From the NCBI GenBank assembly GCA_002311025.1, contig DBYY01000006.1, positions 6,112-70,111 of the forward strand: a DNA stretch of 64,000 bases, given 5' to 3'. The stretch comes from Candidatus Proelusimicrobium tauri. GTDB taxonomy: Bacteria; Elusimicrobiota; Elusimicrobia; Elusimicrobiales; Elusimicrobiaceae. The position numbers and the translations under genes are program-made. Positions 1 through 64,000 of this stretch are shown here, in pieces (the first letter of the stretch is position 1; every line of letters begins with the position of its first letter). A model generated the notes under the pieces. That model searched no databases. It worked only from the letters and a program-made list of their open reading frames with translations, and was not told where the DNA came from.

Positions 1-1641
1 TCTGTGGAGCAGGATATAAAAGATATTAACCAAACAATTTTAAACCATGTTTTAAATTCCGATAAACAAATGAAGGCGCTTTATGATGAACTTGAAAAAA
101 AACCCACCGGTTTACGCCTTGCCGAAATTTACGATCAACTTGACACTCTGGGCGCGCACAGCGCACCGGCACGCGCAAGCGCCATACTTAGCGGGCTTGG
201 CTTTAGCGAACAAGATCTAAACAAACCTTTAAAAGAGTTTTCCGGCGGTTGGCGTATGCGTGCGGCACTGGCGGCTGCTTTATTTATGCCTTCCGATTGT
301 TTACTTTTGGATGAACCGACAAATCACCTTGACCTTGAAACCTCTATCTGGCTTGAAGATTGCCTTGAAAAACTTGATAAAACCCTAATAATTATCAGCC
401 ACGATAGAGAAATCTTAAATAAAATTTGCGATAAAATAATTTTAGTTGACGAGTGCAAACTAAAAGTCTTTAACGGAAATTATGATTCTTATGAACGCCA
501 ACGCCACGAACAAACAGAGCAAATTATAAAAGACGCCAAAAGATACGAAGAAACCCGCCGTCATCTTCAGGCCTTTGTAGATAGATTTAGAGCAAAAGCC
601 ACCAAAGCAAAACAGGCGCAAAGCCGTTTAAAAATGCTTGAAAGACTTGGCGACGCTCCCAAAATACCGCTTGAAAGAAGTGTGCGTTTTACTTTCCCCG
701 AGGCACAAGTTTTAGATTCTTATTTGTTTACGCTTGAAAATGTGTCTTGCGGATACGGCGATAAAACAGTTTTAAAAGATATAAATTTAAGTATTTCCCA
801 AGATGATAAAATTGCTTTACTTGGGGCAAACGGAAACGGTAAATCAACTTTTGCCAAACTTTTAAGCGGACACATTTTTGCCCAAAGCGGCAAAATGACT
901 TATGCGCGTAAATTAAAAATTGCCTATTTTGCCCAGCATCAAACCGAACTTTTAGACATTGAAAAAACCCCTTATGAACTAGCGCGTGAAAAAATGCTTG
1001 AAACAAAAGAAGCCCAAGTTTATACTCATCTTGCTTCTTTCGGTTTAGAAAAATCTAAAGCAGATACCGTTGTTGAAAAACTTTCAGGCGGGGAAAAGAG
1101 CAGACTTTTACTTTCTTTAATTACAATAGAAAATCCTCATATTTTAATTCTTGACGAACCCACAAACCACCTTGATATAGTTTCAAGGCGTGCCTTGATA
1201 GAGGCGCTAAATGATTACAACGGCGCTGTTATTTTAGTTACGCACGATTTTCATATTATTGAAGCCGTCTGCGATAGACTTTTGCTTGTGGAAAATCATC
1301 AAATCTCTTCTTATGACGGTGATATGGAAGATTATAAAAATTATATTTTACGAAATTGGGGTAAAGTTTCCGATAAAGAACGTGCACAAGGCGGCGCACA
1401 GGCACAAAAACGCCGCGCGGCAGCGCAACTGCGCGCCCAAGTTGCACCTCTAAAAAAGGAAATGAAGAATCTTGAAAAGAAACTTGAAACCCTAACCAAA
1501 CAAAAGGAAATGCTTGAAAAAAGTTTAATACAAAATTTTGATAGTCAGTTAAGTATAGAACTTGCGTTTTTAAATAAGGAGATTAGCGAAACGGAAAATA
1601 AGTGGCTTGATTTATCCGGCCAACTGGAACCTTTGCTATAA
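1..1641 (+). CDS. ABC-F family ATPase (5' end cut by window edge)
   Basis: The frame is open to base 1. NBD1 has the signature FSGGWRMR and Walker B LLLDEPTNHLD but no Walker A, which lies off-window. NBD2 is complete (GANGNGKST, LSGGEKSR, ILILDEPTNHLD). There are no TM segments, and the C-terminal K/E coiled coil is typical of ABC-F. Confidence 0.9.
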   Translation, partial: SVEQDIKDINQTILNHVLNSDKQMKALYDELEKKPTGLRLAEIYDQLDTLGAHSAPARASAILSGLGFSEQDLNKPLKEFSGGWRMRAALAAALFMPSDCLLLDEPTNHLDLETSIWLEDCLEKLDKTLIIISHDREILNKICDKIILVDECKLKVFNGNYDSYERQRHEQTEQIIKDAKRYEETRRHLQAFVDRFRAKATKAKQAQSRLKMLERLGDAPKIPLERSVRFTFPEAQVLDSYLFTLENVSCGYGDKTVLKDINLSISQDDKIALLGANGNGKSTFAKLLSGHIFAQSGKMTYARKLKIAYFAQHQTELLDIEKTPYELAREKMLETKEAQVYTHLASFGLEKSKADTVVEKLSGGEKSRLLLSLITIENPHILILDEPTNHLDIVSRRALIEALNDYNGAVILVTHDFHIIEAVCDRLLLVENHQISSYDGDMEDYKNYILRNWGKVSDKERAQGGAQAQKRRAAAQLRAQVAPLKKEMKNLEKKLETLTKQKEMLEKSLIQNFDSQLSIELAFLNKEISETENKWLDLSGQLEPLL

Positions 1642-1648
1642 TATATTT

Positions 1649-2695
1649 ATGAGAATAAATAGCACAAAACTAAAAAATTTAAGAAATTTACTCAAAAGAA
1701 ATAACCTTGAAGGTCTTATTGTATACGATTATACCGATATAAAATACTTTCTTGGAGAGTTTTTTAACGACGGTGAAGCCGTTTTACTTATCACTTTAAA
1801 AAATATAATAGTCATTGCCCGCAGTTTATACGAAAGTCCTTTTAAGAAGAAATTTAAAGAGGCACTTTTTATCAGCGAAGATAAAAACCGTCCTTTAGCC
1901 CTTGTTGAAGAAGCAAAAAAATTAAAACTAAAAAAACTTGCTTTTGATGCAAATAAAGAGTTTTACTTTGCTGCTAAAATCTATCTTAAGGCGGGTTTTA
2001 AAGAAACTTCTTCCCTTGTTTCCTATTTAAGAACAACAAAGACCGAAGAAGAACTTAAACTTATGCGCAAGGCAACGCAAATTTCAATGACGGCTTTTAA
2101 AAATATTCAAAAATATGTCAAAACAGGTATAACCGAACTAGAATTAAAACGTAAACTTGAAGACGAAATGACCAGACTTGGCGGGGAAGGTTTATCTTTT
2201 GATATGCGCGTATCTTTTGGGGCAAATACGGCAAATCCGCACCACGTTTGCGACGGCACAAAATTGACCAAAAATACGGCTGTTTTATTTGATTGGGGTG
2301 CTAAATATCAAGATTATTGCGCCGATATGACGCGCTCGTTTTGGTTCGGTCCAAATGCGCCCAAAGAATATACAACAATTTTATCTTTGGTAAAAAAAGC
2401 ACACGATAAAGCCGCAAAAGAAGCAAAATATAAAATGAGCGGCGCTCAAATTGATAAGATTTCCCGCGATGTTATTGAAAAAGCCAGTTACGGCAAATAT
2501 TTTACCCACAGAACAGGGCACGGTATCGGTATGCAAGATCACGAACTTGCCGATATCAGCCAAATCAATAATGAACCTATTTTGGATAATTATTGCTTCA
2601 GTATTGAACCGGGTATTTATCTTGAAGGAAAATACGGCGTTCGTTGGGAAGATTGCTTTTATATGACTAAAAAAGGAATAAAACAAATAAAATGA
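1649..2695 (+). CDS. M24B Xaa-Pro peptidase, copy 1
   Basis: ATG 1649 lies just after the ABC-F stop. The pita-bread metal ligands are present: D (VLFDWG), D (CADMTR), H (HRTGHGIG), E (FSIEPG), E (VRWED). Confidence 0.85.
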   Translation: MRINSTKLKNLRNLLKRNNLEGLIVYDYTDIKYFLGEFFNDGEAVLLITLKNIIVIARSLYESPFKKKFKEALFISEDKNRPLALVEEAKKLKLKKLAFDANKEFYFAAKIYLKAGFKETSSLVSYLRTTKTEEELKLMRKATQISMTAFKNIQKYVKTGITELELKRKLEDEMTRLGGEGLSFDMRVSFGANTANPHHVCDGTKLTKNTAVLFDWGAKYQDYCADMTRSFWFGPNAPKEYTTILSLVKKAHDKAAKEAKYKMSGAQIDKISRDVIEKASYGKYFTHRTGHGIGMQDHELADISQINNEPILDNYCFSIEPGIYLEGKYGVRWEDCFYMTKKGIKQIK

Positions 2696-3726
2696 ACGAA
2701 AAATTAAAACAATTCCAACAATTACTTAAAAAGGAAAAATTACAGGCATTTTGTGTCTTGGAAAACGATACCATAAGATATCTTACGGATTTCTTTTTTT
2801 ATAGTCCCGATGATGCTTATTTATTAGTTACGCAAAGTAAAGTTTATTGCTTTACAAAAAAGATGTATTTTGCCGATGTAAAACGCAAAGCACCTTATTT
2901 AACTTTGGTTGAAAGTTTAGATATCAAAGATGTTTGTAAAAAAACATCAAAGTTAAAAAATAAGGCATTTGACCCTACTTTAGCGCCTTATATTCAAGGC
3001 ACGGCACTTTTTAAAGCAGGTTTTAAAACTATGCCTAATTTTTTGGAACTTGCCCAAGAAGTTAAAACCGAAAGTGAGTTAAAAATAATTGCTAAAGCGT
3101 GTCATATTTCGGCTAGTGCCTTTGACCTTTTTAAGGGTCAATTAAAAACAGGTATGAGCGAAAAAGAAGGTGCTGCCTTGCTTGAAAGCATTATGCAAAA
3201 ACTCGGCGGACAAGGCCTTTCTTTTGAAACTATTTTGGCCTTTGGCGAAAATACGGCAAATCCTCATCACGTCAGCAGTGATAGAAAATTAAAACAAAAT
3301 GAACCTGTTTTAGTAGATTTCGGTTGTAAAGTAAAAGGTTATTGCTCCGATATCACAAGAAGTTGGTGGTTTGGTAGCAAAGTTAGCAAAAAGTGGCAGG
3401 AATTATATGATTTGATAAAGGATACCCACGACTACGCGGCAACTCTTGCTAAAGATAATATCCTAGCAAAAACTCTTGATACTGCAGCACGCGATTTTAT
3501 GGATAAAGCCGGCTCTTACAGTGAGGCCTTTATCCATAGTTTAGGTCACGGACTTGGACTTAAAATACACCAAAAACCTTTTTTAAGTCCCAAGAGTCTT
3601 GATTTGCTTAAAACAAATTCCGTCTTTACCATAGAGCCGGGTTTGTATTATGACGGAAAATTCGGTATCAGATACGAAGATACTTATGTTTTAACACCGA
3701 AAGGTGCAAAAATTTTAACAAAATAA
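2692..3726 (+). CDS. M24B Xaa-Pro peptidase, copy 2 (paralog)
   Basis: An ATGA overlap couples it to copy 1. It has the same ligand set: VLVDFG, CSDITR, HSLGHGLG, FTIEPG, IRYED. Confidence 0.85.
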   Translation: MNEKLKQFQQLLKKEKLQAFCVLENDTIRYLTDFFFYSPDDAYLLVTQSKVYCFTKKMYFADVKRKAPYLTLVESLDIKDVCKKTSKLKNKAFDPTLAPYIQGTALFKAGFKTMPNFLELAQEVKTESELKIIAKACHISASAFDLFKGQLKTGMSEKEGAALLESIMQKLGGQGLSFETILAFGENTANPHHVSSDRKLKQNEPVLVDFGCKVKGYCSDITRSWWFGSKVSKKWQELYDLIKDTHDYAATLAKDNILAKTLDTAARDFMDKAGSYSEAFIHSLGHGLGLKIHQKPFLSPKSLDLLKTNSVFTIEPGLYYDGKFGIRYEDTYVLTPKGAKILTK

Positions 3727-3738
3727 AAAGGAGAAATT

Positions 3739-4305
3739 ATGATTGGAACACCAGACTTTAGAGAAGGTCTAATTTTTGAAAATGAAAACGGAGAAATGGT
3801 AGAAATTATTGAATACCAACATCACCGCAAAAGTCAGGCAAGGGCCGTTGTCCGCGTAAAACTTCGCAATTTAAACACCGGTTCAATTATTGAAACAAGT
3901 TATCGCCCCGAAGATAAATTTAAAGAAATTGAAATTGAAAAACGCCCGCACAGTTATCTTTATAAAGAAGGCGATATGGTTTATTTTATGGACTCAACCA
4001 CCTTCGAACAAATTGCAGTTCCGGCGGAAAAACTTAAACAACAACTCAAATACTTAATTGATAATATGGAAGTTATGGGCTTGTTTATTGAAGGACAACT
4101 CTTCAATATCGAATTGCCGATAAAAGTTGATTTGAAGGTCGTTTCCACCGTTCCCGGCGTAAAAGGCGATACCGTTGCCAATATGACAAAGCCGGCCACC
4201 CTTGAATCCGGTCTTGAAATTAAAGTTCCTTTGTTTATTAACGAAGGCGATAAAATCCGCATAGATACCCGTACCGATTCTTATGTGGAAAGAGTTAATG
4301 AATAA
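3739..4305 (+). CDS. efp: Elongation factor P
   Basis: 188 aa with an aggaga RBS. It has the three-domain EF-P pattern (…VRVKLRNLNTGS…, KVPLFINEGDKIRIDTRTDSYVERV). The tip loop reads HHRKSQAR instead of VKPGKGxA. Confidence 0.9.
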   Translation: MIGTPDFREGLIFENENGEMVEIIEYQHHRKSQARAVVRVKLRNLNTGSIIETSYRPEDKFKEIEIEKRPHSYLYKEGDMVYFMDSTTFEQIAVPAEKLKQQLKYLIDNMEVMGLFIEGQLFNIELPIKVDLKVVSTVPGVKGDTVANMTKPATLESGLEIKVPLFINEGDKIRIDTRTDSYVERVNE

Positions 4306-4831
4306 ACTTTTAATTTTTGTCTTGCTGTTTTTGCCGTCTTATGCTTTTTGTTCACTAGAGGTAAGTGCGGTCAAAAAACAGCAAGATAAAGATTATACAA
4401 TAACTTTTTGTAAGTTATTTAAGATAGAAAATATCGCTTTAGAGAAAAAGTCTTTCGGCCCGGTTTTACAAATGCCGCGCGAAATAGGCGGTTATAAAAA
4501 CCTTGCCATAACATCTAAAGATTTAGATTTAAAAATAAAAGATATTCTTGAAGACAGGGCAAAAATAAGTCCTAAAAATTCTTGTTCTTTACCGGTTTTA
4601 AAAATGGTTTCTGCAAGAAAAATAAAAGAATCTTCAAGTGTACTTTGCCAAATAAGTTTTGACGATAGTTTAGACATTATTGTTTTTGCTTCAAAATATA
4701 AAAAAGGCAAAAAGGAAATTTATAGGGTTTCATACCCGCAAGATTTTAAAATCTTAGATAAAAAATACAAAGCGCAAGTACGCAGTTTTATTTTGAAAAA
4801 TACAAAAGCGCTTTTAGATGAAAAAATATGA
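4298..4831 (+). CDS. Secreted hypothetical protein (two internally similar halves)
   Basis: Signal peptide MNKLLIFVLLFLPSYAFC. The start could be 4283 or 4298. The halves weakly resemble the SpoVG fold pattern (…LQMPREIGGYKNLAI… / …YRVSYPQDFKIL…). Confidence 0.55.
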   Translation: MNKLLIFVLLFLPSYAFCSLEVSAVKKQQDKDYTITFCKLFKIENIALEKKSFGPVLQMPREIGGYKNLAITSKDLDLKIKDILEDRAKISPKNSCSLPVLKMVSARKIKESSSVLCQISFDDSLDIIVFASKYKKGKKEIYRVSYPQDFKILDKKYKAQVRSFILKNTKALLDEKI

Positions 4832-5166
4832 AATGTAAAAATGCCCGAACAGGCAAAATTATCGCAGATAATTTAGAGATGAAAGAAACTTTTTTCGGTC
4901 GTCTTGTCGGGTTGCTCGGCACAAAAAGTTTAAAAACGGGGGAAGGTATTGTTTTAAAACCCTGTAATTCTATTCATACTTGTTTTATGCGTTTTGCTAT
5001 TGATGCGGTTTTTATCTCAAAAGATTTTAAAGTTTTAAGAATTATAAAGAATATGAGGACTTGGAAATTTAGTCCAATAGTGCTAAAATCTTTATATACG
5101 TTGGAAGTCGCCGCGGGGGAAATTAAAGACTTAAAAGAAGGCGACACAGTTGAATTTATAAAGTAG
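4828..5166 (+). CDS. DUF192 family protein
   Basis: An ATGA overlap couples it to the upstream gene. The sequence pattern is FFGRLVGLLG…GEGIVLKPCNSIHTCFMRFAIDAVF…YTLEVAAG. Confidence 0.75.
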   Translation: MKCKNARTGKIIADNLEMKETFFGRLVGLLGTKSLKTGEGIVLKPCNSIHTCFMRFAIDAVFISKDFKVLRIIKNMRTWKFSPIVLKSLYTLEVAAGEIKDLKEGDTVEFIK

Positions 5167-5174
5167 GAAAATTT

Positions 5175-5900
5175 ATGAAGAAAATTATTTTATTTTTATC
5201 TCTTATTTCTTGTGCTTTTGCGCTAAATGCAAAAGAACTTCGTTTTGATGATTTTTCAACCTATGCAACGGCGCAAAATGTCCGCCATTTTGCAAAGGAT
5301 GTCAGTGGCCTTTTAGGTTCTTCAAGTTATACCACAGGGCGCATTTTAGGTTGGGGTGGTTTTCAACTTTCCGCGCATAATGTCTATATGTTCCGCCCGA
5401 ATAAAAAAGATACTGCTTTTGGCACTGATAGTGCCGGCAAGTTTATGCCTTTAGTTCAAGGTGAAATCGGTTTGCCCTTCCGTTTAGACGGTTTTATCCG
5501 CGCTACTTCTTGGGATGGTCTTACAATTGCCGGCGGCGGTCTTAAATGGGGTATAACCAAACCGACAGAAATTTTATATTCCTTCCAACCTATGCTTATT
5601 ATTATGGCGCAAAACGGCGTACACCGCGATTTCAGCATTACCCAATACAGTGCAAGTTTGGCGCTTTCTTTCAAAACGCCTTATGTCGTTCCTTATATCG
5701 GGGGCGGTGTTGATTATTCCAAACTTACCATTGAAAGTGCCGACGATTCTTCTTTAATCGGCAAAAGGGAATTTGTTACCACACCTAAAGCCGTTGTCGG
5801 TCTTAACTTTAAATTACCTGCTTATTTAGATTTAAGCATTGCCGCAAATTATGCTTACTATGGAGTTGGTGCCGAAATGTCTTTGGGTGTAAGATTTTAA
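5175..5900 (+). CDS. Outer-membrane beta-barrel protein
   Basis: Signal peptide ending AFA|LNA, alternating amphipathic strands, and a C-terminal …SLGVRF. Confidence 0.7.
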   Translation: MKKIILFLSLISCAFALNAKELRFDDFSTYATAQNVRHFAKDVSGLLGSSSYTTGRILGWGGFQLSAHNVYMFRPNKKDTAFGTDSAGKFMPLVQGEIGLPFRLDGFIRATSWDGLTIAGGGLKWGITKPTEILYSFQPMLIIMAQNGVHRDFSITQYSASLALSFKTPYVVPYIGGGVDYSKLTIESADDSSLIGKREFVTTPKAVVGLNFKLPAYLDLSIAANYAYYGVGAEMSLGVRF

Positions 5901-6056
5901 CTTCTTCTTTTGGGTTATTTTAAATTTCTTAGAAATTTCGGATATGCGGGCTTTTTGATATGCTTCGCTCCGCAAAGCACCAGCAAACGCAAAATCCTTG
6001 CTAAAACGATATGCTGTGCTACAAATGTTATAATAAAATAAAAAGGAGAAAAGAAA

Positions 6057-6494
6057 ATGGATGATGTCTATATAGTCCCTGTATTTATATTGGTTTTTTT
6101 GTGTTTTTGGGTTTTTGTATTATTTATAATAAGAAAGATTATGTCCTCTGTTTTTACAGAAAAATATTCTTTATTAAAACAAATATATCCTTATCCTTTA
6201 CATAGTTATGGCTGGTTATCCGGACGTTTTAAGGGGATGATATCGGTACGCTTTAATGGATTATTAAAAATAGATGTCTACGAAAATATGATAATTGTAA
6301 GTTCTTTAGGAAAAGGGGTATGTTTGCCTTATAATGAATATATTTTTGAACACAAACAAATTCTATTTTATAATGCTTTAGTTGTTAAAACTTTGCCTAA
6401 ATATGATGAAGATCAAGAAGAACCTAAAACTATTTTAGAGATAAAGTTATCATCAAACAAAATAAATACGATTTTAAGTCTGGCACAAAAATAG
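6057..6494 (+). CDS. Hypothetical membrane protein
   Basis: aaggaga RBS and an N-terminal TM helix. No family was recognised. Confidence 0.5.
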   Translation: MDDVYIVPVFILVFLCFWVFVLFIIRKIMSSVFTEKYSLLKQIYPYPLHSYGWLSGRFKGMISVRFNGLLKIDVYENMIIVSSLGKGVCLPYNEYIFEHKQILFYNALVVKTLPKYDEDQEEPKTILEIKLSSNKINTILSLAQK

Positions 6495-6548
6495 ATTTGT
6501 CTAAAAATTCTATCTGTATCCTTTTAATTTTATATAATTTAAGTCTAA

Positions 6549-6633
6549 GGAGAGGTGTGTGAGTGGTTGAAACAGCAGGTCTCGAAAACCTGTATACCGC
6601 AAGGTATCGAGGGTTCAAATCCCTCCCTCTCCG
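6549..6633 (+). tRNA. tRNA-Ser (anticodon CGA)
   Basis: Acceptor GGAGAGG/CCTCTCC+G, anticodon arm CAGGT-CTCGAAA-ACCTG, long variable arm, T-loop GGTTCAAATCC. CCA is not encoded. Confidence 0.9.
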
Positions 6634-6663
6634 AAAGATTTAATCGTTACTATTTTTTATAAA

Positions 6664-6699
6664 TAAAAAAACACGCTGTCTAAAAACAGCGTGTTTTTC
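6664..6699. terminator. Bidirectional rho-independent terminator
   Basis: The hairpin acacgctgt / acagcgtgt is flanked by an A-run and a T-run. It sits between tRNA-Ser (+) and the SPFH gene (-). Confidence 0.75.
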
Positions 6700-6714
6700 T
6701 ATAAAAGTAATTTT

Positions 6715-7710
6715 TTAATTACCTTGTTTTGCTTTTTGCTCAACAAGTTCTTTTACAGCGCCGACGGCACCCAAGATACCGCTTGCTTCATAAGGCATAA
6801 AGACAAGTTTATTTTGTTTTCCGTCAGTTATTTGTTGCAAGGCCTCAATATATTTAATAGAAATTAAATAATTTGCGGGGTTAGAATAGTTTTTAACATT
6901 GTCTGCGACTATTCTGATAGCATTTGTTTCACCCTCTGCAACTTTCATTTTTGCTTCGGCGATACCTTCCGCTTCCAAGATTCTTGCTTTCTTTTCACCC
7001 TCTGCTTTATTGATGGCGGCTTCTTTCAAACCTTCTGCCTGTAAGATTTGCGCTCTCTTTTGACCTTCCGCTTCCAAAATCATAGCGCGTTTTTCCTGTT
7101 CGGCTTTTTTCTGTTTTTCCATTGCCTCTCTCATAGCGGGCGGGGGGGTAATATCTTGTAATTCAACGCGGTTTACTTTAACACCCCATTTATTAGAGGC
7201 CTCATCAAGAATAACTCTTAATTTTGCGTTAATAGTATCGCGGGAAGATAAGGTTTCATCCAAAGTAAGTTCACCAATGACGTTTCTCAGTGATGTTTGG
7301 GTCAACTTTTCAATAGCCAAAGGCAAAGAAGAAATATTATACACTGCCGCTTTGGAATCTGCTACTTGGAAGTATAACAAAGCGTTAATTTGAACGGTAA
7401 CGTTATCTCTTGTAATAACAGATTGGCTGGGGAAGTCATAAACGTTTTCTCTCATATCAATTCTGTCAACCATTCTTATTGTGGAATAAGAATGAGGCCC
7501 GTTGTCATAAGTGACTTTCCAGGCAATTTCGCGTGGGGAATCTATTAACGGAATGATAAAGTGGATACCTGCTTTTAAGGTTTCACTGTAACTTCCTAAT
7601 CTTTCAATAATCATTTCTTCTGATTGTTGAATAATCCTTACCCCTTTGGCGAGTAAGACTATCCCGAAAACGACAAATATAAACAATACTGTCGCAAGTC
7701 CTGTTACCAT
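6715..7710 (-). CDS. SPFH/band-7 (stomatin-like) protein with long coiled-coil tail
   Basis: N-terminal TM helix, an SPFH core (IIERLG…IHFIIPLID…VKVNRVELQDITPP), and an A/E/K-rich repeat region. Confidence 0.85.
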   Translation of the reverse strand: MVTGLATVLFIFVVFGIVLLAKGVRIIQQSEEMIIERLGSYSETLKAGIHFIIPLIDSPREIAWKVTYDNGPHSYSTIRMVDRIDMRENVYDFPSQSVITRDNVTVQINALLYFQVADSKAAVYNISSLPLAIEKLTQTSLRNVIGELTLDETLSSRDTINAKLRVILDEASNKWGVKVNRVELQDITPPPAMREAMEKQKKAEQEKRAMILEAEGQKRAQILQAEGLKEAAINKAEGEKKARILEAEGIAEAKMKVAEGETNAIRIVADNVKNYSNPANYLISIKYIEALQQITDGKQNKLVFMPYEASGILGAVGAVKELVEQKAKQGN

Positions 7711-7747
7711 CTTTTACATCCTCCTTATTACTTTTAATTTACAAATT

Positions 7748-8305
7748 CTATTTTATGTTTCTCAGTTCTACTTTATTTATTTTTACTCCGAATTTTTTTG
7801 CTTTTTCGTTAAGAATTTCCCAAAGTTTATTTTCGGTAACGGAGTAAATACCCTGTATAATATCTTCGCTGATATCTTTACTTTTCAAAGCGGAAGATAT
7901 TATTTCTTCAAAGACTCTTGGCAGGGAACTAATTTCATAAGTCAGCGCTATGGCTTCTTCCACTGTAAAATAAACCAAGACATCAATTTCTATTTTGGAA
8001 TAATCTTTTGTTAGAATCGGTTGCTTTAGAAAATAAAAAATATTTTCACCAAGCGGAATTGTATTTACGTTTTTTGTTACGCAGTAAGATTTTCCGTTTT
8101 TATCTTTTTCAATAAATTGCCAAGGTATAGTCCTTGTAGAATCTATTATCGGTATTATAAAGTGAAGTCCGGGGAGGAGTTTTCCAAGATAAGCACCGAG
8201 TCTTTCAATTATCATTACTTCACCGGGGTGAACAATTTTAATACCCTTTAAAATCATCATTACCAAAATAATAATTAGAAAAACTAAAATACCTAACCGA
8301 ATCAT
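7748..8305 (-). CDS. Short SPFH-domain paralog (no coiled-coil tail)
   Basis: N-terminal TM helix, then IIERLGAYLGKLLPGLHFIIPIID…VKINKVELRNIK. It aligns with the gene downstream. Confidence 0.75.
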   Translation of the reverse strand: MIRLGILVFLIIILVMMILKGIKIVHPGEVMIIERLGAYLGKLLPGLHFIIPIIDSTRTIPWQFIEKDKNGKSYCVTKNVNTIPLGENIFYFLKQPILTKDYSKIEIDVLVYFTVEEAIALTYEISSLPRVFEEIISSALKSKDISEDIIQGIYSVTENKLWEILNEKAKKFGVKINKVELRNIK

Positions 8306-8314
8306 TTATTCTCC

Positions 8315-8443
8315 TTATTTCTTATTATTTTTCATCTTAAAAATAATTTTTTCAAATTTTTTCTGATGTCTTAACACGTATAATATGAATAGAAAAAACG
8401 AAATTATTATGGTTAAGAGAAGTAAAGGTAGTATTGTTGTCAT
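8315..8443 (-). CDS. Unlisted 42-aa single-TM microprotein
   Basis: My translation is MTTILPLLLLTIIISFFLFILYVLRHQKKFEKIIFKMKNNKK*. Its ATG overlaps the NfeD stop (TAATG), and its stop lies just upstream of the GGAG RBS of the short SPFH gene. Confidence 0.5.
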   Translation of the reverse strand: MTTILPLLLLTIIISFFLFILYVLRHQKKFEKIIFKMKNNKK

Positions 8444-8859
8444 TATTTCTTATCAACAATTAAGGTAATTCCTTCTATTTTCTTTGCTTCTACAGTATCG
8501 CCAACTTTTAAAGTTTCTTTGGCTTTAACTTCCCAAATATCGGCATCGCTTTTTATATAGGCTTTATCGCCTTTAACTTCTGTGACTTTGAAAGTTTTAC
8601 CGATTAAAGAATCAACGGCGCTGGCCACCGGTTGTTTATTTTTAAAAAAGTATCTTAAAGCGATAGGTCTTAAAGTCATAAAGAGTATAAGCACGCTTAT
8701 GCCCATAGCACCGAGTTGCCAATAAATACTAGTTCCCATATAAGAAAACAATCCTGCTACAAAGGCGGAAATACCGACACAACTCAAACTGAAATCAGCA
8801 GTAAAAATTTCCCCGATTAAACAGAGAAAACCTAAAATAAGCCAAACAGTATAAGGCAT
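8443..8859 (-). CDS. NfeD-family membrane protein
   Basis: Three TM helices plus a C-terminal OB-like segment (GKTFKVTEV…IWEVKAKETLKVGDTVEAKKIEGITLIV). It lies upstream of the SPFH genes. Confidence 0.8.
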   Translation of the reverse strand: MPYTVWLILGFLCLIGEIFTADFSLSCVGISAFVAGLFSYMGTSIYWQLGAMGISVLILFMTLRPIALRYFFKNKQPVASAVDSLIGKTFKVTEVKGDKAYIKSDADIWEVKAKETLKVGDTVEAKKIEGITLIVDKK

Positions 8860-8902
8860 TTATATCCTCCTATAAATTACATCAAGATATATAAATTATA
8901 TA

Positions 8903-9364
8903 TTATTTTGCTATATTATTTTCAATAATTTTTTCGGTAGAGATTTTTAAGATAGGGTGCAAGTGTTTGGGGGCAATTTCAAGCATACCTTTCATAACAA
9001 ACATACGCTCATGCGCGCGGGGATGGGGGATAGTTAAGTTTTGCGTGTTTAAGATAATATCGTCGTAGTAAATTATATCCAAGTCAATTATACGCGGGCC
9101 GTCTTTAAAAGTTTTTTTGCGGCCCATTTCCTTTTCAATTTCTTTTAATTTTTTAAGTAAATCTTGAGGCGTAAGTTCCGTTTCAATCAAACAAACGCCG
9201 TTTAAAAAATCCGCCTGCTGTAAAAAGCCTTGCGGTTTTGTTGTATAAAAGGAACTGATTTTTTCTATTTCAGTGAATTTTGCCAATTTTTCTAAAGCAG
9301 TGTTTAAATTCTCTTGTAAATTGCCTATATTTGAACCAAACGCAATAAAAACTTTACTCTTCAT
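8903..9364 (-). CDS. folK: HPPK (6-hydroxymethyl-dihydropterin pyrophosphokinase)
   Basis: VFIAFGSNIGN…, RIIDLDIIYY, PHPRAHERMFV. The start is ATG 9364, or GTG 9373. Confidence 0.85.
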   Translation of the reverse strand: MKSKVFIAFGSNIGNLQENLNTALEKLAKFTEIEKISSFYTTKPQGFLQQADFLNGVCLIETELTPQDLLKKLKEIEKEMGRKKTFKDGPRIIDLDIIYYDDIILNTQNLTIPHPRAHERMFVMKGMLEIAPKHLHPILKISTEKIIENNIAK

Positions 9365-9701
9365 AAACGGCACCGTAATTTTCTTTTTCGTTCAGTTCTA
9401 TGCGGCAAATTTGCGGGAAAGTTTTTTTTATTTCTTCAAATAAATAAATTGCTAAAACCTCTGTCGTAGCGGGGGGGATAATTTTATTTAAAACTTTATT
9501 TTCAAGTTTTGTGTTTATTTCTTTTAGAAGGTTTTCAACTTCTCTGAAATCCACTAAAAAACCTTCCTTGTTTAGAGGTCCTTTTAGAAAAATTTTATAT
9601 TTAAAATCGTGGGAGTGTTTTTCCTCGTTTAAAGCACCGTCGTGGTAGTGGTAAGCCGTAAATCCCGAAGATACCCAAATAGTTGCCGTTTTATTTTCCA
9701 T
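9354..9701 (-). CDS. PTPS/QueD-fold paralog lacking the catalytic Cys (PTPS-III-like, putative FolB substitute)
   Basis: T-fold pattern with His ligands (YHYH…EEKHSHDF). There is no Cys before HxH. It is embedded between folP and folK with overlapping stop/start codons. Confidence 0.6.
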   Translation of the reverse strand: MENKTATIWVSSGFTAYHYHDGALNEEKHSHDFKYKIFLKGPLNKEGFLVDFREVENLLKEINTKLENKVLNKIIPPATTEVLAIYLFEEIKKTFPQICRIELNEKENYGAVYEE

Positions 9702-10449
9702 TTTCCAAAACCTTCAAAAAATCTGCCGTTTCTTTAACATCATGAACCCTTAAAAAATCTACTTTTGCCTTCCAAGCAAGTTGGGCGGCCTCCAAAGAGC
9801 GTTCAAGGGTATAATCTGTAAAACTCTTTCTGCTTGCACCGATGAGAAGCGGCAAATCAAGCGCTTTAAAATAATCTAAATTTTCCAAAAGTTGCCAATT
9901 TTGCTCGCGCGTTTTGGCAAAGCCCAGTCCTATATCTAAAATAATATTGGTTTTTGGCAAATTCTGTTCGGCGGCAATTTTAATTTTCTCTCTGAAAAAT
10001 TCAAAAATATCATTTAAAAGATTTTCATAAGTGCAATTTTCCTGCATATTTTGCGGTGTGCCGCGTGTGTGCATTAGTACAAGTTTTATATTATAAGCGG
10101 CGGCAAGGCCTGCGAGTTTAGGGTCGGCAAGACCGCTTACATCGTTAATAATTTGAACTCCTTCGTCTGCGGCGGCAAGGGCAGTATCAAAATTAGTTGT
10201 GTCTATGGAAAAAATTGCCTGTGGAAAATTATTTTTTAATTCTCTTATAACGGGTATGGTGCGTTTAAATTCTTCTTCTACGGGGACATTATTTGCACCC
10301 GGTCTTGAAGATTCCCCGCCTATATCAATAATACTTGCACCCTGCTCTAAAATATCTTGTGCTCTTTTTATGGCATTTGACAAAGTTGTATATTTACCAC
10401 CGTCGTAAAAAGAATCGGGCGTAGTATTTAAAATACCCATTAACTGCAT
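9691..10449 (-). CDS. folP: Dihydropteroate synthase
   Basis: MGILNTTPDSFYDGG…IIDIGGESSRPG…SRKSF. Confidence 0.9.
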   Translation of the reverse strand: MQLMGILNTTPDSFYDGGKYTTLSNAIKRAQDILEQGASIIDIGGESSRPGANNVPVEEEFKRTIPVIRELKNNFPQAIFSIDTTNFDTALAAADEGVQIINDVSGLADPKLAGLAAAYNIKLVLMHTRGTPQNMQENCTYENLLNDIFEFFREKIKIAAEQNLPKTNIILDIGLGFAKTREQNWQLLENLDYFKALDLPLLIGASRKSFTDYTLERSLEAAQLAWKAKVDFLRVHDVKETADFLKVLENGK

Positions 10450-10461
10450 AAAAATAACTCC

Positions 10462-11016
10462 TTATATTTTTTGAACAAATTGCAAAAATTCTTGGCGCAC
10501 TTCGGGTTTTTCAAAGACACCTCTTAAAGCGCTTGTAATCATTTGGGCTTGGTGTTTTTCAACGCCGCGCGAACAAATACACATGTGTTGTGCGCGGCAA
10601 ACCACCATAACGCCCAGCGGCTTTAAATTTTCCATTAAACTATCGGCAATTTGTGCAACGAGATTTTCCTGTATTTGCAGACGGCGGGAATAAATTTCCA
10701 CAAGGCGTGCAAGTTTGGAAATGCCGATAACTTTTTTGTTTGGCAAATAACCGATACTTATTGTACCGAAAAACGGCAAAAAGTGATGTTCACAGACGCT
10801 GTAAAACTCAATATCCTTTAAAATTACCATTTCCTTACAGGAACCTTCGGTAAAAGTTTTTAAAACGCTTGAAGGGTCTTTTTTATAACCGCTAAAAAGT
10901 TTTTCCCAACTTTTAACAATTCTTTTTGGGGTTTCTTTAAGGCCCTCTCTGTTTGGATTTTCGCCGATATAAGAAAGTAAATCGCGCCAATGGCTAAGGG
11001 CTTTTTCCTGTGTCAT
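10462..11016 (-). CDS. folE: GTP cyclohydrolase I
   Basis: …FYSVCEHHFLPFFG…QERLT-like IQENL. The preferred start is ATG 11016, which forms an ATGA overlap with the queE stop. The longer ORF to 11088 adds a K-rich extension. Confidence 0.85.
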   Translation of the reverse strand: MTQEKALSHWRDLLSYIGENPNREGLKETPKRIVKSWEKLFSGYKKDPSSVLKTFTEGSCKEMVILKDIEFYSVCEHHFLPFFGTISIGYLPNKKVIGISKLARLVEIYSRRLQIQENLVAQIADSLMENLKPLGVMVVCRAQHMCICSRGVEKHQAQMITSALRGVFEKPEVRQEFLQFVQKI

Positions 11017-11594
11017 TTTATTTTTATTAGTTTGTGCATTTGCACGCTTAGGCGCATTTTTGGATATTTTTTTACTATTTGAACGCATTTTTCGGTATTC
11101 TCCTTTTTGGCTGAATTTGGTTGTAAATATAAGTTATATTTTTTATATTTTAAAATCTCTTTTAAGGGCGTTTTGCCGTCAATAACAAGTTTAATAATAT
11201 CGGCTTTTTTAAGCATTTGTTTTGCCACATGTTTTTTTGGTGAAACGGCAATAAAATCAAAATATTTCGTGTCAATATCAACGGAACCATTTGTTTCCAA
11301 ATGAACTTGATATTTTTTTACTTTTAAGAGTTTTGCAAGCGGGATAATGTTTTGCTCGCAAGGCTCTCCGCCGGTTAAAATAACAAGTTTGGCGGGATAT
11401 TTTTTTATTTCTTTTAAAATCTCTTTTTCCGTCATTAAGAAATTAACTTTTTGGGCGTATTTTGTATCACACCAAGCGCAACCCATTGTGCAAGTTGCCA
11501 GGCGCACAAAAACAGCCGCACACCCGCTAAAAGGGCCTTCGCCCTGAAGGGAATAAAAAATCTCATTTACTTTTAATTGCTGCAGCATCTTCAT
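11013..11594 (-). CDS. queE: 7-carboxy-7-deazaguanine synthase (radical SAM)
   Basis: EIFYSLQGEGPFSGCAAVFVRLATCTMGCAWCDTKY. The TTG at 11609 is an alternative start. Confidence 0.85.
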   Translation of the reverse strand: MKMLQQLKVNEIFYSLQGEGPFSGCAAVFVRLATCTMGCAWCDTKYAQKVNFLMTEKEILKEIKKYPAKLVILTGGEPCEQNIIPLAKLLKVKKYQVHLETNGSVDIDTKYFDFIAVSPKKHVAKQMLKKADIIKLVIDGKTPLKEILKYKKYNLYLQPNSAKKENTEKCVQIVKKYPKMRLSVQMHKLIKIK

Positions 11595-11907
11595 TTTCCC
11601 AAACTTCAAGGGTTTTTAAAGTTAAATTCTTTTCCTTAAGTAAAGCGGAAATTTTGTCAAATAAATAGGCACAAATGTTTTCTGCCGTCGGGTTTTCAAT
11701 AAAGTCATTTAAGTATTTATGGTCCGGCAGAGCATTTTTTAAAAGGGGTTTTAAGAGTTTAAAATCATAAATCATTCCGCTTTTTTGAACAGGACCTTGG
11801 ACTTCAAAAACGACTTTCCAAGTATGTCCATGTAAATTTGAGCAATCTCCGTCATAAGCGGGCAAACGATGCGCGGCGGAAAATTTAGATTTTATTCTTA
11901 AAAACAT
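11563..11907 (-). CDS. queD: 6-carboxy-5,6,7,8-tetrahydropterin synthase
   Basis: FSAAHRL…CSNLHGHTW, i.e. Cys plus the HGH zinc motif. It is adjacent to queE. Confidence 0.85.
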   Translation of the reverse strand: MFLRIKSKFSAAHRLPAYDGDCSNLHGHTWKVVFEVQGPVQKSGMIYDFKLLKPLLKNALPDHKYLNDFIENPTAENICAYLFDKISALLKEKNLTLKTLEVWENEDAAAIKSK

Positions 11908-11909
11908 AT

Positions 11910-12770
11910 TTAATCCTCATCATCCTCTTCTGTTTTTTCTTCAATTTCTTTTTTCTTTTCAGTTCTGCTCTTTTTTGTATCGAGCAGTTTTATTTTTGTA
12001 AATATAAGGTTAGAATAAGTCATAAAAATAACAAAGCAAATAAGCCAAATAAGAGGGATGTTCAACGGTATCATTATAACTATAAATATAAAGAGCAAAG
12101 CGGGTGCTATCATATAGCAACAAATGCGCACAATATCCCAGAAGGAAGATTCCGTCCTTATAAACATTTGTGAAATTGCCGCCGCGGCAAAAGCCAAAAC
12201 AAACAAAACAATACTAAAGAAAATAATAACAAACGGCATAGAAAATAAGAATCCCCAGAATAAAAAGGTTTTAATAGTTTCTATCATATCAGCCTTATTT
12301 TCTAAAATATATTCCTTGGTTATTGTCTGATTAATTTTGTTATTTACGGGGACAGTTTTTACATTTCCGCCGCCGGAAAAAATATGTATTTTTTCCCCTG
12401 TAACGAATATGGCGGTATTATTTTTTTCCATTTGCGTAGGGTAAACAGGTTCCGTGCGGTTTGTTTCAAAAACCACTTTTGGCATTTCGGGGTCCAGTTG
12501 AACCTCAATATATTCGCCGTCATTTGCTTTTATTGTGCCGTCTTTTATTTCAATAACAGGGGTAACTTCGGCAATTTGGGTAATAGTTTCATCTAACAAA
12601 GGGTCTAAAGAAGGTGTCCTTACAAGTATACCTACAAAGAACACGATACTTGTAAAAACGATTAAGTAAATCAAAAAAAGTAAAATTCTGCCGAAAGATT
12701 GCTTCGTTGCCTTGATATAAGTATCAAGGTTATAAATTGCCTTAATAGGCGAAAGTAAAAAATCTGTCAT
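11910..12770 (-). CDS. Polytopic membrane protein (DUF1189-like), acidic C-tail
   Basis: The N-terminal pattern is YIKATKQSFGRILLFLIYL…, with about 5 TM helices and the tail EEKTEEDDED. The family call is tentative. Confidence 0.5.
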   Translation of the reverse strand: MTDFLLSPIKAIYNLDTYIKATKQSFGRILLFLIYLIVFTSIVFFVGILVRTPSLDPLLDETITQIAEVTPVIEIKDGTIKANDGEYIEVQLDPEMPKVVFETNRTEPVYPTQMEKNNTAIFVTGEKIHIFSGGGNVKTVPVNNKINQTITKEYILENKADMIETIKTFLFWGFLFSMPFVIIFFSIVLFVLAFAAAAISQMFIRTESSFWDIVRICCYMIAPALLFIFIVIMIPLNIPLIWLICFVIFMTYSNLIFTKIKLLDTKKSRTEKKKEIEEKTEEDDED

Positions 12771-12863
12771 TTAAGAGCCTCCTCTTACTTGTCTATACTT
12801 CTAGTATAGCAAAAAAAGACGATAAAAAAAGCGCTGCCAAGCAACGCTGATGATATTTCAAAA

Positions 12864-12940
12864 TGGTGTCACCGGGTGGGCTCGAACCACCGACCTAGCG
12901 CTTATGAAACGCTCGCTCTAACCAGCTGAGCTACGGTGAC
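12864..12940 (-). tRNA. tRNA with anticodon CAT (elongator Met or lysidine-Ile)
   Basis: The reverse complement is GTCACCGTAGCTCAGCTGGTTAGAGCG…TTCATAA…GGTTCGAGCCCACCCGGTGACACCA. CCA is encoded. A hairpin plus T-run follows at about 12830-12860. Confidence 0.85.
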
Positions 12941-13249
12941 ATTAAATTTACTACCTTTATATTATATCAAATCCTTTTCCTTCTTGGCAAGCGAAAAAAA
13001 GGAATCTGTTTTTGTAAAATAAAAATATAGCAGAAAAGCAACCGGGGTTTTCTTTTGTTATGGAAGTTTCAAGGCGGTAATAATCCCAACCTTCGAAAGC
13101 AAGTTGTTTAGATATTTTTTTATTTGTATAACAATATCAGTTTAATTGGAAAATACTTTTATGTTATAACAAAATATTTATCAAAGCATTTCGTATTTAA
13201 AAAACAATTTGATATACTTTATATGAAAATCAAAAATAAAGGAGTTTTT

Positions 13250-15250
13250 ATGCAAGACTTTTCTCAAGTTCCCCAAGAACAACCTAAAAAAAAGAAATCA
13301 GGTTTTAAAATAGTTTTTTATTTTATTTTGTTAATTATAATAGGTGTTCTTTATATTAATTTATGGGAAGAATATTCCTTCGTGTTTAAAAAAAGAACCG
13401 TCACCCAAGAAGAAAGAGATATGTATAAAAAGGCCTATGATTTATTCCAAAACAAAGATTATTCCACCGCAAAACAACAATGCCAACAGTTAATTTCAAA
13501 GTTCCCCAGAAACGCTAATTGTTATGATATTTTATCTATAATAGAGTTTTTGGATAAAAATTATAAACTGGCGGAAGTTTACGCCGGTAAAGCAATAAAA
13601 AACACAAGTATTCCTTCTTATTACTATTTTTATCATAGAGGGCAGGCAAGGGAAAAACTAGGTAAAGATTATGCAGCCGCAAAAGATTTTAAAAAAGCAG
13701 GTAAAATTACCCCGTCTTTAAATGATGGCTTTTTGCGCGCAGGACATATTTATAAAGAAGATACCCACGACCTTTTTGACGCCATAAAATGTTATAAAAA
13801 ACATTTGGAGTATCACCCCGATAGTAATGCCGCCGTTTACAATGCGGCCTATATTTATAAAAATGACCTTTTCAGCATTAAAAAAGCCCTGGATTTATTA
13901 AGTAATTTTATTGCCAAAAATAAAAAAGTCGAAGATTATGTATATGAATTAAGAGGCGATATTTATAGAGAAGAGAAGGAATATCAAAAGGCCATAGCCG
14001 ACTATACAAAAGCCATAGAACTTAACCCCAAAAACGGTAGCTATTATAATGAACTTGCTTGGTGCTACCGAGATAGCAACCAACCTCAAAAAGCCATTGA
14101 ATCCTTTAACAAAGCCGAAGAGGTTGAACCGGGCTTCGGTTATGCTTACAGTAATCTAGGCGATTTATATCAAAGATTAAAACAGCCTGAAAATGCCGTT
14201 GCGGCTTATCAAAAAGCGCTTGAAATTAGACCGGATAATTATGATGTTTACGGCTTTAGGTATCCTTCTTATATGGAACTAAACAATTTTGTCCAAGCCA
14301 AAGCCGATATTGAAGAATACTCCAAACACCGCAAATTATCTTCTTTAGATGTTTATAATTTAGGCGTGTGTTATTATTTTATGAAAGATTTTACTTCCGC
14401 AAAGAGGGAATATGTTAAAGCCATTGACCTAGATAATAATAATTCTTGGGCGCACCTTGAAAGCGGTATAATGAGTTTGTTTTTTTGCGATATTAACGAA
14501 GCCTCTAAAGAAATTATAACCTTTTTTGAGTTAGGGGAAAAAGATTCCGACAAACTAAATATGGCTCCCTTTTTTGCCAGAGGTTATGAAGAAGTTCATT
14601 TTAAAATAAACGGCACAAAAGAGCAGTTTGAAGATGCCAACTTTTGGTATTATGACGATTATAACGATACGGATAAAACAATTAAACATTTGGAAAAAAT
14701 GATAGAAAGGCATCCTGCCGATCCTTATTATTATTTTATGCTCGGTATTACTCAAGACAGAGCCGGCATCAGTTCAAAAGAAACTTATGCCAAAGCAGAA
14801 GAAATTGACGCGGAAGCCTTAAAAGATATAAGAAAGAACTATCTTACATCTATTTTTAATCGCTCCAGTATAGGAAAAGAAAAATTACATAAATTACAGC
14901 AAAAATATCCGGATAATACAATTTGGTATTTCTTTGAACTAGATTCAACTGCAGACTTAACACAAGCAGTCGAAATCGCAAAACAAATTTTAAAAATAAA
15001 TCCTTTTATGCTGGGGACTTATTCTAAATTATCCCGCAAGTATTATATAGCCGGTCAATATGATAAGGCTTTATCTTTAATAACTCAGGCAATAGACCTC
15101 AATCCCGATTTTTCTTCTGCCTATTTACAGCGTGCCTTGATTAATGCCAGATTGGGTAATCAAGCAGCCTCAAAAGAGGATTATATTCAATTCAGAACAT
15201 TAAGAAATAAAATTCTTTACGACGGGAAACTTCCTGTTATAACAAATTAA
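13250..15250 (+). CDS. TPR-repeat protein with N-terminal membrane anchor
   Basis: aaaggag RBS before ATG 13250. It has a TM helix (FKIVFYFILLIIIGVLYI) and many 34-aa TPR units (…AIADYTKAIELNPKNGSYY…). Confidence 0.8.
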   Translation: MQDFSQVPQEQPKKKKSGFKIVFYFILLIIIGVLYINLWEEYSFVFKKRTVTQEERDMYKKAYDLFQNKDYSTAKQQCQQLISKFPRNANCYDILSIIEFLDKNYKLAEVYAGKAIKNTSIPSYYYFYHRGQAREKLGKDYAAAKDFKKAGKITPSLNDGFLRAGHIYKEDTHDLFDAIKCYKKHLEYHPDSNAAVYNAAYIYKNDLFSIKKALDLLSNFIAKNKKVEDYVYELRGDIYREEKEYQKAIADYTKAIELNPKNGSYYNELAWCYRDSNQPQKAIESFNKAEEVEPGFGYAYSNLGDLYQRLKQPENAVAAYQKALEIRPDNYDVYGFRYPSYMELNNFVQAKADIEEYSKHRKLSSLDVYNLGVCYYFMKDFTSAKREYVKAIDLDNNNSWAHLESGIMSLFFCDINEASKEIITFFELGEKDSDKLNMAPFFARGYEEVHFKINGTKEQFEDANFWYYDDYNDTDKTIKHLEKMIERHPADPYYYFMLGITQDRAGISSKETYAKAEEIDAEALKDIRKNYLTSIFNRSSIGKEKLHKLQQKYPDNTIWYFFELDSTADLTQAVEIAKQILKINPFMLGTYSKLSRKYYIAGQYDKALSLITQAIDLNPDFSSAYLQRALINARLGNQAASKEDYIQFRTLRNKILYDGKLPVITN

Positions 15251-15346
15251 ATATCTTCTTATCCTTTTATATATGCAATAAAAGTTGCGTGCCAAACGTT
15301 ATATTAGTGTAAGGCTAATATAAGGCCTGCTGTATAGGAGGATAAA

Positions 15347-15607
15347 ATGAAAACGAAACTCAAACATTTCTATATATTGCTAGGTTTGGTAGGTGCCTTC
15401 TGGTTTACAGGTTGTTGCACTTATCCCGGTGGTATGGTGGCTGTCTACGGCAGACCTTCAAGACCACCCGTCCGCCATCATCATCATCGCCATTATAAAC
15501 CGGTGCCGGTGGTTGTTCATCATCGTGCGCCCGCTCCGCATCATCACCGATACGCCTCTTTACCGCCAAGTTTTAGAGTCAGCCCAGGAGGTGGGCATCA
15601 CAGGTAG
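15347..15607 (+). CDS. Small His/Pro-rich lipoprotein
   Basis: Strong aggagg RBS and lipobox WFTGC. The mature part is RHHHHRHYKPVPVVVHHRAPAPHHHRY…GGGHHR. Confidence 0.65.
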   Translation: MKTKLKHFYILLGLVGAFWFTGCCTYPGGMVAVYGRPSRPPVRHHHHRHYKPVPVVVHHRAPAPHHHRYASLPPSFRVSPGGGHHR

Positions 15608-15617
15608 TGTCTCCAAG

Positions 15618-15652
15618 AAAAACCACGAGTTTTTGAAAACTCGTGGTTTTTT
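15618..15652. terminator. Bidirectional terminator
   Basis: The hairpin aaaaccacgagtt / aactcgtggtttt lies between convergent genes. Confidence 0.8.
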
Positions 15653-15660
15653 GTATCAAA

Positions 15661-17022
15661 TTAAACTATATTTTGTTTTTTCCAGCGTCCGCTCATATAG
15701 AAAACAAGTCCGATAAACAGCGGAGTAAAACCTGCCAAAGCGTCGCCCAGCCAAAAACCGAAATAGCCCATTTTCATACTTAAACCGAAAAGGAAAGATA
15801 AACCGATTCTTAAAATAATACCGTCGAGCAAAGCGGTTACAAAATTTACGCCGTAATTACCACTGCCGTTGATAAAAGCGTTCATACCGCTGCGCGCGGC
15901 ACTACCCCAGAAAATTAATATTGCAATAGGAATAAATGTCATACCAACGGTAATAACTTCTGGGTCGCTTGTGAAGCATTTATAAATATCCTTCGGAAAC
16001 AATATCATCAATATGGAAAATACAACCGCTATGCCCGAGGTTATTTTGAAAATAGCAAGCATAATTTCCTTTACTCTTGAATATTTTTTTGCACCGAGAT
16101 TTTGCCCCACCATAGAAGCACCCGCCGTATTAAAAGCATTGGAAATTAAATTTGTCGTGCTGTTAATTTTATTTGCAACACCGGAAAATGCGGAAACCGC
16201 CACACCGTAGGAATTTATCCACGAGTTCACACACAATTTAGATAAGTGTATAGAAGCGTTTTTTATAGCCATCGGTACACCCAGTTTAATTAATTGCGTA
16301 AGCATTTTTAAATCCCATTTAATGAAATGCAACCAAGAAAAGCGCAAACTATAACGTCTGCGGTAATTATAAATATAAATTATGCAAAATAAGAAGGAAA
16401 CCCCTTGACTTATAATCGTTGCCAAAGCCGCCCCTGCAGCACCTTTTTTCAAGCCAAGCACCAAAATCAAATCTAACAAGATATTAAGACTTGCCGAAAT
16501 AGCAACAAAAATAAAAGGACGCATAGAATCGCCCATACCGCGTAAAACTGCGCTTGCCGTGTTATAGCCGTAAATAAAAATAAGACCTATAATTGAAATT
16601 GTGCAGTAATCCAGTGCTTGGCTAAAGGCTTCTTGGGGTGTATTCATCAGATGTAAGAAAGGAACTCTCAGACAAAAGCATAAAATACCTATTATTATTG
16701 AAGAAACAAAAAGGAAACTAAACATTGTAGCAACAAAACGGCTTAATTTGTTTTGCTTTTTTGCGCCCAGATATTGGGAAATCAGCACTTGCCCGGCATT
16801 AGAAAACCCCATAGCAATAAAAGTTAAAAAGTGGGTAATATCTCCGCCGATAGATACTGCCGAAAGCCCTACTTTGCCCATACTTTGTCCGACGATAATC
16901 ATATCTGCTATATTATAAATAATCTGCAGTAAATTTGAGAAAAATAAAGGCGTAGCAAACACAATAAGTTGCTTAAAAATCTTTCCGTCGGTAAAATCGG
17001 CAGTATATTTTTTTATTGTCAT
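15661..17022 (-). CDS. MATE family efflux transporter
   Basis: 12-TM profile and the N-terminal signature FKQLIVFATPLFFSNLLQIIYNIADMIIVGQ. Confidence 0.85.
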   Translation of the reverse strand: MTIKKYTADFTDGKIFKQLIVFATPLFFSNLLQIIYNIADMIIVGQSMGKVGLSAVSIGGDITHFLTFIAMGFSNAGQVLISQYLGAKKQNKLSRFVATMFSFLFVSSIIIGILCFCLRVPFLHLMNTPQEAFSQALDYCTISIIGLIFIYGYNTASAVLRGMGDSMRPFIFVAISASLNILLDLILVLGLKKGAAGAALATIISQGVSFLFCIIYIYNYRRRYSLRFSWLHFIKWDLKMLTQLIKLGVPMAIKNASIHLSKLCVNSWINSYGVAVSAFSGVANKINSTTNLISNAFNTAGASMVGQNLGAKKYSRVKEIMLAIFKITSGIAVVFSILMILFPKDIYKCFTSDPEVITVGMTFIPIAILIFWGSAARSGMNAFINGSGNYGVNFVTALLDGIILRIGLSFLFGLSMKMGYFGFWLGDALAGFTPLFIGLVFYMSGRWKKQNIV

Positions 17023-17060
17023 ATTTAAAACATCTTTATTTTAGGGGGAAAATCTTTTTA

Positions 17061-17720
17061 TTAAAAACGCTTGCTTATATGTAACTGAAAAGTCATATAT
17101 TCGTATCTTCTGTTGCCGTCACCACAGATGGGAGAGGGAGCATCTTTAACAATTTTTTCGGTATCATACCAAAAGGTATTATAACGTGTTTCAAGTCCCC
17201 AACTCCAACCATTATGACCGACATCAAATTCAAGGCCCGCACCGATAAATAAGCCAAGCGAAGTATCCGTTTTTTTCTTGCTATATTCAGTACCATAATA
17301 ATTTATATATAAATTTTGTCTTGCAAGGGTAAGGCCCAAACCGAAGGGTATATAAAGGCGAAAACGCTTATCCGGATTAACAGTAAAACGCGAAGCCAAC
17401 ATAGCATTAAAAAGGTGGGTAGTATCGTCAACTTTATTTGTAGCGCTCCAAGTAAAATCGCCACCATCAAAATCTCCGTAGGAAATATCGGCACCAAGTC
17501 CAAAATGTCTTGATACCAGATAGTAATAGGAAGCACCTATTTCCACGCCTAAAGTTCCCCAGTCGACTCTTCCACCATAGTTTGAATAAGTAATACCGGA
17601 ATTTACCAATTGAAATCCCAAATCGCCCTTTATATCAAGAATATGTTGACCTTTTTCTAGTTGTGCAAAAGCAGGCAAACTAAGAAATAAAACAGTTAAA
17701 AAAAACAATAATTTTTTCAT
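17061..17720 (-). CDS. Outer-membrane beta-barrel protein (OmpA/OmpW-like barrel)
   Basis: Signal peptide ending AFA|QLE, aromatic-rich strands, and a C-terminal …HISKRF. Confidence 0.7.
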   Translation of the reverse strand: MKKLLFFLTVLFLSLPAFAQLEKGQHILDIKGDLGFQLVNSGITYSNYGGRVDWGTLGVEIGASYYYLVSRHFGLGADISYGDFDGGDFTWSATNKVDDTTHLFNAMLASRFTVNPDKRFRLYIPFGLGLTLARQNLYINYYGTEYSKKKTDTSLGLFIGAGLEFDVGHNGWSWGLETRYNTFWYDTEKIVKDAPSPICGDGNRRYEYMTFQLHISKRF

Positions 17721-17848
17721 AAAAACTCCTTAATATAAAAACCGCCCTTATTTTAACTTATTTGTTTTTCAATTATTTTGTATACTTCACATCCGCATAA
17801 ATCATAGATTCGTTTTAGCCTATTCCCTAAATACTTTCCATAATTTCA

Positions 17849-18817
17849 TTAAGCGGCCCCTTTTTTAAGCAAGTCGTGAATATGGATAATACCTATGGGT
17901 TTTTTGTTTTTTACGATGAATAAAGAAGTAATTTTTTTCTCATTCATCATACGCAAAGCGGCAGAACATAACATATCTGCGGCAATTTGTTGCGGTTTGG
18001 GATGCATCAAATCTTTACCGGTTTTATTAAATAAATCAGAGGATATCTTTCTGCGCAAATCACCGTCTGTAAAGATACCGCTTAATTTGCCCTTTTTATC
18101 AACAAAGCCGACACAGCCTAGACGTTTATCGCTCATCGTTACAATAATGTTTTTGAAAGAGGAGTCTTCCGGTAAAATTGGCATTTCATCGCCTTGGTGC
18201 ATAATTTCTCCTACGGTTTGCAAGACACTACCGAGTTTTCCGCCGGGGTGACGAACGGCAAAATCCGTAGTTGTAAATTGTTTACGAGCCATTAAACATA
18301 CCGTTAAGACATCTCCTAACACCAATGTCGCCGTAGTAGAACAGGTGGGTGCTAAACCTAAAGTATCTGCTTCTGGGGTGCTGGGTAGTTGTAAAACATA
18401 ATCAACACATTTACCTAAGGTGCTTTTGGGGTTTTTAGTAATACCTACCATAGGTATTCCAAAACGTTTACAATAATTGATAATATCTACCAGTTCCTTA
18501 GATTCGCCACTGTTTGAAATAGCGATTACGACATCATCAGCGGTAATCATACCTAAATCGCCATGGCTGGCTTCTGCTGGATGCACAAAATAGGAAGGCG
18601 TTCCTGTGGAAGCAAGAGATGCTACAATTTTTTGTGCTATTATACCACTTTTACCCATACCGGTAAGAATAACACGTCCTTTTGTCTGTTGCATTAAATC
18701 TAATACCGAAGAAAGAGAATCTTTACAGCAAGATTCTTCCAATCTTTTTAGACATTCAATTTCCCGCAAAATGAGTTTTTTCATTTCTTTAAAATCTTGT
18801 TTAACTATTGTTTTCAT
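17849..18817 (-). CDS. kdsD: Arabinose-5-phosphate isomerase (SIS + tandem CBS)
   Basis: GRVILTGMGKSG, SNSGES, and C-terminal CBS pairs. Confidence 0.85.
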   Translation of the reverse strand: MKTIVKQDFKEMKKLILREIECLKRLEESCCKDSLSSVLDLMQQTKGRVILTGMGKSGIIAQKIVASLASTGTPSYFVHPAEASHGDLGMITADDVVIAISNSGESKELVDIINYCKRFGIPMVGITKNPKSTLGKCVDYVLQLPSTPEADTLGLAPTCSTTATLVLGDVLTVCLMARKQFTTTDFAVRHPGGKLGSVLQTVGEIMHQGDEMPILPEDSSFKNIIVTMSDKRLGCVGFVDKKGKLSGIFTDGDLRRKISSDLFNKTGKDLMHPKPQQIAADMLCSAALRMMNEKKITSLFIVKNKKPIGIIHIHDLLKKGAA

Positions 18818-19120
18818 TGTGTTACCTTCTTAGTTTAATATTTTAATTTTAAAACATAAAATTTTTATTACAGTAAAGAAATATTTTTTCTTTAAAAATA
18901 TCGTAGATGTCTATTTATAACGGAGGAAATATAAAAGCCAATTAGCGCCCTATAATTCTTCCTCATTAAACAAAGATTGTAGAATCAATTAAATTATATC
19001 AAAATATAACAATACATTTAAGTAAGTTTTTTTAAAAATACGGCTAATTGCAGGTATAAGCAGCAAATAACAAGATAAGGCGAATTCTTATTCTTTTAAA
19101 ACTTATATTTATGCTCTGTT

Positions 19121-19942
19121 TTATAAAAGTTGTTCTGCTAAATAATCGGTAATTCCTTTATTGACTGCGGGGGTATCTTGCGTGAAATTATGGTCAAAGC
19201 CGTGTAAAGTTTTAAGTATTGCATTTTGATAAATTTGGCTAAACTCTACGCCGTATTTATAAGGCACAAGTTGGTCATCTTGACTATGGACAATAAGAAC
19301 AGGGCCTTCATAATGGGAAGAAAGTGCGTAAATAGGAACAGTCGGAGTTGTTTCCAAAAAGGCACGGCCTACTTTTAAGCCATTAGATAAAGTGATATAT
19401 TCCGGCACATTTTTTGGATTATAGCGTACGCCGAATAAATCGCCTTTTGCGGTATCTTCCGGCAGTTCAGGCGCAGGCGACATTAGAACAATAGTTTTAA
19501 TTTTTTCTTCGCCAAGGCCGCCTGCAAGCATAGCCGCTACCACTGCACCCATAGAGTGCCCCGTAATAGAAATAGATTTAATACGCGGCAATTTCGCAGC
19601 ATACATATATACACGTCGCGCATCTTCAAGTTCATTTGGAATAGTCATATCCAAAAAAGAGCCTTCGCTTTGGCCGTGTCCGTTAAAATCAAAAAGTAAA
19701 GTAGCAATACCACGATTATTTAATTGTTCGGAAAGGTCTGTCATTAAAGACATTTCTTTATTTGCATTAAAACCGTGCATAATTATTACAAGCGGATAAG
19801 TTTTATTGTGTTTAGGCGTATTTAAAAGGGCAGATAATTTGCCATGGTCGCCTTGTATGGTAAATACTTTTTTTGTTTGCGTGTTTGCACAACCGACAAA
19901 AAATAAAAATACCGATATAAAAAGTAAAGTAAATTTTTTCAT
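19121..19942 (-). CDS. Alpha/beta hydrolase lipoprotein (esterase-like)
   Basis: Lipobox FFVGC, nucleophile elbow GHSMGA, and HGFDHNF. Confidence 0.75.
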   Translation of the reverse strand: MKKFTLLFISVFLFFVGCANTQTKKVFTIQGDHGKLSALLNTPKHNKTYPLVIIMHGFNANKEMSLMTDLSEQLNNRGIATLLFDFNGHGQSEGSFLDMTIPNELEDARRVYMYAAKLPRIKSISITGHSMGAVVAAMLAGGLGEEKIKTIVLMSPAPELPEDTAKGDLFGVRYNPKNVPEYITLSNGLKVGRAFLETTPTVPIYALSSHYEGPVLIVHSQDDQLVPYKYGVEFSQIYQNAILKTLHGFDHNFTQDTPAVNKGITDYLAEQLL

Positions 19943-19952
19943 ATTTAAGTTT

Positions 19953-21128
19953 TTATTTTATTGCGCCGGCTGGGCATACTAAATGACAAAGGCCACAACC
20001 TTCGCAACGCGTTTTATCTACCACGATATTGCCATCGTTTAATTGTAGGGCTTGGTATTCGGATTCCATACAAATACTAACACATTTGCCACAACGGCCG
20101 CATTTTGTGTGGTCTATTTGAGGATAGGCAAGCGGTGTTTTGGGCAAATCTTTATGAGCGGAAATAAAAGGTATTGCTCTATTTTTTAACTCGCCGATAT
20201 TATTAAACCCCTTTTCTTCAAGATAATTTTTCAAGCCTTTTAGCATAGGGCCAATAATCTTATAGCCGTTTAACATAATCTCGGTGCAGACCTGCACGGC
20301 ATCAGAACCGACAAGCATATATTGCACCGCATCTTGCCAAGTGGAAATACCGCCTTGTCCTAAAATAGGCAAAGCACTTGTTTGGCGCATTTGTGCCACA
20401 CAGCGTAGTCCAATCGGTCTAATCATCGTGCCAGAGCAGCCGCCAAAAGTTGTTTTACCGTTTACATTAAGAATAGGTTTTAAAGTTTCTAAATCAAAAC
20501 CCATAAAACCTTGTACGGTGTTAATTGCGGAAAGACCATCTGCCCCGAATTCTTCCACCGCACTTGTAATGCTTGCGATATTTGAAACATTTGGCGAAAG
20601 TTTAACAAAAACAGGTTTGTTTGAAACTTCCTTTACCCATTTTGTAATCTCAGCAGATATGTGGGCATCCGTGCCGATAGCCATACCGATACCCTTTTCC
20701 GGCATGCCGTGCGGGCAGGAAAAATTTAATTCAAAAGCATCGGCAGGAGTATTATTCAAAGTTTTAACAAGGTCTTGCCAAGCCGTTTTATTAACAGGAG
20801 CCATAATGCTTGCGATAATGACTTTAGTTGGGTATTTTTGTTTTAAAAAATTAATACCGTCGCACCAATATTTTATGGTTTTGTGGCTTAAAAGTTCTAT
20901 ATTTTGAAGGCCGATAATATTTTTTTTATCTTGTAAAACAGTATAACGCGGACTTGCTTCAATCATTTCAAGATCATCGGGAGTGATTGTCTTTAAAACA
21001 GCACCGCCCCAGCCCATTTCAAAAGCAATATCAATACTTTCAATTAAAGCCGTCGGTGGTGCAGAAGCAAGCAAAAATGGATTTTCAAAATTTATTCCTA
21101 AAATTTTAGTTTGTAAAGTTGCAGACAT
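19953..21128 (-). CDS. DHOD/DHPD-family flavoprotein with C-terminal 2x[4Fe-4S] ferredoxin domain (PreA-like)
   Basis: TIM-barrel DHOD pattern (NFSCPH…GGIST) plus CGRCGKCVSIC and CEGCGLCHLVCP. Confidence 0.75.
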   Translation of the reverse strand: MSATLQTKILGINFENPFLLASAPPTALIESIDIAFEMGWGGAVLKTITPDDLEMIEASPRYTVLQDKKNIIGLQNIELLSHKTIKYWCDGINFLKQKYPTKVIIASIMAPVNKTAWQDLVKTLNNTPADAFELNFSCPHGMPEKGIGMAIGTDAHISAEITKWVKEVSNKPVFVKLSPNVSNIASITSAVEEFGADGLSAINTVQGFMGFDLETLKPILNVNGKTTFGGCSGTMIRPIGLRCVAQMRQTSALPILGQGGISTWQDAVQYMLVGSDAVQVCTEIMLNGYKIIGPMLKGLKNYLEEKGFNNIGELKNRAIPFISAHKDLPKTPLAYPQIDHTKCGRCGKCVSICMESEYQALQLNDGNIVVDKTRCEGCGLCHLVCPAGAIK

Positions 21129-21240
21129 AAAAAACCTCTCTTTAAAACTTAATTATAGCAATTTTAAATTGCGCATTAGCATAAAATATTGCAAAATATA
21201 TTTTGTGTTTTAGTTGCTTTTTTAAGTAGGAGTAGATAAT

Positions 21241-21918
21241 ATGAAAAAATTTTTAGTTTTGTTTGTAATAATCGCAAGTTTTATTGCGCCGGCTTTTGCA
21301 GATAAAATTTCAACAGATAAATCTGACTTTGCCGAAATCAGCACCGTTATAGATGATGCCGCTTTTGATATACGCTATTATTCGTCAAATAATTTTACGG
21401 GAAATAAAATAGACGGCTACAAAGCACCTCGCGCTTATATGACCAAAAAGGCCCTTGCTGCCCTTAAAATTGCGGCTGATGATTTAAGAGCACAGGGCTA
21501 CCGCTTGCTTATTTGGGATTCTTACCGCCCGCAAAAAGCCGTTGATAATTTTGTTAAATGGATAAATGACCCCAGTGACCCCGGCGATAAAAGTTTTTAC
21601 CCCAAACTTGAAAAAGATGATTTAATTGCAGGGGTTTATATTATGCCGAAATCAGGCCACACACGCGGCAGCACTATTGATTTAACTATTATTACAAAAG
21701 ACGGCGGTTTTGTTGATATGGGCGGAACATTTGATTTATTTTCGGAAGTTTCCCACCCCGATTATAAAAAACTTACCAAAAAGCAAAAAAAGAATAGAAA
21801 AATTTTAAGAGATGCTATGGTAAAAGCAGGTTTTAACCCACTTGATTCTGAGTGGTGGCACTTTACCTTAAAGGATGAGCCATACACAGATACTTATTTT
21901 AACTTTGATGTTGAATAA
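21241..21918 (+). CDS. Secreted M15 D-Ala-D-Ala dipeptidase (VanX/DdpX-like)
   Basis: Signal peptide, then WDSYRP, SGHTRGSTIDLT and EWWHF. Confidence 0.8.
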   Translation: MKKFLVLFVIIASFIAPAFADKISTDKSDFAEISTVIDDAAFDIRYYSSNNFTGNKIDGYKAPRAYMTKKALAALKIAADDLRAQGYRLLIWDSYRPQKAVDNFVKWINDPSDPGDKSFYPKLEKDDLIAGVYIMPKSGHTRGSTIDLTIITKDGGFVDMGGTFDLFSEVSHPDYKKLTKKQKKNRKILRDAMVKAGFNPLDSEWWHFTLKDEPYTDTYFNFDVE

Positions 21919-21926
21919 GAGATAAA

Positions 21927-23171
21927 TTACAAATTTTTAATGGCCCAATTTTTGGGGTATAAGTTATTTGCTCTATCGCCAAGATTTTTCATAAAACCAA
22001 GAGGGGTATTTTTATAGCACACAATAACAAAACCTTTTGGCGTATCGGCGGGTAAAGCAAAACTTTCGCGGTGCAAGAATCGGCGCGTTTGTTCTAAAGT
22101 TAAATCAATTTGCGGATATTTTTCTTTGGGAAAGTTCAAAGAAAGAGCCTGCGCGGCAGTGGGTATTTGTTCTTTGCCTTTTTGCTCCGGTAACGGATTT
22201 CCGTCATAAAGTAAATGTATAAGTTTGTTTTGTTGTGCGTGGCGGCGCGCCGTTTGCGGTAACATTGCCGGCTTTGAAGACGTACCTTTTTTACGCAAAA
22301 CTGTCATAAAAAGCCCTTCGCTTTTCGTCGTTCCGGGTATAAAACGGTAAACCGGCTCTTGCCAATCTTTAAGTAAAGAACCTTGAATTTGCCATTCGGG
22401 TTTTACTAAAACAGGCAAAATTTCCGCGCCGAGTTCTTCGACTATAAATTTAACATTTTCCTCATTTTCACGGGTGTTAAAAGTGCAAGTGCTGTAAATT
22501 AAAAATCCGCCTTCTTTAAGGCATGGCCAAATATCGCTTAAAATCTGACGTTGGCGTTTTTGGCAAAAAAGGACACTATTTAAACTCCACTCTTTTATGG
22601 CCTCATTATCTTTTCTAAAAAGCCCTTCGCCCGAGCAAGGAGCGTCCACTAAAATTAAATCAAAATACCAATTTGTTTTATTAAAATCTATGGGATAATT
22701 ATGTGTTACCAAAACTTCGCTATGGCCTTGTTTTTGTATATTTTCAAGCAAGATATTTGCACGCCTTCTATCCACTTCATTACTAACAAGCAAGGAATCT
22801 TGCGGCAAAGCAGCACGCATTAAAGTTGATTTACCGCCAGGGGCGGCACATAAATCTAAAGCAAGAATAGGTTCTTTTACATATTGACGCAAAACTTGGT
22901 CTAAGAACATTGAGCCTGCTTCCTGCACATAATAAGCACCGGCGTGTAAAAGCGGATCTTTTGTAAAATTAGGCCTTTCCTTAAGCCAAAAACCATTTTT
23001 ACACCAAGGCACAGGTTGGGCATTTTTAAAAATAGGTTCAGCAGGCAACTTCCACGGATTTAGGCGGATACTTGTTAGAGTTTCCTCTTCAAAAGCCGAT
23101 AAAAAACCTTGCCACATTTCTGCGCCAAATAAAGCGGAAGTATAATCTATAAATTCTTTAGGTAAATTCAT
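21927..23171 (-). CDS. rRNA (cytosine-C5) methyltransferase, RsmB/RsmF (NOL1/NOP2/Sun) family
   Basis: DLCAAPGGKST, DAPCSGEG and YSTCT. Confidence 0.8.
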   Translation of the reverse strand: MNLPKEFIDYTSALFGAEMWQGFLSAFEEETLTSIRLNPWKLPAEPIFKNAQPVPWCKNGFWLKERPNFTKDPLLHAGAYYVQEAGSMFLDQVLRQYVKEPILALDLCAAPGGKSTLMRAALPQDSLLVSNEVDRRRANILLENIQKQGHSEVLVTHNYPIDFNKTNWYFDLILVDAPCSGEGLFRKDNEAIKEWSLNSVLFCQKRQRQILSDIWPCLKEGGFLIYSTCTFNTRENEENVKFIVEELGAEILPVLVKPEWQIQGSLLKDWQEPVYRFIPGTTKSEGLFMTVLRKKGTSSKPAMLPQTARRHAQQNKLIHLLYDGNPLPEQKGKEQIPTAAQALSLNFPKEKYPQIDLTLEQTRRFLHRESFALPADTPKGFVIVCYKNTPLGFMKNLGDRANNLYPKNWAIKNL

Positions 23172-23195
23172 AAATATTTTTTAGTTGATTGATGA

Positions 23196-25007
23196 CTAAC
23201 GGCCACCACCGCCACCACCACCGCCGCCGCCACCGCTGCAGCCACCACCGCCGCTACCGCTACCGGAAGGCATAGAAGAACCGACACCGCTTGCCAGTGC
23301 CCCTGAAACAGCAGTAATACCACCGGCACAAGCAACACATTTATCTATAGTTGCTTGAGATAAAGTGTTAGTAAATTTCTTAATCCATTGGTTTTCTAAA
23401 CCCATAGCAAAAGCATAGGGTAAATATTCGCAGAAAATTCTTTCCTCATCCATAGGATTAGAAACAGCAAAGCGGTTAACTTCGGCTGTTTCAATATATT
23501 TTTTAAAACCATTTAATTTCTCAAAGAATTCTCTACCCAAAGGAGTCACATTAGGAATTAACTGCATGTAATACCCTAAGCCCCACAGGGATGCGATATA
23601 AAATACTAAGCATAAAAAGGCACTTGGAGAGTTTATCATCTGCGACCAAAATAGACTATAAAAACCGATAATGCAAATTCTGATAAGTATTTTAAATAAC
23701 GGATTCTTAGCAACAAATGGAAATATTACAAAAAACGCCGAAAAATGCAGATTGATAAAAATTGCCGACGGAGAAGTAAAAATAAACGGCACTATACCCA
23801 ACAAAGCCACAATTATAACAGCTTTTACAATATAACTGCCGTTTCCTACTATATAAGTTTTGCTTTCTTCTGTAAAAGATTTGTTTAATTGTTTTATAAT
23901 TGCGTTAAGCATAACTCCGGTGGTAAAATCTAGCACACATACATCCCCACCGGAAAAGACAAATAATTTATTAAGGACCATTTTTTCTTCTTGGGACAAA
24001 TTTTCGTCGGCGGTTTTTTTACGCAACATACTAATTTGAACAGATCCAAAAGTTCTTTTTTCTGTCTGTATTTCAATATAACCTTTCATAGCCAAATCCA
24101 AAAGTATGCAGGCTATAAATTTGGAATCTGCCATTTTGTTATATAAAAAATAAGTAAAAGCAGGCGAAATGCCTTGCGGCGGTTCATAACGCACAACATT
24201 TGAATAAACAGGGTCGCGCCCGACTTTGAGCCAAGAACATACAGCATATATTATAAGAAAAATAAATAATGCAAAAGAAAATAATACTGAAAAAGAAAAA
24301 CTATCTTTAAGGCGCGTAAGAAAAGGCGGCTGCTCTACTGCACCTTTATCAAAGGGAACAGCTATTGTAAAACCTTCCCTATAAGAAAGCGGGTGGGTTG
24401 TTTCAAAAGTTAAATTGCCGACTTGGCGGGCATTAGATTCTTTAGCGCCTTTGCGGCCTGTATATAAAGAAATATTTTCCGATTGCACGCGAGCATTTGC
24501 CGGCAAATTGACCTGGGCGCGCGCCTTATCTATAACAAAATTCCAATCATTACCTGTTATATTCCAATATAATTCGTCATAATTTTTAAAAAATTTTATT
24601 GCATTTTTATAGGTATAATTAAAGGAATAAGTATGACGGCCCTGCGGTATATAGTTATTATTACCAAAGTTAATACGCAAATTGCGCCCCTTATTTTCAG
24701 TAAAAAAAGGATGTGTTTGCCCGTCCATAGTTAAAGAAATAGAACCTAACTGATTGCCAAACGAAACAGGTATATCACGATAGATACCGCGCCTAATTTG
24801 TTGATGTTTGGCATTAAGAGTGATACTTTCTGTAATATTTATTGAGCCATCTGTTTGGACATTTATTTTTACATCAAATAAATAAATCTTTTCCGGATCA
24901 TGCGCGGGATTACGATAGTTGGGATCAAAAGGATCATCCCAGGCAAAAGCAACACAGGCAATAAGGACAAAAAAACAACTTGCTATTAAGTTAAATATTT
25001 TTCTCAT
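23196..25007 (-). CDS. DUF2207-family membrane protein with poly-Gly C-tail
   Basis: Signal/TM segment, an extracytoplasmic domain of about 230 aa, KVGRDP…ISPAFTYFLYN…, a multi-TM block, [10 protein letters not shown], and the tail GSGSGGGGCSGGGGGGGGGGGR. Confidence 0.75.
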   Translation of the reverse strand: MRKIFNLIASCFFVLIACVAFAWDDPFDPNYRNPAHDPEKIYLFDVKINVQTDGSINITESITLNAKHQQIRRGIYRDIPVSFGNQLGSISLTMDGQTHPFFTENKGRNLRINFGNNNYIPQGRHTYSFNYTYKNAIKFFKNYDELYWNITGNDWNFVIDKARAQVNLPANARVQSENISLYTGRKGAKESNARQVGNLTFETTHPLSYREGFTIAVPFDKGAVEQPPFLTRLKDSFSFSVLFSFALFIFLIIYAVCSWLKVGRDPVYSNVVRYEPPQGISPAFTYFLYNKMADSKFIACILLDLAMKGYIEIQTEKRTFGSVQISMLRKKTADENLSQEEKMVLNKLFVFSGGDVCVLDFTTGVMLNAIIKQLNKSFTEESKTYIVGNGSYIVKAVIIVALLGIVPFIFTSPSAIFINLHFSAFFVIFPFVAKNPLFKILIRICIIGFYSLFWSQMINSPSAFLCLVFYIASLWGLGYYMQLIPNVTPLGREFFEKLNGFKKYIETAEVNRFAVSNPMDEERIFCEYLPYAFAMGLENQWIKKFTNTLSQATIDKCVACAGGITAVSGALASGVGSSMPSGSGSGGGGCSGGGGGGGGGGGR

Positions 25008-25076
25008 ATTTAAGATTATATAAAAAATAAACTGATATAATAAAAATATCAGAATTCTTTAAAAACCTAAAAAATT

Positions 25077-25675
25077 ATGAAAAAAACTATATTATACATT
25101 CACGGAAAAGGCGGCAGTGCCAAAGAAGCAAACCATTATCAAATGCTTTTGCCAGATTATCATATAATAGGACTAGATTATAAAACTAATACCCCTTGGG
25201 AAACTAAAGAAGAATTTTTAAATTTATATAAGGAACTTACCGAAAAATATAAAAGTATAAGTATTATTGCAAATAGTATCGGCGCCTATTTTGCCATGAA
25301 CGCTTTTGCCGGCGCACAAATTGAGCAGGCCTTTTTTATTTCGCCCATAGTTGATATGGAAAAACTTATAAAAAATATGATGCTTTGGGCAAATATCACA
25401 GAACAAGAATTAGAAGAAAAAAAGAAATTAAAACAAGTTTTGGGGAAGTTTTATCTTGGCAATATTTTTGTTATATCCGCAAAAACCCTATTATATGGAA
25501 AAAGCCCACACATATTTTATACGGAGAGAAAGATAATTTAACTGATACAGAAACAATTTCCTCCTTTGCCGCACAAACTAAAGCCACCCTTACCGTAATG
25601 CCAAACGGCGAACATTGGTTTCACACCGCTGAGCAAATGGCTTTTTTGGACTCTTGGCTAAAGCGATATTCATAA
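25077..25675 (+). pseudogene. Alpha/beta hydrolase split by a frameshift in an A7 run (25417-25423)
   Basis: ORF 25077..25541 carries HGKGG and the nucleophile ANSIGA. ORF 25385..25675 (frame +2) carries GEKDNL and GEHWF. Changing A7 to A8 joins them: …EQELEEKKEIKTSFGEVLSW…. Confidence 0.8.
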
Positions 25676-25702
25676 TGTTTTAATTTTTGCTACAATTTTT
25701 TT

Positions 25703-27484
25703 ATGAAAAATATTATTTCTTTAATGAGTAAAAAAGTTCTCTATGTGATTGTTTTTATTCTTTGTTTTTTTCTTTTACTGGTAAGTTTGGTTGTTCTTTG
25801 TACTGTTATTGTGAGTATTTATTCAGTTGAAGCAAGTTCCAATACTCATGGAATAGTTCTTAAACTTTCTCTATCCTTATTTATAATCTTAGTTGTTTAT
25901 ACTCTTGGCACTTGGCTTAAAATAGGGCGTGATCCTTATTATTTAGCCATACCGCAAACAAATCCACCGAAAAATGTTTCGCCCGCATTTGCTTACTATC
26001 TGTATAATGAAATGGCAGATGCTAAATTGCTATCCTGTATAATTTTGGATTTGGTTATGAAAGGATATATCGAAATTGAAACAGAAGGAAAAGGCCTTTT
26101 TACAAAAGTCGTTTTAACGCGTAAAAAACGTGCCGGAGGAGATGCTCTTAAAGATTATTTACCGCCGGAAGAAGAACTGTTGATTGAAAGATTATTTGAT
26201 TATTCTGGTTCTTGCGTTTTAGATAGATCTGATGCCAATTTAAGTATACGCTTTGAAGATATAAGAAACCTTATAGAAAATCGCTTTATAATAAGAAGAA
26301 ACCCATATGTTATCGGTAATCAAAGATATACTATTATTGCTATTATACTTGTTTTGGCGTTGGGGATATTACCATCTCTTTTTTATGCAACGCCGCTAAT
26401 TACTTTTGTAAATATCTGTTTTGTGTTGTCTTTCGTGATAATTACTGGCATGGTTCATAATCCCTATAAAAAAGTAATTGCAATTATAGTTAACACAATT
26501 GTGTTTTTTGGGTTTTTTACTTTTTTCGGTTTGTTTAGAGGATTTCATTATGAGGGGTTTTCCGTTACGCAATTATTGTTGCTTATCGGGCTTTTGATAG
26601 TTTCTTTTTATACTTCACTTATTCGCAATGTAACGCCTGAAGGTAAAAAACTTTTTGAAGAGTTAAACGGCTTTAGAAAATATCTCCGAACAGCGGAGAT
26701 TTATCGTATTTATGCTTCTAATCCGACAGAGGCTGAAAGAGTTTTCTGCGAATATTTGCCCTATGCTTTTGCTATGGAGTTACATAACCCGTGGATTGCA
26801 AAATTTTCAAGTAATGTATCTAGGGCAGCCATAAACCAAGTTATAGCAAGTATGGGCAGTATGTATGTCGTTTCCCATACCTTAACCGATATTATTTATT
26901 CTTACCTAAACAATAGGCATCTTAACGGTTTTAGCAGTGAAGATAATGTCAGTAAAAAACGCTTTACAAAACGATTGGACAATGTTGATATGCTTAAAGT
27001 TATTCAATATGATATAACCAAAATGGAAGTTGACGTAATAGTAAATGCCGCAAATAAAACTTTGCTTGGCGGTGGCGGAGTTGACGGCGCAATACACCGT
27101 GCCGCCGGAGCGAGACTACTAGAAGAGTGTCGCAAACTCGGGGGTTGTAAAACCGGCGAAGCCAAAATAACTTCCGGCTATAATTTGCCTTGTAAGTATG
27201 TGATTCACACCGTTGGTCCTGTTTGGCATGGAGGGAATAATGGTGAGGCTCTTGCTTTAAAAAACTGCTATATTAACTCGCTACAACTTGCCGAGAAATA
27301 TGTTTGTAAGAGTATTGCTTTTCCTTGTATTTCAACGGGGGTTTATCACTTCCCAAAAGAGCAAGCCGCAAAAATAGCCGTAAGTGCAGTTAAAGAATTT
27401 TTACCTAATCTAAAAGAACTTAAAGAAATTATTTTTGTCTGCTTTTCCGCCGAAGATAAGGCCTTGTATGATAGTTTAATCTAA
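25703..27484 (+). CDS. DUF2207-type membrane module fused to a C-terminal macro domain
   Basis: Residues ~70-430 are paralogous to 23196..25007 (KIGRDP…[15 protein letters not shown]…[10 protein letters not shown]). The C-terminus is [23 protein letters not shown]…VIHTVGP…ISTGVYHFP, a MacroD/YmdB-like pattern. Confidence 0.8.
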
Positions 27485-27588
27485 AAATATAAATATTTAA
27501 AATATTAAACTGCTCTATAAATAGGGTAGTTTTTTGTTTGGCATATAAATAATTTATTTTTTGTAGTTAAAAATAATATAATATAGTT

Positions 27589-28890
27589 ATGAAAAAATTT
27601 TTTCTACTTCTTATATTTGTCTTTCTTTATAATGTTTTATATGCCACACAAATTCATAAAATAACGGTAGAAACAACGGCTCTGCCGGAGCATTTTGTAA
27701 AGGATCGTTTTACTCTAAAAGAAGGCGATTTTTTTTCGCTTCAAAAATACGAACAGGCAAAACGAAACTTGGAAAATACAAAATTATTTAAGTCTTTAGA
27801 TATTTTATACAAAGAAGGTAAAGAAGGTGTAGATATTCATATAAAAGCGGAAGGACATACTTATATTTTGCCCGTTTTATTCGGTTTAAGCGTGGATAGA
27901 CATTCTGTCGGTGTTTCTTTAACTGTAAAAAATTTAGCAAAAAAGGGGGAAAGTTTTTATTCTTATTTTGGCTATGGGCGGGATGGCTTTGATACGAAAA
28001 ATGAAATAAATTTCGGTAGAAATTCTTTTGATATATATTATACTCATTTGGACTTTACCCAACATTTTTACAAAAACGGATGGTATAGCCGTAAAGGTGT
28101 TTTTCTTGTTGCTGATAAAAAAGATAAATATACTGATTTTTTGTTTAATAAAGTCAAAGGTATACAAGATAATTTTTTTATTTCTTACACTTACCAATTT
28201 TCAAGTATATGGAGTTTTTTTATTACGCCGGAATATGAATATTATCTTTATCAAAATAGGGCGTTGGATAGCGGCAATCACTCTCGCTTAACTTTTGGTT
28301 TACGCTACGGAGATCATATCAATGCCGGTATGAGTCTGCGCGGTTTAAATAAGATAGGGCATATAGAAAAAAAAGATATATTAAAAAATTTATCTTATCT
28401 TCAGCAGGGAAAACTGCTAGAAATTTCTTACATGGCGGGTGGTAAATGGAGCGCGAGTGATTATAATATTTCAAAACTTGCCGTTGAAGGCAGTTATCTT
28501 TGGGAGTTTAAGAGACATAATACTATTGCTTTATTTAGCAAATTTCAAAAGGCCTTTTGCGCGCCTTTCAGTAATTTGGTAGGTTCTTCCGATTTGCTGT
28601 TTGATATAGGTATTTACGATAGAGAGCAACGTGGCAAAGAAGGTCTTTCCGCCGGTTTGGAATTAACTTTCTTCCTTTTGCGTAATGAAACAGGCATAAT
28701 TCTTCTTTCTCCGTTTTATGAACAGGCCTATATTACTTCCGGCGGAAGTTCCTATAAATCGCACAGCGGAATCGGCGCAACGTTTGCTTTGCGTTTATGG
28801 AATATTCCTTTACCTATGAGTCTCAATTTTACGCATAATTTAAGTGATTCAAGTCAGCATCTCGGTTTTAAAATTGAAGGACATTTTTAA
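27589..28890 (+). CDS. Omp85-superfamily beta-barrel with one POTRA-like domain
   Basis: Signal peptide, a POTRA-like segment (IHKITVE…FTLKEGDFFSLQKYEQAKRNLENTKLFKSLDI), and a barrel ending …FKIEGHF. Confidence 0.65.
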   Translation: MKKFFLLLIFVFLYNVLYATQIHKITVETTALPEHFVKDRFTLKEGDFFSLQKYEQAKRNLENTKLFKSLDILYKEGKEGVDIHIKAEGHTYILPVLFGLSVDRHSVGVSLTVKNLAKKGESFYSYFGYGRDGFDTKNEINFGRNSFDIYYTHLDFTQHFYKNGWYSRKGVFLVADKKDKYTDFLFNKVKGIQDNFFISYTYQFSSIWSFFITPEYEYYLYQNRALDSGNHSRLTFGLRYGDHINAGMSLRGLNKIGHIEKKDILKNLSYLQQGKLLEISYMAGGKWSASDYNISKLAVEGSYLWEFKRHNTIALFSKFQKAFCAPFSNLVGSSDLLFDIGIYDREQRGKEGLSAGLELTFFLLRNETGIILLSPFYEQAYITSGGSSYKSHSGIGATFALRLWNIPLPMSLNFTHNLSDSSQHLGFKIEGHF

Positions 28891-28898
28891 TTTTTATA

Positions 28899-28928
28899 GC
28901 CAATAAAAAATGCCCAGTACAGGATTTG
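28899..28928. repeat. 30-bp direct repeat, copy 1 (duplicate of tRNA-Val 3' end + flank)
   Basis: gccaataaaaaatgcccagtacaggatttg is identical to 29083..29112. Confidence 0.9.
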
Positions 28929-29082
28929 GTCACAAGTCGCCTTACTGACGTGCGGCGCTTGCGACCCCGCCTCGCGATACTCGCCTTTCACTTCGTTCAA
29001 ACTCGTATAACGCTCCGGCTTTCAAATTCTGCCACGCATAAAGCAGTTTATGCGTTACTGTTCATTTTTTATTGGTAAAAAT

Positions 29083-29112
29083 GCCAATAAAAAATGCCCA
29101 GTACAGGATTTG
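29083..29112. repeat. 30-bp direct repeat, copy 2 (overlaps 3' 18 nt of tRNA-Val)
   Basis: Identical to 28899..28928, with 184-bp spacing. Confidence 0.9.
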
Positions 29113-29166
29113 AACCTGTGACCTTTCCCATGTCAAGGGAACGCGCTACCACTGCGCCAACTGGGC
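29095..29166 (-). tRNA. tRNA-Val (anticodon GAC)
   Basis: The reverse complement is GCCCAGTTGGCGCAGTGGTAGCGCGTTCCCTTGACATGGGAAAGGTCACAGGTTCAAATCCTGTACTGGGCA. CCA is not encoded. Confidence 0.9.
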
Positions 29167-29257
29167 TTAAAACTATAAATTTATTATAGCATATTTACAC
29201 TGGTAAGTAAATTTTTTATTAAACTTATTTTACTTTCTGTGTTTGTAGGCGACTTTT

Positions 29258-29587
29258 TTACTTTAAATTTTTTAAAGCATCTTGATTGTTTTTGTGTATT
29301 TGGGCTACTGTTTTGCAAGTTTTTAAATCGGTACAATCGGCGCAGGTTTCAAAATTTTTACTTTTTACGCATTTGCGCACTTGGCAAAGGGAACTGCAGA
29401 AAAATGTTTTTGCACCTTCAGTTCTGCATCCTGTGCAGTTAATCATTTCCGGCGTTATGACGGCATTATTTAATTTACTCCACAATTTTGCGGTTTTTTC
29501 TCTTAATTTATTATCGTTATTAAGTGTTGCTTTATATGCGTCGCACTTTTCACAATCAAGTCCGCAACAGGCAATTAATTTTTTCAT
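29258..29587 (-). CDS. DUF3795 Cys-rich protein
   Basis: N-terminal CCGLDCEKCDAY plus further CxxC clusters. Confidence 0.7.
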   Translation of the reverse strand: MKKLIACCGLDCEKCDAYKATLNNDNKLREKTAKLWSKLNNAVITPEMINCTGCRTEGAKTFFCSSLCQVRKCVKSKNFETCADCTDLKTCKTVAQIHKNNQDALKNLK

Positions 29588-29592
29588 AAATT

Positions 29593-30201
29593 TTAATAAT
29601 TATCATTGGATGAAGTCATTTCTTTATGTATTTCTTTTAGTAAATCAAAAAGGTCTTTTGTGGTAATATCAAGTAAAAATGTCGAACCTAAAATAACAAA
29701 GTTCTTTGTTAGTTCGTAATCTCTAATAAGACCCTTTTTGTTAACTTGTTTTTTATGGTTTACAATATTTTGTATGGCTGAATCAATACATTGTAATACT
29801 ATATAAAAATGAGAGCCCTTGCCACTGTTTACTTCTTGCAGTTTTATATCCAAAATATCTTTCCATACAATAAGCACACAAGAGATATTTCTGCCAGAAA
29901 AAACGGGATTATCAAAAATTCCAAGATATTCTTTATTGATAGATAAAACCAGCGAACGTTGGTGTGGTAATAAAACAAGTCCCATTTTTAATGCTATACA
30001 TAGCAAAAAAAGACCGCCCAAACTGCCAAATATCATAGTAGGTGTGCTACTCTTAACACAACCCCAAGCGAAACTTGCAAGGGCAAATATCACGCACACA
30101 ACAACCATACCGGTAATTTTTTTCTTACTAACTGAAAAATCAATATTTTCGCCGTGTTTTATTTTTTCTTTAACACATGCTATATCCATTTTAGCATCCA
30201 C
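29593..30201 (-). CDS. Hypothetical 2-TM membrane protein
   Basis: Two TM helices followed by a soluble domain of about 110 aa. No family was recognised. Confidence 0.5.
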   Translation of the reverse strand: MDAKMDIACVKEKIKHGENIDFSVSKKKITGMVVVCVIFALASFAWGCVKSSTPTMIFGSLGGLFLLCIALKMGLVLLPHQRSLVLSINKEYLGIFDNPVFSGRNISCVLIVWKDILDIKLQEVNSGKGSHFYIVLQCIDSAIQNIVNHKKQVNKKGLIRDYELTKNFVILGSTFLLDITTKDLFDLLKEIHKEMTSSNDNY

Positions 30202-30308
30202 TTTTATATCCTATTTAGTTATATTATATATCATCTTTACTAAACCTGCTCTTAAAATAAAAAAGCCCGTTCTCATAAATAACGGGCTTTTCAATAGGAT
30301 AAGAGCAA

Positions 30309-30995
30309 CTAATCAAAAGTAAATTCCACGCTGCCGTCTTTATTAACTTTTTGGGTATTTGCGCTGGTATTGCTACCCTTTTGCGTAGCAATTAAATCTT
30401 TTGTATCAATTTCGGCAAACATACCTTTGTCAAGAATATCAAGTTGTCCTGTTCTGCCGGATAATTCCACTTCTGCGCGGTCTAAAGAAGAAACACTAAT
30501 TTTGTTTGCTTCAATATAATCAATATCTACGGAAGAACTTCCCTTTGCATCAATTTTTACTTGCCCGATATTAACATTTTTCAAAGAAACTTCTCCGTTT
30601 TTGCGTGTTTTAATTGTTAAATCTTGCCCTTGAAGGTAAGTTTGATTTTTAAAATCAGCCTCGCCGGAAACGACAATTCTGTTTAAAGCAGGGGCATTAA
30701 CATGAACTGCCACATCATCGTCATCTCCTGTAAAAAACGGCTGATTATATTCAATAAGAAGAGTATTTTCTTTTACTTTAATTTTAATGGCTTTTACCAG
30801 TTTAGCAGGTCCGCTTACTGTAAAAGAATATCCTTCTCCCTGTGAGAAAAAAACATTAACATCACCGCCATTTACTTCAATAGCGGAAAAAGCGGGTGCA
30901 TTAGGCACTTCGCGTGTTTTATATTCTTGTGCCAAAGCGGGAACGATACTTCCAAGCATGGCAATTATTGTTAGCATTTTAATTATTTTTTTCAT
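30309..30995 (-). CDS. Secreted DUF2807 / GIN-domain-like beta-helix protein
   Basis: Signal peptide ALA|QEY and repeated short beta units (…VNVFFSQGEGYSFTVSG…, …VSLKNVNIGQVKIDAKG…). The family call is tentative. Confidence 0.55.
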   Translation of the reverse strand: MKKIIKMLTIIAMLGSIVPALAQEYKTREVPNAPAFSAIEVNGGDVNVFFSQGEGYSFTVSGPAKLVKAIKIKVKENTLLIEYNQPFFTGDDDDVAVHVNAPALNRIVVSGEADFKNQTYLQGQDLTIKTRKNGEVSLKNVNIGQVKIDAKGSSSVDIDYIEANKISVSSLDRAEVELSGRTGQLDILDKGMFAEIDTKDLIATQKGSNTSANTQKVNKDGSVEFTFD

Positions 30996-31079
30996 ATTTA
31001 ATCTCCTTAAATAAATTATAACAAAAACAAATTATTCTTTTGTTATCTTAAAAGTTGTAAAATAAATATAGAGGTGCTT

Positions 31080-32531
31080 ATGATTAGTTTTTTTGTGTGT
31101 CTTGGATTATTAATCCTGTCTTTTTTTACTTACGGCAAATATGTCGAGCGCGTTTTTGGCCCGACAAAAGACAAAACACCCGCTATTCGCTTTAATAACG
31201 GTGTAGATTATGTGCCTATGCCGCTTTGGCGTATGGTGCTGGTGCAACTTTTAAACATAGCAGGGCTTGGCCCTGTGTTCGGTGCTATTGCCGGCTCTTT
31301 ATGGGGGCCGAGCGTGTTTTTATGGATTACCCTAGGCACTATTTTTGCCGGTGCGGTACATGATTTTTCTTGCGGTTTCTTGTCTCTTCGTAATGATGGC
31401 CAATCAATTTCCGAAATTACGGGTATTTATTTAGGTCCGCGCGTTAGAAATTTTATGCGTGTTTTTAGTGTGATTTTGCTTGTTATGGTGGGTACGGTTT
31501 TTGCTGTCGGTCCTGCAAATTTACTTGTATTTTTATTTAAAGGCCATGTTGCACAAGGAACCCTTTTAACAAATAGTTATTTTTGGCTTGCTTTGATTTT
31601 TCTTTATTATTTTCTAGCAACTTTTCTTCCCATTGATAAGATAATAGGGCGCGTTTATCCTTTCTTTGGTATTTGTTTAATTGTTATGGCTCTTGGCGTA
31701 ACGGGGGGGATGTTTGCGCAAGGTTATCAAATTCCAGAAATTAATTTACAAAATCTTCACCCTAACCATTTACCTGTTTGGCCGCTTATGTTTATAACGG
31801 TGGCGTGCGGTGCAATATCAGGCTTTCACGCAACGCAATCACCGCTTATGGCGCGTTGTATAACAAGCGAATATCAATCGCGTCAGGTCTTTTACGGTGC
31901 AATGGTTATGGAAGGCATTATTGCTCTTATCTGGGCGGCAGCAGGTTGCGCCATTTATGCTAGAACGGGCGGTCTTATGACCGGCTTACAGGAAATGCTA
32001 AAAAACAGCGGTCAAGCCGGAGTTGTTTATGATATTTGCTTAAAGACAATCGGCCCTTTAAAAATTGGAACAATTTCTTTTGGCCTTCTATTTGTAATGA
32101 TTGGCGTAATTATCTGCCCTATTACTTCGGGCGATACGGCTTTTCGCGCTTCGCGCCTTGTACTTGCCGATTGGTTTAAAGTGGACCAAAAACCTTTTTT
32201 GAAACGCTTATGTTTGAGCGTGCCTCTTTTGCTCGCGGGCGTGATTATCAGCCAACGTCCCTATGATATTATTTGGCGTTATTTTAGTTGGTCTAACCAA
32301 ACATTGGCTATGATAGTTTTGTGGGCCGCCACCGTTTATTTGTATAGCAAAAAGAGAAATTATTATCTTACTCTTATTCCGGCTATCTTTATGACGGCAG
32401 TAAGTGCCACTTATTTCTTAATCGCACCTGAATGTTTGCATTTGCCGGCCAAAATTGCCTGGCCTTCAGGTCTTGTCTGTGCCGGTATAATTTCCTCCTA
32501 CTTCATTGCTAAAATGAAAAAAGGTAAATAA
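31080..32531 (+). CDS. cstA: CstA-family (carbon starvation / pyruvate-peptide) transporter
   Basis: gagg RBS and ATG 31080. The protein is polytopic, with the N-terminus FFTYGKYVERVFGP and motifs LNIAGLGPVFGAIAG and ISGFHATQSP. Confidence 0.8.
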   Translation: MISFFVCLGLLILSFFTYGKYVERVFGPTKDKTPAIRFNNGVDYVPMPLWRMVLVQLLNIAGLGPVFGAIAGSLWGPSVFLWITLGTIFAGAVHDFSCGFLSLRNDGQSISEITGIYLGPRVRNFMRVFSVILLVMVGTVFAVGPANLLVFLFKGHVAQGTLLTNSYFWLALIFLYYFLATFLPIDKIIGRVYPFFGICLIVMALGVTGGMFAQGYQIPEINLQNLHPNHLPVWPLMFITVACGAISGFHATQSPLMARCITSEYQSRQVFYGAMVMEGIIALIWAAAGCAIYARTGGLMTGLQEMLKNSGQAGVVYDICLKTIGPLKIGTISFGLLFVMIGVIICPITSGDTAFRASRLVLADWFKVDQKPFLKRLCLSVPLLLAGVIISQRPYDIIWRYFSWSNQTLAMIVLWAATVYLYSKKRNYYLTLIPAIFMTAVSATYFLIAPECLHLPAKIAWPSGLVCAGIISSYFIAKMKKGK

Positions 32532-32553
32532 AAACGACCGGCTATAGTCTCTT

Positions 32554-32865
32554 TTATTTTTGTAAATGTCTTCTTGAAATTTCTTTTAAATTTTCATCAA
32601 AAGAAATTACATTGCCACCGCGTTCAAAATTGATTGTTGTGGAAATACTTCTAAAATCGCCAACAGTAGATTTATGCTTTTCCGTTATTTTGCGGAATTT
32701 CTCGTCATATATTGCATAATAATCTCCGCGCATAAAGACCATATATTCTGAATTAAAACCCTTTAAATCCCCTACAACAGAAGTATGTTTGTCTGCTATT
32801 TTTCTTCCGTTTTCGTCGAAAACTTTATAATAATTACTTTGTAATTCAATATCTGATATAGCCAT
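32554..32865 (-). CDS. Hypothetical protein made of ~37-aa internal repeats
   Basis: Strong aaggagg RBS. The units are YYKVFDENGRKIADKHTSVVGDLKGF… / YYAIYDEKFRKITEKHKSTVGDFRSI… / VISFDENLKEISRRH. Confidence 0.6.
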   Translation of the reverse strand: MAISDIELQSNYYKVFDENGRKIADKHTSVVGDLKGFNSEYMVFMRGDYYAIYDEKFRKITEKHKSTVGDFRSISTTINFERGGNVISFDENLKEISRRHLQK

Positions 32866-32970
32866 AGAACCTCCTTTTTGTGCCTACCAAATTATACCTT
32901 AAAATATAGATATTTGTATAATTTTTATGAATTGTTGAAAAAACTTAATATAAACTAAAATAAAAACTTC

Positions 32971-32998
32971 TTGACAACCTTTTTAAAAATAATATAAA
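32971..32998 (+). promoter_or_regulatory. Candidate sigma70 promoter
   Basis: TTGACA, a 16-nt spacer, then TATAAA, upstream of 33106. Confidence 0.35.
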
Positions 32999-33105
32999 TT
33001 ATTTATATAAACTTATTTTAAAAATACAAAATAAAAGTATTATACCGATAGGATATTCACAAGGTATACTGCTTTTATAAATAATAATAGTGGGGTAATT
33101 ATTAT

Positions 33106-33432
33106 ATGTTAGATATTAGTGATGTTTTGGCATCTTTAGATATTTGTATGCCAAAAAGGGAAGACCGCTTTTGTGTTTCCAGCGAAGATGACGGTAAAGG
33201 TTGCGTGGTTGTGCATAAAAATTATATATACAATCCAAAACGCAAATCCCGTCCTATGAAAATTCCCGTAAGATATTTTTTAGCAACAGCGATAAATTTT
33301 GTTGACGGTATTTACGAGGCGCATTATTTACCGCCCGAAAAGAAGGAAAATCCTCAAGTTTACAAACGCCGTTTCAAGCGTTTAAAAAAGTATTTAAAAG
33401 ATTATCCTATGGAAGAAAATATCTTTTCTTAA
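33106..33432 (+). CDS. Hypothetical protein
   Basis: 108-aa ORF with a basic C-terminal half. No family was recognised. Confidence 0.45.
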   Translation: MLDISDVLASLDICMPKREDRFCVSSEDDGKGCVVVHKNYIYNPKRKSRPMKIPVRYFLATAINFVDGIYEAHYLPPEKKENPQVYKRRFKRLKKYLKDYPMEENIFS

Positions 33433-33459
33433 AAACTTTTTAACCTATTTATTGGATAT

Positions 33460-34974
33460 TTATTTTTCGGAATTTTCTTTGTGAAATTCTTTGGCTTTTT
33501 TGCCGACTAAAGCGTGCAAGTTCCTTTGTGTCGTTTTATAAATTATTTTTCTAAAACGCCACAAAGCCCATATATTGGGAACAGTCATCATTGTCATAGT
33601 ACAAACGACAAGAGCCCACATAAAGCGAGTGGACATATTGGCCTGTGCCGTGCGTAAAACCGACTGTTCTATAAATAAATCGGTAGAGAAACTTGTGCCG
33701 ATAATGCCACCTATAAATACCAGTATTACAAATAATATTCTTGATGGTTTTATCAAGATATTAGAACCTTTGCATAAAAATTGAAGGGCTTTTTCCATAT
33801 AATATCCCCAACCGATAATGGTGGTAAACGAGAATATAACCAAAGAAAATACCAAAATCGGCGTGCCGATATAAGGAACGGTTTTAAAAGCACTGTTACA
33901 CAAGTTTGCGGCATAAACATTCGGGTTTGTATAATCACCCGCCAAAACAATTACGATACCTGTTAAACTGCAAATAAAAATAGTCCAAAAAACGGAAGTC
34001 GCAGAAATAATGGCCATTTGTGTTGCGCTACGTGTGCGCGCAGCGGCTGCTGCAATAGAAGCACTTCCCAAACCTGCTTCAGTTGCCATTACCGCACGGG
34101 TTACCCCTGCCGTAATGCCTGGAATCATGGCCCGTATTAAAGCAATAATACCTATTCCCATAGCACCGCCCACAACTGCTTTACCTGTAAAAGCACCTTT
34201 TATAACCGTCAAAATAGCAGAAGGAATACTAGCAAAATTCATAAAAATAACAACTATGGTAATAAATAAGTAAAGAGTACCCATAATAGGTACTAACCAT
34301 TCGGAATAAGAAGCAATACGCTTTACTCCGCCTAAAATAACAACCGCAGAACAAAAAGTTACAAATAAAGAAGAATACCAAGGATTAAGGTTGTATCCTT
34401 CCCGCAAAGCATCGGCAATGGAGTTTGTTTGTAAAGAACTTCCGCCGGTAAGTCCCATTAATAAGGTCCCTAAAGCAAAAATAATACCGAGCCATTTTAC
34501 TTTTAAAATATTGGAAAGATAGTACATCGGTCCGCCGACATACTCTGCATTGTTTAGACGAACTCTGTATTTAAAAGCAATTAAACATTCACTATACTTA
34601 ATAGCAAAATTGAAAAATCCCGCTATCACCATCCAAAATAAAGCACCGGGACCACCTTCGGCGACGGCTGTTGTTACACCGATAATACTGCCTGTGCCGA
34701 CGGTCGCGCCTATCATCATAGCAAGCGAACCGAAACTGCTCACCATACCTTCCGCTTCGGCTTTGGATAAAGAAAGTTTCATGGCAGACCACGTATATTT
34801 TTGGATAAAACGTAATTTAATCGTAAAGTAAATACCCAAAGATAATAAGAGGAAAATCATCGGAGGTCCCCAAATAAGGGCATTAAAAAGATTCATTACA
34901 TCATAAAAACTCTGTAAAGAAGGGTTAGAAAAAAGGCGCCCGCAGGCGTCTATTAATTGTAAAAAAATATTCAT
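33460..34974 (-). CDS. Alanine/glycine:cation symporter (AGCS) family
   Basis: GGPGALFWMVIAGFF and a profile of about 11 TM helices. Confidence 0.85.
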   Translation of the reverse strand: MNIFLQLIDACGRLFSNPSLQSFYDVMNLFNALIWGPPMIFLLLSLGIYFTIKLRFIQKYTWSAMKLSLSKAEAEGMVSSFGSLAMMIGATVGTGSIIGVTTAVAEGGPGALFWMVIAGFFNFAIKYSECLIAFKYRVRLNNAEYVGGPMYYLSNILKVKWLGIIFALGTLLMGLTGGSSLQTNSIADALREGYNLNPWYSSLFVTFCSAVVILGGVKRIASYSEWLVPIMGTLYLFITIVVIFMNFASIPSAILTVIKGAFTGKAVVGGAMGIGIIALIRAMIPGITAGVTRAVMATEAGLGSASIAAAAARTRSATQMAIISATSVFWTIFICSLTGIVIVLAGDYTNPNVYAANLCNSAFKTVPYIGTPILVFSLVIFSFTTIIGWGYYMEKALQFLCKGSNILIKPSRILFVILVFIGGIIGTSFSTDLFIEQSVLRTAQANMSTRFMWALVVCTMTMMTVPNIWALWRFRKIIYKTTQRNLHALVGKKAKEFHKENSEK

Positions 34975-35095
34975 GAAAATTTATATCTTCTCCTAAAAAG
35001 TATAAATACTATTCTACTATTTTTTGAGAAATTAGGTATAGATATGCCTTTATCTTTTTTGTCTTATACCTCGCCAAAAGTATGTAAGTTAGGCA

Positions 35096-35749
35096 CTATT
35101 TAATTGATTTTTTGATTTCTTGTTTTACTTTGTTTAGGTCACTACAAGAAAGAAGGGGAATAAGCGCATCAATTTCTTCGATACTTTTATCCCACCATTT
35201 TAGTTTTAGAAGTAAATCAATTAGTTCATCGTCAAAGCGTTTGCGGATAATTTTTGCCGGGTTTCCGGCTACTATTGTATAAGGTGGGACATCCCTTGCA
35301 ACCACACTGTTTAGTCCGATTATTGCGCCATCGCCGATATGTACTCCGGGCAAAATAGTGGTGTTTTGACCTATCCAAACATCATTACCTACAACAGTAT
35401 CACCTTTTAAGGGTAATTCTTTTGCTACGGGGGCTAAAGCATTGCCCCAATCTCCACCCATAATATAAAAGGGATAAGTGCTTGCACAGTTCATTCTATG
35501 ATTAGCGCCGTTCATAACAAACTCAACCCCTTTTGCAATTTGGCAAAATTTACCTATAATAAGTTTATCGCCGATAAAGTTATAATGATGGGTTACATGT
35601 TTTTCAAATTGCTCTGCGCCGTTTACATCGTCGTAATAAGTAAAATCTCCAACAATAATGTTAGGATTCTTTATTACATTTTTAATGTAGCAAAGACTTG
35701 GGATTTTCTCATTTGGAAAAATTTTATTTGGATCAGGTATCTTTTTCAT
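35096..35749 (-). CDS. vat: Vat-type xenobiotic (streptogramin A) O-acetyltransferase, hexapeptide-repeat
   Basis: The sequence is collinear by eye with VatD: PDPNKIFP…VGDFTYYDD…HHY…DKLIIGKFCQIA.GV.FVMNGANHRMN..STYPF…GDTVVGNDVWIG…GNPAKIIRKRFDDE…LKWWD. Confidence 0.8.
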   Translation of the reverse strand: MKKIPDPNKIFPNEKIPSLCYIKNVIKNPNIIVGDFTYYDDVNGAEQFEKHVTHHYNFIGDKLIIGKFCQIAKGVEFVMNGANHRMNCASTYPFYIMGGDWGNALAPVAKELPLKGDTVVGNDVWIGQNTTILPGVHIGDGAIIGLNSVVARDVPPYTIVAGNPAKIIRKRFDDELIDLLLKLKWWDKSIEEIDALIPLLSCSDLNKVKQEIKKSIK

Positions 35750-35871
35750 ACTTTTATTATAGAACATTAAGCATAAAATTTAAACTCTCTGCCAAAACCT
35801 TATTAAATTGATAAAATATAAGTGTAACAATGTTGCGTGGCTTACAAAGCGCGCAAAAACTAGGAGAATAT

Positions 35872-36549
35872 ATGAAAAAATATACTGCCGAATTATTAGG
35901 CACTTTTGTTTTGACCCTCTTTGGTTGCGGTTCCGCAGCCATTGCAGGTGCAACGCTTGGCACTTTAGGTATTGCTTTTGCGTTTGGTTTATCTATTGTA
36001 GCGATGGCTTATGCTATTGGCAACATTTCCGGCTGCCATATTAACCCGGCTGTTTCACTTGGCGTATGGATGAGCGGAAAAATGACCGCCAAAGACTTTT
36101 TTGGCTATGTTCTTGCACAATGTGCTGGTGCTTTACTTGCTGCCCTTGTTCTGGCCGCTATTATCAATATGACCGATTTAGGTGGTATTGCTGCAACCGG
36201 TTTAGGTGCTAACGGATATGGCGTTGCCTCCTCTGTTGGTTTAACTGCCTGCGGTGCTTTAATTGTTGAAATCATTTTAACTTGTGTTTTTGTGCTTACC
36301 ATTTTGGGCGTAACCTCTGGCGAAAAAACATCGGCCATTGCAGGTTTGGTTATCGGTTTAACTTTGACTTTTGTGCATATTATGGGTATTCCTTTAACAG
36401 GCACTTCCGTTAACCCTGCCCGCAGTTTTGGCCCAGCCTTAGTTTTAGGCGGACAAGCCCTTTGCCAATTATGGGTATTTGTGTTTGGTCCGTTTATAGG
36501 TGCTGCTTTAGCGGCATTAATTTATAAAGGTTTTAACAAAGCCAAATAA
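35872..36549 (+). CDS. aqpZ: Aquaporin (MIP family)
   Basis: aggaga RBS and two NPA boxes (HINPAVS, SVNPARS). Confidence 0.9.
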   Translation: MKKYTAELLGTFVLTLFGCGSAAIAGATLGTLGIAFAFGLSIVAMAYAIGNISGCHINPAVSLGVWMSGKMTAKDFFGYVLAQCAGALLAALVLAAIINMTDLGGIAATGLGANGYGVASSVGLTACGALIVEIILTCVFVLTILGVTSGEKTSAIAGLVIGLTLTFVHIMGIPLTGTSVNPARSFGPALVLGGQALCQLWVFVFGPFIGAALAALIYKGFNKAK

Positions 36550-36566
36550 AGAACTTTAAGCAATCA

Positions 36567-36599
36567 AAACACAAACCCCCGTAAGGGGGTTTTGTTTTT
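36567..36599 (+). terminator. Rho-independent terminator
   Basis: aaaacacaaaccccc-gtaa-gggggttttgtttt. Confidence 0.85.
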
Positions 36600-36779
36600 A
36601 TGTAAATATCGGTTCTGATATGGCAAAGATATTAGGGGGAGCATCTTTTTGGAATGATAAGTATTTGCTTTTTTATGTTCACACAATGGTAGGGAATATT
36701 ATATAATATATATAATTCTAAACACTTAAGTAAAGGGGACTTACAGTGTATTTATAGGTAAAAAATGAAAACAGATTTG

Positions 36780-36805
36780 AAAAAAATATAAAAAAAATTA
36801 AAAAA
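36780..36805 (+). repeat. A7 / A8 / A6 homopolymer tracts in the 5' end of the autotransporter gene
   Basis: ATG 36765 reads MKTDLKKI*. The main frame upstream of 36851 encodes …KKIKKLLVVIITLQSFCCYSMNIALA|SE but has no start codon. Adding one A in 36780-36786 joins the two. Confidence 0.8.
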
Positions 36806-36850
36806 TTATTAGTTGTAATAATAACTCTACAATCATTTTGTTGTTACAGT

Positions 36851-39800
36851 ATGAATATTGCGCTAGCGTCGGAATATCCTTCGCTTATAGACGCAATACA
36901 AGCATCAACTACTCCTAGGACATATACCCTTGATGCAAACGAAACATCCCCAACTGTCTTGGGAGATATTACCGGTTGGAATTCTGTTCTTACCATAGAT
37001 GGCGGTACCGGAAATTACGGAATAAATAATACTTCAACGGCAAATGACGTAAGACTGTTCGTAAACAAAAACCAAACCGTTTACTTGCAAAATCTTGGAA
37101 CTTATACTACAACCACTTCGGATACTATTGTCGACGGTGTAAGTATCATTACAAGCGTTAGTGTAGGAAATTCTGTAAATAATTTCGGGAAAAATAGTGA
37201 CAGGGTAGGATTCCTTAGGTCTGCAGGAACTTCACACATTTCTAATTCTGTTTTTTATAATAACCGTGCTAAATTCGGCGGGTCATTACAAAACAGAGAA
37301 AATGGGACAATGTCTATTACAAATTCCGTTTTTGTAGAGAATACTTCTCCACAGGGTGCAGTTCATAATGATGGCGCAAATAAAATAACTCAAATATCAG
37401 GTTCTATATTTTATAATAATACGGCAATCACCCAGACTACCGGAGATACTGACTTGATTAATCGCAGTGGTAGTGCTATTTTCAATAAACCGAATAGGAC
37501 AATAGACCTTATTTCCGGTTCTCAATTTGTCAGTAACAATACAGTTTCTAATGCTACCGGTCAACAAACCGGGACGATATATAATGGTGGCACAATTACC
37601 GAGATATCAGATTCTGTATTTTATAACAATACCAATCAAAGAGGATCTGCCATAAATAATATAAGTGGCAGCACAATAAATACTATATCAGGTACAACAT
37701 TTGTCCAAAATACCACATCTAACGGATCGGGTGCAGCAATATTAAATGCAATCGGGTCAACCATAGACACAATAACAGGTTCTAATTTCGATTCTAACAC
37801 GGTAACATCTAACGGCGGTGCAATATATAATGAAGGGGAGATAAACACATTATCAGGTTCTTTTAAAGCTAACAGTGCTGACTCAAACGGCGGTGCAATT
37901 TATAATGAAGGCACAATAACTGATTTAGGTGGTACATACATATCTAACAGTGCAGTGTTTGGCGGTGCTTTATATAATGACGGAACAATAACCAACGCGA
38001 TAGATGCCACCTTCGGCGGTGATAATGGGACCGACGGTAACAGCGCAGACTTGGGTGGTGCAATCTATAATGCGGAAGGCAAAACCTTATCTGTTGCTTC
38101 AACATCAATATTTAAAAACAACACAGCAGCATTTGATGGCGGTGCAATAAACAACTCAGGTACGATAAATGCATTAGCGGGTACTTATACATCTAACAGT
38201 GCTGACTCAAACGGTGGTGCAATTTATAACTCAGGTACAATAAATAACTTTTTAGGGGTTTACACTTCAAACACGGCTACGACAAACGGCGGCGCTTTAT
38301 ATAATGACGGAACAATAACTAACGCAATAAATGCCACCTTCGGCGGTGATAATATAGCCGATGGTAACAGCGCAGACTTGGGTGGTGCGATTTATAATGC
38401 ATCAGGCAAAACCTTATCTGTTGCTTCAACATCAATATTTAAAAATAATGCAGCAACTGACGGCGGTGCAATTTATAATGAAGGTACGATAAATGCATTA
38501 GCGGGTACATATACATCTAATAGAGCAAACTCAAACGGCGGTGCAATTTATAACACAGGAACAATAAGCAACCTTTCAGGAACTTTCACTTCAAACACGG
38601 CTACAACAAACGGTGGCGCAATATATAACACAGGAACTGTAACAATAACTTCATCCGAGGGCGCAGATACAACATTTTCCGGTAACATTGTAAGTGGGTT
38701 TTCAAACGCATTGTATAATACAGGGACCGTCAACATGAATGCAGGTATGGAGAGTTCAATCGTTTTTAATGATCAAATAACAGGTTTCAACGGTACAATC
38801 AATATCGGTGGTGAAGGTGTAGTTGAATTTAATAGAAACGTAACAGGAAACAGTGTTGCATTAAATTCAGGCACACTAAAGTTAGGCTCAGTAAACAGTA
38901 TAAAAGATGCAACCACATTTACAGCAAACGGTGGTACATTAGATTTGCGTAACGGCGGAGTTCATAATTATCAGTTAGGTCAAAACACAATAATTAATGA
39001 TACGGTAGATTTGGCAATAGATGTCAATTTGTCAGGCACAACCCCTGTTGCCGATATGATTACAGCAGCCGGTACAGTTAGCGGAACAGGTAGTTTTGTA
39101 TTTTCATCAGCAAATATCAATATAATGAGTTATGCCGATGAAAAAATACCTTTATGGGTACAAGTAACAGATGAAAACTTAAGAAATTATGCAGGTTTGG
39201 GTACCAATGCAAATATACATATAACAGGCAGTGAACCTGAGAGTTACTTTATAACTTACGAAACAACACACGATAGTGTAAATGCGGGTTTCCTTAAGTT
39301 TGAACACGACACATTGTGGAATGCGATAGCCTCAACGGTGGCAGAGAAAGCCTACACAATGGGCAGTGATGAAGATTTAACAAGCACACCGGCATTAGGC
39401 GGAACAAGTTTAACGATAAACGGAAATGAGGCAGGACATTCTATAACAGGAGATACCGGCACAGGTATAGTGGTGGGTGATACTCAAACCTTATCATTAA
39501 ACAATATAGGTGTAGATAATGAAGGGAATGTAAGCGGAGCGGGTTTAAATAATTTTGATACAGCAATAACAGTTGCCGCAAACGGAACAGTCAATATCTA
39601 TAATACGAAGTTCAGCGGAAATAGTACTGATATAGATAATGATGGAATAGTTAATATGTCCGGAAATGTTATATTTGATAATGCCGAAGGGGAAGGCACA
39701 ATAAATATAACCAAAGACAGTGAAGGAAATGCTTCTACAATAACAGTAAATAACAGTTTAGAACAAGATAATATAAATGTAGAAAGCGAAAATAGTTTAA

Positions 39801-42800
39801 CAAATGATAATGCAACGATAACAGTAAACACAGCATTGAATAACGCAGGGGCCATATCAGGTACCGGCACAAGTGCCCTAGTGATAAACGGAGATTCTAC
39901 AAATACAGGCACAATTGAGCAAGGAACAGTTACGGTAGCCTCCTTAATAACATTAGCAAACGAAGGAAGTATCACTGTAAATAGCGTATTAGACAATACA
40001 GGTTCAATAATCGGTGATGGTAGTTTGAATATAAATGTGACAACGACAAATGAAGGTATAATCGAACAAAATATCTTATTGACAGATAACGGCATAACAT
40101 TAACTAATAGCGGTGATATTACAGTAAAAGATACATTAACCAATAACGGAACAATAGAAAACAATAATGACTTAACCTTATCCGGAACTGCTATGACAAA
40201 TGAGGGTGTTATAACCGGCACAGGAACAACGAATATAACCGGCGCAGTAACAAATGAAGGTACAATTTCTCAAACAGAAGTTAAAATATCTGTTGGAGCG
40301 GAATTAGTATCTGATGCAAGCGATATAACAACAACAGGTGGTATAACAAACGACGGTACACTAGAATTAACCGGAGGTAATATTACAAGTGATATATTGA
40401 GCGCAAGCGGAACAACAAATATTACCGGTGAAGTAACAAATAATGCTGCTCATTCAATTGCTAATGCTATTGATATCGAAAACAGTGCTAAATTAACCAC
40501 TAATGCCAATGCCCTATTGAATACCGTAAACAATGACGGCACATTAGAATTAACCGGCGGTACTGTTACGGAAGATATTTCAGGAAATGGTTCCTTAGGA
40601 TTTACAGACAGTATCCAAAATTCAGCCAATATAGAACAAGGTTCTATGACTGTTAATAGTGGCAAAACACTAACCAATAATAGTGGCGCTTCCATAACAA
40701 CGACTGATAGTGCCTTAGGTGAAGGTTTCCAAAATAACGGAACCGTATTAAATGATGGTACTATCACTGTTGCCGGTGGCAATAATACAGGTTCCATTAC
40801 TGGAGGTGGAACATTTGCTAATAACGGAGATTTCACAAATAGCAATACTATAAACCAAAATGCTATTACCAATGACGGGACACTAACTACAAATTCAGAG
40901 AACTTGGTAGCCACAAGCGGTATTACCAATAACGGTACATTGGTATATAATGCCGGAAGTAAAACCGTTAGTGATATTATAGGTGATGGTAGTGCAAATT
41001 CAAAGGTAGAATTAAGAACAAATGCACCGTTTGTAATTGATAATACAATTTCAAATACTTATGTCGATTTGTATAATTCAACCTTGAAATTCGGTAATAG
41101 TGGTAATATCTCAAGTGCTACCGCACTTAATATTAACGGCGGTGGAATAAATACGATTGATGGAAATATCTCATCTACAAATCTTGGAACCGTGAATTTG
41201 AACGCACAGTCAAATCTCGAAATAGATATTGATGTGAGCAGTCTTACTTCAGATTCCTTCAATGCTACCGTAAATAATAATGGTGGTATATTTAATATTA
41301 ATGAAATTAACTTAATTGGCTCAGCAACCAGTGAGAATATAAAAGTTCATTTAGGTGATATGACAGGGTTAGGGCAAGAAAATGTTACTTCCGAAACAAT
41401 ATCATTACCATCTATTATGACGCCTATTCGCAAAATTAACGGAAGCCTAAAAGACGGTTGGTTAATCTATGAAGGGGGATCTAGTTCGGATGTGTCTGAT
41501 TTCAATCCTGCAGTTTTGGTAACTCCTGTTGCAATGCAAGCAGGTATGCAGGCAATTATGGATAATATCTTCCAATATTCTTATGAGCATGCTGATTGGT
41601 ACACCAAATTCCCCGAAACGGAAAGATATGCCAGGTTAGCAACAGGTAATGCATACAAAGATAACTCTGCTATATGGTTTAAAACATATTCTACTTTTGA
41701 GGATATTGCGCTTAAAGACGGTCCTAAGGTTGATGCAACATCTTATGGTGCTTTAATCGGTTTTGACACTAACTTCCAAGATCTTGGGCGTGATTGGTAT
41801 GGTGTTACAACCGGATTTGTGGGATATAACGGCGCTCAAATGGATTATAGTGACGTGAATTCTTCAATGAATGGTGGGCTAGTCGGCTTAACGCAGACTT
41901 TCTACAAGAATAATTTCTGGACGGGAGTTTCAGCAAATGCCGGAGTTAGCAGTGTAGAAGCCCATACAATGTACGGTCGTGACAGTTTAACAATATTATC
42001 TGCCGGAATCGGTACGCAAACTGGTTATAATTTTGAACTTAGTGACGGCAAGTTTATTATACAACCTGTTTGGTATATGACTTACAGTATGATTAATCCT
42101 TTTGATTATACAAATGCTGCCGATGTAAAGATTAAATCTGATCCTTTACATACATTACAATTAAGTCCGATGGTAAGATTTATAGGCAATGTAAAAGGTT
42201 GGCAGCCTTATGCCTCGGTCGGTATGGTATTCAACTTGATGAACAACACAAGTGTAACGGCAGATTCCATAAAATTACCGAAAATGCACATGAAACCCTA
42301 TGTCCAATATGATATTGGCGTACAGAAGAAAATCGGAGAAAGATTTACCGGATTTTTACAGTTCGCGGGACATAATGGTGGCCGAGACGGTCTAGGTGTT
42401 TCCGCCGGTTTACGTTGGGCTTTTGGTAAAGGTGGCAATAGTTCTCAAGCAATTAAGATAAATAATTACGCCGAAAATACCGCAGTTACCGAAAATAGTC
42501 AAGAGGTTCAAACAGAAAAACCGTTCATAGTAACACAAGAAATCGATGTCAAACAAGAAAAGGGTACAGGCGCAGAATCGCTTGCAAATGTAGAGGATAT
42601 CAATAAAAAACAGCAAGATGTAAAAACTGATAAATCGGTTGCAAACACTCAAAAAATTGATAAAAAACAGCAGGATGCCAGAGAAGAAGAACTGGTCAGA
42701 GATGTTCAAAATGTCGATAAAGAGCAGAAAGATACTAAAGAAACCGATGTAAAAGTGCAACAGAGTAAAAACGAACAGAAGTCCCAAGCCGAAGAATCGG

Positions 42801-42961
42801 TCAAAAATGCTCAAAATATCGATAAAGGGCAGACAAATACCAAAACAGAAGAACCTGCTACAAAGACACAAGAAAATAATAGATTAGCAATGGCTATTGT
42901 CATTGGTGTTGCATTACTATTTGTTATATTCGTTCTCAGAAGAAAAGTAGGTAGAAAATAA
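36851..42961 (+). CDS. Giant Pmp-repeat autotransporter with post-barrel C-terminal extension
   Basis: Dozens of GGAIYN / FxxN (SVFYNN, SIFKNN) repeats, a beta-domain (…AIWFKTYS… to …GLGVSAGLRWAF at 42424), and 178 further in-frame codons. As written, the ATG at 36851 has no signal peptide or RBS. Confidence 0.85.
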   Translation: MNIALASEYPSLIDAIQASTTPRTYTLDANETSPTVLGDITGWNSVLTIDGGTGNYGINNTSTANDVRLFVNKNQTVYLQNLGTYTTTTSDTIVDGVSIITSVSVGNSVNNFGKNSDRVGFLRSAGTSHISNSVFYNNRAKFGGSLQNRENGTMSITNSVFVENTSPQGAVHNDGANKITQISGSIFYNNTAITQTTGDTDLINRSGSAIFNKPNRTIDLISGSQFVSNNTVSNATGQQTGTIYNGGTITEISDSVFYNNTNQRGSAINNISGSTINTISGTTFVQNTTSNGSGAAILNAIGSTIDTITGSNFDSNTVTSNGGAIYNEGEINTLSGSFKANSADSNGGAIYNEGTITDLGGTYISNSAVFGGALYNDGTITNAIDATFGGDNGTDGNSADLGGAIYNAEGKTLSVASTSIFKNNTAAFDGGAINNSGTINALAGTYTSNSADSNGGAIYNSGTINNFLGVYTSNTATTNGGALYNDGTITNAINATFGGDNIADGNSADLGGAIYNASGKTLSVASTSIFKNNAATDGGAIYNEGTINALAGTYTSNRANSNGGAIYNTGTISNLSGTFTSNTATTNGGAIYNTGTVTITSSEGADTTFSGNIVSGFSNALYNTGTVNMNAGMESSIVFNDQITGFNGTINIGGEGVVEFNRNVTGNSVALNSGTLKLGSVNSIKDATTFTANGGTLDLRNGGVHNYQLGQNTIINDTVDLAIDVNLSGTTPVADMITAAGTVSGTGSFVFSSANINIMSYADEKIPLWVQVTDENLRNYAGLGTNANIHITGSEPESYFITYETTHDSVNAGFLKFEHDTLWNAIASTVAEKAYTMGSDEDLTSTPALGGTSLTINGNEAGHSITGDTGTGIVVGDTQTLSLNNIGVDNEGNVSGAGLNNFDTAITVAANGTVNIYNTKFSGNSTDIDNDGIVNMSGNVIFDNAEGEGTINITKDSEGNASTITVNNSLEQDNINVESENSLTNDNATITVNTALNNAGAISGTGTSALVINGDSTNTGTIEQGTVTVASLITLANEGSITVNSVLDNTGSIIGDGSLNINVTTTNEGIIEQNILLTDNGITLTNSGDITVKDTLTNNGTIENNNDLTLSGTAMTNEGVITGTGTTNITGAVTNEGTISQTEVKISVGAELVSDASDITTTGGITNDGTLELTGGNITSDILSASGTTNITGEVTNNAAHSIANAIDIENSAKLTTNANALLNTVNNDGTLELTGGTVTEDISGNGSLGFTDSIQNSANIEQGSMTVNSGKTLTNNSGASITTTDSALGEGFQNNGTVLNDGTITVAGGNNTGSITGGGTFANNGDFTNSNTINQNAITNDGTLTTNSENLVATSGITNNGTLVYNAGSKTVSDIIGDGSANSKVELRTNAPFVIDNTISNTYVDLYNSTLKFGNSGNISSATALNINGGGINTIDGNISSTNLGTVNLNAQSNLEIDIDVSSLTSDSFNATVNNNGGIFNINEINLIGSATSENIKVHLGDMTGLGQENVTSETISLPSIMTPIRKINGSLKDGWLIYEGGSSSDVSDFNPAVLVTPVAMQAGMQAIMDNIFQYSYEHADWYTKFPETERYARLATGNAYKDNSAIWFKTYSTFEDIALKDGPKVDATSYGALIGFDTNFQDLGRDWYGVTTGFVGYNGAQMDYSDVNSSMNGGLVGLTQTFYKNNFWTGVSANAGVSSVEAHTMYGRDSLTILSAGIGTQTGYNFELSDGKFIIQPVWYMTYSMINPFDYTNAADVKIKSDPLHTLQLSPMVRFIGNVKGWQPYASVGMVFNLMNNTSVTADSIKLPKMHMKPYVQYDIGVQKKIGERFTGFLQFAGHNGGRDGLGVSAGLRWAFGKGGNSSQAIKINNYAENTAVTENSQEVQTEKPFIVTQEIDVKQEKGTGAESLANVEDINKKQQDVKTDKSVANTQKIDKKQQDAREEELVRDVQNVDKEQKDTKETDVKVQQSKNEQKSQAEESVKNAQNIDKGQTNTKTEEPATKTQENNRLAMAIVIGVALLFVIFVLRRKVGRK
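37971..38450 (+). repeat. Near-identical ~327-bp tandem duplication inside the passenger
   Basis: 37971-38125 and 38298-38450 are about 90%+ identical by eye (LYNDGTITNAI.ATFGGDN…NSADLGGAIYNA.GKTLSVASTSIFKNN). Confidence 0.8.
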
Positions 42962-43234
42962 TCGCGAATAAGAATATAATTACCGTAGAATTTTGGGCGC
43001 CGTAATTATAAAGTTTAGTACACAAAACTTATATATTAAGGTGCCCAAAGTTTATTTTTTACCTTATAATTTGACACTCGCGTTGCGTACCTTTTTAAAA
43101 AAATCAAAAAACTTTATACTTTTTAATTAGAAGTTTGATATATAAAGATATTGTCGGGGGGAGATTTGTCTATGCTCGTCGATTTTGATATAATATTTTG
43201 TAAGTTTTAATCTTATTAAAGAGGTAATAAAATA

Positions 43235-44362
43235 ATGAAAATAAATAAAAATATAATTCCATTATTTACTTTTTTGACTTTTTTTGCAGTTGCGTGTTCC
43301 AATAACGCAAATATTGCAGCCATAGTAAACGGGACAAAAATAACTAAAAAAACATACGAAGGGACATTAGATAACTTAATATCACAACAAAAACAAAAGA
43401 ATCCTAAATTTGTTGATAATGAACAAACGCGTTTATTGTTAGGGAAAATGGCCTTAGAACAGATAATCACAAATGAAGTGTTATCTCAAGAAGCCCAAAA
43501 AGCAAAAATTACAGTAAAAGACGAAGCCGTAGATCAAAATATAAGTAATCTTAAAAAACTTATTGCTGTTGATCAAAATGGTAAGGCTATTACAGATAAA
43601 AAACAAATAGAAGAAAAATTTAATGAAAAATTAAAAACAGACGGAATAACATTAAAGCAATTAAGGGAAAATATCCACAAAGAGTTAAGTGCAAAACTTT
43701 TCTTAAAAGACTTGTCTGATAAACAAAAAATAGAATTAACCGAAGATGTTTTAACGAGATTTTATGATGCCACAATGGCAGTTGTAGATAATAATCAAAG
43801 TAAAATAAAATCTTTACCTAAAGAAGATTTAGCATTAGTTAATCCTTTTGCTATGGAAGTAAAAAAAGCCACTTCCGAAAGGGTTGCTGTTTCAACAGTA
43901 TTTTTATCGACTCCAAAAACAATGAGTAATACAGAAATTGCTAATAAAAAGAATTTGGCTAATAAAATCGTACAAGAATTAAAAGATAAAAAGATTGCTT
44001 TTATACAAGCAATACAAACATATTCTGACGATAAAAACGCGTTGAAAACAAACGGAGAGCAGATTGTAATACGCGGAATATTGCCCAAAAACTTAAATGA
44101 TAAAATATTTGAAGCACCTTTAGGCAAAGTTATAGGGCCTATTACTGAGCAAGAAGGTATATATATTTTACGCGTAAATGAAAAACGCGCCGCTAATACT
44201 TTGACATACAATCAACTTCGTAATAGTATAATTAATTATTTGGATCCTATACAGTTAAGACAAAAAGTACAGCAACAAGTTAAAGATTTGGTTCAAAAAT
44301 CCAAAATAGAAATTCTTTTACCAGAATACCAAGTCAATAACATTAAACAGGATACAAAATAG
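43235..44362 (+). CDS. SurA/PrsA-like peptidyl-prolyl isomerase lipoprotein
   Basis: Lipobox FAVAC, a SurA-N-like chaperone region, and a parvulin core (…GPITEQEGIYILRVNEKR). Confidence 0.75.
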   Translation: MKINKNIIPLFTFLTFFAVACSNNANIAAIVNGTKITKKTYEGTLDNLISQQKQKNPKFVDNEQTRLLLGKMALEQIITNEVLSQEAQKAKITVKDEAVDQNISNLKKLIAVDQNGKAITDKKQIEEKFNEKLKTDGITLKQLRENIHKELSAKLFLKDLSDKQKIELTEDVLTRFYDATMAVVDNNQSKIKSLPKEDLALVNPFAMEVKKATSERVAVSTVFLSTPKTMSNTEIANKKNLANKIVQELKDKKIAFIQAIQTYSDDKNALKTNGEQIVIRGILPKNLNDKIFEAPLGKVIGPITEQEGIYILRVNEKRAANTLTYNQLRNSIINYLDPIQLRQKVQQQVKDLVQKSKIEILLPEYQVNNIKQDTK

Positions 44363-44515
44363 TATCAGTTATACATATATGCATAGTAATGGGGATACCT
44401 GCGCAAATAGCAGTGTGCCTAATACTTCAAATAGAGCGCAATGTCGGTAAATCCTCAACGATAATTCTTATACAAAAACTACTGAAACTTTGGCATATTA
44501 TGTCTGAATATTCCA

Positions 44516-44574
44516 ATATGAAAGAACTTGACATGGGAACAGGCGAATATACTTTAGTAAATATTGATAAATAA
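44516..44574 (+). pseudogene. Orphan 3' fragment of a DUF362 gene
   Basis: [18 protein letters not shown] matches the end of 51068..51790 ([19 protein letters not shown]) at both the DNA and protein level. Confidence 0.75.
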
Positions 44575-44706
44575 TACCTTACAAGAGTATAAAAATCTAG
44601 GTACTTGGAAATCAAAAGATTAATAAATATTAAAAGAGGAAAAGAAGGTTATAAAAATTTACAACAAAAGAAGATTTTTAAATTATAAAATAGATAAGGA
44701 GATTAT

Positions 44707-45246
44707 ATGAGGAAAAAAGTTTTTATTATTTCTGCTTCACCGCGCAAAGGTGGCAATTCCGATGTTTTATGTGATCAATTTTTACTTGGTGCAAAAGAAG
44801 CAGGCCACGAGGTAGAAAAAGTGTTTTTGCGCGATAAAAAAATAAATTATTGTATGGGTTGCGGTGTGTGTAATAACACTCATACTTGCGTGCAAAAAGA
44901 TGATATGAAAGACCTTCTTGAAAAAATGGTTAAGGCAGATGTTCTTGTGCTTGCTACTCCGGTTTATTTTTACACAATGGACGGCCAACTTAAAACATTT
45001 ATTGACCGCTGTGTTTCAAGATATACCGAAATGACAAATAAAGAAGTTTATTTTATCGTAAGTGCCGCCGATACGGAAAAAGCAAATTTAAAACCTACAA
45101 TAGAGGGCTTGCGCGGTTTTACGCGGGATTGTCTTGAGGGCACAAAAGAAAAAGGTATTATATACGGAACAGGCGCTTGGAAAGTCGGCGAAATAAAAAA
45201 TTTGCCTGCTTATAAAGAAGCCTATGAAACAGGCAAAAAGTGCTAA
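44707..45246 (+). CDS. Iron-sulfur flavoprotein / NADPH-dependent FMN reductase-like
   Basis: VFIISASPRKGGNS and the Cys cluster CMGCGVCNNTHTC. Confidence 0.75.
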   Translation: MRKKVFIISASPRKGGNSDVLCDQFLLGAKEAGHEVEKVFLRDKKINYCMGCGVCNNTHTCVQKDDMKDLLEKMVKADVLVLATPVYFYTMDGQLKTFIDRCVSRYTEMTNKEVYFIVSAADTEKANLKPTIEGLRGFTRDCLEGTKEKGIIYGTGAWKVGEIKNLPAYKEAYETGKKC

Positions 45247-45256
45247 AAGGAAAATT

Positions 45257-46270
45257 ATGAAAAAATTATTATTGTTAGCAATTATTTTACTTGGAGGTTT
45301 AACAATGGCACCGGCAAAAAGTTGGGATAAAGTATTTACAAAAAGCGATAAAGTTTCTGTTAAGAAAGTTCATTTTAATAATCGCTATGGCATAAAATTA
45401 GCAGGAGATTTATATATGCCAAAAAACATTAAAAAAGGCGATAAACTAGCGGCAATTGCCGTCAGCGGACCTTTTGGCGCAGTTAAAGAACAATCTTCCG
45501 GTCTTTATGCTCAAACTATGGCAGAGCGCGGTTTTATTGCTCTTGCTTTTGACCCTTCTTATACAGGGGAATCTTCCGGCAAACCAAGAAATGTTGCTTC
45601 CCCCGATATTAACACAGAAGATTTTAGCGCAGCAGTAGATTATTTAACTACTTTACCCAATGTAGATGAAGATAAAATCGGTATTATCGGTATTTGCGGT
45701 TTTGGCGGTTGGGCTTTAAATGCTGCCGCTATGGATACGCGCATTAAAGCAACGGTTGCTTCTACAATGTATGATATGACGCGTGTTTCCGCAAAAGGTT
45801 ATAATGATTCTATTGACGAAAATGCCCGCTATGAAATGCTTAAACAATTAAATAAACAGCGCACACAAGATTATAAAAACGGCACCTATGCCGGTGCAGA
45901 TGGCTTACCTGAAAAATTAACAGGCCAAGAACCGCAATTTGTGCAAGATTATTTTAATTATTACAAAACACCGCGCGGTTTTCACCCACGCTCAATTAAC
46001 TCTAACGGCAAATGGAACACAACTTCTTCTTTAGGGCTTATAAATCAACCGGCTTTGCAACGTTCCGGTGAAATTAGAAATGCCGTTTTGGTTATCCACG
46101 GCGAAAAAGCCCACAGTCGCTATTTTGGCGAAGATGCCTTTAAAAAATTAAAAGGCACAAATAAAGAATTGCTTATCATTCCGGGTGCAAGTCATGTTGA
46201 TTTATATGATAATATGGCAAAAATTCCGTTTGATAAAATAGAAAATTTCTTTAAAACTAACTTGAAATAA
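45257..46270 (+). CDS. Secreted alpha/beta hydrolase, dienelactone-hydrolase-like (GxCxG)
   Basis: ATG 45257 with a signal peptide, GIIGICGFGGWA, and VIHGEKAH…PGASHVD. Confidence 0.7.
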   Translation: MKKLLLLAIILLGGLTMAPAKSWDKVFTKSDKVSVKKVHFNNRYGIKLAGDLYMPKNIKKGDKLAAIAVSGPFGAVKEQSSGLYAQTMAERGFIALAFDPSYTGESSGKPRNVASPDINTEDFSAAVDYLTTLPNVDEDKIGIIGICGFGGWALNAAAMDTRIKATVASTMYDMTRVSAKGYNDSIDENARYEMLKQLNKQRTQDYKNGTYAGADGLPEKLTGQEPQFVQDYFNYYKTPRGFHPRSINSNGKWNTTSSLGLINQPALQRSGEIRNAVLVIHGEKAHSRYFGEDAFKKLKGTNKELLIIPGASHVDLYDNMAKIPFDKIENFFKTNLK

Positions 46271-46282
46271 AAGGAGCAATAT

Positions 46283-46870
46283 ATGAAGAAAATATTAGTA
46301 TTTTTAACAGCAGTTTTATTTGTTATGGCTTGTAATGCCAAACCTACTGCAAAAGAGGCCACAAACCCCGCGCCTGCACAAAAGAAAAATGTATTAGTGG
46401 TTTATTTCTCCGCCACAGGTACTACAAAAAAAGTGGCCCAAAATTTAGCCCAAATAACCAAGGGCGATATTTATGAAATTAAACCTTTAACTCTTTATAC
46501 AAGTGAAGATTTAGATTGGACTAATCCCAATTCACGAACTTCCTTAGAGATGAAAGACCAAACTTCCCGCCCGGGCATAGTGCCGGAAAATCTTTCTCTT
46601 AAACATTATGATACTATTTATCTCGGTTTTCCTATTTGGTGGGGAACGGCACCCACAATAGTAAGAACCTTCCTTGAAAAACAAGATTTTTCAAACAAAA
46701 AAGTTATTATTTTTGTTACTTCCGGAACCAGCGGTATTGGTAATGTAGATCAAGATTTAAAATCCAGTATATCTTCTTCTGCAACAATTATTAAAGGTAA
46801 AGCCCTAAACGGCAACCCTTCTGTGGAAGAATTAACAGAGTGGGTTAAAACCTTATTACCAAAGAAATAG
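46283..46870 (+). CDS. Flavodoxin-like lipoprotein
   Basis: Lipobox VMAC and VLVVYFSATGTTKKVA. Confidence 0.75.
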   Translation: MKKILVFLTAVLFVMACNAKPTAKEATNPAPAQKKNVLVVYFSATGTTKKVAQNLAQITKGDIYEIKPLTLYTSEDLDWTNPNSRTSLEMKDQTSRPGIVPENLSLKHYDTIYLGFPIWWGTAPTIVRTFLEKQDFSNKKVIIFVTSGTSGIGNVDQDLKSSISSSATIIKGKALNGNPSVEELTEWVKTLLPKK

Positions 46871-46916
46871 CCGGGGTTGGCATGATTGGTATTTTGCAAG
46901 CACTGCCACAATAAAT

Positions 46917-47390
46917 ATGAAACAATGGTTCCGTGCGCTAATTTTGTTACCGTTTAATGTGCTTGTGATTATCCCAGGCATTATACTGTATTTCATAAAT
47001 TTCAACTATCAGGTTCCTAGCATTTTACAGTTTATTTGCGGACTTATTGCACTGCTATGCGGAATGTTTCTTTCGGGGTGGAGTATGATGTTATTTTACC
47101 AAATAGGGAAAGGAACCCCTGCCCCTTGGGCAGCACCCAAGCATTTAGTAGTGCAAGGGCCCTATAAATTTGTTCGCAATCCCATGATTATCGGGGTAAT
47201 ACTAATTTTGTTGGCAGAAGCCCTTGTGCTGAACACGCGTTATATTTTTTACTGGGCAGTTGTGTTTTTTATCTTAAACAATATTTATTTCCATTATTTT
47301 GAAGAGAAGCAACTGGAAAGAACTTTTGGTAAAGAATATTTGGATTATAAGAAAAAAGTTCCCATGTGGCTACCCAAATTTAATAAATAG
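46917..47390 (+). CDS. ICMT/PEMT-family membrane methyltransferase
   Basis: Four TM helices and LVVQGPYKFVRNPMIIG…EEKQLERTFGKEYLDYKKKVP. Confidence 0.7.
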   Translation: MKQWFRALILLPFNVLVIIPGIILYFINFNYQVPSILQFICGLIALLCGMFLSGWSMMLFYQIGKGTPAPWAAPKHLVVQGPYKFVRNPMIIGVILILLAEALVLNTRYIFYWAVVFFILNNIYFHYFEEKQLERTFGKEYLDYKKKVPMWLPKFNK

Positions 47391-47676
47391 TTTTTGATAA
47401 AGACGCAAGATCCTCAGTTGTAAATTCCAGTGGTTGAACAATGCCAAATAATAAAAAGGATAACTATCAAAAATGCTATAATATATATAAAAGATATGCT
47501 AGAACACAACACAATATATAAATCTGTTGCGATTCAACAAAAAGAAGACTTATGTAGTTATTCCTTAAGGATATTTGATAAGTCGTGTAGAAATAGTTTA
47601 TTGCTTAATAAAAATTTTTATGGTATTTGAATAGAGGGCACCAATTGCGGTGCTCTTTTTATTTAGGAGAAAATTA

Positions 47677-49458
47677 ATGAACATATTCTTATTGACGTTT
47701 AATTTGCTTGGTGGGTTGGCCGTTTTCCTACTCGGTATGAAAATGATGAGTGATGGTTTACAAAAAATGGCGGGGGTAAAACTTCGTAAAATACTTTCTG
47801 CTGCAACAAGCAATAGATTTGCCGCCACAATATCCGGGACTTTAGCGACTTCCATTATTCAATCATCCAGTGCTACTACGGTTATGGTTGTCGGATTTGT
47901 TAGTGCTGGATTGTTAACCTTACAACAGGCATTAGGGGTAATTTTCGGTGCTAATATCGGTACTACCTTGACCGCATGGATTGTTAGTTTATTTGGTTTT
48001 AAAATACAAATTTCCCTTTTTGCCTTGCCTGTTATTGCATTAGGTTTTTTTGGACAATTCTTGCCTTCAAAATGGGTGGGTGTACGCCGTATTGCAGAAG
48101 CGGCGGTAGGTTTTGGTCTACTCTTTTTGGGTTTAGGTATTATGAAAAATGCAATTCCGGCTGATTTTGCCCAACATCCTATGGTTACACATTGGTTATC
48201 TGTATTTCTGCCAAACAATATATTTAACCTTTTTGCTTTAATTATGGTAGGTGCTATTTTAACAGTTGTTTTACAATCTTCAAGTGCTGTTATGGCTATG
48301 ACTCTTACTTGTGCGGCAGCAGGTATTATTAACTTTGAGGCCGCATGTGCTTTGGTACTTGGCGAAAATATCGGAACAACCATGACTGCAAATTTGGCTG
48401 CTATCGGTGCCCCTAAAGATTCACGCAGGGCTGCTTTGGGGCATTTCTTATTCAACTTCTTTGGTGTTATATGGGTTTGTTTATTCTTTCATCCATTTAT
48501 CCGTTTTATAGATTGGCTTGTTCCCGGCAACCCTTATGTAACAGATTCAAGCGCCTTAACAAGTGTATTGCCTTATCATATCTCCGCCTTTCATAGTGTG
48601 TTTAATATAATAAACACTTGTTTAATGTTGCCACTTTTAAAACCATTAGCAAAATTAACTTTGCGAATTCTTCCCAAGGATAAAAATGAAAAGAGAGATA
48701 AGGAAGGTGAATTATTATATCTTAATCCGCGTTTTAATCTCACGCCGGAATTGGCTTTATTATCTGCTCGTAAAGAAGTAGACCGCATGTTAGGGTTGGT
48801 ACTTAAACAATTGGATAAAATTCAATATGTTTTTAAGACGGATAATAAAAATCTTTTTGTCCGCTTGATTACAGATATTAAAAAATACGAGGCTATCACA
48901 GATAAATTGGAATATAATATTAATTCCTACTTAACTACATTGATGCATAGTAATTTATCGCGTCACGCAATTGCACAAGTAATGGCACTTTTTGAATTGA
49001 ATAGTGCCACAGAAAGCATGGCTGATTGTGGTGAGAAAATTGCCTCTTTATTAGAAAAGATTTTACCGATGAAACCGACTGTTTTTTCGGATATGGATTT
49101 TGCTGATTTGGAAAGAATGCTTAAAAGCACAAAATCCGCAGTAAAACAAGCGCGTTTTGCCTTATCCTTATTCCCCAGTGAAGGGCATGATTTGCAAACT
49201 ATACAACTTTTGGAAAAAGCCCTTTCTGATGAAGAAAATCTTGATAAAATGCGTCAGACTTTACGTGAAGAACGCACTAAACGTTTATCTAACGAACAAA
49301 AAATTATGCCCATTTCCATTACGGCATACGGAGATTTATTAAATGGCTTTGAACGTATCGGCGATTATGCTTTGCGTTTAACAGAAACCTCTTTGATATG
49401 GAAACAATCACCTTTGCATGGTAATATTCCTGTTTCACAAAAAGTACAGAAAAATTAA
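47677..49458 (+). CDS. Na/Pi cotransporter family protein with PhoU-like C-domain
   Basis: aggaga RBS and ATG 47677. GGLAVFLLGMKMMSDGLQ, duplicated QSSSA motifs, and a helical C-terminal domain. Confidence 0.85.
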   Translation: MNIFLLTFNLLGGLAVFLLGMKMMSDGLQKMAGVKLRKILSAATSNRFAATISGTLATSIIQSSSATTVMVVGFVSAGLLTLQQALGVIFGANIGTTLTAWIVSLFGFKIQISLFALPVIALGFFGQFLPSKWVGVRRIAEAAVGFGLLFLGLGIMKNAIPADFAQHPMVTHWLSVFLPNNIFNLFALIMVGAILTVVLQSSSAVMAMTLTCAAAGIINFEAACALVLGENIGTTMTANLAAIGAPKDSRRAALGHFLFNFFGVIWVCLFFHPFIRFIDWLVPGNPYVTDSSALTSVLPYHISAFHSVFNIINTCLMLPLLKPLAKLTLRILPKDKNEKRDKEGELLYLNPRFNLTPELALLSARKEVDRMLGLVLKQLDKIQYVFKTDNKNLFVRLITDIKKYEAITDKLEYNINSYLTTLMHSNLSRHAIAQVMALFELNSATESMADCGEKIASLLEKILPMKPTVFSDMDFADLERMLKSTKSAVKQARFALSLFPSEGHDLQTIQLLEKALSDEENLDKMRQTLREERTKRLSNEQKIMPISITAYGDLLNGFERIGDYALRLTETSLIWKQSPLHGNIPVSQKVQKN

Positions 49459-49499
49459 AATAAGGGATTAACACTTCAAAATAAAACTTCTAAGATATC

Positions 49500-49541
49500 A
49501 AAAACCGCCCTTTGTTTATACATCGGGCGGTTTTTATTTTT
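49500..49541. terminator. Bidirectional terminator
   Basis: The hairpin aaaaccgccc / gggcggttttt lies between convergent genes. Confidence 0.75.
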
Positions 49542-49555
49542 TATTTTATTTTATT

Positions 49556-50791
49556 TTAAACTCTGCCTTTAAATTCAAAGCCGATGGCCTCAACAGCATT
49601 TTTAATTTCTGTGTCGGTGACATCGCCTTCAACATAGGCAATCCCTTGGCTCAAATTAACATTAACTGTTTTTACCGATTTTAAAGCACTTATGGCTTTT
49701 GTTACATTGTTTTTGCAATGATTGCAATTCATACCGTCAATTTTAAAAGCAATAGTTTTATTTGAAGTGTTTTGCATAAAATTCTCCTTTTGTATTATTG
49801 AATTTATAAAAAGGGCAAATAAAATAATTGAGCAAATTATTTTAAAATGATAAAAATGTCCGCCGTGATGTCCTTCCATAGCAAAATTTGAAACATCAAA
49901 CCAAGCGGCCGGCAAAAAATTATCTATAATTAACCCTGAAGTTATTGCACCTATAACAAGCGTTGTTAAATAAAGCACAAATGTCTTTTTGCCCAAAACT
50001 TTGCCGATAACCAACATCGAAGCGATATTTGCCGCCGGCCCAGCCATAAGCAAAACGAGTGCTGTACCCGGGCTCATGCCTTTCATCATCAGGGCTATTG
50101 CTATCGGTATAGAACCGGTAGCGCAAACGTACATCGGTATAGCAACTATTAGCACAAGCAACATTGTCAAAATGGTATTATTACCGAAAATCATAAAAAA
50201 ATTATCCGGCACAAAATAGGAAATTAATCCTGCTACAATCAGCCCGAACATCAGCATTTTGCCGATATCTTCCATCATTTCCACATAGCCGTAGTTAAAA
50301 ACCCTTTTTATTTTTTGTGTGAAGGTAAGGGTTTCTTGTTTTTTGCTATTTTCCTGTTTTACAATGGCAGAACTTTCTTTTAAAGTAAAAATATTTGTTG
50401 TAAGGCCGGCAAACATAGCGGTACACAGGGCGACTATCGGGCGAATAATGGCAAAAGGCAAACCTAGCAAAGAATAAGTGGCGATAATTGAGTCTACCCC
50501 TGTTTGCGGTGTTGCTATTAAGAATGCTACCACAGAACCCTTTGAAGCCCCTTCTCTATATAAAGCCATGCCCGTAGGTATTACACCGCATGAGCACAAA
50601 GGCAAAGGTATACCGAAAAGTGTCGCATATAAAACGGAAGACCAACTGTTTTTTGAAAGGTATTTTGAAAATAACTGTTGCGGTACCAACACATGCAAAA
50701 TGCCCGCAAATAAAAACCCGAGCAGTAAATAAACGGACATTTCATTAAATATTGAAAATATTACTATTGCAATTTCTTTTATAAATTCCAT
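49556..50791 (-). CDS. COG0701-type permease (LPLCSCG motif) fused to C-terminal HMA metal-binding domain
   Basis: GIPLPLCSCGVIPT and a C-terminal FKIDGMNCNHCKNNV…. Confidence 0.75.
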   Translation of the reverse strand: MEFIKEIAIVIFSIFNEMSVYLLLGFLFAGILHVLVPQQLFSKYLSKNSWSSVLYATLFGIPLPLCSCGVIPTGMALYREGASKGSVVAFLIATPQTGVDSIIATYSLLGLPFAIIRPIVALCTAMFAGLTTNIFTLKESSAIVKQENSKKQETLTFTQKIKRVFNYGYVEMMEDIGKMLMFGLIVAGLISYFVPDNFFMIFGNNTILTMLLVLIVAIPMYVCATGSIPIAIALMMKGMSPGTALVLLMAGPAANIASMLVIGKVLGKKTFVLYLTTLVIGAITSGLIIDNFLPAAWFDVSNFAMEGHHGGHFYHFKIICSIILFALFINSIIQKENFMQNTSNKTIAFKIDGMNCNHCKNNVTKAISALKSVKTVNVNLSQGIAYVEGDVTDTEIKNAVEAIGFEFKGRV

Positions 50792-50964
50792 AATACTCCT
50801 AATTATATTCTACCAAATACGGAGGGAGTCTAATTTGATAATATGTTTAACAAAAAGTATTTTTGTTATAATATAAATACCATACAGAGTGTACGAGGAA
50901 CAATCAGCACTCTATCATTATGAAAATTTAGAACAGAAGAAAGAATAAAATTATAGGAGCATTT

Positions 50965-51075
50965 ATGAGTATTTACGATCAAATTATAACTGATGCCAAG
51001 GGCAAAAATATTTTTTTATCAGAGTATAAGAGCAAAGTATTGCTTATAGTCAATACCGCTACGGGCTGTGGTTAA
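50965..51075 (+). pseudogene. 36-codon 5' fragment of a glutathione-peroxidase-like gene
   Basis: aggag [39 protein letters not shown] stops right at the active-site region. Confidence 0.6.
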
Positions 51076-51790
51076 AGCATTGTGGGAACATATTCCAAAC
51101 AGTCGTCTTGTAGAAACAAATGTTTTTTATAACTCTCCGCGTCAAACTACCAAAGGGCATAGGGAAACTTTAAGAATAAACGGCTGGACTTTTACCGAAG
51201 TTGATATTTTAGACGAGGAAGGAACGGTTATGTTGCCCGTAAAAGGCGGCAAGCATTTTAAAGAAATGTCTATGGGCGGCCATATCCTTAACTATGATTC
51301 ACTGGTAGTTCTTACTCATTTCAAGGGCCACACTATGGGCGGTTACGGTGGTAGTATGAAGAATATTGCTATCGGCATGGCAGACGGTAAAATCGGTAAA
51401 AAAATGATACACCAAAAAGGCGATGACCAATGGGGATATACCGGAGCAGTTTTCCAAGAACGTATGGCGGAATCAGCCAAAGCAACGGTGGACCATTTCG
51501 GTGATAAAATTGTCTATATCAATGTTTTACGCCGTATGTCTGTTGATTGCGACTGTGCAGGAACTTCCGCCGCAGAGCCAAAAGCACATGATATCGGTAT
51601 CTTGGCATCTACCAATATTGTAGCGGTAGACCAAGCATCCCTTGATATGGTTTATGCCTTGCCCGAAAAAGAATTGCATGACTTACAAGAACGCATTGAA
51701 TCGCGTGAAGGTTTTCGCCAAGTTTCTTATATGAAAGAACTCGGCATGGGAACAGGCGAATATACTTTAGTTGATATTGATAAAAAATAA
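51068..51790 (+). CDS. DUF362-domain protein, apparently N-terminally truncated
   Basis: The ORF opens at GTG inside the gpx fragment, with no RBS. THFKGH…[13 protein letters not shown]…VDCDC. About 70 N-terminal residues typical of the family appear to be missing. Confidence 0.6.
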
Positions 51791-51802
51791 AGGGGAAATA
51801 AT

Positions 51803-52330
51803 ATGAACGAAATTATTAAAGCAATGAAGGAACGACGCAGTATCCGTAAGTTTAAGGCACAAATGCCAAAAGAAGAAGATTTGGCACAAATTGTGGAAGC
51901 AGGTTTATATGCCGCAAGTGGAAAAAATCAACAAGCAGCAATTATTCTTGCTATCACAAATAAAGAACTGCGTGATAAACTATCCAAAGCGAACTGTAAA
52001 ATCGGCGGTTGGCCTGATGGGTTTGACCCTTTCTACGGTGCTCCTTCGGTATTAGTCGTTTTAGCAGATAAAAATTGGGTGACAAGTATGTATGACGGCA
52101 GTTTGGTTATGGGTAATATGATGCTTGCCGCGCACGCACTCGGTCTTGGCAGTATTTGGATACACAGGGCTAAAGAAGAATTTGAACAAGATACTTGGAA
52201 AAAACTGCTTGCCGATTTGGGTGTCAAAGGCGAGTGGGAAGGTATCGGCCATTGTGCCGTCGGCTATATTGACGGGGATATTCCCAGTGCTGCCCCGCGC
52301 AAAGATAACCGCGTATTTTGGGTAAAATAA
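51803..52330 (+). CDS. Nitroreductase family protein
   Basis: MKERRSIRKF… and a typical fold length. Confidence 0.8.
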   Translation: MNEIIKAMKERRSIRKFKAQMPKEEDLAQIVEAGLYAASGKNQQAAIILAITNKELRDKLSKANCKIGGWPDGFDPFYGAPSVLVVLADKNWVTSMYDGSLVMGNMMLAAHALGLGSIWIHRAKEEFEQDTWKKLLADLGVKGEWEGIGHCAVGYIDGDIPSAAPRKDNRVFWVK

Positions 52331-52345
52331 AATTATCAGTATGAT

Positions 52346-52386
52346 AAAAAACCGCTCTTGCTAACTGCTTGAGCGGTTTTTTGTTT
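52346..52386 (+). terminator. Rho-independent terminator
   Basis: aaaaaaccgctc…gagcggtttttt. Confidence 0.8.
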
Positions 52387-52541
52387 TCTAAACCATATCT
52401 TAATGCATAAAATTTGTTCGCTATAAGTTCGATGTCTCCTACGGAAATCAAAACTCCCAAAGTCAAAGAAAATATTACAAAAAATTAAGTGAAATAAAAT
52501 ATTATATAATACCTTGAAGGTTATTAAAATAGGGAGATTGT

Positions 52542-52742
52542 ATGACAAATAAAGATGAAAATATGAATTTAGTTCGATACATATTGATGTTGCCCATTAG
52601 CATTTTTGTAGCAGGATTATTAATTTTAATAAACGAACATGCTGAGAAATTATATGGGAGTTTTGTTATTTTTGCTGCAATGTTGGCTTTTTTAGGCACA
52701 TTTGAATTCATAATGCCTAAAAAAATATTTGGTTACGAATAG
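52542..52742 (+). CDS. Small 2-TM membrane protein
   Basis: agggag RBS. A second hydrophobic reading frame continues to about 52905 in another frame, so this may be a frameshifted longer gene. Confidence 0.45.
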   Translation: MTNKDENMNLVRYILMLPISIFVAGLLILINEHAEKLYGSFVIFAAMLAFLGTFEFIMPKKIFGYE

Positions 52743-52954
52743 TAAATATTTTTTTATGTTTAGTCTGTTTCTATGATTATCTTAATTCTAGTAGTATTTC
52801 AGGGGCAATATTGTTTTCAATAGTATTTTATACTTTAATTGTATACTTGGAAAAGGTTATAGAGTTTTTTAAAAATTCAGGTGATCTTGAAGATGTGGAT
52901 GAGTAAAAAAATTCTTCTAAAAATAAGTTGGATTTAAGGAAATTATTAAAAAAT

Positions 52955-53261
52955 AGCACGACCGTATGTTGTCGCTTTGATATTCTACAATATAATTGTT
53001 GAGGTATGAATTAACGGGAGGAACACCCGTGTCTCTGCCTCGATAAGCACATTCTCGTTGCGGACGTTGGTTGTGGGTGAAATAGCATACAACGTTTGTG
53101 CTTGAGGTACAAGCACCCAATATAGAACGACTAAATGTAGGTTTATATTGCGTAGGGATAGTTTCTTTATCTTTACATGGCACCAGTAGTATAAAGGTGT
53201 CCAGAACCATGTAGAGATAGATTAAGCACAAAACTTACTATCTTCACCTTGTGCCTTTTTT
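52955..53261 (+). ncRNA. Unclassified stem-rich non-coding segment (candidate structured RNA)
   Basis: It is locally GC-enriched and has stops in all plus frames. Hairpins include acggg/cccgt, gtgcttg-aggta-caagcac, ctttacatgg…ccatgtagag enclosing cacc…ggtg, and gcacaa…ttgtgc followed by T6. No known RNA class was recognised. Confidence 0.3.
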
Positions 53262-53320
53262 AAATTTATAGATATAGTGTCCACATGTATAAGTTTTGGA
53301 CACTATAATTTTGCCAAGTT

Positions 53321-53451
53321 CTACTTACTTTTTAATTGCGCCTGAATGTTTGCATTTGCCTGCCAAAATTGCCTGGCCTATAGGTTTAGTATTAACTATC
53401 TTTATTTGTATTTTTTATTGGAGAAGAAGCATTTTGCTAGTAAATAAGTAA
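53321..53451 (+). pseudogene. Orphan cstA 3'-end fragment #1
   Basis: STYFLIAPECLHLPAKIAWPIGLV… compares with the intact ATYFLIAPECLHLPAKIAWPSGLV… (32408-32531). There is no upstream ORF. Confidence 0.85.
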
Positions 53452-53628
53452 CTTTATAAATAAAAATTAACAAATCTGTTTTAAAATAATTATTCCCGAT
53501 GATATTTTTGATACTTTTTATTATAAAGTATTATATTAAGAATTAAAATATTTGCTACAATAATATTAAGAACTTTCATATTTAAGTAGAATTTATAAAA
53601 AGTATTATTTAAGGAGAGTGTGGATATT

Positions 53629-56313
53629 ATGAAAATTAATTTCACCTGGTTTTTATCTTTTATTTTTACATTGACTTTTTTATCTGCCCAAGCAACCGAA
53701 GTTAATAATTTTTCAGATTTAACTTCCGAAGGGGATTTCACTTTTGCACAAGATATTATTGTCGATCCTGGCACCCCTTCCGTAACTTTGCTTAACGCAA
53801 CCGTTGACGGCGCAAATCATAGCTTAACCGGTGTTCAAGGAACTTATCTTAATATGGGTTCATCCTCTTCTACCACCCCCGTTACACTTAGAAATATAGG
53901 TTCTATAGAAGATGGCACTGCGGAGGATAATACTTTTTCCTATCAAAATGCTAATGGGGATACGATTTATAAAAAAATTACACAATCTTTCAATAGCTTT
54001 CACAAGACAAGTGATAATCAGAATAATATTTTAGGCACAGTTAATATTGAAAATTCGGTTTTTGCTAATAATCTATCTGATCAACATGCTGGATTATTTT
54101 ATGCTGATTCAAATGCCCATGTGAATATTATAAATTCTGTCTTTTATAATAACCGAACTGCAGAAAATTTTCTAGCTGGTGGAGTCATGTGGACAGATAC
54201 AAGTGGGAATTTTATAATAAACTCTTCACTATTTGTAGGCAATAGCGCAGGTGAGGGCGGTGTTTTTAATATTAGTGCGCCAAATTATATTTCCAATTCT
54301 GTCTTTGCCAATAACCAAGCAACTGTATCTGGTGGAGGAGCAATTTGGTATGATATGGCGGCTGTTAGCATGCATTATCAAAATTATATCATCAACTCTG
54401 AATTTATTAACAATACAGCCCTCAATTATTTAGGGGGGGCTTTATATTTTAATGGTATTAATGATGGGGTGCACATTATGAATACCTCGTTTATTGGTAA
54501 TTCAGCCTCCTATGGTGGTGCTATTCTTATATCTAAATATCGTGAAGTGCCCTTTTCCATTGTTGATTCTTCCTTTAAGAATAATAGTGCTAATGAAGGT
54601 GCCGCTATATACAATGCAAATAATGACTTAAATATTTTTGCTGTTAATAAGGATGTCCTTTTTGACGGAAACACCGCAAGCAATGAAACTTCAGATTATA
54701 ATGCAGGTAGCGATATTTATTTTGAAGCTAGCGAAAATAACGCTACTTTATCTTTAAATGCTGCCAGTGGTAGAAAAATTATTTTTAATGGAAGTATCGC
54801 TTCTTATACAGATGGAACAGTAGCTAATATAGATATTAATAAATCAGGTTTAACTTATTCCCCGGATATTGATGTTATTGTTCCTATGGTATCTGATGAT
54901 ACTAGCGAAATTCAGTTTAATAATCGTGTTGGTGATGCTACTTATAATTTTGATATTAATTTATACGGCGGTGTTTTATCTATCGGGCAAAATGCAACTA
55001 CTAATGCCTCTATAGATAATCCCGATGGTTTTATTGATGGAAATAACTTAAATGTTGTTAATAATGCAACTCTTTATACAATTAATAATATTGTGGGTTC
55101 TGTTAATTTGAAAAACTTAGACCTTGCCTCAAACTTAAATATTCAAGTTGATGCAGATTTAGCAGAATCAGAAATGGATACAATTCATACAGATACTCTT
55201 ACGGGGGATAGCAATATTGTTGTGTCTGGGGTTAATATTTTAACTGATGCGGAGGAGGATACTACTGTTGTTCAATTTACCGATGGAGATTTAACCGATC
55301 ATGTTTCTATACAAGATAATCTTGAGGTATCTTCTCCCTTGTATAGATATTCTGTTGCCGATAATGGTGATGGAACTTTAACTTTTACGCGTTCGGGGAA
55401 TACTCCTGATAGCCCAAGTATTTTTGAGCAACCTGTCGCTGCAAATATGGCTTTGAATATTCAAGATCATATTAATAATTTACTTTTCCATGATTTCAAT
55501 TTATCTAGGTATAATGAACCTCAAAAAGGCAGAGCCGGTGGCGATGAAGCAAAAAATAAAAATATTTGGTTTAAAATTTATGGCTTTGATGATAAAAGTG
55601 ATTATAAGAAAGTATCCGATGTTAAAACAAAAACATTTATGGCTGTTTTAGGCTTTAACAAAGAAATGGATATTTTTGAAGATGTTTCTTCTAACTTAAA
55701 TGTTTATGGCGGTTATGTGTATGGCAATATTCGTTATAATAATATAAAAATTGACCAACCGGGAGAATATTTAGGTTTAAATCTTGATTCAAAATATAAA
55801 AATCTTATTTTATCATTTAACTTGACTGGTGGTTTAATGCAACCGCAAATAGATGATATTAATGGGAAACATCATCATACAAATCCTTGGGTTGGTGTTG
55901 CTTCAAATATAGGTTATCAATTTTATGTCAATCCTTATTTTATGATAGAACCAAGTTTAATTGCTTCTTATACTTATATTCACACAGATGATTATACAAA
56001 TATATCAAATGTAAAAGTTAAAGCAGATGACTACCATGTTTTTGAATTAGTTCCTAATTTGCGTGCTGCCTATGGCATAAATAAGAATTGGGATGTTTTC
56101 GGTGATGTTCGTTATGCTTTTAGCGATAGTCATGGCGGAACTATCAGAGTGGAAGAAGTCGCAATTCCTGCGTTAAATATGGCGAAATTTGTTGAGTATG
56201 GTTTAGGTGTAAGAACTCATTATAATAATTATACTTTTGAAGTTGCCTTATATCGCAGAGATGGAAAGAGGGAAGGCTTTAACGGATATTTAAATTTGCG
56301 TTATAATTTTTAA
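53629..56313 (+). CDS. Pmp-repeat autotransporter (canonical architecture)
   Basis: aaggag RBS, signal peptide …LSAQA|TE, FxxN/GGA repeats, and a beta-domain ending YLNLRYNF*. Confidence 0.85.
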   Translation: MKINFTWFLSFIFTLTFLSAQATEVNNFSDLTSEGDFTFAQDIIVDPGTPSVTLLNATVDGANHSLTGVQGTYLNMGSSSSTTPVTLRNIGSIEDGTAEDNTFSYQNANGDTIYKKITQSFNSFHKTSDNQNNILGTVNIENSVFANNLSDQHAGLFYADSNAHVNIINSVFYNNRTAENFLAGGVMWTDTSGNFIINSSLFVGNSAGEGGVFNISAPNYISNSVFANNQATVSGGGAIWYDMAAVSMHYQNYIINSEFINNTALNYLGGALYFNGINDGVHIMNTSFIGNSASYGGAILISKYREVPFSIVDSSFKNNSANEGAAIYNANNDLNIFAVNKDVLFDGNTASNETSDYNAGSDIYFEASENNATLSLNAASGRKIIFNGSIASYTDGTVANIDINKSGLTYSPDIDVIVPMVSDDTSEIQFNNRVGDATYNFDINLYGGVLSIGQNATTNASIDNPDGFIDGNNLNVVNNATLYTINNIVGSVNLKNLDLASNLNIQVDADLAESEMDTIHTDTLTGDSNIVVSGVNILTDAEEDTTVVQFTDGDLTDHVSIQDNLEVSSPLYRYSVADNGDGTLTFTRSGNTPDSPSIFEQPVAANMALNIQDHINNLLFHDFNLSRYNEPQKGRAGGDEAKNKNIWFKIYGFDDKSDYKKVSDVKTKTFMAVLGFNKEMDIFEDVSSNLNVYGGYVYGNIRYNNIKIDQPGEYLGLNLDSKYKNLILSFNLTGGLMQPQIDDINGKHHHTNPWVGVASNIGYQFYVNPYFMIEPSLIASYTYIHTDDYTNISNVKVKADDYHVFELVPNLRAAYGINKNWDVFGDVRYAFSDSHGGTIRVEEVAIPALNMAKFVEYGLGVRTHYNNYTFEVALYRRDGKREGFNGYLNLRYNF

Positions 56314-56328
56314 ATAGTATTATAGCCT

Positions 56329-56366
56329 AAAAAAGACCCCTACCTACTTTGGCAGGGGTTTTTTAT
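56329..56366 (+). terminator. Rho-independent terminator
   Basis: cccctacc…ggcagggg followed by T6. Confidence 0.7.
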
Positions 56367-56376
56367 AAGGAAGAAG

Positions 56377-57082
56377 ATGAAAAGATATTTGTTTATAAGT
56401 AATTTCTTGTGCGACACTTAAAGTCCCGCAAGAATTTATATATGCTCCAATACAAGCAAATAATTATGTCCTAGCCTCTTGGCAAAAAATAACTGATAAA
56501 GAATCCCCGATTTATATCTATATTGAAGGGGACGGCAATGCTTTTAATTATCAAGGTATACCAAATAAAAACCCCACACCTAAAAGTAAATTTTTAAGAA
56601 ATATGGCATTTAACGATGATAACGCTAATGTTGTTTATTTGGCTAGGCCATGCCAATTTATCAAAAGTGATACGTGTAGTGTTCAAGATTGGACTGTAGG
56701 GCGTTTTTCTGAAGAAATTGTAGAAGATACTGCCTTTGCAATTAAGCAAATAGCGCAGGAAAAAGAAATTATTCTAATAGGATATTCCGGTGGGGCATTA
56801 TTATCGGGCTTAATTATTAGCAGACATCCGGAAATGAAAATAAACAAATGGATAACTATTGCCGGTCTATTAAATCATAAAGATTGGACGCAGTATTATG
56901 GAGATATGCCTTTAAATTTATCTTTAGATTTAGATACCTTGCCTCAAATCGAGCAACAACACTTTGTCGGTGGTAAAGATAAAGTTATTCCGTTGAAATT
57001 ATCGAAGAAATGGATTAATAGTAAAGATTTAATAATATTGCCTAATGCTACACATAGTACCGTATTTGTAAAAATTAGATAA
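56377..57082 (+). pseudogene. Lipoprotein alpha/beta hydrolase with 5' frameshift
   Basis: ATG 56377 gives MKRYLFIS…*. Frame +1 continues …VISCATLKVPQEF…YIEGDGNAF…ARPCQF…GYSGGA… with no start codon until 56603. Confidence 0.7.
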
Positions 57083-57114
57083 AATCCTTAAGACCATTAG
57101 CCAACAATGGTCTC

Positions 57115-57241
57115 AATTTTCTTAATTGAGCCTGAGGGGTTGCCTTTGCCTGCCGAAATTGCCTGGCCTTTGGGGCTTATTTTGACAAAGATAATTGCTA
57201 CTTATTTCATAATAAAAATGAAAAAGGAGAAACAAAAATGA
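57115..57241 (+). pseudogene. Orphan cstA 3'-end fragment #2 (more diverged)
   Basis: NFLIEPEGLPLPAEIAWPLGLIL…YFIIKMKKEKQK*. Homology begins at the same codon as in fragment #1. Confidence 0.8.
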
Positions 57242-57432
57242 AATATTTTAAACCTTTTAAAGAAAATTTTTCTTCAGAAGAATATTATGAAAAAGTGTAT
57301 CCTGTATCAGTTTGTATTTTTGCACCACTTGGTATATTGATGGCATGTCTAATGATTGTATTAATAATGGCATTATTATTGGATTTTAACTTTCAAATTA
57401 TACCGATATTTTTATTTTTAGGTTATCCTTGA
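57238..57432 (+). CDS. Small membrane protein
   Basis: An ATGA overlap joins it to the cstA fragment stop. It has one long hydrophobic stretch. Confidence 0.45.
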   Translation: MKYFKPFKENFSSEEYYEKVYPVSVCIFAPLGILMACLMIVLIMALLLDFNFQIIPIFLFLGYP

Positions 57433-57560
57433 ATACGCCGACGGTGTCTTAGACGAAGAAAACTCTAATTTTTTATATAAAAAGTGCTGGAAAAATGGGA
57501 ACTTTTTTGTTTTGAAAAAAATTTTTTAAGCTATATTTATGATCAATTGTTCTATTTATA
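57421..57560 (+). repeat. 140-bp repeat unit, solitary copy A
   Basis: It matches 59201-59340 and contains a stop-bounded 35-codon reading frame, VILEYADGVLDEENSNFLYKKCWKNGNFFVLKKIF*. Confidence 0.9.
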
Positions 57561-57565
57561 GGTTA

Positions 57566-57728
57566 ATAAAACGGAAGACCAACTGTTTTTTGAAAGGTAT
57601 TTTGAAAATAATTGTTGCGGTACCAGCACATGCAAAATGCCGGCGAATAAAAAACCGAGCAACAAATAAACAGACATTTCATTAAATATTGAAAATATTA
57701 CCAAAGCGATTTCTTTTATAAATTCCAT
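57566..57728 (-). pseudogene. 54-codon 5' fragment of a second permease-HMA gene
   Basis: About 95% identical by eye to 50629-50791 (MEFIKEIALVIFSIFNEMSVYLLLGFLFAGILHVLVPQQLFSKYLSKNSWSSVL). It is truncated at the junction with repeat copy A. Confidence 0.85.
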
Positions 57729-57735
57729 AATACTC

Positions 57736-58194
57736 CTAAAAATTTTTAATTTGTTGTTTAGCGTGTTCTATATATTTTTTGATAAAATTTAGACCTGTTT
57801 CTATATCTTTTTTGCTGAATTGTTTAAAAAACTGTACATCTTTTTTATGATAAGCATAATGCATTTTTTTATGTATATCAAAAACTTTTTTGCCGATAGA
57901 AGTTAATTTATAATAAATTTCCTTTCTGTTAGTTTCATTTGTATATATTCGCACCGCACCTTTGTTAATAAGTTTTTTTATTAGGCGGCTTATGCCACCA
58001 CGTGTAATATTCAAAGCTTTAGATAATTTCGTAACATTTGGGTTTTTTGCTTTTTTTATATAATCAATACAGTGCATCTCGTTAATAGTAAAATTTTTTA
58101 ATGTATCTTGTGAGTTTTGCATTTGTGTATCTATATCTTCAATAATATAAAGCAAGGATTTCATTAAAGAATCAAACTCTTTAACACTAGTCAT
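57736..58194 (-). CDS. MarR-family transcriptional regulator
   Basis: Winged-HTH pattern (…LSKALNITRGGISRLIKKLINKGAV…). Its stop lies 7 nt upstream of the permease-fragment ATG. Confidence 0.75.
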   Translation of the reverse strand: MTSVKEFDSLMKSLLYIIEDIDTQMQNSQDTLKNFTINEMHCIDYIKKAKNPNVTKLSKALNITRGGISRLIKKLINKGAVRIYTNETNRKEIYYKLTSIGKKVFDIHKKMHYAYHKKDVQFFKQFSKKDIETGLNFIKKYIEHAKQQIKNF

Positions 58195-58231
58195 ATTTCT
58201 ATTTCCTCTTATATAGAGTATATATTATTTT

Positions 58232-58261
58232 TTGTTTCCGTGTCAACAAAAATGCTATAAT
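58232..58261 (+). promoter_or_regulatory. Candidate promoter (extended -10)
   Basis: TTGTTT, an 18-nt spacer, then TGcTATAAT, in the divergent MarR/thioesterase intergenic region. Confidence 0.4.
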
Positions 58262-58299
58262 ATTTATAGGTTTAGGTAACTTTTTCAGGGGGGTAAATC

Positions 58300-59094
58300 A
58301 TGCCAAAATATACAAAAAATTATACTGTTGTTCTAGATGATATGGATATGCAACAATACCGTTTGCGCCCGATATCAGCCATTAGTTATATACAAGATAC
58401 TTTTGCACGTTATAGTGCCACGCGTAAAATGGCTGCGTTTGATTTGCAAACAAAAGGCCAATATTGGGTTATAAGCGAACTGAATATGCATATAATAGAC
58501 ACGCTCCCCTTTTGGGCAGAAGAGATAAAGGTTGAATTATGGTTTTCGGAAATATCAAAACTAAAAATATATGCGGATTTCCGTTTATATTATAATAATA
58601 AAGTTTTTGCACAAGGGGATTCACTTTGGTTAATTATGGATATTAACACCAGGCGTGTTGCCCGGGCTGATGAAATGGCCGCTAAATTTGCCGTATGCAA
58701 AGATTTGGCATTGAGTGCCCATTCTAAAATATTATTACCCGATACCGTGGGGGAAATATCTAACTTTTCACATAATATAAATATTTCCGATATTGATTTT
58801 AATAATCATACAAACAATAAAAGTTATTTGCATATTGCCGCCATGGCTTTGCCGGAAGATTTTAGAAAAACGCACCTCTTAAAAACCATACAAGTGCGTT
58901 TCAACAAGGAAACTTTCCTTGGTGATAGTTTAATTTGCCGCGTTTACAAAACAGGACAGGAAAACCTATTCCTTCACAGGATTGATAAAGACGGTGTGCC
59001 TGTATGCGATGTCATTACTTCTTGGAAAAATATTGAGCCATACACAACAATTGTTGATTATGATTTAAAAGTAAAATCTGAGTATCCTTTATAA
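58300..59094 (+). CDS. Acyl-ACP thioesterase family protein
   Basis: Double hot-dog length and pattern (YTVVLDDMDMQQYRLRPISAISYIQD…). Confidence 0.65.
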   Translation: MPKYTKNYTVVLDDMDMQQYRLRPISAISYIQDTFARYSATRKMAAFDLQTKGQYWVISELNMHIIDTLPFWAEEIKVELWFSEISKLKIYADFRLYYNNKVFAQGDSLWLIMDINTRRVARADEMAAKFAVCKDLALSAHSKILLPDTVGEISNFSHNINISDIDFNNHTNNKSYLHIAAMALPEDFRKTHLLKTIQVRFNKETFLGDSLICRVYKTGQENLFLHRIDKDGVPVCDVITSWKNIEPYTTIVDYDLKVKSEYPL

Positions 59095-59110
59095 AAATTA
59101 TTTAGCCGAT

Positions 59111-59415
59111 TTTTTATACAAAAAGTGCTGGAAAAATGGGAACTTTTTTGTTTTGAAAAAATTTTTTAAGCTATATTTATGATCAACTGTTCTATTTATA
59201 GGTTATTCTCGAATACACCGACGGTGTCTTAGACGAAGAAAACGCTATTTTTTTATACAAAAAATGCTGGAAAAATGGGAACTTTTTTGTTTTGAAAAAA
59301 TTTTTTTAAGCTATATTTATGATCAATTGTTCTATTTATAGGTTATTCTTGAATCTACCGACGGTGTCTTAGACGAATACACGCCTCTTTTTTCATACAA
59401 AAAGTGCTGAAACTT
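59111..59415 (+). repeat. Tandem array of the 140-bp unit (partial B, full C, diverged D)
   Basis: B spans 59111-59200, C 59201-59340, and D 59341 to about 59415. C encodes VILEYTDGVLDEENAIFLYKKCWKNGNFFVLKKFF* and D encodes VILESTDGVLDEYTPLFSYKKC*. Confidence 0.9.
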
Positions 59416-59600
59416 GGGCGATATTCCGTCTGAAATTATCAAAAATAGGTACTTGCTAGCGAGCGTTTAAATCGCATGTTGGCAAAAAGCCCCACATTCA
59501 AAACGTGAGGCGATTTCATGCTGTTTAGCCGGGAACAGGCCACCCAGCTTAAGAAGTAGCCTTGTGTGCACTTTTCTGCGAATGTAGTTTTACGGTTTAG

Positions 59601-60491
59601 TTAATATCTTATTTTGAAGTAATCAAGAATAGTTTTAAACCTATCTTGAGCGGTTAAGCAAGTATCTCTAAGACGTTCTTTGTTTTTGGGCCACTCCTGT
59701 AAACCCTTGTAGTAGAACATTTTTAAGTCATCTGAAATTATGAAAGGCACGATGCCGGTTTTTAAGCATTCTTTGAATAGAAGTAATCTGCCTATGCGGC
59801 CATTACCGTCTTGAAAAGGGTGAATGGCTTCAAACTTATGATGGAAATCAAGCAAGTCGTCAAAAGTTTTGTTTTCTAAGTTGTTATAAGTGCTTAATAA
59901 ATGTCTTATTTCCTTTGCCACCTGCTCGGGTTTTGTTGTTTCGTGGCCGCCGACCTCATTTGGCAGTTTTTTATAATCGCCTACGGTAAACCAATCTTTA
60001 CGGCTATCGGTAGTTCCGTTTTTTAGGGTTTTATGCAGTTCTTTTATAAACCTTTCGCTTATTTTACAATTGGCGTTATCAATAATCATATCAATACACT
60101 TGAAGTGATTCGCTGTTTCGATAACATCATCTATTTTGACTCCGTTACTTTCAACTCCAAGAGTATTTGTTTCAAAAATAAGGCGTGTTTGGTCTTCCGT
60201 TAATTTACTGCCTTCGATATGGTTAGAATTATAAGTTAAATCAACCTGTATTTTGTGATATATTCCACCATGTAATTTGGAAGATTTTTCTGCTTTAATA
60301 ATTTCAAATAAAGTAGTAGGGATATTTTTATGTTTATTACTTCTTTCCGGTTTAGTGGCATTTTCGGGTATTTGCCAAGTTTTGCCGCTTAAAACGGCCC
60401 CTTGTATTTGCCCGTTAGCACAATAATTGCGGACACTCCTCTCGGAGCGTTTCCACATTTTTGCAATTTGGGCTACTGAAAGATATTTCAT
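59601..60491 (-). CDS. Fic-domain protein with N-terminal HTH
   Basis: Fic motif HPFQDGNGRIGRLL and an N-terminal MerR/excisionase-like HTH (LSVAQIAKMWKRSERSVRNYC). Confidence 0.85.
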   Translation of the reverse strand: MKYLSVAQIAKMWKRSERSVRNYCANGQIQGAVLSGKTWQIPENATKPERSNKHKNIPTTLFEIIKAEKSSKLHGGIYHKIQVDLTYNSNHIEGSKLTEDQTRLIFETNTLGVESNGVKIDDVIETANHFKCIDMIIDNANCKISERFIKELHKTLKNGTTDSRKDWFTVGDYKKLPNEVGGHETTKPEQVAKEIRHLLSTYNNLENKTFDDLLDFHHKFEAIHPFQDGNGRIGRLLLFKECLKTGIVPFIISDDLKMFYYKGLQEWPKNKERLRDTCLTAQDRFKTILDYFKIRY

Positions 60492-60613
60492 ATTTTACTC
60501 CCTTTATTAAATGATAATAGATTATCGGCAAAAAGTCAAGGGTTATTTGTCAAATAAATTTAGAATTTTGCCGATAAATTGAATTGTATAGGGAAACGGC
60601 AAGGAGAACTATA

Positions 60614-61726
60614 TTATTTCTTCACAAACTCGCTAAAATCTGATGTTAGTCGAAGGCATGCTTTGTTAGGACCGCAAACCGTTTTGGATTCAATATGCAA
60701 AGTCGGCTTAACTTGCGAGGTAGGTTCGGTGTGTTTCGGCAATTTAATAACCGCGTTCTGAAGATGCGCAGGGGCTAAATGGGCATAAATTTCGGTCATT
60801 TTGATACTCCTGTGTCCTAACAATTTAGATACCATATAAAGTTCAACACCGTTTTGCACAAGTTGGCTAGCAAAAGTGTGACGCAGTTTATGCATAAAAC
60901 TCGGGACATTGGCTTTTTGGACCATTCTTCGGTACATGGTCGTTAGAGTGCCTGTGTTGCGCGTAGGCCCCAGGGTTATTACAAACTTGTTTTGTGCCGC
61001 AATTTTAGCCCTTTGTAAAGCCTTGCTTAGGGCTTCTGTCATAGGCACATAGCGGAAATATTCCGTCTTGTTTGGGGCAATATAAAGTTGATTGTTTTGA
61101 AAATCTACATCTTCCCATTTGAGTTGCATTATTTCGCCGCGGCGTAGCCCTGCATCAGCACCGAGGAGAACAATTATCCGCCATTTTTCGTCTGGGCAGG
61201 CGGCCAAAATTTTATCAATTTCTTCCGGAGTATGAAATACCACTCTGCCGCGAGGTGCTTTAAGTCTGGTTACGACACTCCACTCTTGCTTGTGGATAAG
61301 TTGCCATTTTTCGCCCAAGTGCATAGCGATTTTCATCCGTTGCACCAAACCGTTTATATGAGAGTTACTGCACCCTTTTTTGATAAGATGTTGCTTATAT
61401 TTTTGTAATAATTCAGGCGTAACATCTTGTAAAAACCGTGGTTTCTTTACTTCCTCAAAATACCGGATAGCGAGTTCCATATGGTTTATAGTGCATTGTG
61501 ACCTTTCAACCGACATAAAGTAGAACAGTTTATCTTTGAAAGTTTGCCAAGTTATATGGATGTGTATTTTTTCTTTAATAGCATTTCTGCGCCGGATAAT
61601 TTCGTCATATTTCATACGCGCAACACGCATATTTTTAGTTTGCAACGAAACGCATCTTCTGATACCCGAGATATCTCTGTATTCCGCGTAATAATACGGA
61701 GATTTAGTAGTTTTTCTGATACCCAT
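60614..61726 (-). CDS. Tyrosine recombinase / phage-type integrase
   Basis: AGLRRGE, HKLRHTFAS and LGHRSIKMTEIYAHL, with an aaggaggg RBS. Confidence 0.9.
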   Translation of the reverse strand: MGIRKTTKSPYYYAEYRDISGIRRCVSLQTKNMRVARMKYDEIIRRRNAIKEKIHIHITWQTFKDKLFYFMSVERSQCTINHMELAIRYFEEVKKPRFLQDVTPELLQKYKQHLIKKGCSNSHINGLVQRMKIAMHLGEKWQLIHKQEWSVVTRLKAPRGRVVFHTPEEIDKILAACPDEKWRIIVLLGADAGLRRGEIMQLKWEDVDFQNNQLYIAPNKTEYFRYVPMTEALSKALQRAKIAAQNKFVITLGPTRNTGTLTTMYRRMVQKANVPSFMHKLRHTFASQLVQNGVELYMVSKLLGHRSIKMTEIYAHLAPAHLQNAVIKLPKHTEPTSQVKPTLHIESKTVCGPNKACLRLTSDFSEFVKK

Positions 61727-61736
61727 AATTCCCTCC

Positions 61737-62090
61737 TTAACTGTTATGTTTTTGGTTTGCCTGGTTATGCAGGGGGATTTCTTCGCCTTTTCTTACTTCG
61801 GCATGATCGGATAAAAGGTATCCTTTAACTTTCCAACACTTAATAGTGCGCTTGTTGCAGTTGATTTCATACCAATAATCTAAGTCGGTGTGAATTACGT
61901 ATGAAATTTCATACTCTTCGTTTTTATCTTTTATTAGGTTATTGACCAGTATACTACCGTTCCAGGACTTGAGTGTTTGCTGTCTTTTTATCAAGTCCGC
62001 GCCGACGCCCTCCGGATATCCGTCGTGATGATGATAAAGCAAAATTTCTCTATCCAAGAATTTAACTTGTATTTGGCATCTTGTACTCAT
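61737..62090 (-). CDS. Hypothetical protein
   Basis: aaggaga RBS before ATG 62090. MSTRCQIQVKF…LLYHHHDGYPEG…. No family was recognised. Confidence 0.55.
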   Translation of the reverse strand: MSTRCQIQVKFLDREILLYHHHDGYPEGVGADLIKRQQTLKSWNGSILVNNLIKDKNEEYEISYVIHTDLDYWYEINCNKRTIKCWKVKGYLLSDHAEVRKGEEIPLHNQANQKHNS

Positions 62091-62292
62091 AACTTTCTCC
62101 TTGATATTATGTTTTTGTATGCATAGCGGGGGCATCTTTTAAAGTACTTTTTAGGTTCTTTTTGAGAAGTGTCTCCCGTCTAGCATCATGAACATATTAA
62201 CTCTTCTTCGTAGTACTATCAAGTCATTTTTGATTGTATTTGGGGCAATAAATTTATGTAAAGTATTTTTTACATTTAATAGTAAAATATAC

Positions 62293-62321
62293 TTGACATT
62301 TTGCTATTCATTTGTTATACT
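62293..62321 (+). promoter_or_regulatory. Near-consensus sigma70 promoter of the TA operon
   Basis: TTGACA, a 17-nt spacer, then TGtTATACT. The inverted repeat atgtaaa/tttacat lies just upstream. Confidence 0.6.
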
Positions 62322-62350
62322 ATTAATGTAGTTTGGAGGAAAATGAAAAA

Positions 62351-63112
62351 ATGAATATTATAAAACATTTGAGGGAAAAAGTGGGATATTCTCAGCAAGA
62401 ATTAGCTGACATAATTAAGGTTAGTAGACAGACCATAATTAATTATGAAAATGGTCAAATACCTTCTGCTCAAAACGTGCAGAAATTGGCTAAAGCATTT
62501 GATGTGTCAGAAAGTGATATTTTAAATGGGCACCTACCTGTAGAACCTTCTTATGAAATTATACCTGCCAAAGCACAAAAAAATGAACAACAAATGCGTA
62601 TTAGTATTCCCCAAGAGAATATAACTAAATTTAAAGAGGTGTTTTTATATATTATTAACAAAATCGGGTCTAAATATAATGTCGGACAAACAGTGCTTTA
62701 TAAAATTCTTTATTTTATTGATTTTGATTACTATGAAAAGTATGAAGAACAACTAATAGGCGCTAAGTATATTAAAAACACATATGGTCCGACTCCTGTA
62801 GATTTTGCTAAAATTGTGCGTGAAATGCTAAAAAATGGTGATTGCGTTGAAGTGAAACGTAAATGTTTTAAGCATGATCAAACCAAATATTTACCTATTA
62901 GGGAAGCTGATATATCTTGTCTATCGGCCAAAGAGTTAGAACATATTAACTACACAATGAAAAAATATGCTAATTGGTCTGCAAAAGAATTATCTGATTA
63001 TTCACACAAAGATGTGCCATGGCTAGCTGCTGAAGATAGAGGTGTTATTGATTATGAGGCGGTATTTTACCGCACACCAGAGACTTCTGTTAGAGAATAC
63101 ACAAATGATTAA
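62351..63112 (+). CDS. XRE-HTH + DUF4065 (Panacea/SocA-like) antitoxin
   Basis: HTH segment GYSQQELADIIKVSRQTIINYENG. The C-terminal segment VLYKILYFIDFDYYEKYEEQLIGAKYIKNTYGPTPV is typical of DUF4065. Confidence 0.75.
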   Translation: MNIIKHLREKVGYSQQELADIIKVSRQTIINYENGQIPSAQNVQKLAKAFDVSESDILNGHLPVEPSYEIIPAKAQKNEQQMRISIPQENITKFKEVFLYIINKIGSKYNVGQTVLYKILYFIDFDYYEKYEEQLIGAKYIKNTYGPTPVDFAKIVREMLKNGDCVEVKRKCFKHDQTKYLPIREADISCLSAKELEHINYTMKKYANWSAKELSDYSHKDVPWLAAEDRGVIDYEAVFYRTPETSVREYTND

Positions 63113-63479
63113 TTATGAAGCAATAACAACTTTCGAGCGCGAATTTAAACGATTATTAAAAAAATATCCTTCATTAGAAGGGGATTTCACTACATTGCGC
63201 AAGACGGTTGTGGAATTAGTTCATACTAAACATGTTTCTCTTCCGTATGTAGTGCGTATAGAAGGATTGTGTGCTAATGATGGACAATATATGGCCATGA
63301 AAGTGCGTAAATTTTCTTGCCGCTCATTAAAAGGAAAAGGGTCTAATACCGGTTTACGTTTAATTTATGTTTTTGAACCTTCTAAGAAAAAAGTTACATT
63401 TTTAGAGATATATTGCAAGGCTGATAAGGCAAATGAAGATAGAGAAAGAATAAAAGAATTTATCAAAAAGCTGAAATAA
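63105..63479 (+). CDS. RelE/ParE-superfamily toxin
   Basis: An 8-nt overlap with the antitoxin gene. FEREFKRLLKKYP…GLRLIYVFEPSKKKVTFLEIY. Confidence 0.7.
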   Translation: MINYEAITTFEREFKRLLKKYPSLEGDFTTLRKTVVELVHTKHVSLPYVVRIEGLCANDGQYMAMKVRKFSCRSLKGKGSNTGLRLIYVFEPSKKKVTFLEIYCKADKANEDRERIKEFIKKLK

Positions 63480-63545
63480 AAGATATGTGTTAAATACCAA
63501 ACATAAAGGTCGAGACGCGAGACGAAATTTTATAAGGAGTAAAAA

Positions 63546-63656
63546 ATGGCTAAAAGCAGTAAAACTACAAACTACAGAAGTGCAATAACTGGTAGATTTG
63601 TTACATCAAAATATGCAAATAAGCATCCCAGTACGACTGTAAAAGAAAGAAATTAA
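63546..63656 (+). CDS. Unlisted 36-aa basic ORF
   Basis: aaggag RBS. MAKSSKTTNYRSAITGRFVTSKYANKHPSTTVKERN*, followed by the hairpin tttagggg…cccctaaa. Confidence 0.5.
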   Translation: MAKSSKTTNYRSAITGRFVTSKYANKHPSTTVKERN

Positions 63657-63730
63657 AACATTTAGGGGACATATAATTATGGCCCCTAAATTTGACAAAC
63701 TTAATTTATATATTTACAAGAGAGATTTTT

Positions 63731-64000
63731 ATGGATAATACCACAAAACAAAAACTTTGGAAAACAGCAGACCAACTCCGTTCAAATATGGATGCTGCTG
63801 AATATAAACACGTCGTTTTAGGTTTAATTTTTTTGAAATATATTTCAGATTCTTTTTCTTCCACATACAAAAAAATGCAGGAAGATGATTATTACAAAAC
63901 AAACCCACAATATATAGATGCAGACATCCGCGATTATTTCACAGAACATAACACCTTTTGGGTGCCGGAAATTGCCCGTTGGGAGTTTCTGCGTAATAAT
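63731..64000 (+). CDS. hsdM: Type I restriction-modification methyltransferase subunit (N-terminal part, runs off-window)
   Basis: LWKTADQLRSNMDAAEYKHVVLGLIFLKYISDSF is the canonical HsdM N-terminus. Confidence 0.85.
   Translation, partial: MDNTTKQKLWKTADQLRSNMDAAEYKHVVLGLIFLKYISDSFSSTYKKMQEDDYYKTNPQYIDADIRDYFTEHNTFWVPEIARWEFLRNN

Follow-up and report, generated by a model that had tools for sequence, protein, structure and literature searches.

The autotransporter locus

We analysed a 64,000-nt stretch of DNA (hereafter, the window) from contig DBYY01000006.1 of Candidatus Proelusimicrobium tauri (GCA_002311025.1), an uncultured rumen bacterium of the Elusimicrobiaceae. Translation of its forward strand yields a 2036-aa autotransporter ORF at positions 36851-42961, closed by a TAA stop at 42959-42961 (Table 1). 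An earlier note, made from the DNA letters alone, had given this same length; the length stands, but the N-terminus that it implies does not. The true start is the ATG at 36765 rather than that at 36851, and a 1-nt frameshift has cut the signal peptide off from the 2036-aa frame: the frame from ATG 36765 encodes MKTDLKKI and then stops, while the -1 frame that follows reads KKIKKLLVVIITLQSFCCYSMNIALA and then SEYPS, entering the annotated ORF (ATG 36851). In the orthologue P0145 the signal peptide is intact, the protein beginning MNNDLKKIIREAKRLFVTVITVQLLCCHSVNVAWA and continuing AEYAS, and at the site of the frameshift its DNA reads TTGAAAAAAATTATAAGA where that of the window reads TTGAAAAAAATATAAAAA. 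Given this lesion, the window copy may be switched off, decaying or not made at all in its own genome.

Table 1. Features of the autotransporter gene and its upstream region, in window coordinates
Feature	Position	Strand	Basis
Terminator-like hairpin of the preceding MIP gene	36573-36592		
Promoter-like site TTCACA-18-TATAAT, upstream of ATG 36765	36678..36707	+	11/12, consensus match only
Coding region of the signal peptide, interrupted by a 1-nt deletion	36765..36868	+	Reading frames, comparison with orthologue P0145
Passenger, ~1550 aa, with GGAIYN/FxxN repeats of the polymorphic-membrane-protein type	36869..41506	+	NCBIfam POMP_repeat, translation
Helix N-terminal to the barrel, at the type Va pore-helix position (residues 1553-1577)	41507..41581	+	AlphaFold, model residues 54-78
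12-stranded outer-membrane beta-barrel (residues 1607-1858)	41669..42424	+	AlphaFold, Foldseek, paralogue alignment
Start of tail: GKG, then polar segment predicted to be disordered (residues 1859-1911)	42425..42583	+	AlphaFold, tail alignment
Acidic K/Q/D/E-rich spacer with 19-aa repeats	42584..42859	+	Self-match, orthologue alignment
Polar pre-helix motif TKTQENNR	42860..42883	+	Tail alignments
18-residue hydrophobic helix (residues 2012-2029), predicted inner-membrane stop-transfer anchor	42884..42937	+	Hessa, AlphaFold
Basic end RRKVGRK and stop codon, predicted cytoplasmic	42938..42961	+	Translation

A classical barrel that does not end the protein

The passenger carries four stretches recognised by the NCBIfam model POMP_repeat (E 2.5e-4), and Chlam_PMP matches 6 of the 45 members of the barrel family to which the protein belongs. 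In the AlphaFold model, the barrel strands lie within residues 108-358, where pLDDT is mostly >90, and the final strand occupies model residues 346-358, ending …GLRWAF. When this model was compared with the PDB using Foldseek, the best 18 matches were all classical (type Va) barrels—EspP, EstA, AIDA-I, BrkA, AaaA, Hbp, and NalP—with E-values of 1e-14 to 1e-9 and a target TM-score of up to 0.84. Judging from the matching solved structures rather than from coordinates, the helix at residues 1553-1577 would sit inside the pore. Sequence-based searches fared differently: the window protein had no match to PF03797 (Autotransporter beta-domain) at E up to 0.1, a sequence-profile search of the PDB found nothing, and PF03797 recognises just 1 of the 45 family members. 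Precomputed PF03797 matches are on record for some homologues. Taken with the sequence, the model points to a monomeric, 12-strand type Va autotransporter of a divergent branch.

A second autotransporter in the window (53620-56313) terminates in YLNLRYNF and a stop codon at 56313, as the earlier note had said. The two barrels align end to end (24% identity, E 2e-22), with LRYNF-stop lying opposite LRWAF1858. AlphaFold, Foldseek, and this paralogue alignment agree that the canonical last strand of the barrel is the one ending in RWAF, bearing out the view of the earlier note, which had suggested a structural check on this very point. The strand …GLGVSAGLRWAF closes at F1858 (nt 42424) with no stop behind it, and the same frame remains open for 178 more codons, as also claimed. 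At the local base composition, an open frame of that length would arise by chance with P ~1e-6, and the other two forward frames of the tail contain 8 and 17 stops.

The tail comprises a repeat spacer, a hydrophobic helix, and a basic end

Immediately after the barrel, the GKG is unchanged in six tails, and pLDDT drops to <50 at model residues 364-412. The four units of about 19 aa described earlier were recovered, beginning at residues 1912, 1931, 1950, and 1985; units 3 and 4 are separated by a 16-aa insert specific to the window copy (a gap in the alignment with P0093), and VTQEIDVKQEKGTGAESL (residues 1894-1911) is, by our reading, an extra degenerate unit. In an ungapped self-match, the linker of the window copy peaks at offset 19 with a score of 109, while 500 shuffled versions averaged 44.7, with a maximum of 81 and none reaching 109. 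TRF found no tandem repeat in the DNA of the tail, the repeat being visible only at the protein level. AlphaFold models the spacer, at moderate confidence, as helical over model residues 413-488, and neither the protein nor the tail has a Pfam match to SLH, OmpA, YadA_anchor or LysM.

The 18-residue helix and the RRKVGRK behind it are likewise as first described. The terminal helix spans model residues 506-536, and the hydrophobic segment LAMAIVIGVALLFVIFVL has a summed Hessa insertion energy of -2.3 kcal/mol, making it the sole negative segment of the protein (the lowest sum elsewhere is +5.5). In orthologues, the helix is again preceded by T-[Q/E/K]-x-[S/N]-N, and a small residue or Gly is kept within it; the helix also carries an A-x-x-x-G pattern, which suggests helix-helix packing. 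None of the other ORFs in the window has a comparable C-terminal end.

The tail is conserved in a clade of Elusimicrobiaceae

A search for homologues with the same post-barrel tail, as the earlier note had proposed, recovered the barrel, spacer, hydrophobic helix, and basic end together in one ORF in seven distinct sequences (window, P0145/L081, L001 (=P0146), L002, L003 (=P0093=L084), L004, and L083), all drawn from metagenome assemblies and, wherever a taxon is given, from rumen or gut Elusimicrobiaceae. Across this group, 145-178 residues follow the terminal F, with indels in multiples of three, and identity is 29-48% in the tail vs 61-88% in the barrel. The spacer is kept at about 120-153 aa and is net acidic and Q/N/K/E-rich; the helix is kept at 15-19 aa, and the basic end at two to five basic residues (the orthologues end RKRK, RKW, QQRKGK, RRKK, QQRKGK, and QRRKRR). 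Each of the six orthologues tested gave its best self-match at offset 19, and in five of the six none of 100 shuffled linkers reached the observed score. The Hessa sum for the helix lies between -2.3 and -4.7 kcal/mol in 5/6; the short helix of L002 (15 aa) gives +0.8. Tail dN/dS is 0.26-0.48. When 1.84 billion representatives were searched exhaustively by profile, the tail turned up only on these autotransporters, and no stand-alone protein carried it. Together these results confirm that the tail is a real, conserved C-terminal module encoded in the same gene as the barrel, in keeping with the earlier judgement that a separate gene is unlikely. Since the spacer evolves fast, a specific binding partner is not implied.

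We then consider the wider family. Members of the divergent barrel family come from Gastranaerophilales and Elusimicrobiaceae, nearly all with a post-barrel tail, and an extension of at least 10 aa is present in 73 of 76 genome loci; it is thus the rule in this family. The extensions at those 73 loci have no helix, and helix-less tails are rich in Lys with a basic net charge (median +6), vs net charges of -5 to -21 for the acidic linkers of the helix-bearing clade. A hydrophobic helix, an acidic spacer with 19-aa repeats, and a basic end are special to this one Elusimicrobiaceae clade. The earlier note knew of no classical autotransporter with this architecture, and we found no precedent in the searchable literature for an autotransporter with a post-barrel inner-membrane anchor; the post-barrel extension itself is not unusual in this family. 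At three loci, a SurA-like lipoprotein gene is syntenic downstream.

A predicted inner-membrane anchor and its alternatives

In even-stranded autotransporter barrels, the C-terminus is periplasmic. The conserved repeat spacer that follows here, about 160 residues long, ends in an inner-membrane-type helix, and one chain may thus be fixed in both membranes. We favour, at a probability of roughly one half, the reading that the helix acts as an inner-membrane stop-transfer anchor and the spacer crosses the periplasm, within a conserved tail module of a type Va protein. The suggestion of the earlier note that the tail is anchored in the inner membrane finds support to the extent that the helix and basic end have, by Hessa energies and the tail alignment, the properties of such an anchor. 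In LPXTG, PEP-CTERM, and GlyGly-CTERM proteins, a C-terminal hydrophobic segment followed by basic residues is a Sec stop-transfer anchor, and the match of three orthologue tails to the LPXTG_anchor model TIGR01167 likewise shows that the segment resembles known stop-transfer anchors.

We infer inner-membrane insertion, persistence of the anchor, and function along the following lines. Sec would export the precursor from N to C; the terminal helix would then stop transfer and leave sideways into the inner membrane, with the basic end remaining in the cytoplasm; the spacer would remain threaded through peptidoglycan, and the adhesin would be held in both membranes. The likely benefit would be to stabilise so large an adhesin or to anchor it mechanically, the role also proposed for the periplasmic domains with which trimeric autotransporters bind peptidoglycan. 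A more tentative possibility is that the mature adhesin is permanently embedded in both membranes—by a BAM-assembled barrel and by a Sec stop-transfer helix—with the 19-aa-repeat spacer serving as a periplasm-spanning strap or ruler.

The helix and basic end might instead be a C-terminal signal for sorting or retention that is later cleaved off, as in LPXTG/sortase, GlyGly-CTERM/rhombosortase or PEP-CTERM/exosortase; the hold on the inner membrane would then be transient, an enzyme would remove the helix, perhaps joining the spacer to peptidoglycan or lipid, and the mature protein would not be embedded there. To our knowledge, every previously known helix-plus-basic cassette at the C-terminus of an exported bacterial protein is a processed sorting signal. 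The tripartite layout seen here, of a polar T-Q-x-N-N, a helix with its kept Gly or small residue, and a basic cluster, is of this kind, and the Gly or small residue and the semi-conserved T-Q-x-N-N could serve as a protease or sortase recognition site. Moreover, TIGR01167 (LPXTG_anchor) scores 17.5-18.4 bits on three orthologue tails, above its cutoff of 15.9; Rumino_NPXTG reaches 20.8 bits on one tail, under its cutoff of 23.5. Against this, the TIGR01167 alignment covers the helix and basic part only (profile positions ~4-33), none of the seven tails has an LPXTG-like, NPXTG, PEP or GG motif, the curated CTERM models stay below cutoff (Synergist_CTERM 10.9 of 22.5 bits, PEF-CTERM 12.3 of 23 bits), and no sorting-domain model matches the tail of the window copy itself. 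A Pfam scan of 43 window ORFs found no sortase, exosortase or rhomboid, and the cassette was found on one orthologue group only. The conserved length and 19-aa periodicity of the spacer also argue that it works in the mature protein. We regard processing of this kind as less likely than the anchor, though it is the main rival.

Less probable still is that the tail is a local version of the periplasmic extension of the family, its hydrophobic end binding BAM, a chaperone or another copy, or lying on the membrane surface, without inserting into the inner membrane. The helix-less tails counted above indicate that periplasmic tails are tolerated in the family and presumably put to use, and both the SurA-like neighbour and the A-x-x-x-G pattern would suit this explanation. 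Yet SecYEG would, during export, capture an unbroken run of 18-19 apolar residues that has a negative insertion energy and Arg/Lys behind it, and the helix-less tails differ in charge from the linkers of this clade.

Finally, that the tail arose artefactually—through loss or misreading of a stop codon, chimeric assembly, fusion with a separate gene downstream or decay as a pseudogene—is very improbable and, for practical purposes, refuted by the seven in-frame sequences: although the window copy has one signal-peptide frameshift and the data are wholly metagenomic, the frame stays open for ~145-178 codons in independent assemblies, with dN/dS <0.5 and no stand-alone homologue, and the tail has no Met ahead of the helix (as first noted), no terminator-like site at its junction with the barrel, and only weak consensus matches to promoters nearby.

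Implications

We know of no outer-membrane beta-barrel protein with an inner-membrane helix. If the mature adhesin is permanently embedded in both membranes, it would be the first such protein known with a tail anchor in the inner membrane, and would present BAM with a natural substrate to be folded while still tethered there. Should the tail stay attached, BAM would assemble the barrel with its C-terminus fixed in the inner membrane ~150 residues off, which bears on Sec-BAM proximity; the tail would also be a natural spacer with which to probe periplasm width, and, beside peptidoglycan-binding domains and helper proteins such as TpgA, would be a third way to keep very large adhesins in place although the outer membrane is fluid. 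Even a cleaved helix would represent a novel sorting signal, at the C-terminus of a type V protein. The family-wide post-barrel tails, for their part, extend to classical autotransporters what was recently described for trimeric ones only.

Comparison with known systems

With the type Va autotransporters (EspP, NalP, BrkA, AIDA-I, and EstA), the protein shares a long repeat-rich passenger, a helix at the pore position, a 12-strand barrel, and a last strand of alternating hydrophobics ending in an aromatic F; an N-terminal Sec signal peptide is intact in P0145 and encoded, but split, in the window copy. It departs from them in that the terminal F is not the C-terminus, with 145-178 residues lying beyond, and in a barrel so divergent that PF03797 sees so few of its relatives.

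Periplasmic residues past the barrel, outside Proteobacteria, are also found in type Vc adhesins, where SLH, coiled-coil or OmpA domains follow the anchor with no mention of a membrane anchor (Veillonella Vta, with SLH and coiled coil; Streptobacillus, with an OmpA domain), and where stabilising or anchoring the adhesin is the role proposed for the extension (PMC7549365; bioRxiv 10.64898/2026.01.22.700529). The earlier note was right about these domains; stability depends on them, and they may help to withstand shear (bioRxiv 10.64898/2026.01.22.700529; PMC13082670). Type Vc proteins are, however, trimers of four strands per chain that bind peptidoglycan or form coiled coils, with no membrane helix reported, whereas the Elusimicrobiaceae protein is predicted to be a monomeric 12-strand barrel without SLH, OmpA or LysM and with an inner-membrane-type anchor at its end.

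The LPXTG signals of Gram-positives and the GlyGly-CTERM and PEP-CTERM signals of Gram-negatives likewise combine a low-complexity spacer, a hydrophobic helix, and a basic cluster at the extreme C-terminus; here, by contrast, there is no motif, no enzyme in the window, and a single orthologue group, and the cassette lies on an outer-membrane barrel.

VirB10, inserted in both membranes, has been described as uniquely placed (PMC4182333). In VirB10/TraF, TonB, and TolA, as predicted for the present protein, one chain joins an inner-membrane helix to a long stretch of low complexity that crosses the periplasm as far as the outer membrane, but their helix is N-terminal and the polarity here would be reversed. 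Contact with the outer membrane is made by an alpha-helical cap in VirB10 and a docking domain in TonB and TolA, vs a BAM-type beta-barrel here, and since the predicted cytoplasmic part is only 3-7 residues long, energy or signal transduction is unlikely. OmpA and OmpM also combine an outer-membrane barrel with a periplasmic segment, by which an inner layer is tied to the outer membrane (for OmpM, PMC10628300); in OmpA, OmpM, Lpp, and Pal, however, folded domains or covalent bonds make the attachment, and the tether runs to peptidoglycan, whereas here it would run to the inner membrane through a predicted helix.

An open frame beyond the barrel

The last strand of the barrel, …GLGVSAGLRWAF, finishes at residue 1858 (nt 42424), and translation bears out the claim of the earlier note that the frame continues past this strand, staying open for 178 codons to a terminus reading …NNRLAMAIVIGVALLFVIFVLRRKVGRK-TAA. 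At the base composition of the tail, an open frame of this length has a chance probability of P ~1e-6, and the other two forward frames contain 8 and 17 stops. The four 19-aa units that had been described could be located at residues 1912, 1931, 1950, and 1985 within the linker, the acidic spacer that precedes the terminal helix; ungapped self-matching of this linker peaks at an offset of 19 with a score of 109 (500 shuffles: mean 44.7, maximum 81). The repeat is detectable at the protein level only—Tandem Repeats Finder returned no rows for the tail DNA. Beyond the linker lies a hydrophobic segment with a Hessa sum of -2.3 kcal/mol, the sole 19-residue window below 0 in the whole protein, the next-lowest sum being +5.5.

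Several smaller features of the tail were also apparent. A 16-aa insert between units 3 and 4 (ETDVKVQQSKNEQKSQ, nt 42737-42784) occurs in the window only and is absent from all orthologues, indicating that spacer length changes through in-frame indels. The terminal helix has, in its first third, a small-x-x-x-small pattern (AIVIG, AITIG, AIAIG, and others), with the Gly at an identical position in five of six aligned tails; helix-helix packing could account for this pattern, as could recognition by an intramembrane protease. An antisense ORF overlapping the tail (42410-42871, - strand, 153 aa) was judged spurious, being an F/L/C-rich low-complexity sequence that mirrors K/E/Q codons; similar antisense ORFs are found in the orthologous loci L002 and L004.

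Features of the autotransporter, its modelled C-terminal region, and its flanks (model residues count from residue 1500 of the protein)
Feature	Position	Strand	Description
Split signal-peptide region	36765-36868		1-nt deletion in an A/T-rich run; rest of signal peptide in -1 frame
Autotransporter ORF	36851..42961	+	2036 aa
Hydrophobic segment	residues 2012-2029, nt 42884-42937	+	summed Hessa insertion energy -2.3 kcal/mol
SurA/PpiC-type peptidyl-prolyl isomerase gene	43235-44362		directly downstream of autotransporter; lipoprotein-like signal …FFAVAC followed by S
Helix	model residues 54-78		position of type Va pore helix; AlphaFold
Twelve barrel strands	model residues 108-358		pLDDT mostly >90; AlphaFold
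Last barrel strand	model residues 346-358, i.e. to F1858		AlphaFold
First post-barrel segment	model residues 364-412		disordered; AlphaFold
Second post-barrel segment	model residues 413-488		helix, moderate confidence, coincides with repeats; AlphaFold
Third post-barrel segment	model residues 489-505		disordered; AlphaFold
Terminal helix	model residues 506-536		AlphaFold

Conservation of the tail in orthologues

A homologue search, which the earlier note had suggested, found the same post-barrel tail in orthologues. Barrel and tail together recovered 269 relatives, nearly all metagenomic. The tail of one database homologue, P0093, is colinear with that of the window and ends …DNNNLAVALAVAAVLILIIFALRRKK; across barrel plus tail, the two proteins are 49% identical with one 16-aa gap. 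Scanning GTDB species genomes yielded four loci (L001-L004) that match through query residue 532-533, each in a single ORF, all from rumen MAGs labelled Elusimicrobiaceae or Elusimicrobium. When a tail profile was searched exhaustively against 1.84 billion cluster representatives, only P0093 and P0145 (a full-length orthologue of 1734 aa) matched, and a metagenome scan provided L083 as a further tail-bearing sequence. Word-indexed searches returned nothing with the tail alone as query and, with a six-tail profile, nothing beyond P0146, a sequence identical to L001; the tail has too few exact words in common with anything else. In total, seven distinct sequences carry the tail, six of which were compared in detail; the organisms that carry it are uncultured.

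Across these six tails, acidic, Q- and N-rich linkers of 120-153 aa (net charge -5 to -21) lead into helices of 15-19 apolar residues and C-terminal ends with 2-5 basic residues, and the self-match offset is best at 19 in every case. Identity among the six is 29-48% in the tails versus 61-88% in the barrels, and dN/dS, for which only rough values can be given with dS near saturation, is 0.26-0.48 in the tail versus 0.07-0.21 in the barrel. The linkers of the orthologues contain 5-11 prolines, usually at unit boundaries (the window has 2), so the conserved property is a segmented spacer rather than one long helix. This conservation of length, periodicity, and helix, together with the dN/dS values, shows that the tail is translated and under selection, which acts on length, periodicity, and the terminal anchor rather than on exact sequence. 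It also excludes, for practical purposes, a sequencing error or fusion as the origin of the tail; likewise, a separate gene, already considered unlikely in the earlier note, or an internal start is rejected by the single ORF kept across orthologues.

Fold of the barrel and where it ends

Pfam assigned no family to the whole protein or to the tail alone, and a PDB sequence-profile search with the barrel region gave no match; we therefore tested the fold itself, modelling residues 1500-2036 in AlphaFold with a 45-sequence alignment (mean pLDDT 79). In a Foldseek comparison with the PDB, the top 18 matches were all classical autotransporter barrels—EspP, EstA, AIDA-I, BrkA, AaaA, Hbp, and NalP—with E-values of 1e-14 to 1e-9 and target TM-scores of up to 0.84. 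Over the entire barrel, the window's other autotransporter (53620-56313) can be aligned at 24% identity (E 2e-22), placing its …LRYNF-stop exactly opposite …LRWAF1858. Model, structural matches, and alignment thus agree with the original reading of RWAF as the canonical terminal strand, and the AlphaFold check proposed with that reading puts RWAF at the end of the last strand and not in mid-barrel. Standard domain annotation all but misses the barrel family, though its predicted fold matches type Va barrels (E 1e-14). PF03797 (Autotransporter beta-domain) recognises one of 45 barrels of the family (window 41348-42424 and family alignment).

Post-barrel extensions in the wider family

Extension past the barrel is usual for this family. 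Tails measure 2-159 aa (median 37) in the 117 database homologues whose barrel end can be recognised; of 76 genome loci, mostly from Gastranaerophilales/Melainabacteria, 73 continue for at least 10 aa past the barrel and 37 for at least 50 aa. The helix-less tails of these relatives have a high Lys content and a net positive charge (median +6), and a C-terminus of the form hydrophobic-(K/R)-x-(L/I/M), such as IKSL or LKQL, is present in 48 of 158 non-redundant tails; some of the basic tails have RKVIKQL…NTTRTT motifs. The idea that the helix-less tails contain a folded domain was rejected, as AlphaFold gave the tail of the homologue P0101 a pLDDT below 50 (disordered). The literature yielded no description of such basic tails for classical autotransporters. 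Only the Elusimicrobiaceae clade combines the acidic repeat spacer with a helix.

A proposed inner-membrane anchor and a possible sorting signal

The C-terminus of a 12-strand autotransporter barrel faces the periplasm, and the barrel strands are too low in hydrophobicity for Sec stop-transfer. When 18-19 apolar residues precede Arg/Lys, their hydrophobicity suffices to stop Sec transfer, and such a stretch is the stop-transfer element of LPXTG, PEP-CTERM, and GlyGly-CTERM proteins. Given a periplasmic barrel C-terminus and a helix of this grade, export would be expected to halt at the terminal helix, which would partition into the inner membrane and leave RRKVGRK in the cytoplasm, the barrel being assembled in the outer membrane afterwards. 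A linker of 120-153 aa would reach ~18-23 nm if fully helical and >40 nm if extended, long enough for a periplasm presumably some 20-30 nm wide. The proposal that the tail spans the periplasm and anchors in the inner membrane is favoured by the negative insertion energy and the basic end, and the anchor may persist there.

The main rival holds that the terminal cassette is a sorting signal that is cleaved. It could draw on a T-Q-x-N-N motif ahead of the helix, on the conserved Gly/small residue within it, and on the LPXTG_anchor model, which matches the helix and basic part in three orthologues; however, the tails contain no signature sorting motif and match no known CTERM model at its cutoff, and the cassette turned up on just a single orthologue group. 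A scan of 43 window ORFs revealed no sortase, exosortase, or rhomboid, and a C-terminal helix and basic cluster of this kind recurs in none of the other window proteins. Membership of the LPXTG family itself was rejected: NCBIfam matches on the tail are weak and concern only the C-terminal ends of LPXTG proteins, and on 40-aa ends LPXTG_anchor covers the helix and basic part only. For a tail anchored in the inner membrane, the most likely benefit, by analogy, would be to keep a very large adhesin stable, mechanically or against proteolysis.

Start of the gene and its neighbourhood

Translation from the upstream ATG (36765) yields MKTDLKKI before a stop; the -1 frame then carries on as KKIKKLLVVIITLQSFCCYSMNIALA, followed by SEYPS, to join the annotated ORF. 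In P0145 the N-terminus is intact (MNNDLKKIIREAKRLFVTVITVQLLCCHSVNVAWA, then AEYAS), its DNA reading TTGAAAAAAATTATAAGA versus TTGAAAAAAATATAAAAA in the window at the same site; comparison of the orthologue L081 (TTGAAAAAAATTATAAGA) with the window (TTGAAAAAAATATAAAAAAAATT) places the one missing base within an A/T run. At 36678-36707 there is a promoter-like site (11/12), and the identical truncated 2036-aa gene call is present on three contigs. The frameshift may mark the OFF phase of a phase-variable gene, a gene that recently became a pseudogene, or a site of -1 slippage along the A-run.

The neighbours of the autotransporter in this window, which derives from a bovine rumen metagenome (SRR094424), are unrelated metabolic and transport genes, the gene for a SurA/PpiC-like lipoprotein excepted. 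Synteny of that gene extends to two of the four orthologous loci (L002 4705-5907 and L004 4732-5856; 71-76% identity), and its product may be a dedicated periplasmic chaperone. In L081, the contig with P0145, the next gene (6756-7241) instead encodes a protein with prepilin-type N-terminal methylation (N_methyl), so downstream synteny is only partly conserved. The neighbouring MIP protein of the window belongs to a 90%-identity cluster in which one member is named Elusimicrobiaceae. Further envelope genes in the window are a POTRA-domain ORF (27589-28890, 433 aa), a small OMP_b-brl barrel protein (17061-17720), and a DUF2807 protein (putative autotransporter adhesin head GIN domain; 30309-30995).

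Comparison with known systems

By predicted fold and domain order, the protein is a type Va autotransporter, although such proteins usually match PF03797 and end with the barrel, and this one does neither. In keeping with the suggestion that no classical autotransporter of this architecture had been described, our literature search, incomplete in coverage and so giving absence of evidence only, found no C-terminal inner-membrane helix on a classical autotransporter or on any other barrel protein; the combination of barrel and tail is itself well supported and would come as a surprise to a specialist. VirB10 is the known example of a single chain inserted in both membranes (PMC4182333), but its polarity is opposite and it has no beta-barrel. 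For trimeric autotransporters outside Proteobacteria, post-barrel periplasmic domains, which the earlier note mentioned for diderm Firmicutes, are documented as SLH, coiled-coil, or OmpA domains (PMC7549365; bioRxiv 10.64898/2026.01.22.700529); these domains belong to trimeric, not type Va, autotransporters, and neither study reports a membrane anchor. Veillonella trimeric autotransporters are degraded once the periplasmic domain is removed (bioRxiv 10.64898/2026.01.22.700529), and TpgA counteracts the extraction of AtaA from its membrane (PMC13082670). Both the stabilising periplasmic domains and the hold of TpgA on AtaA parallel the stabilising role proposed here for the tail.
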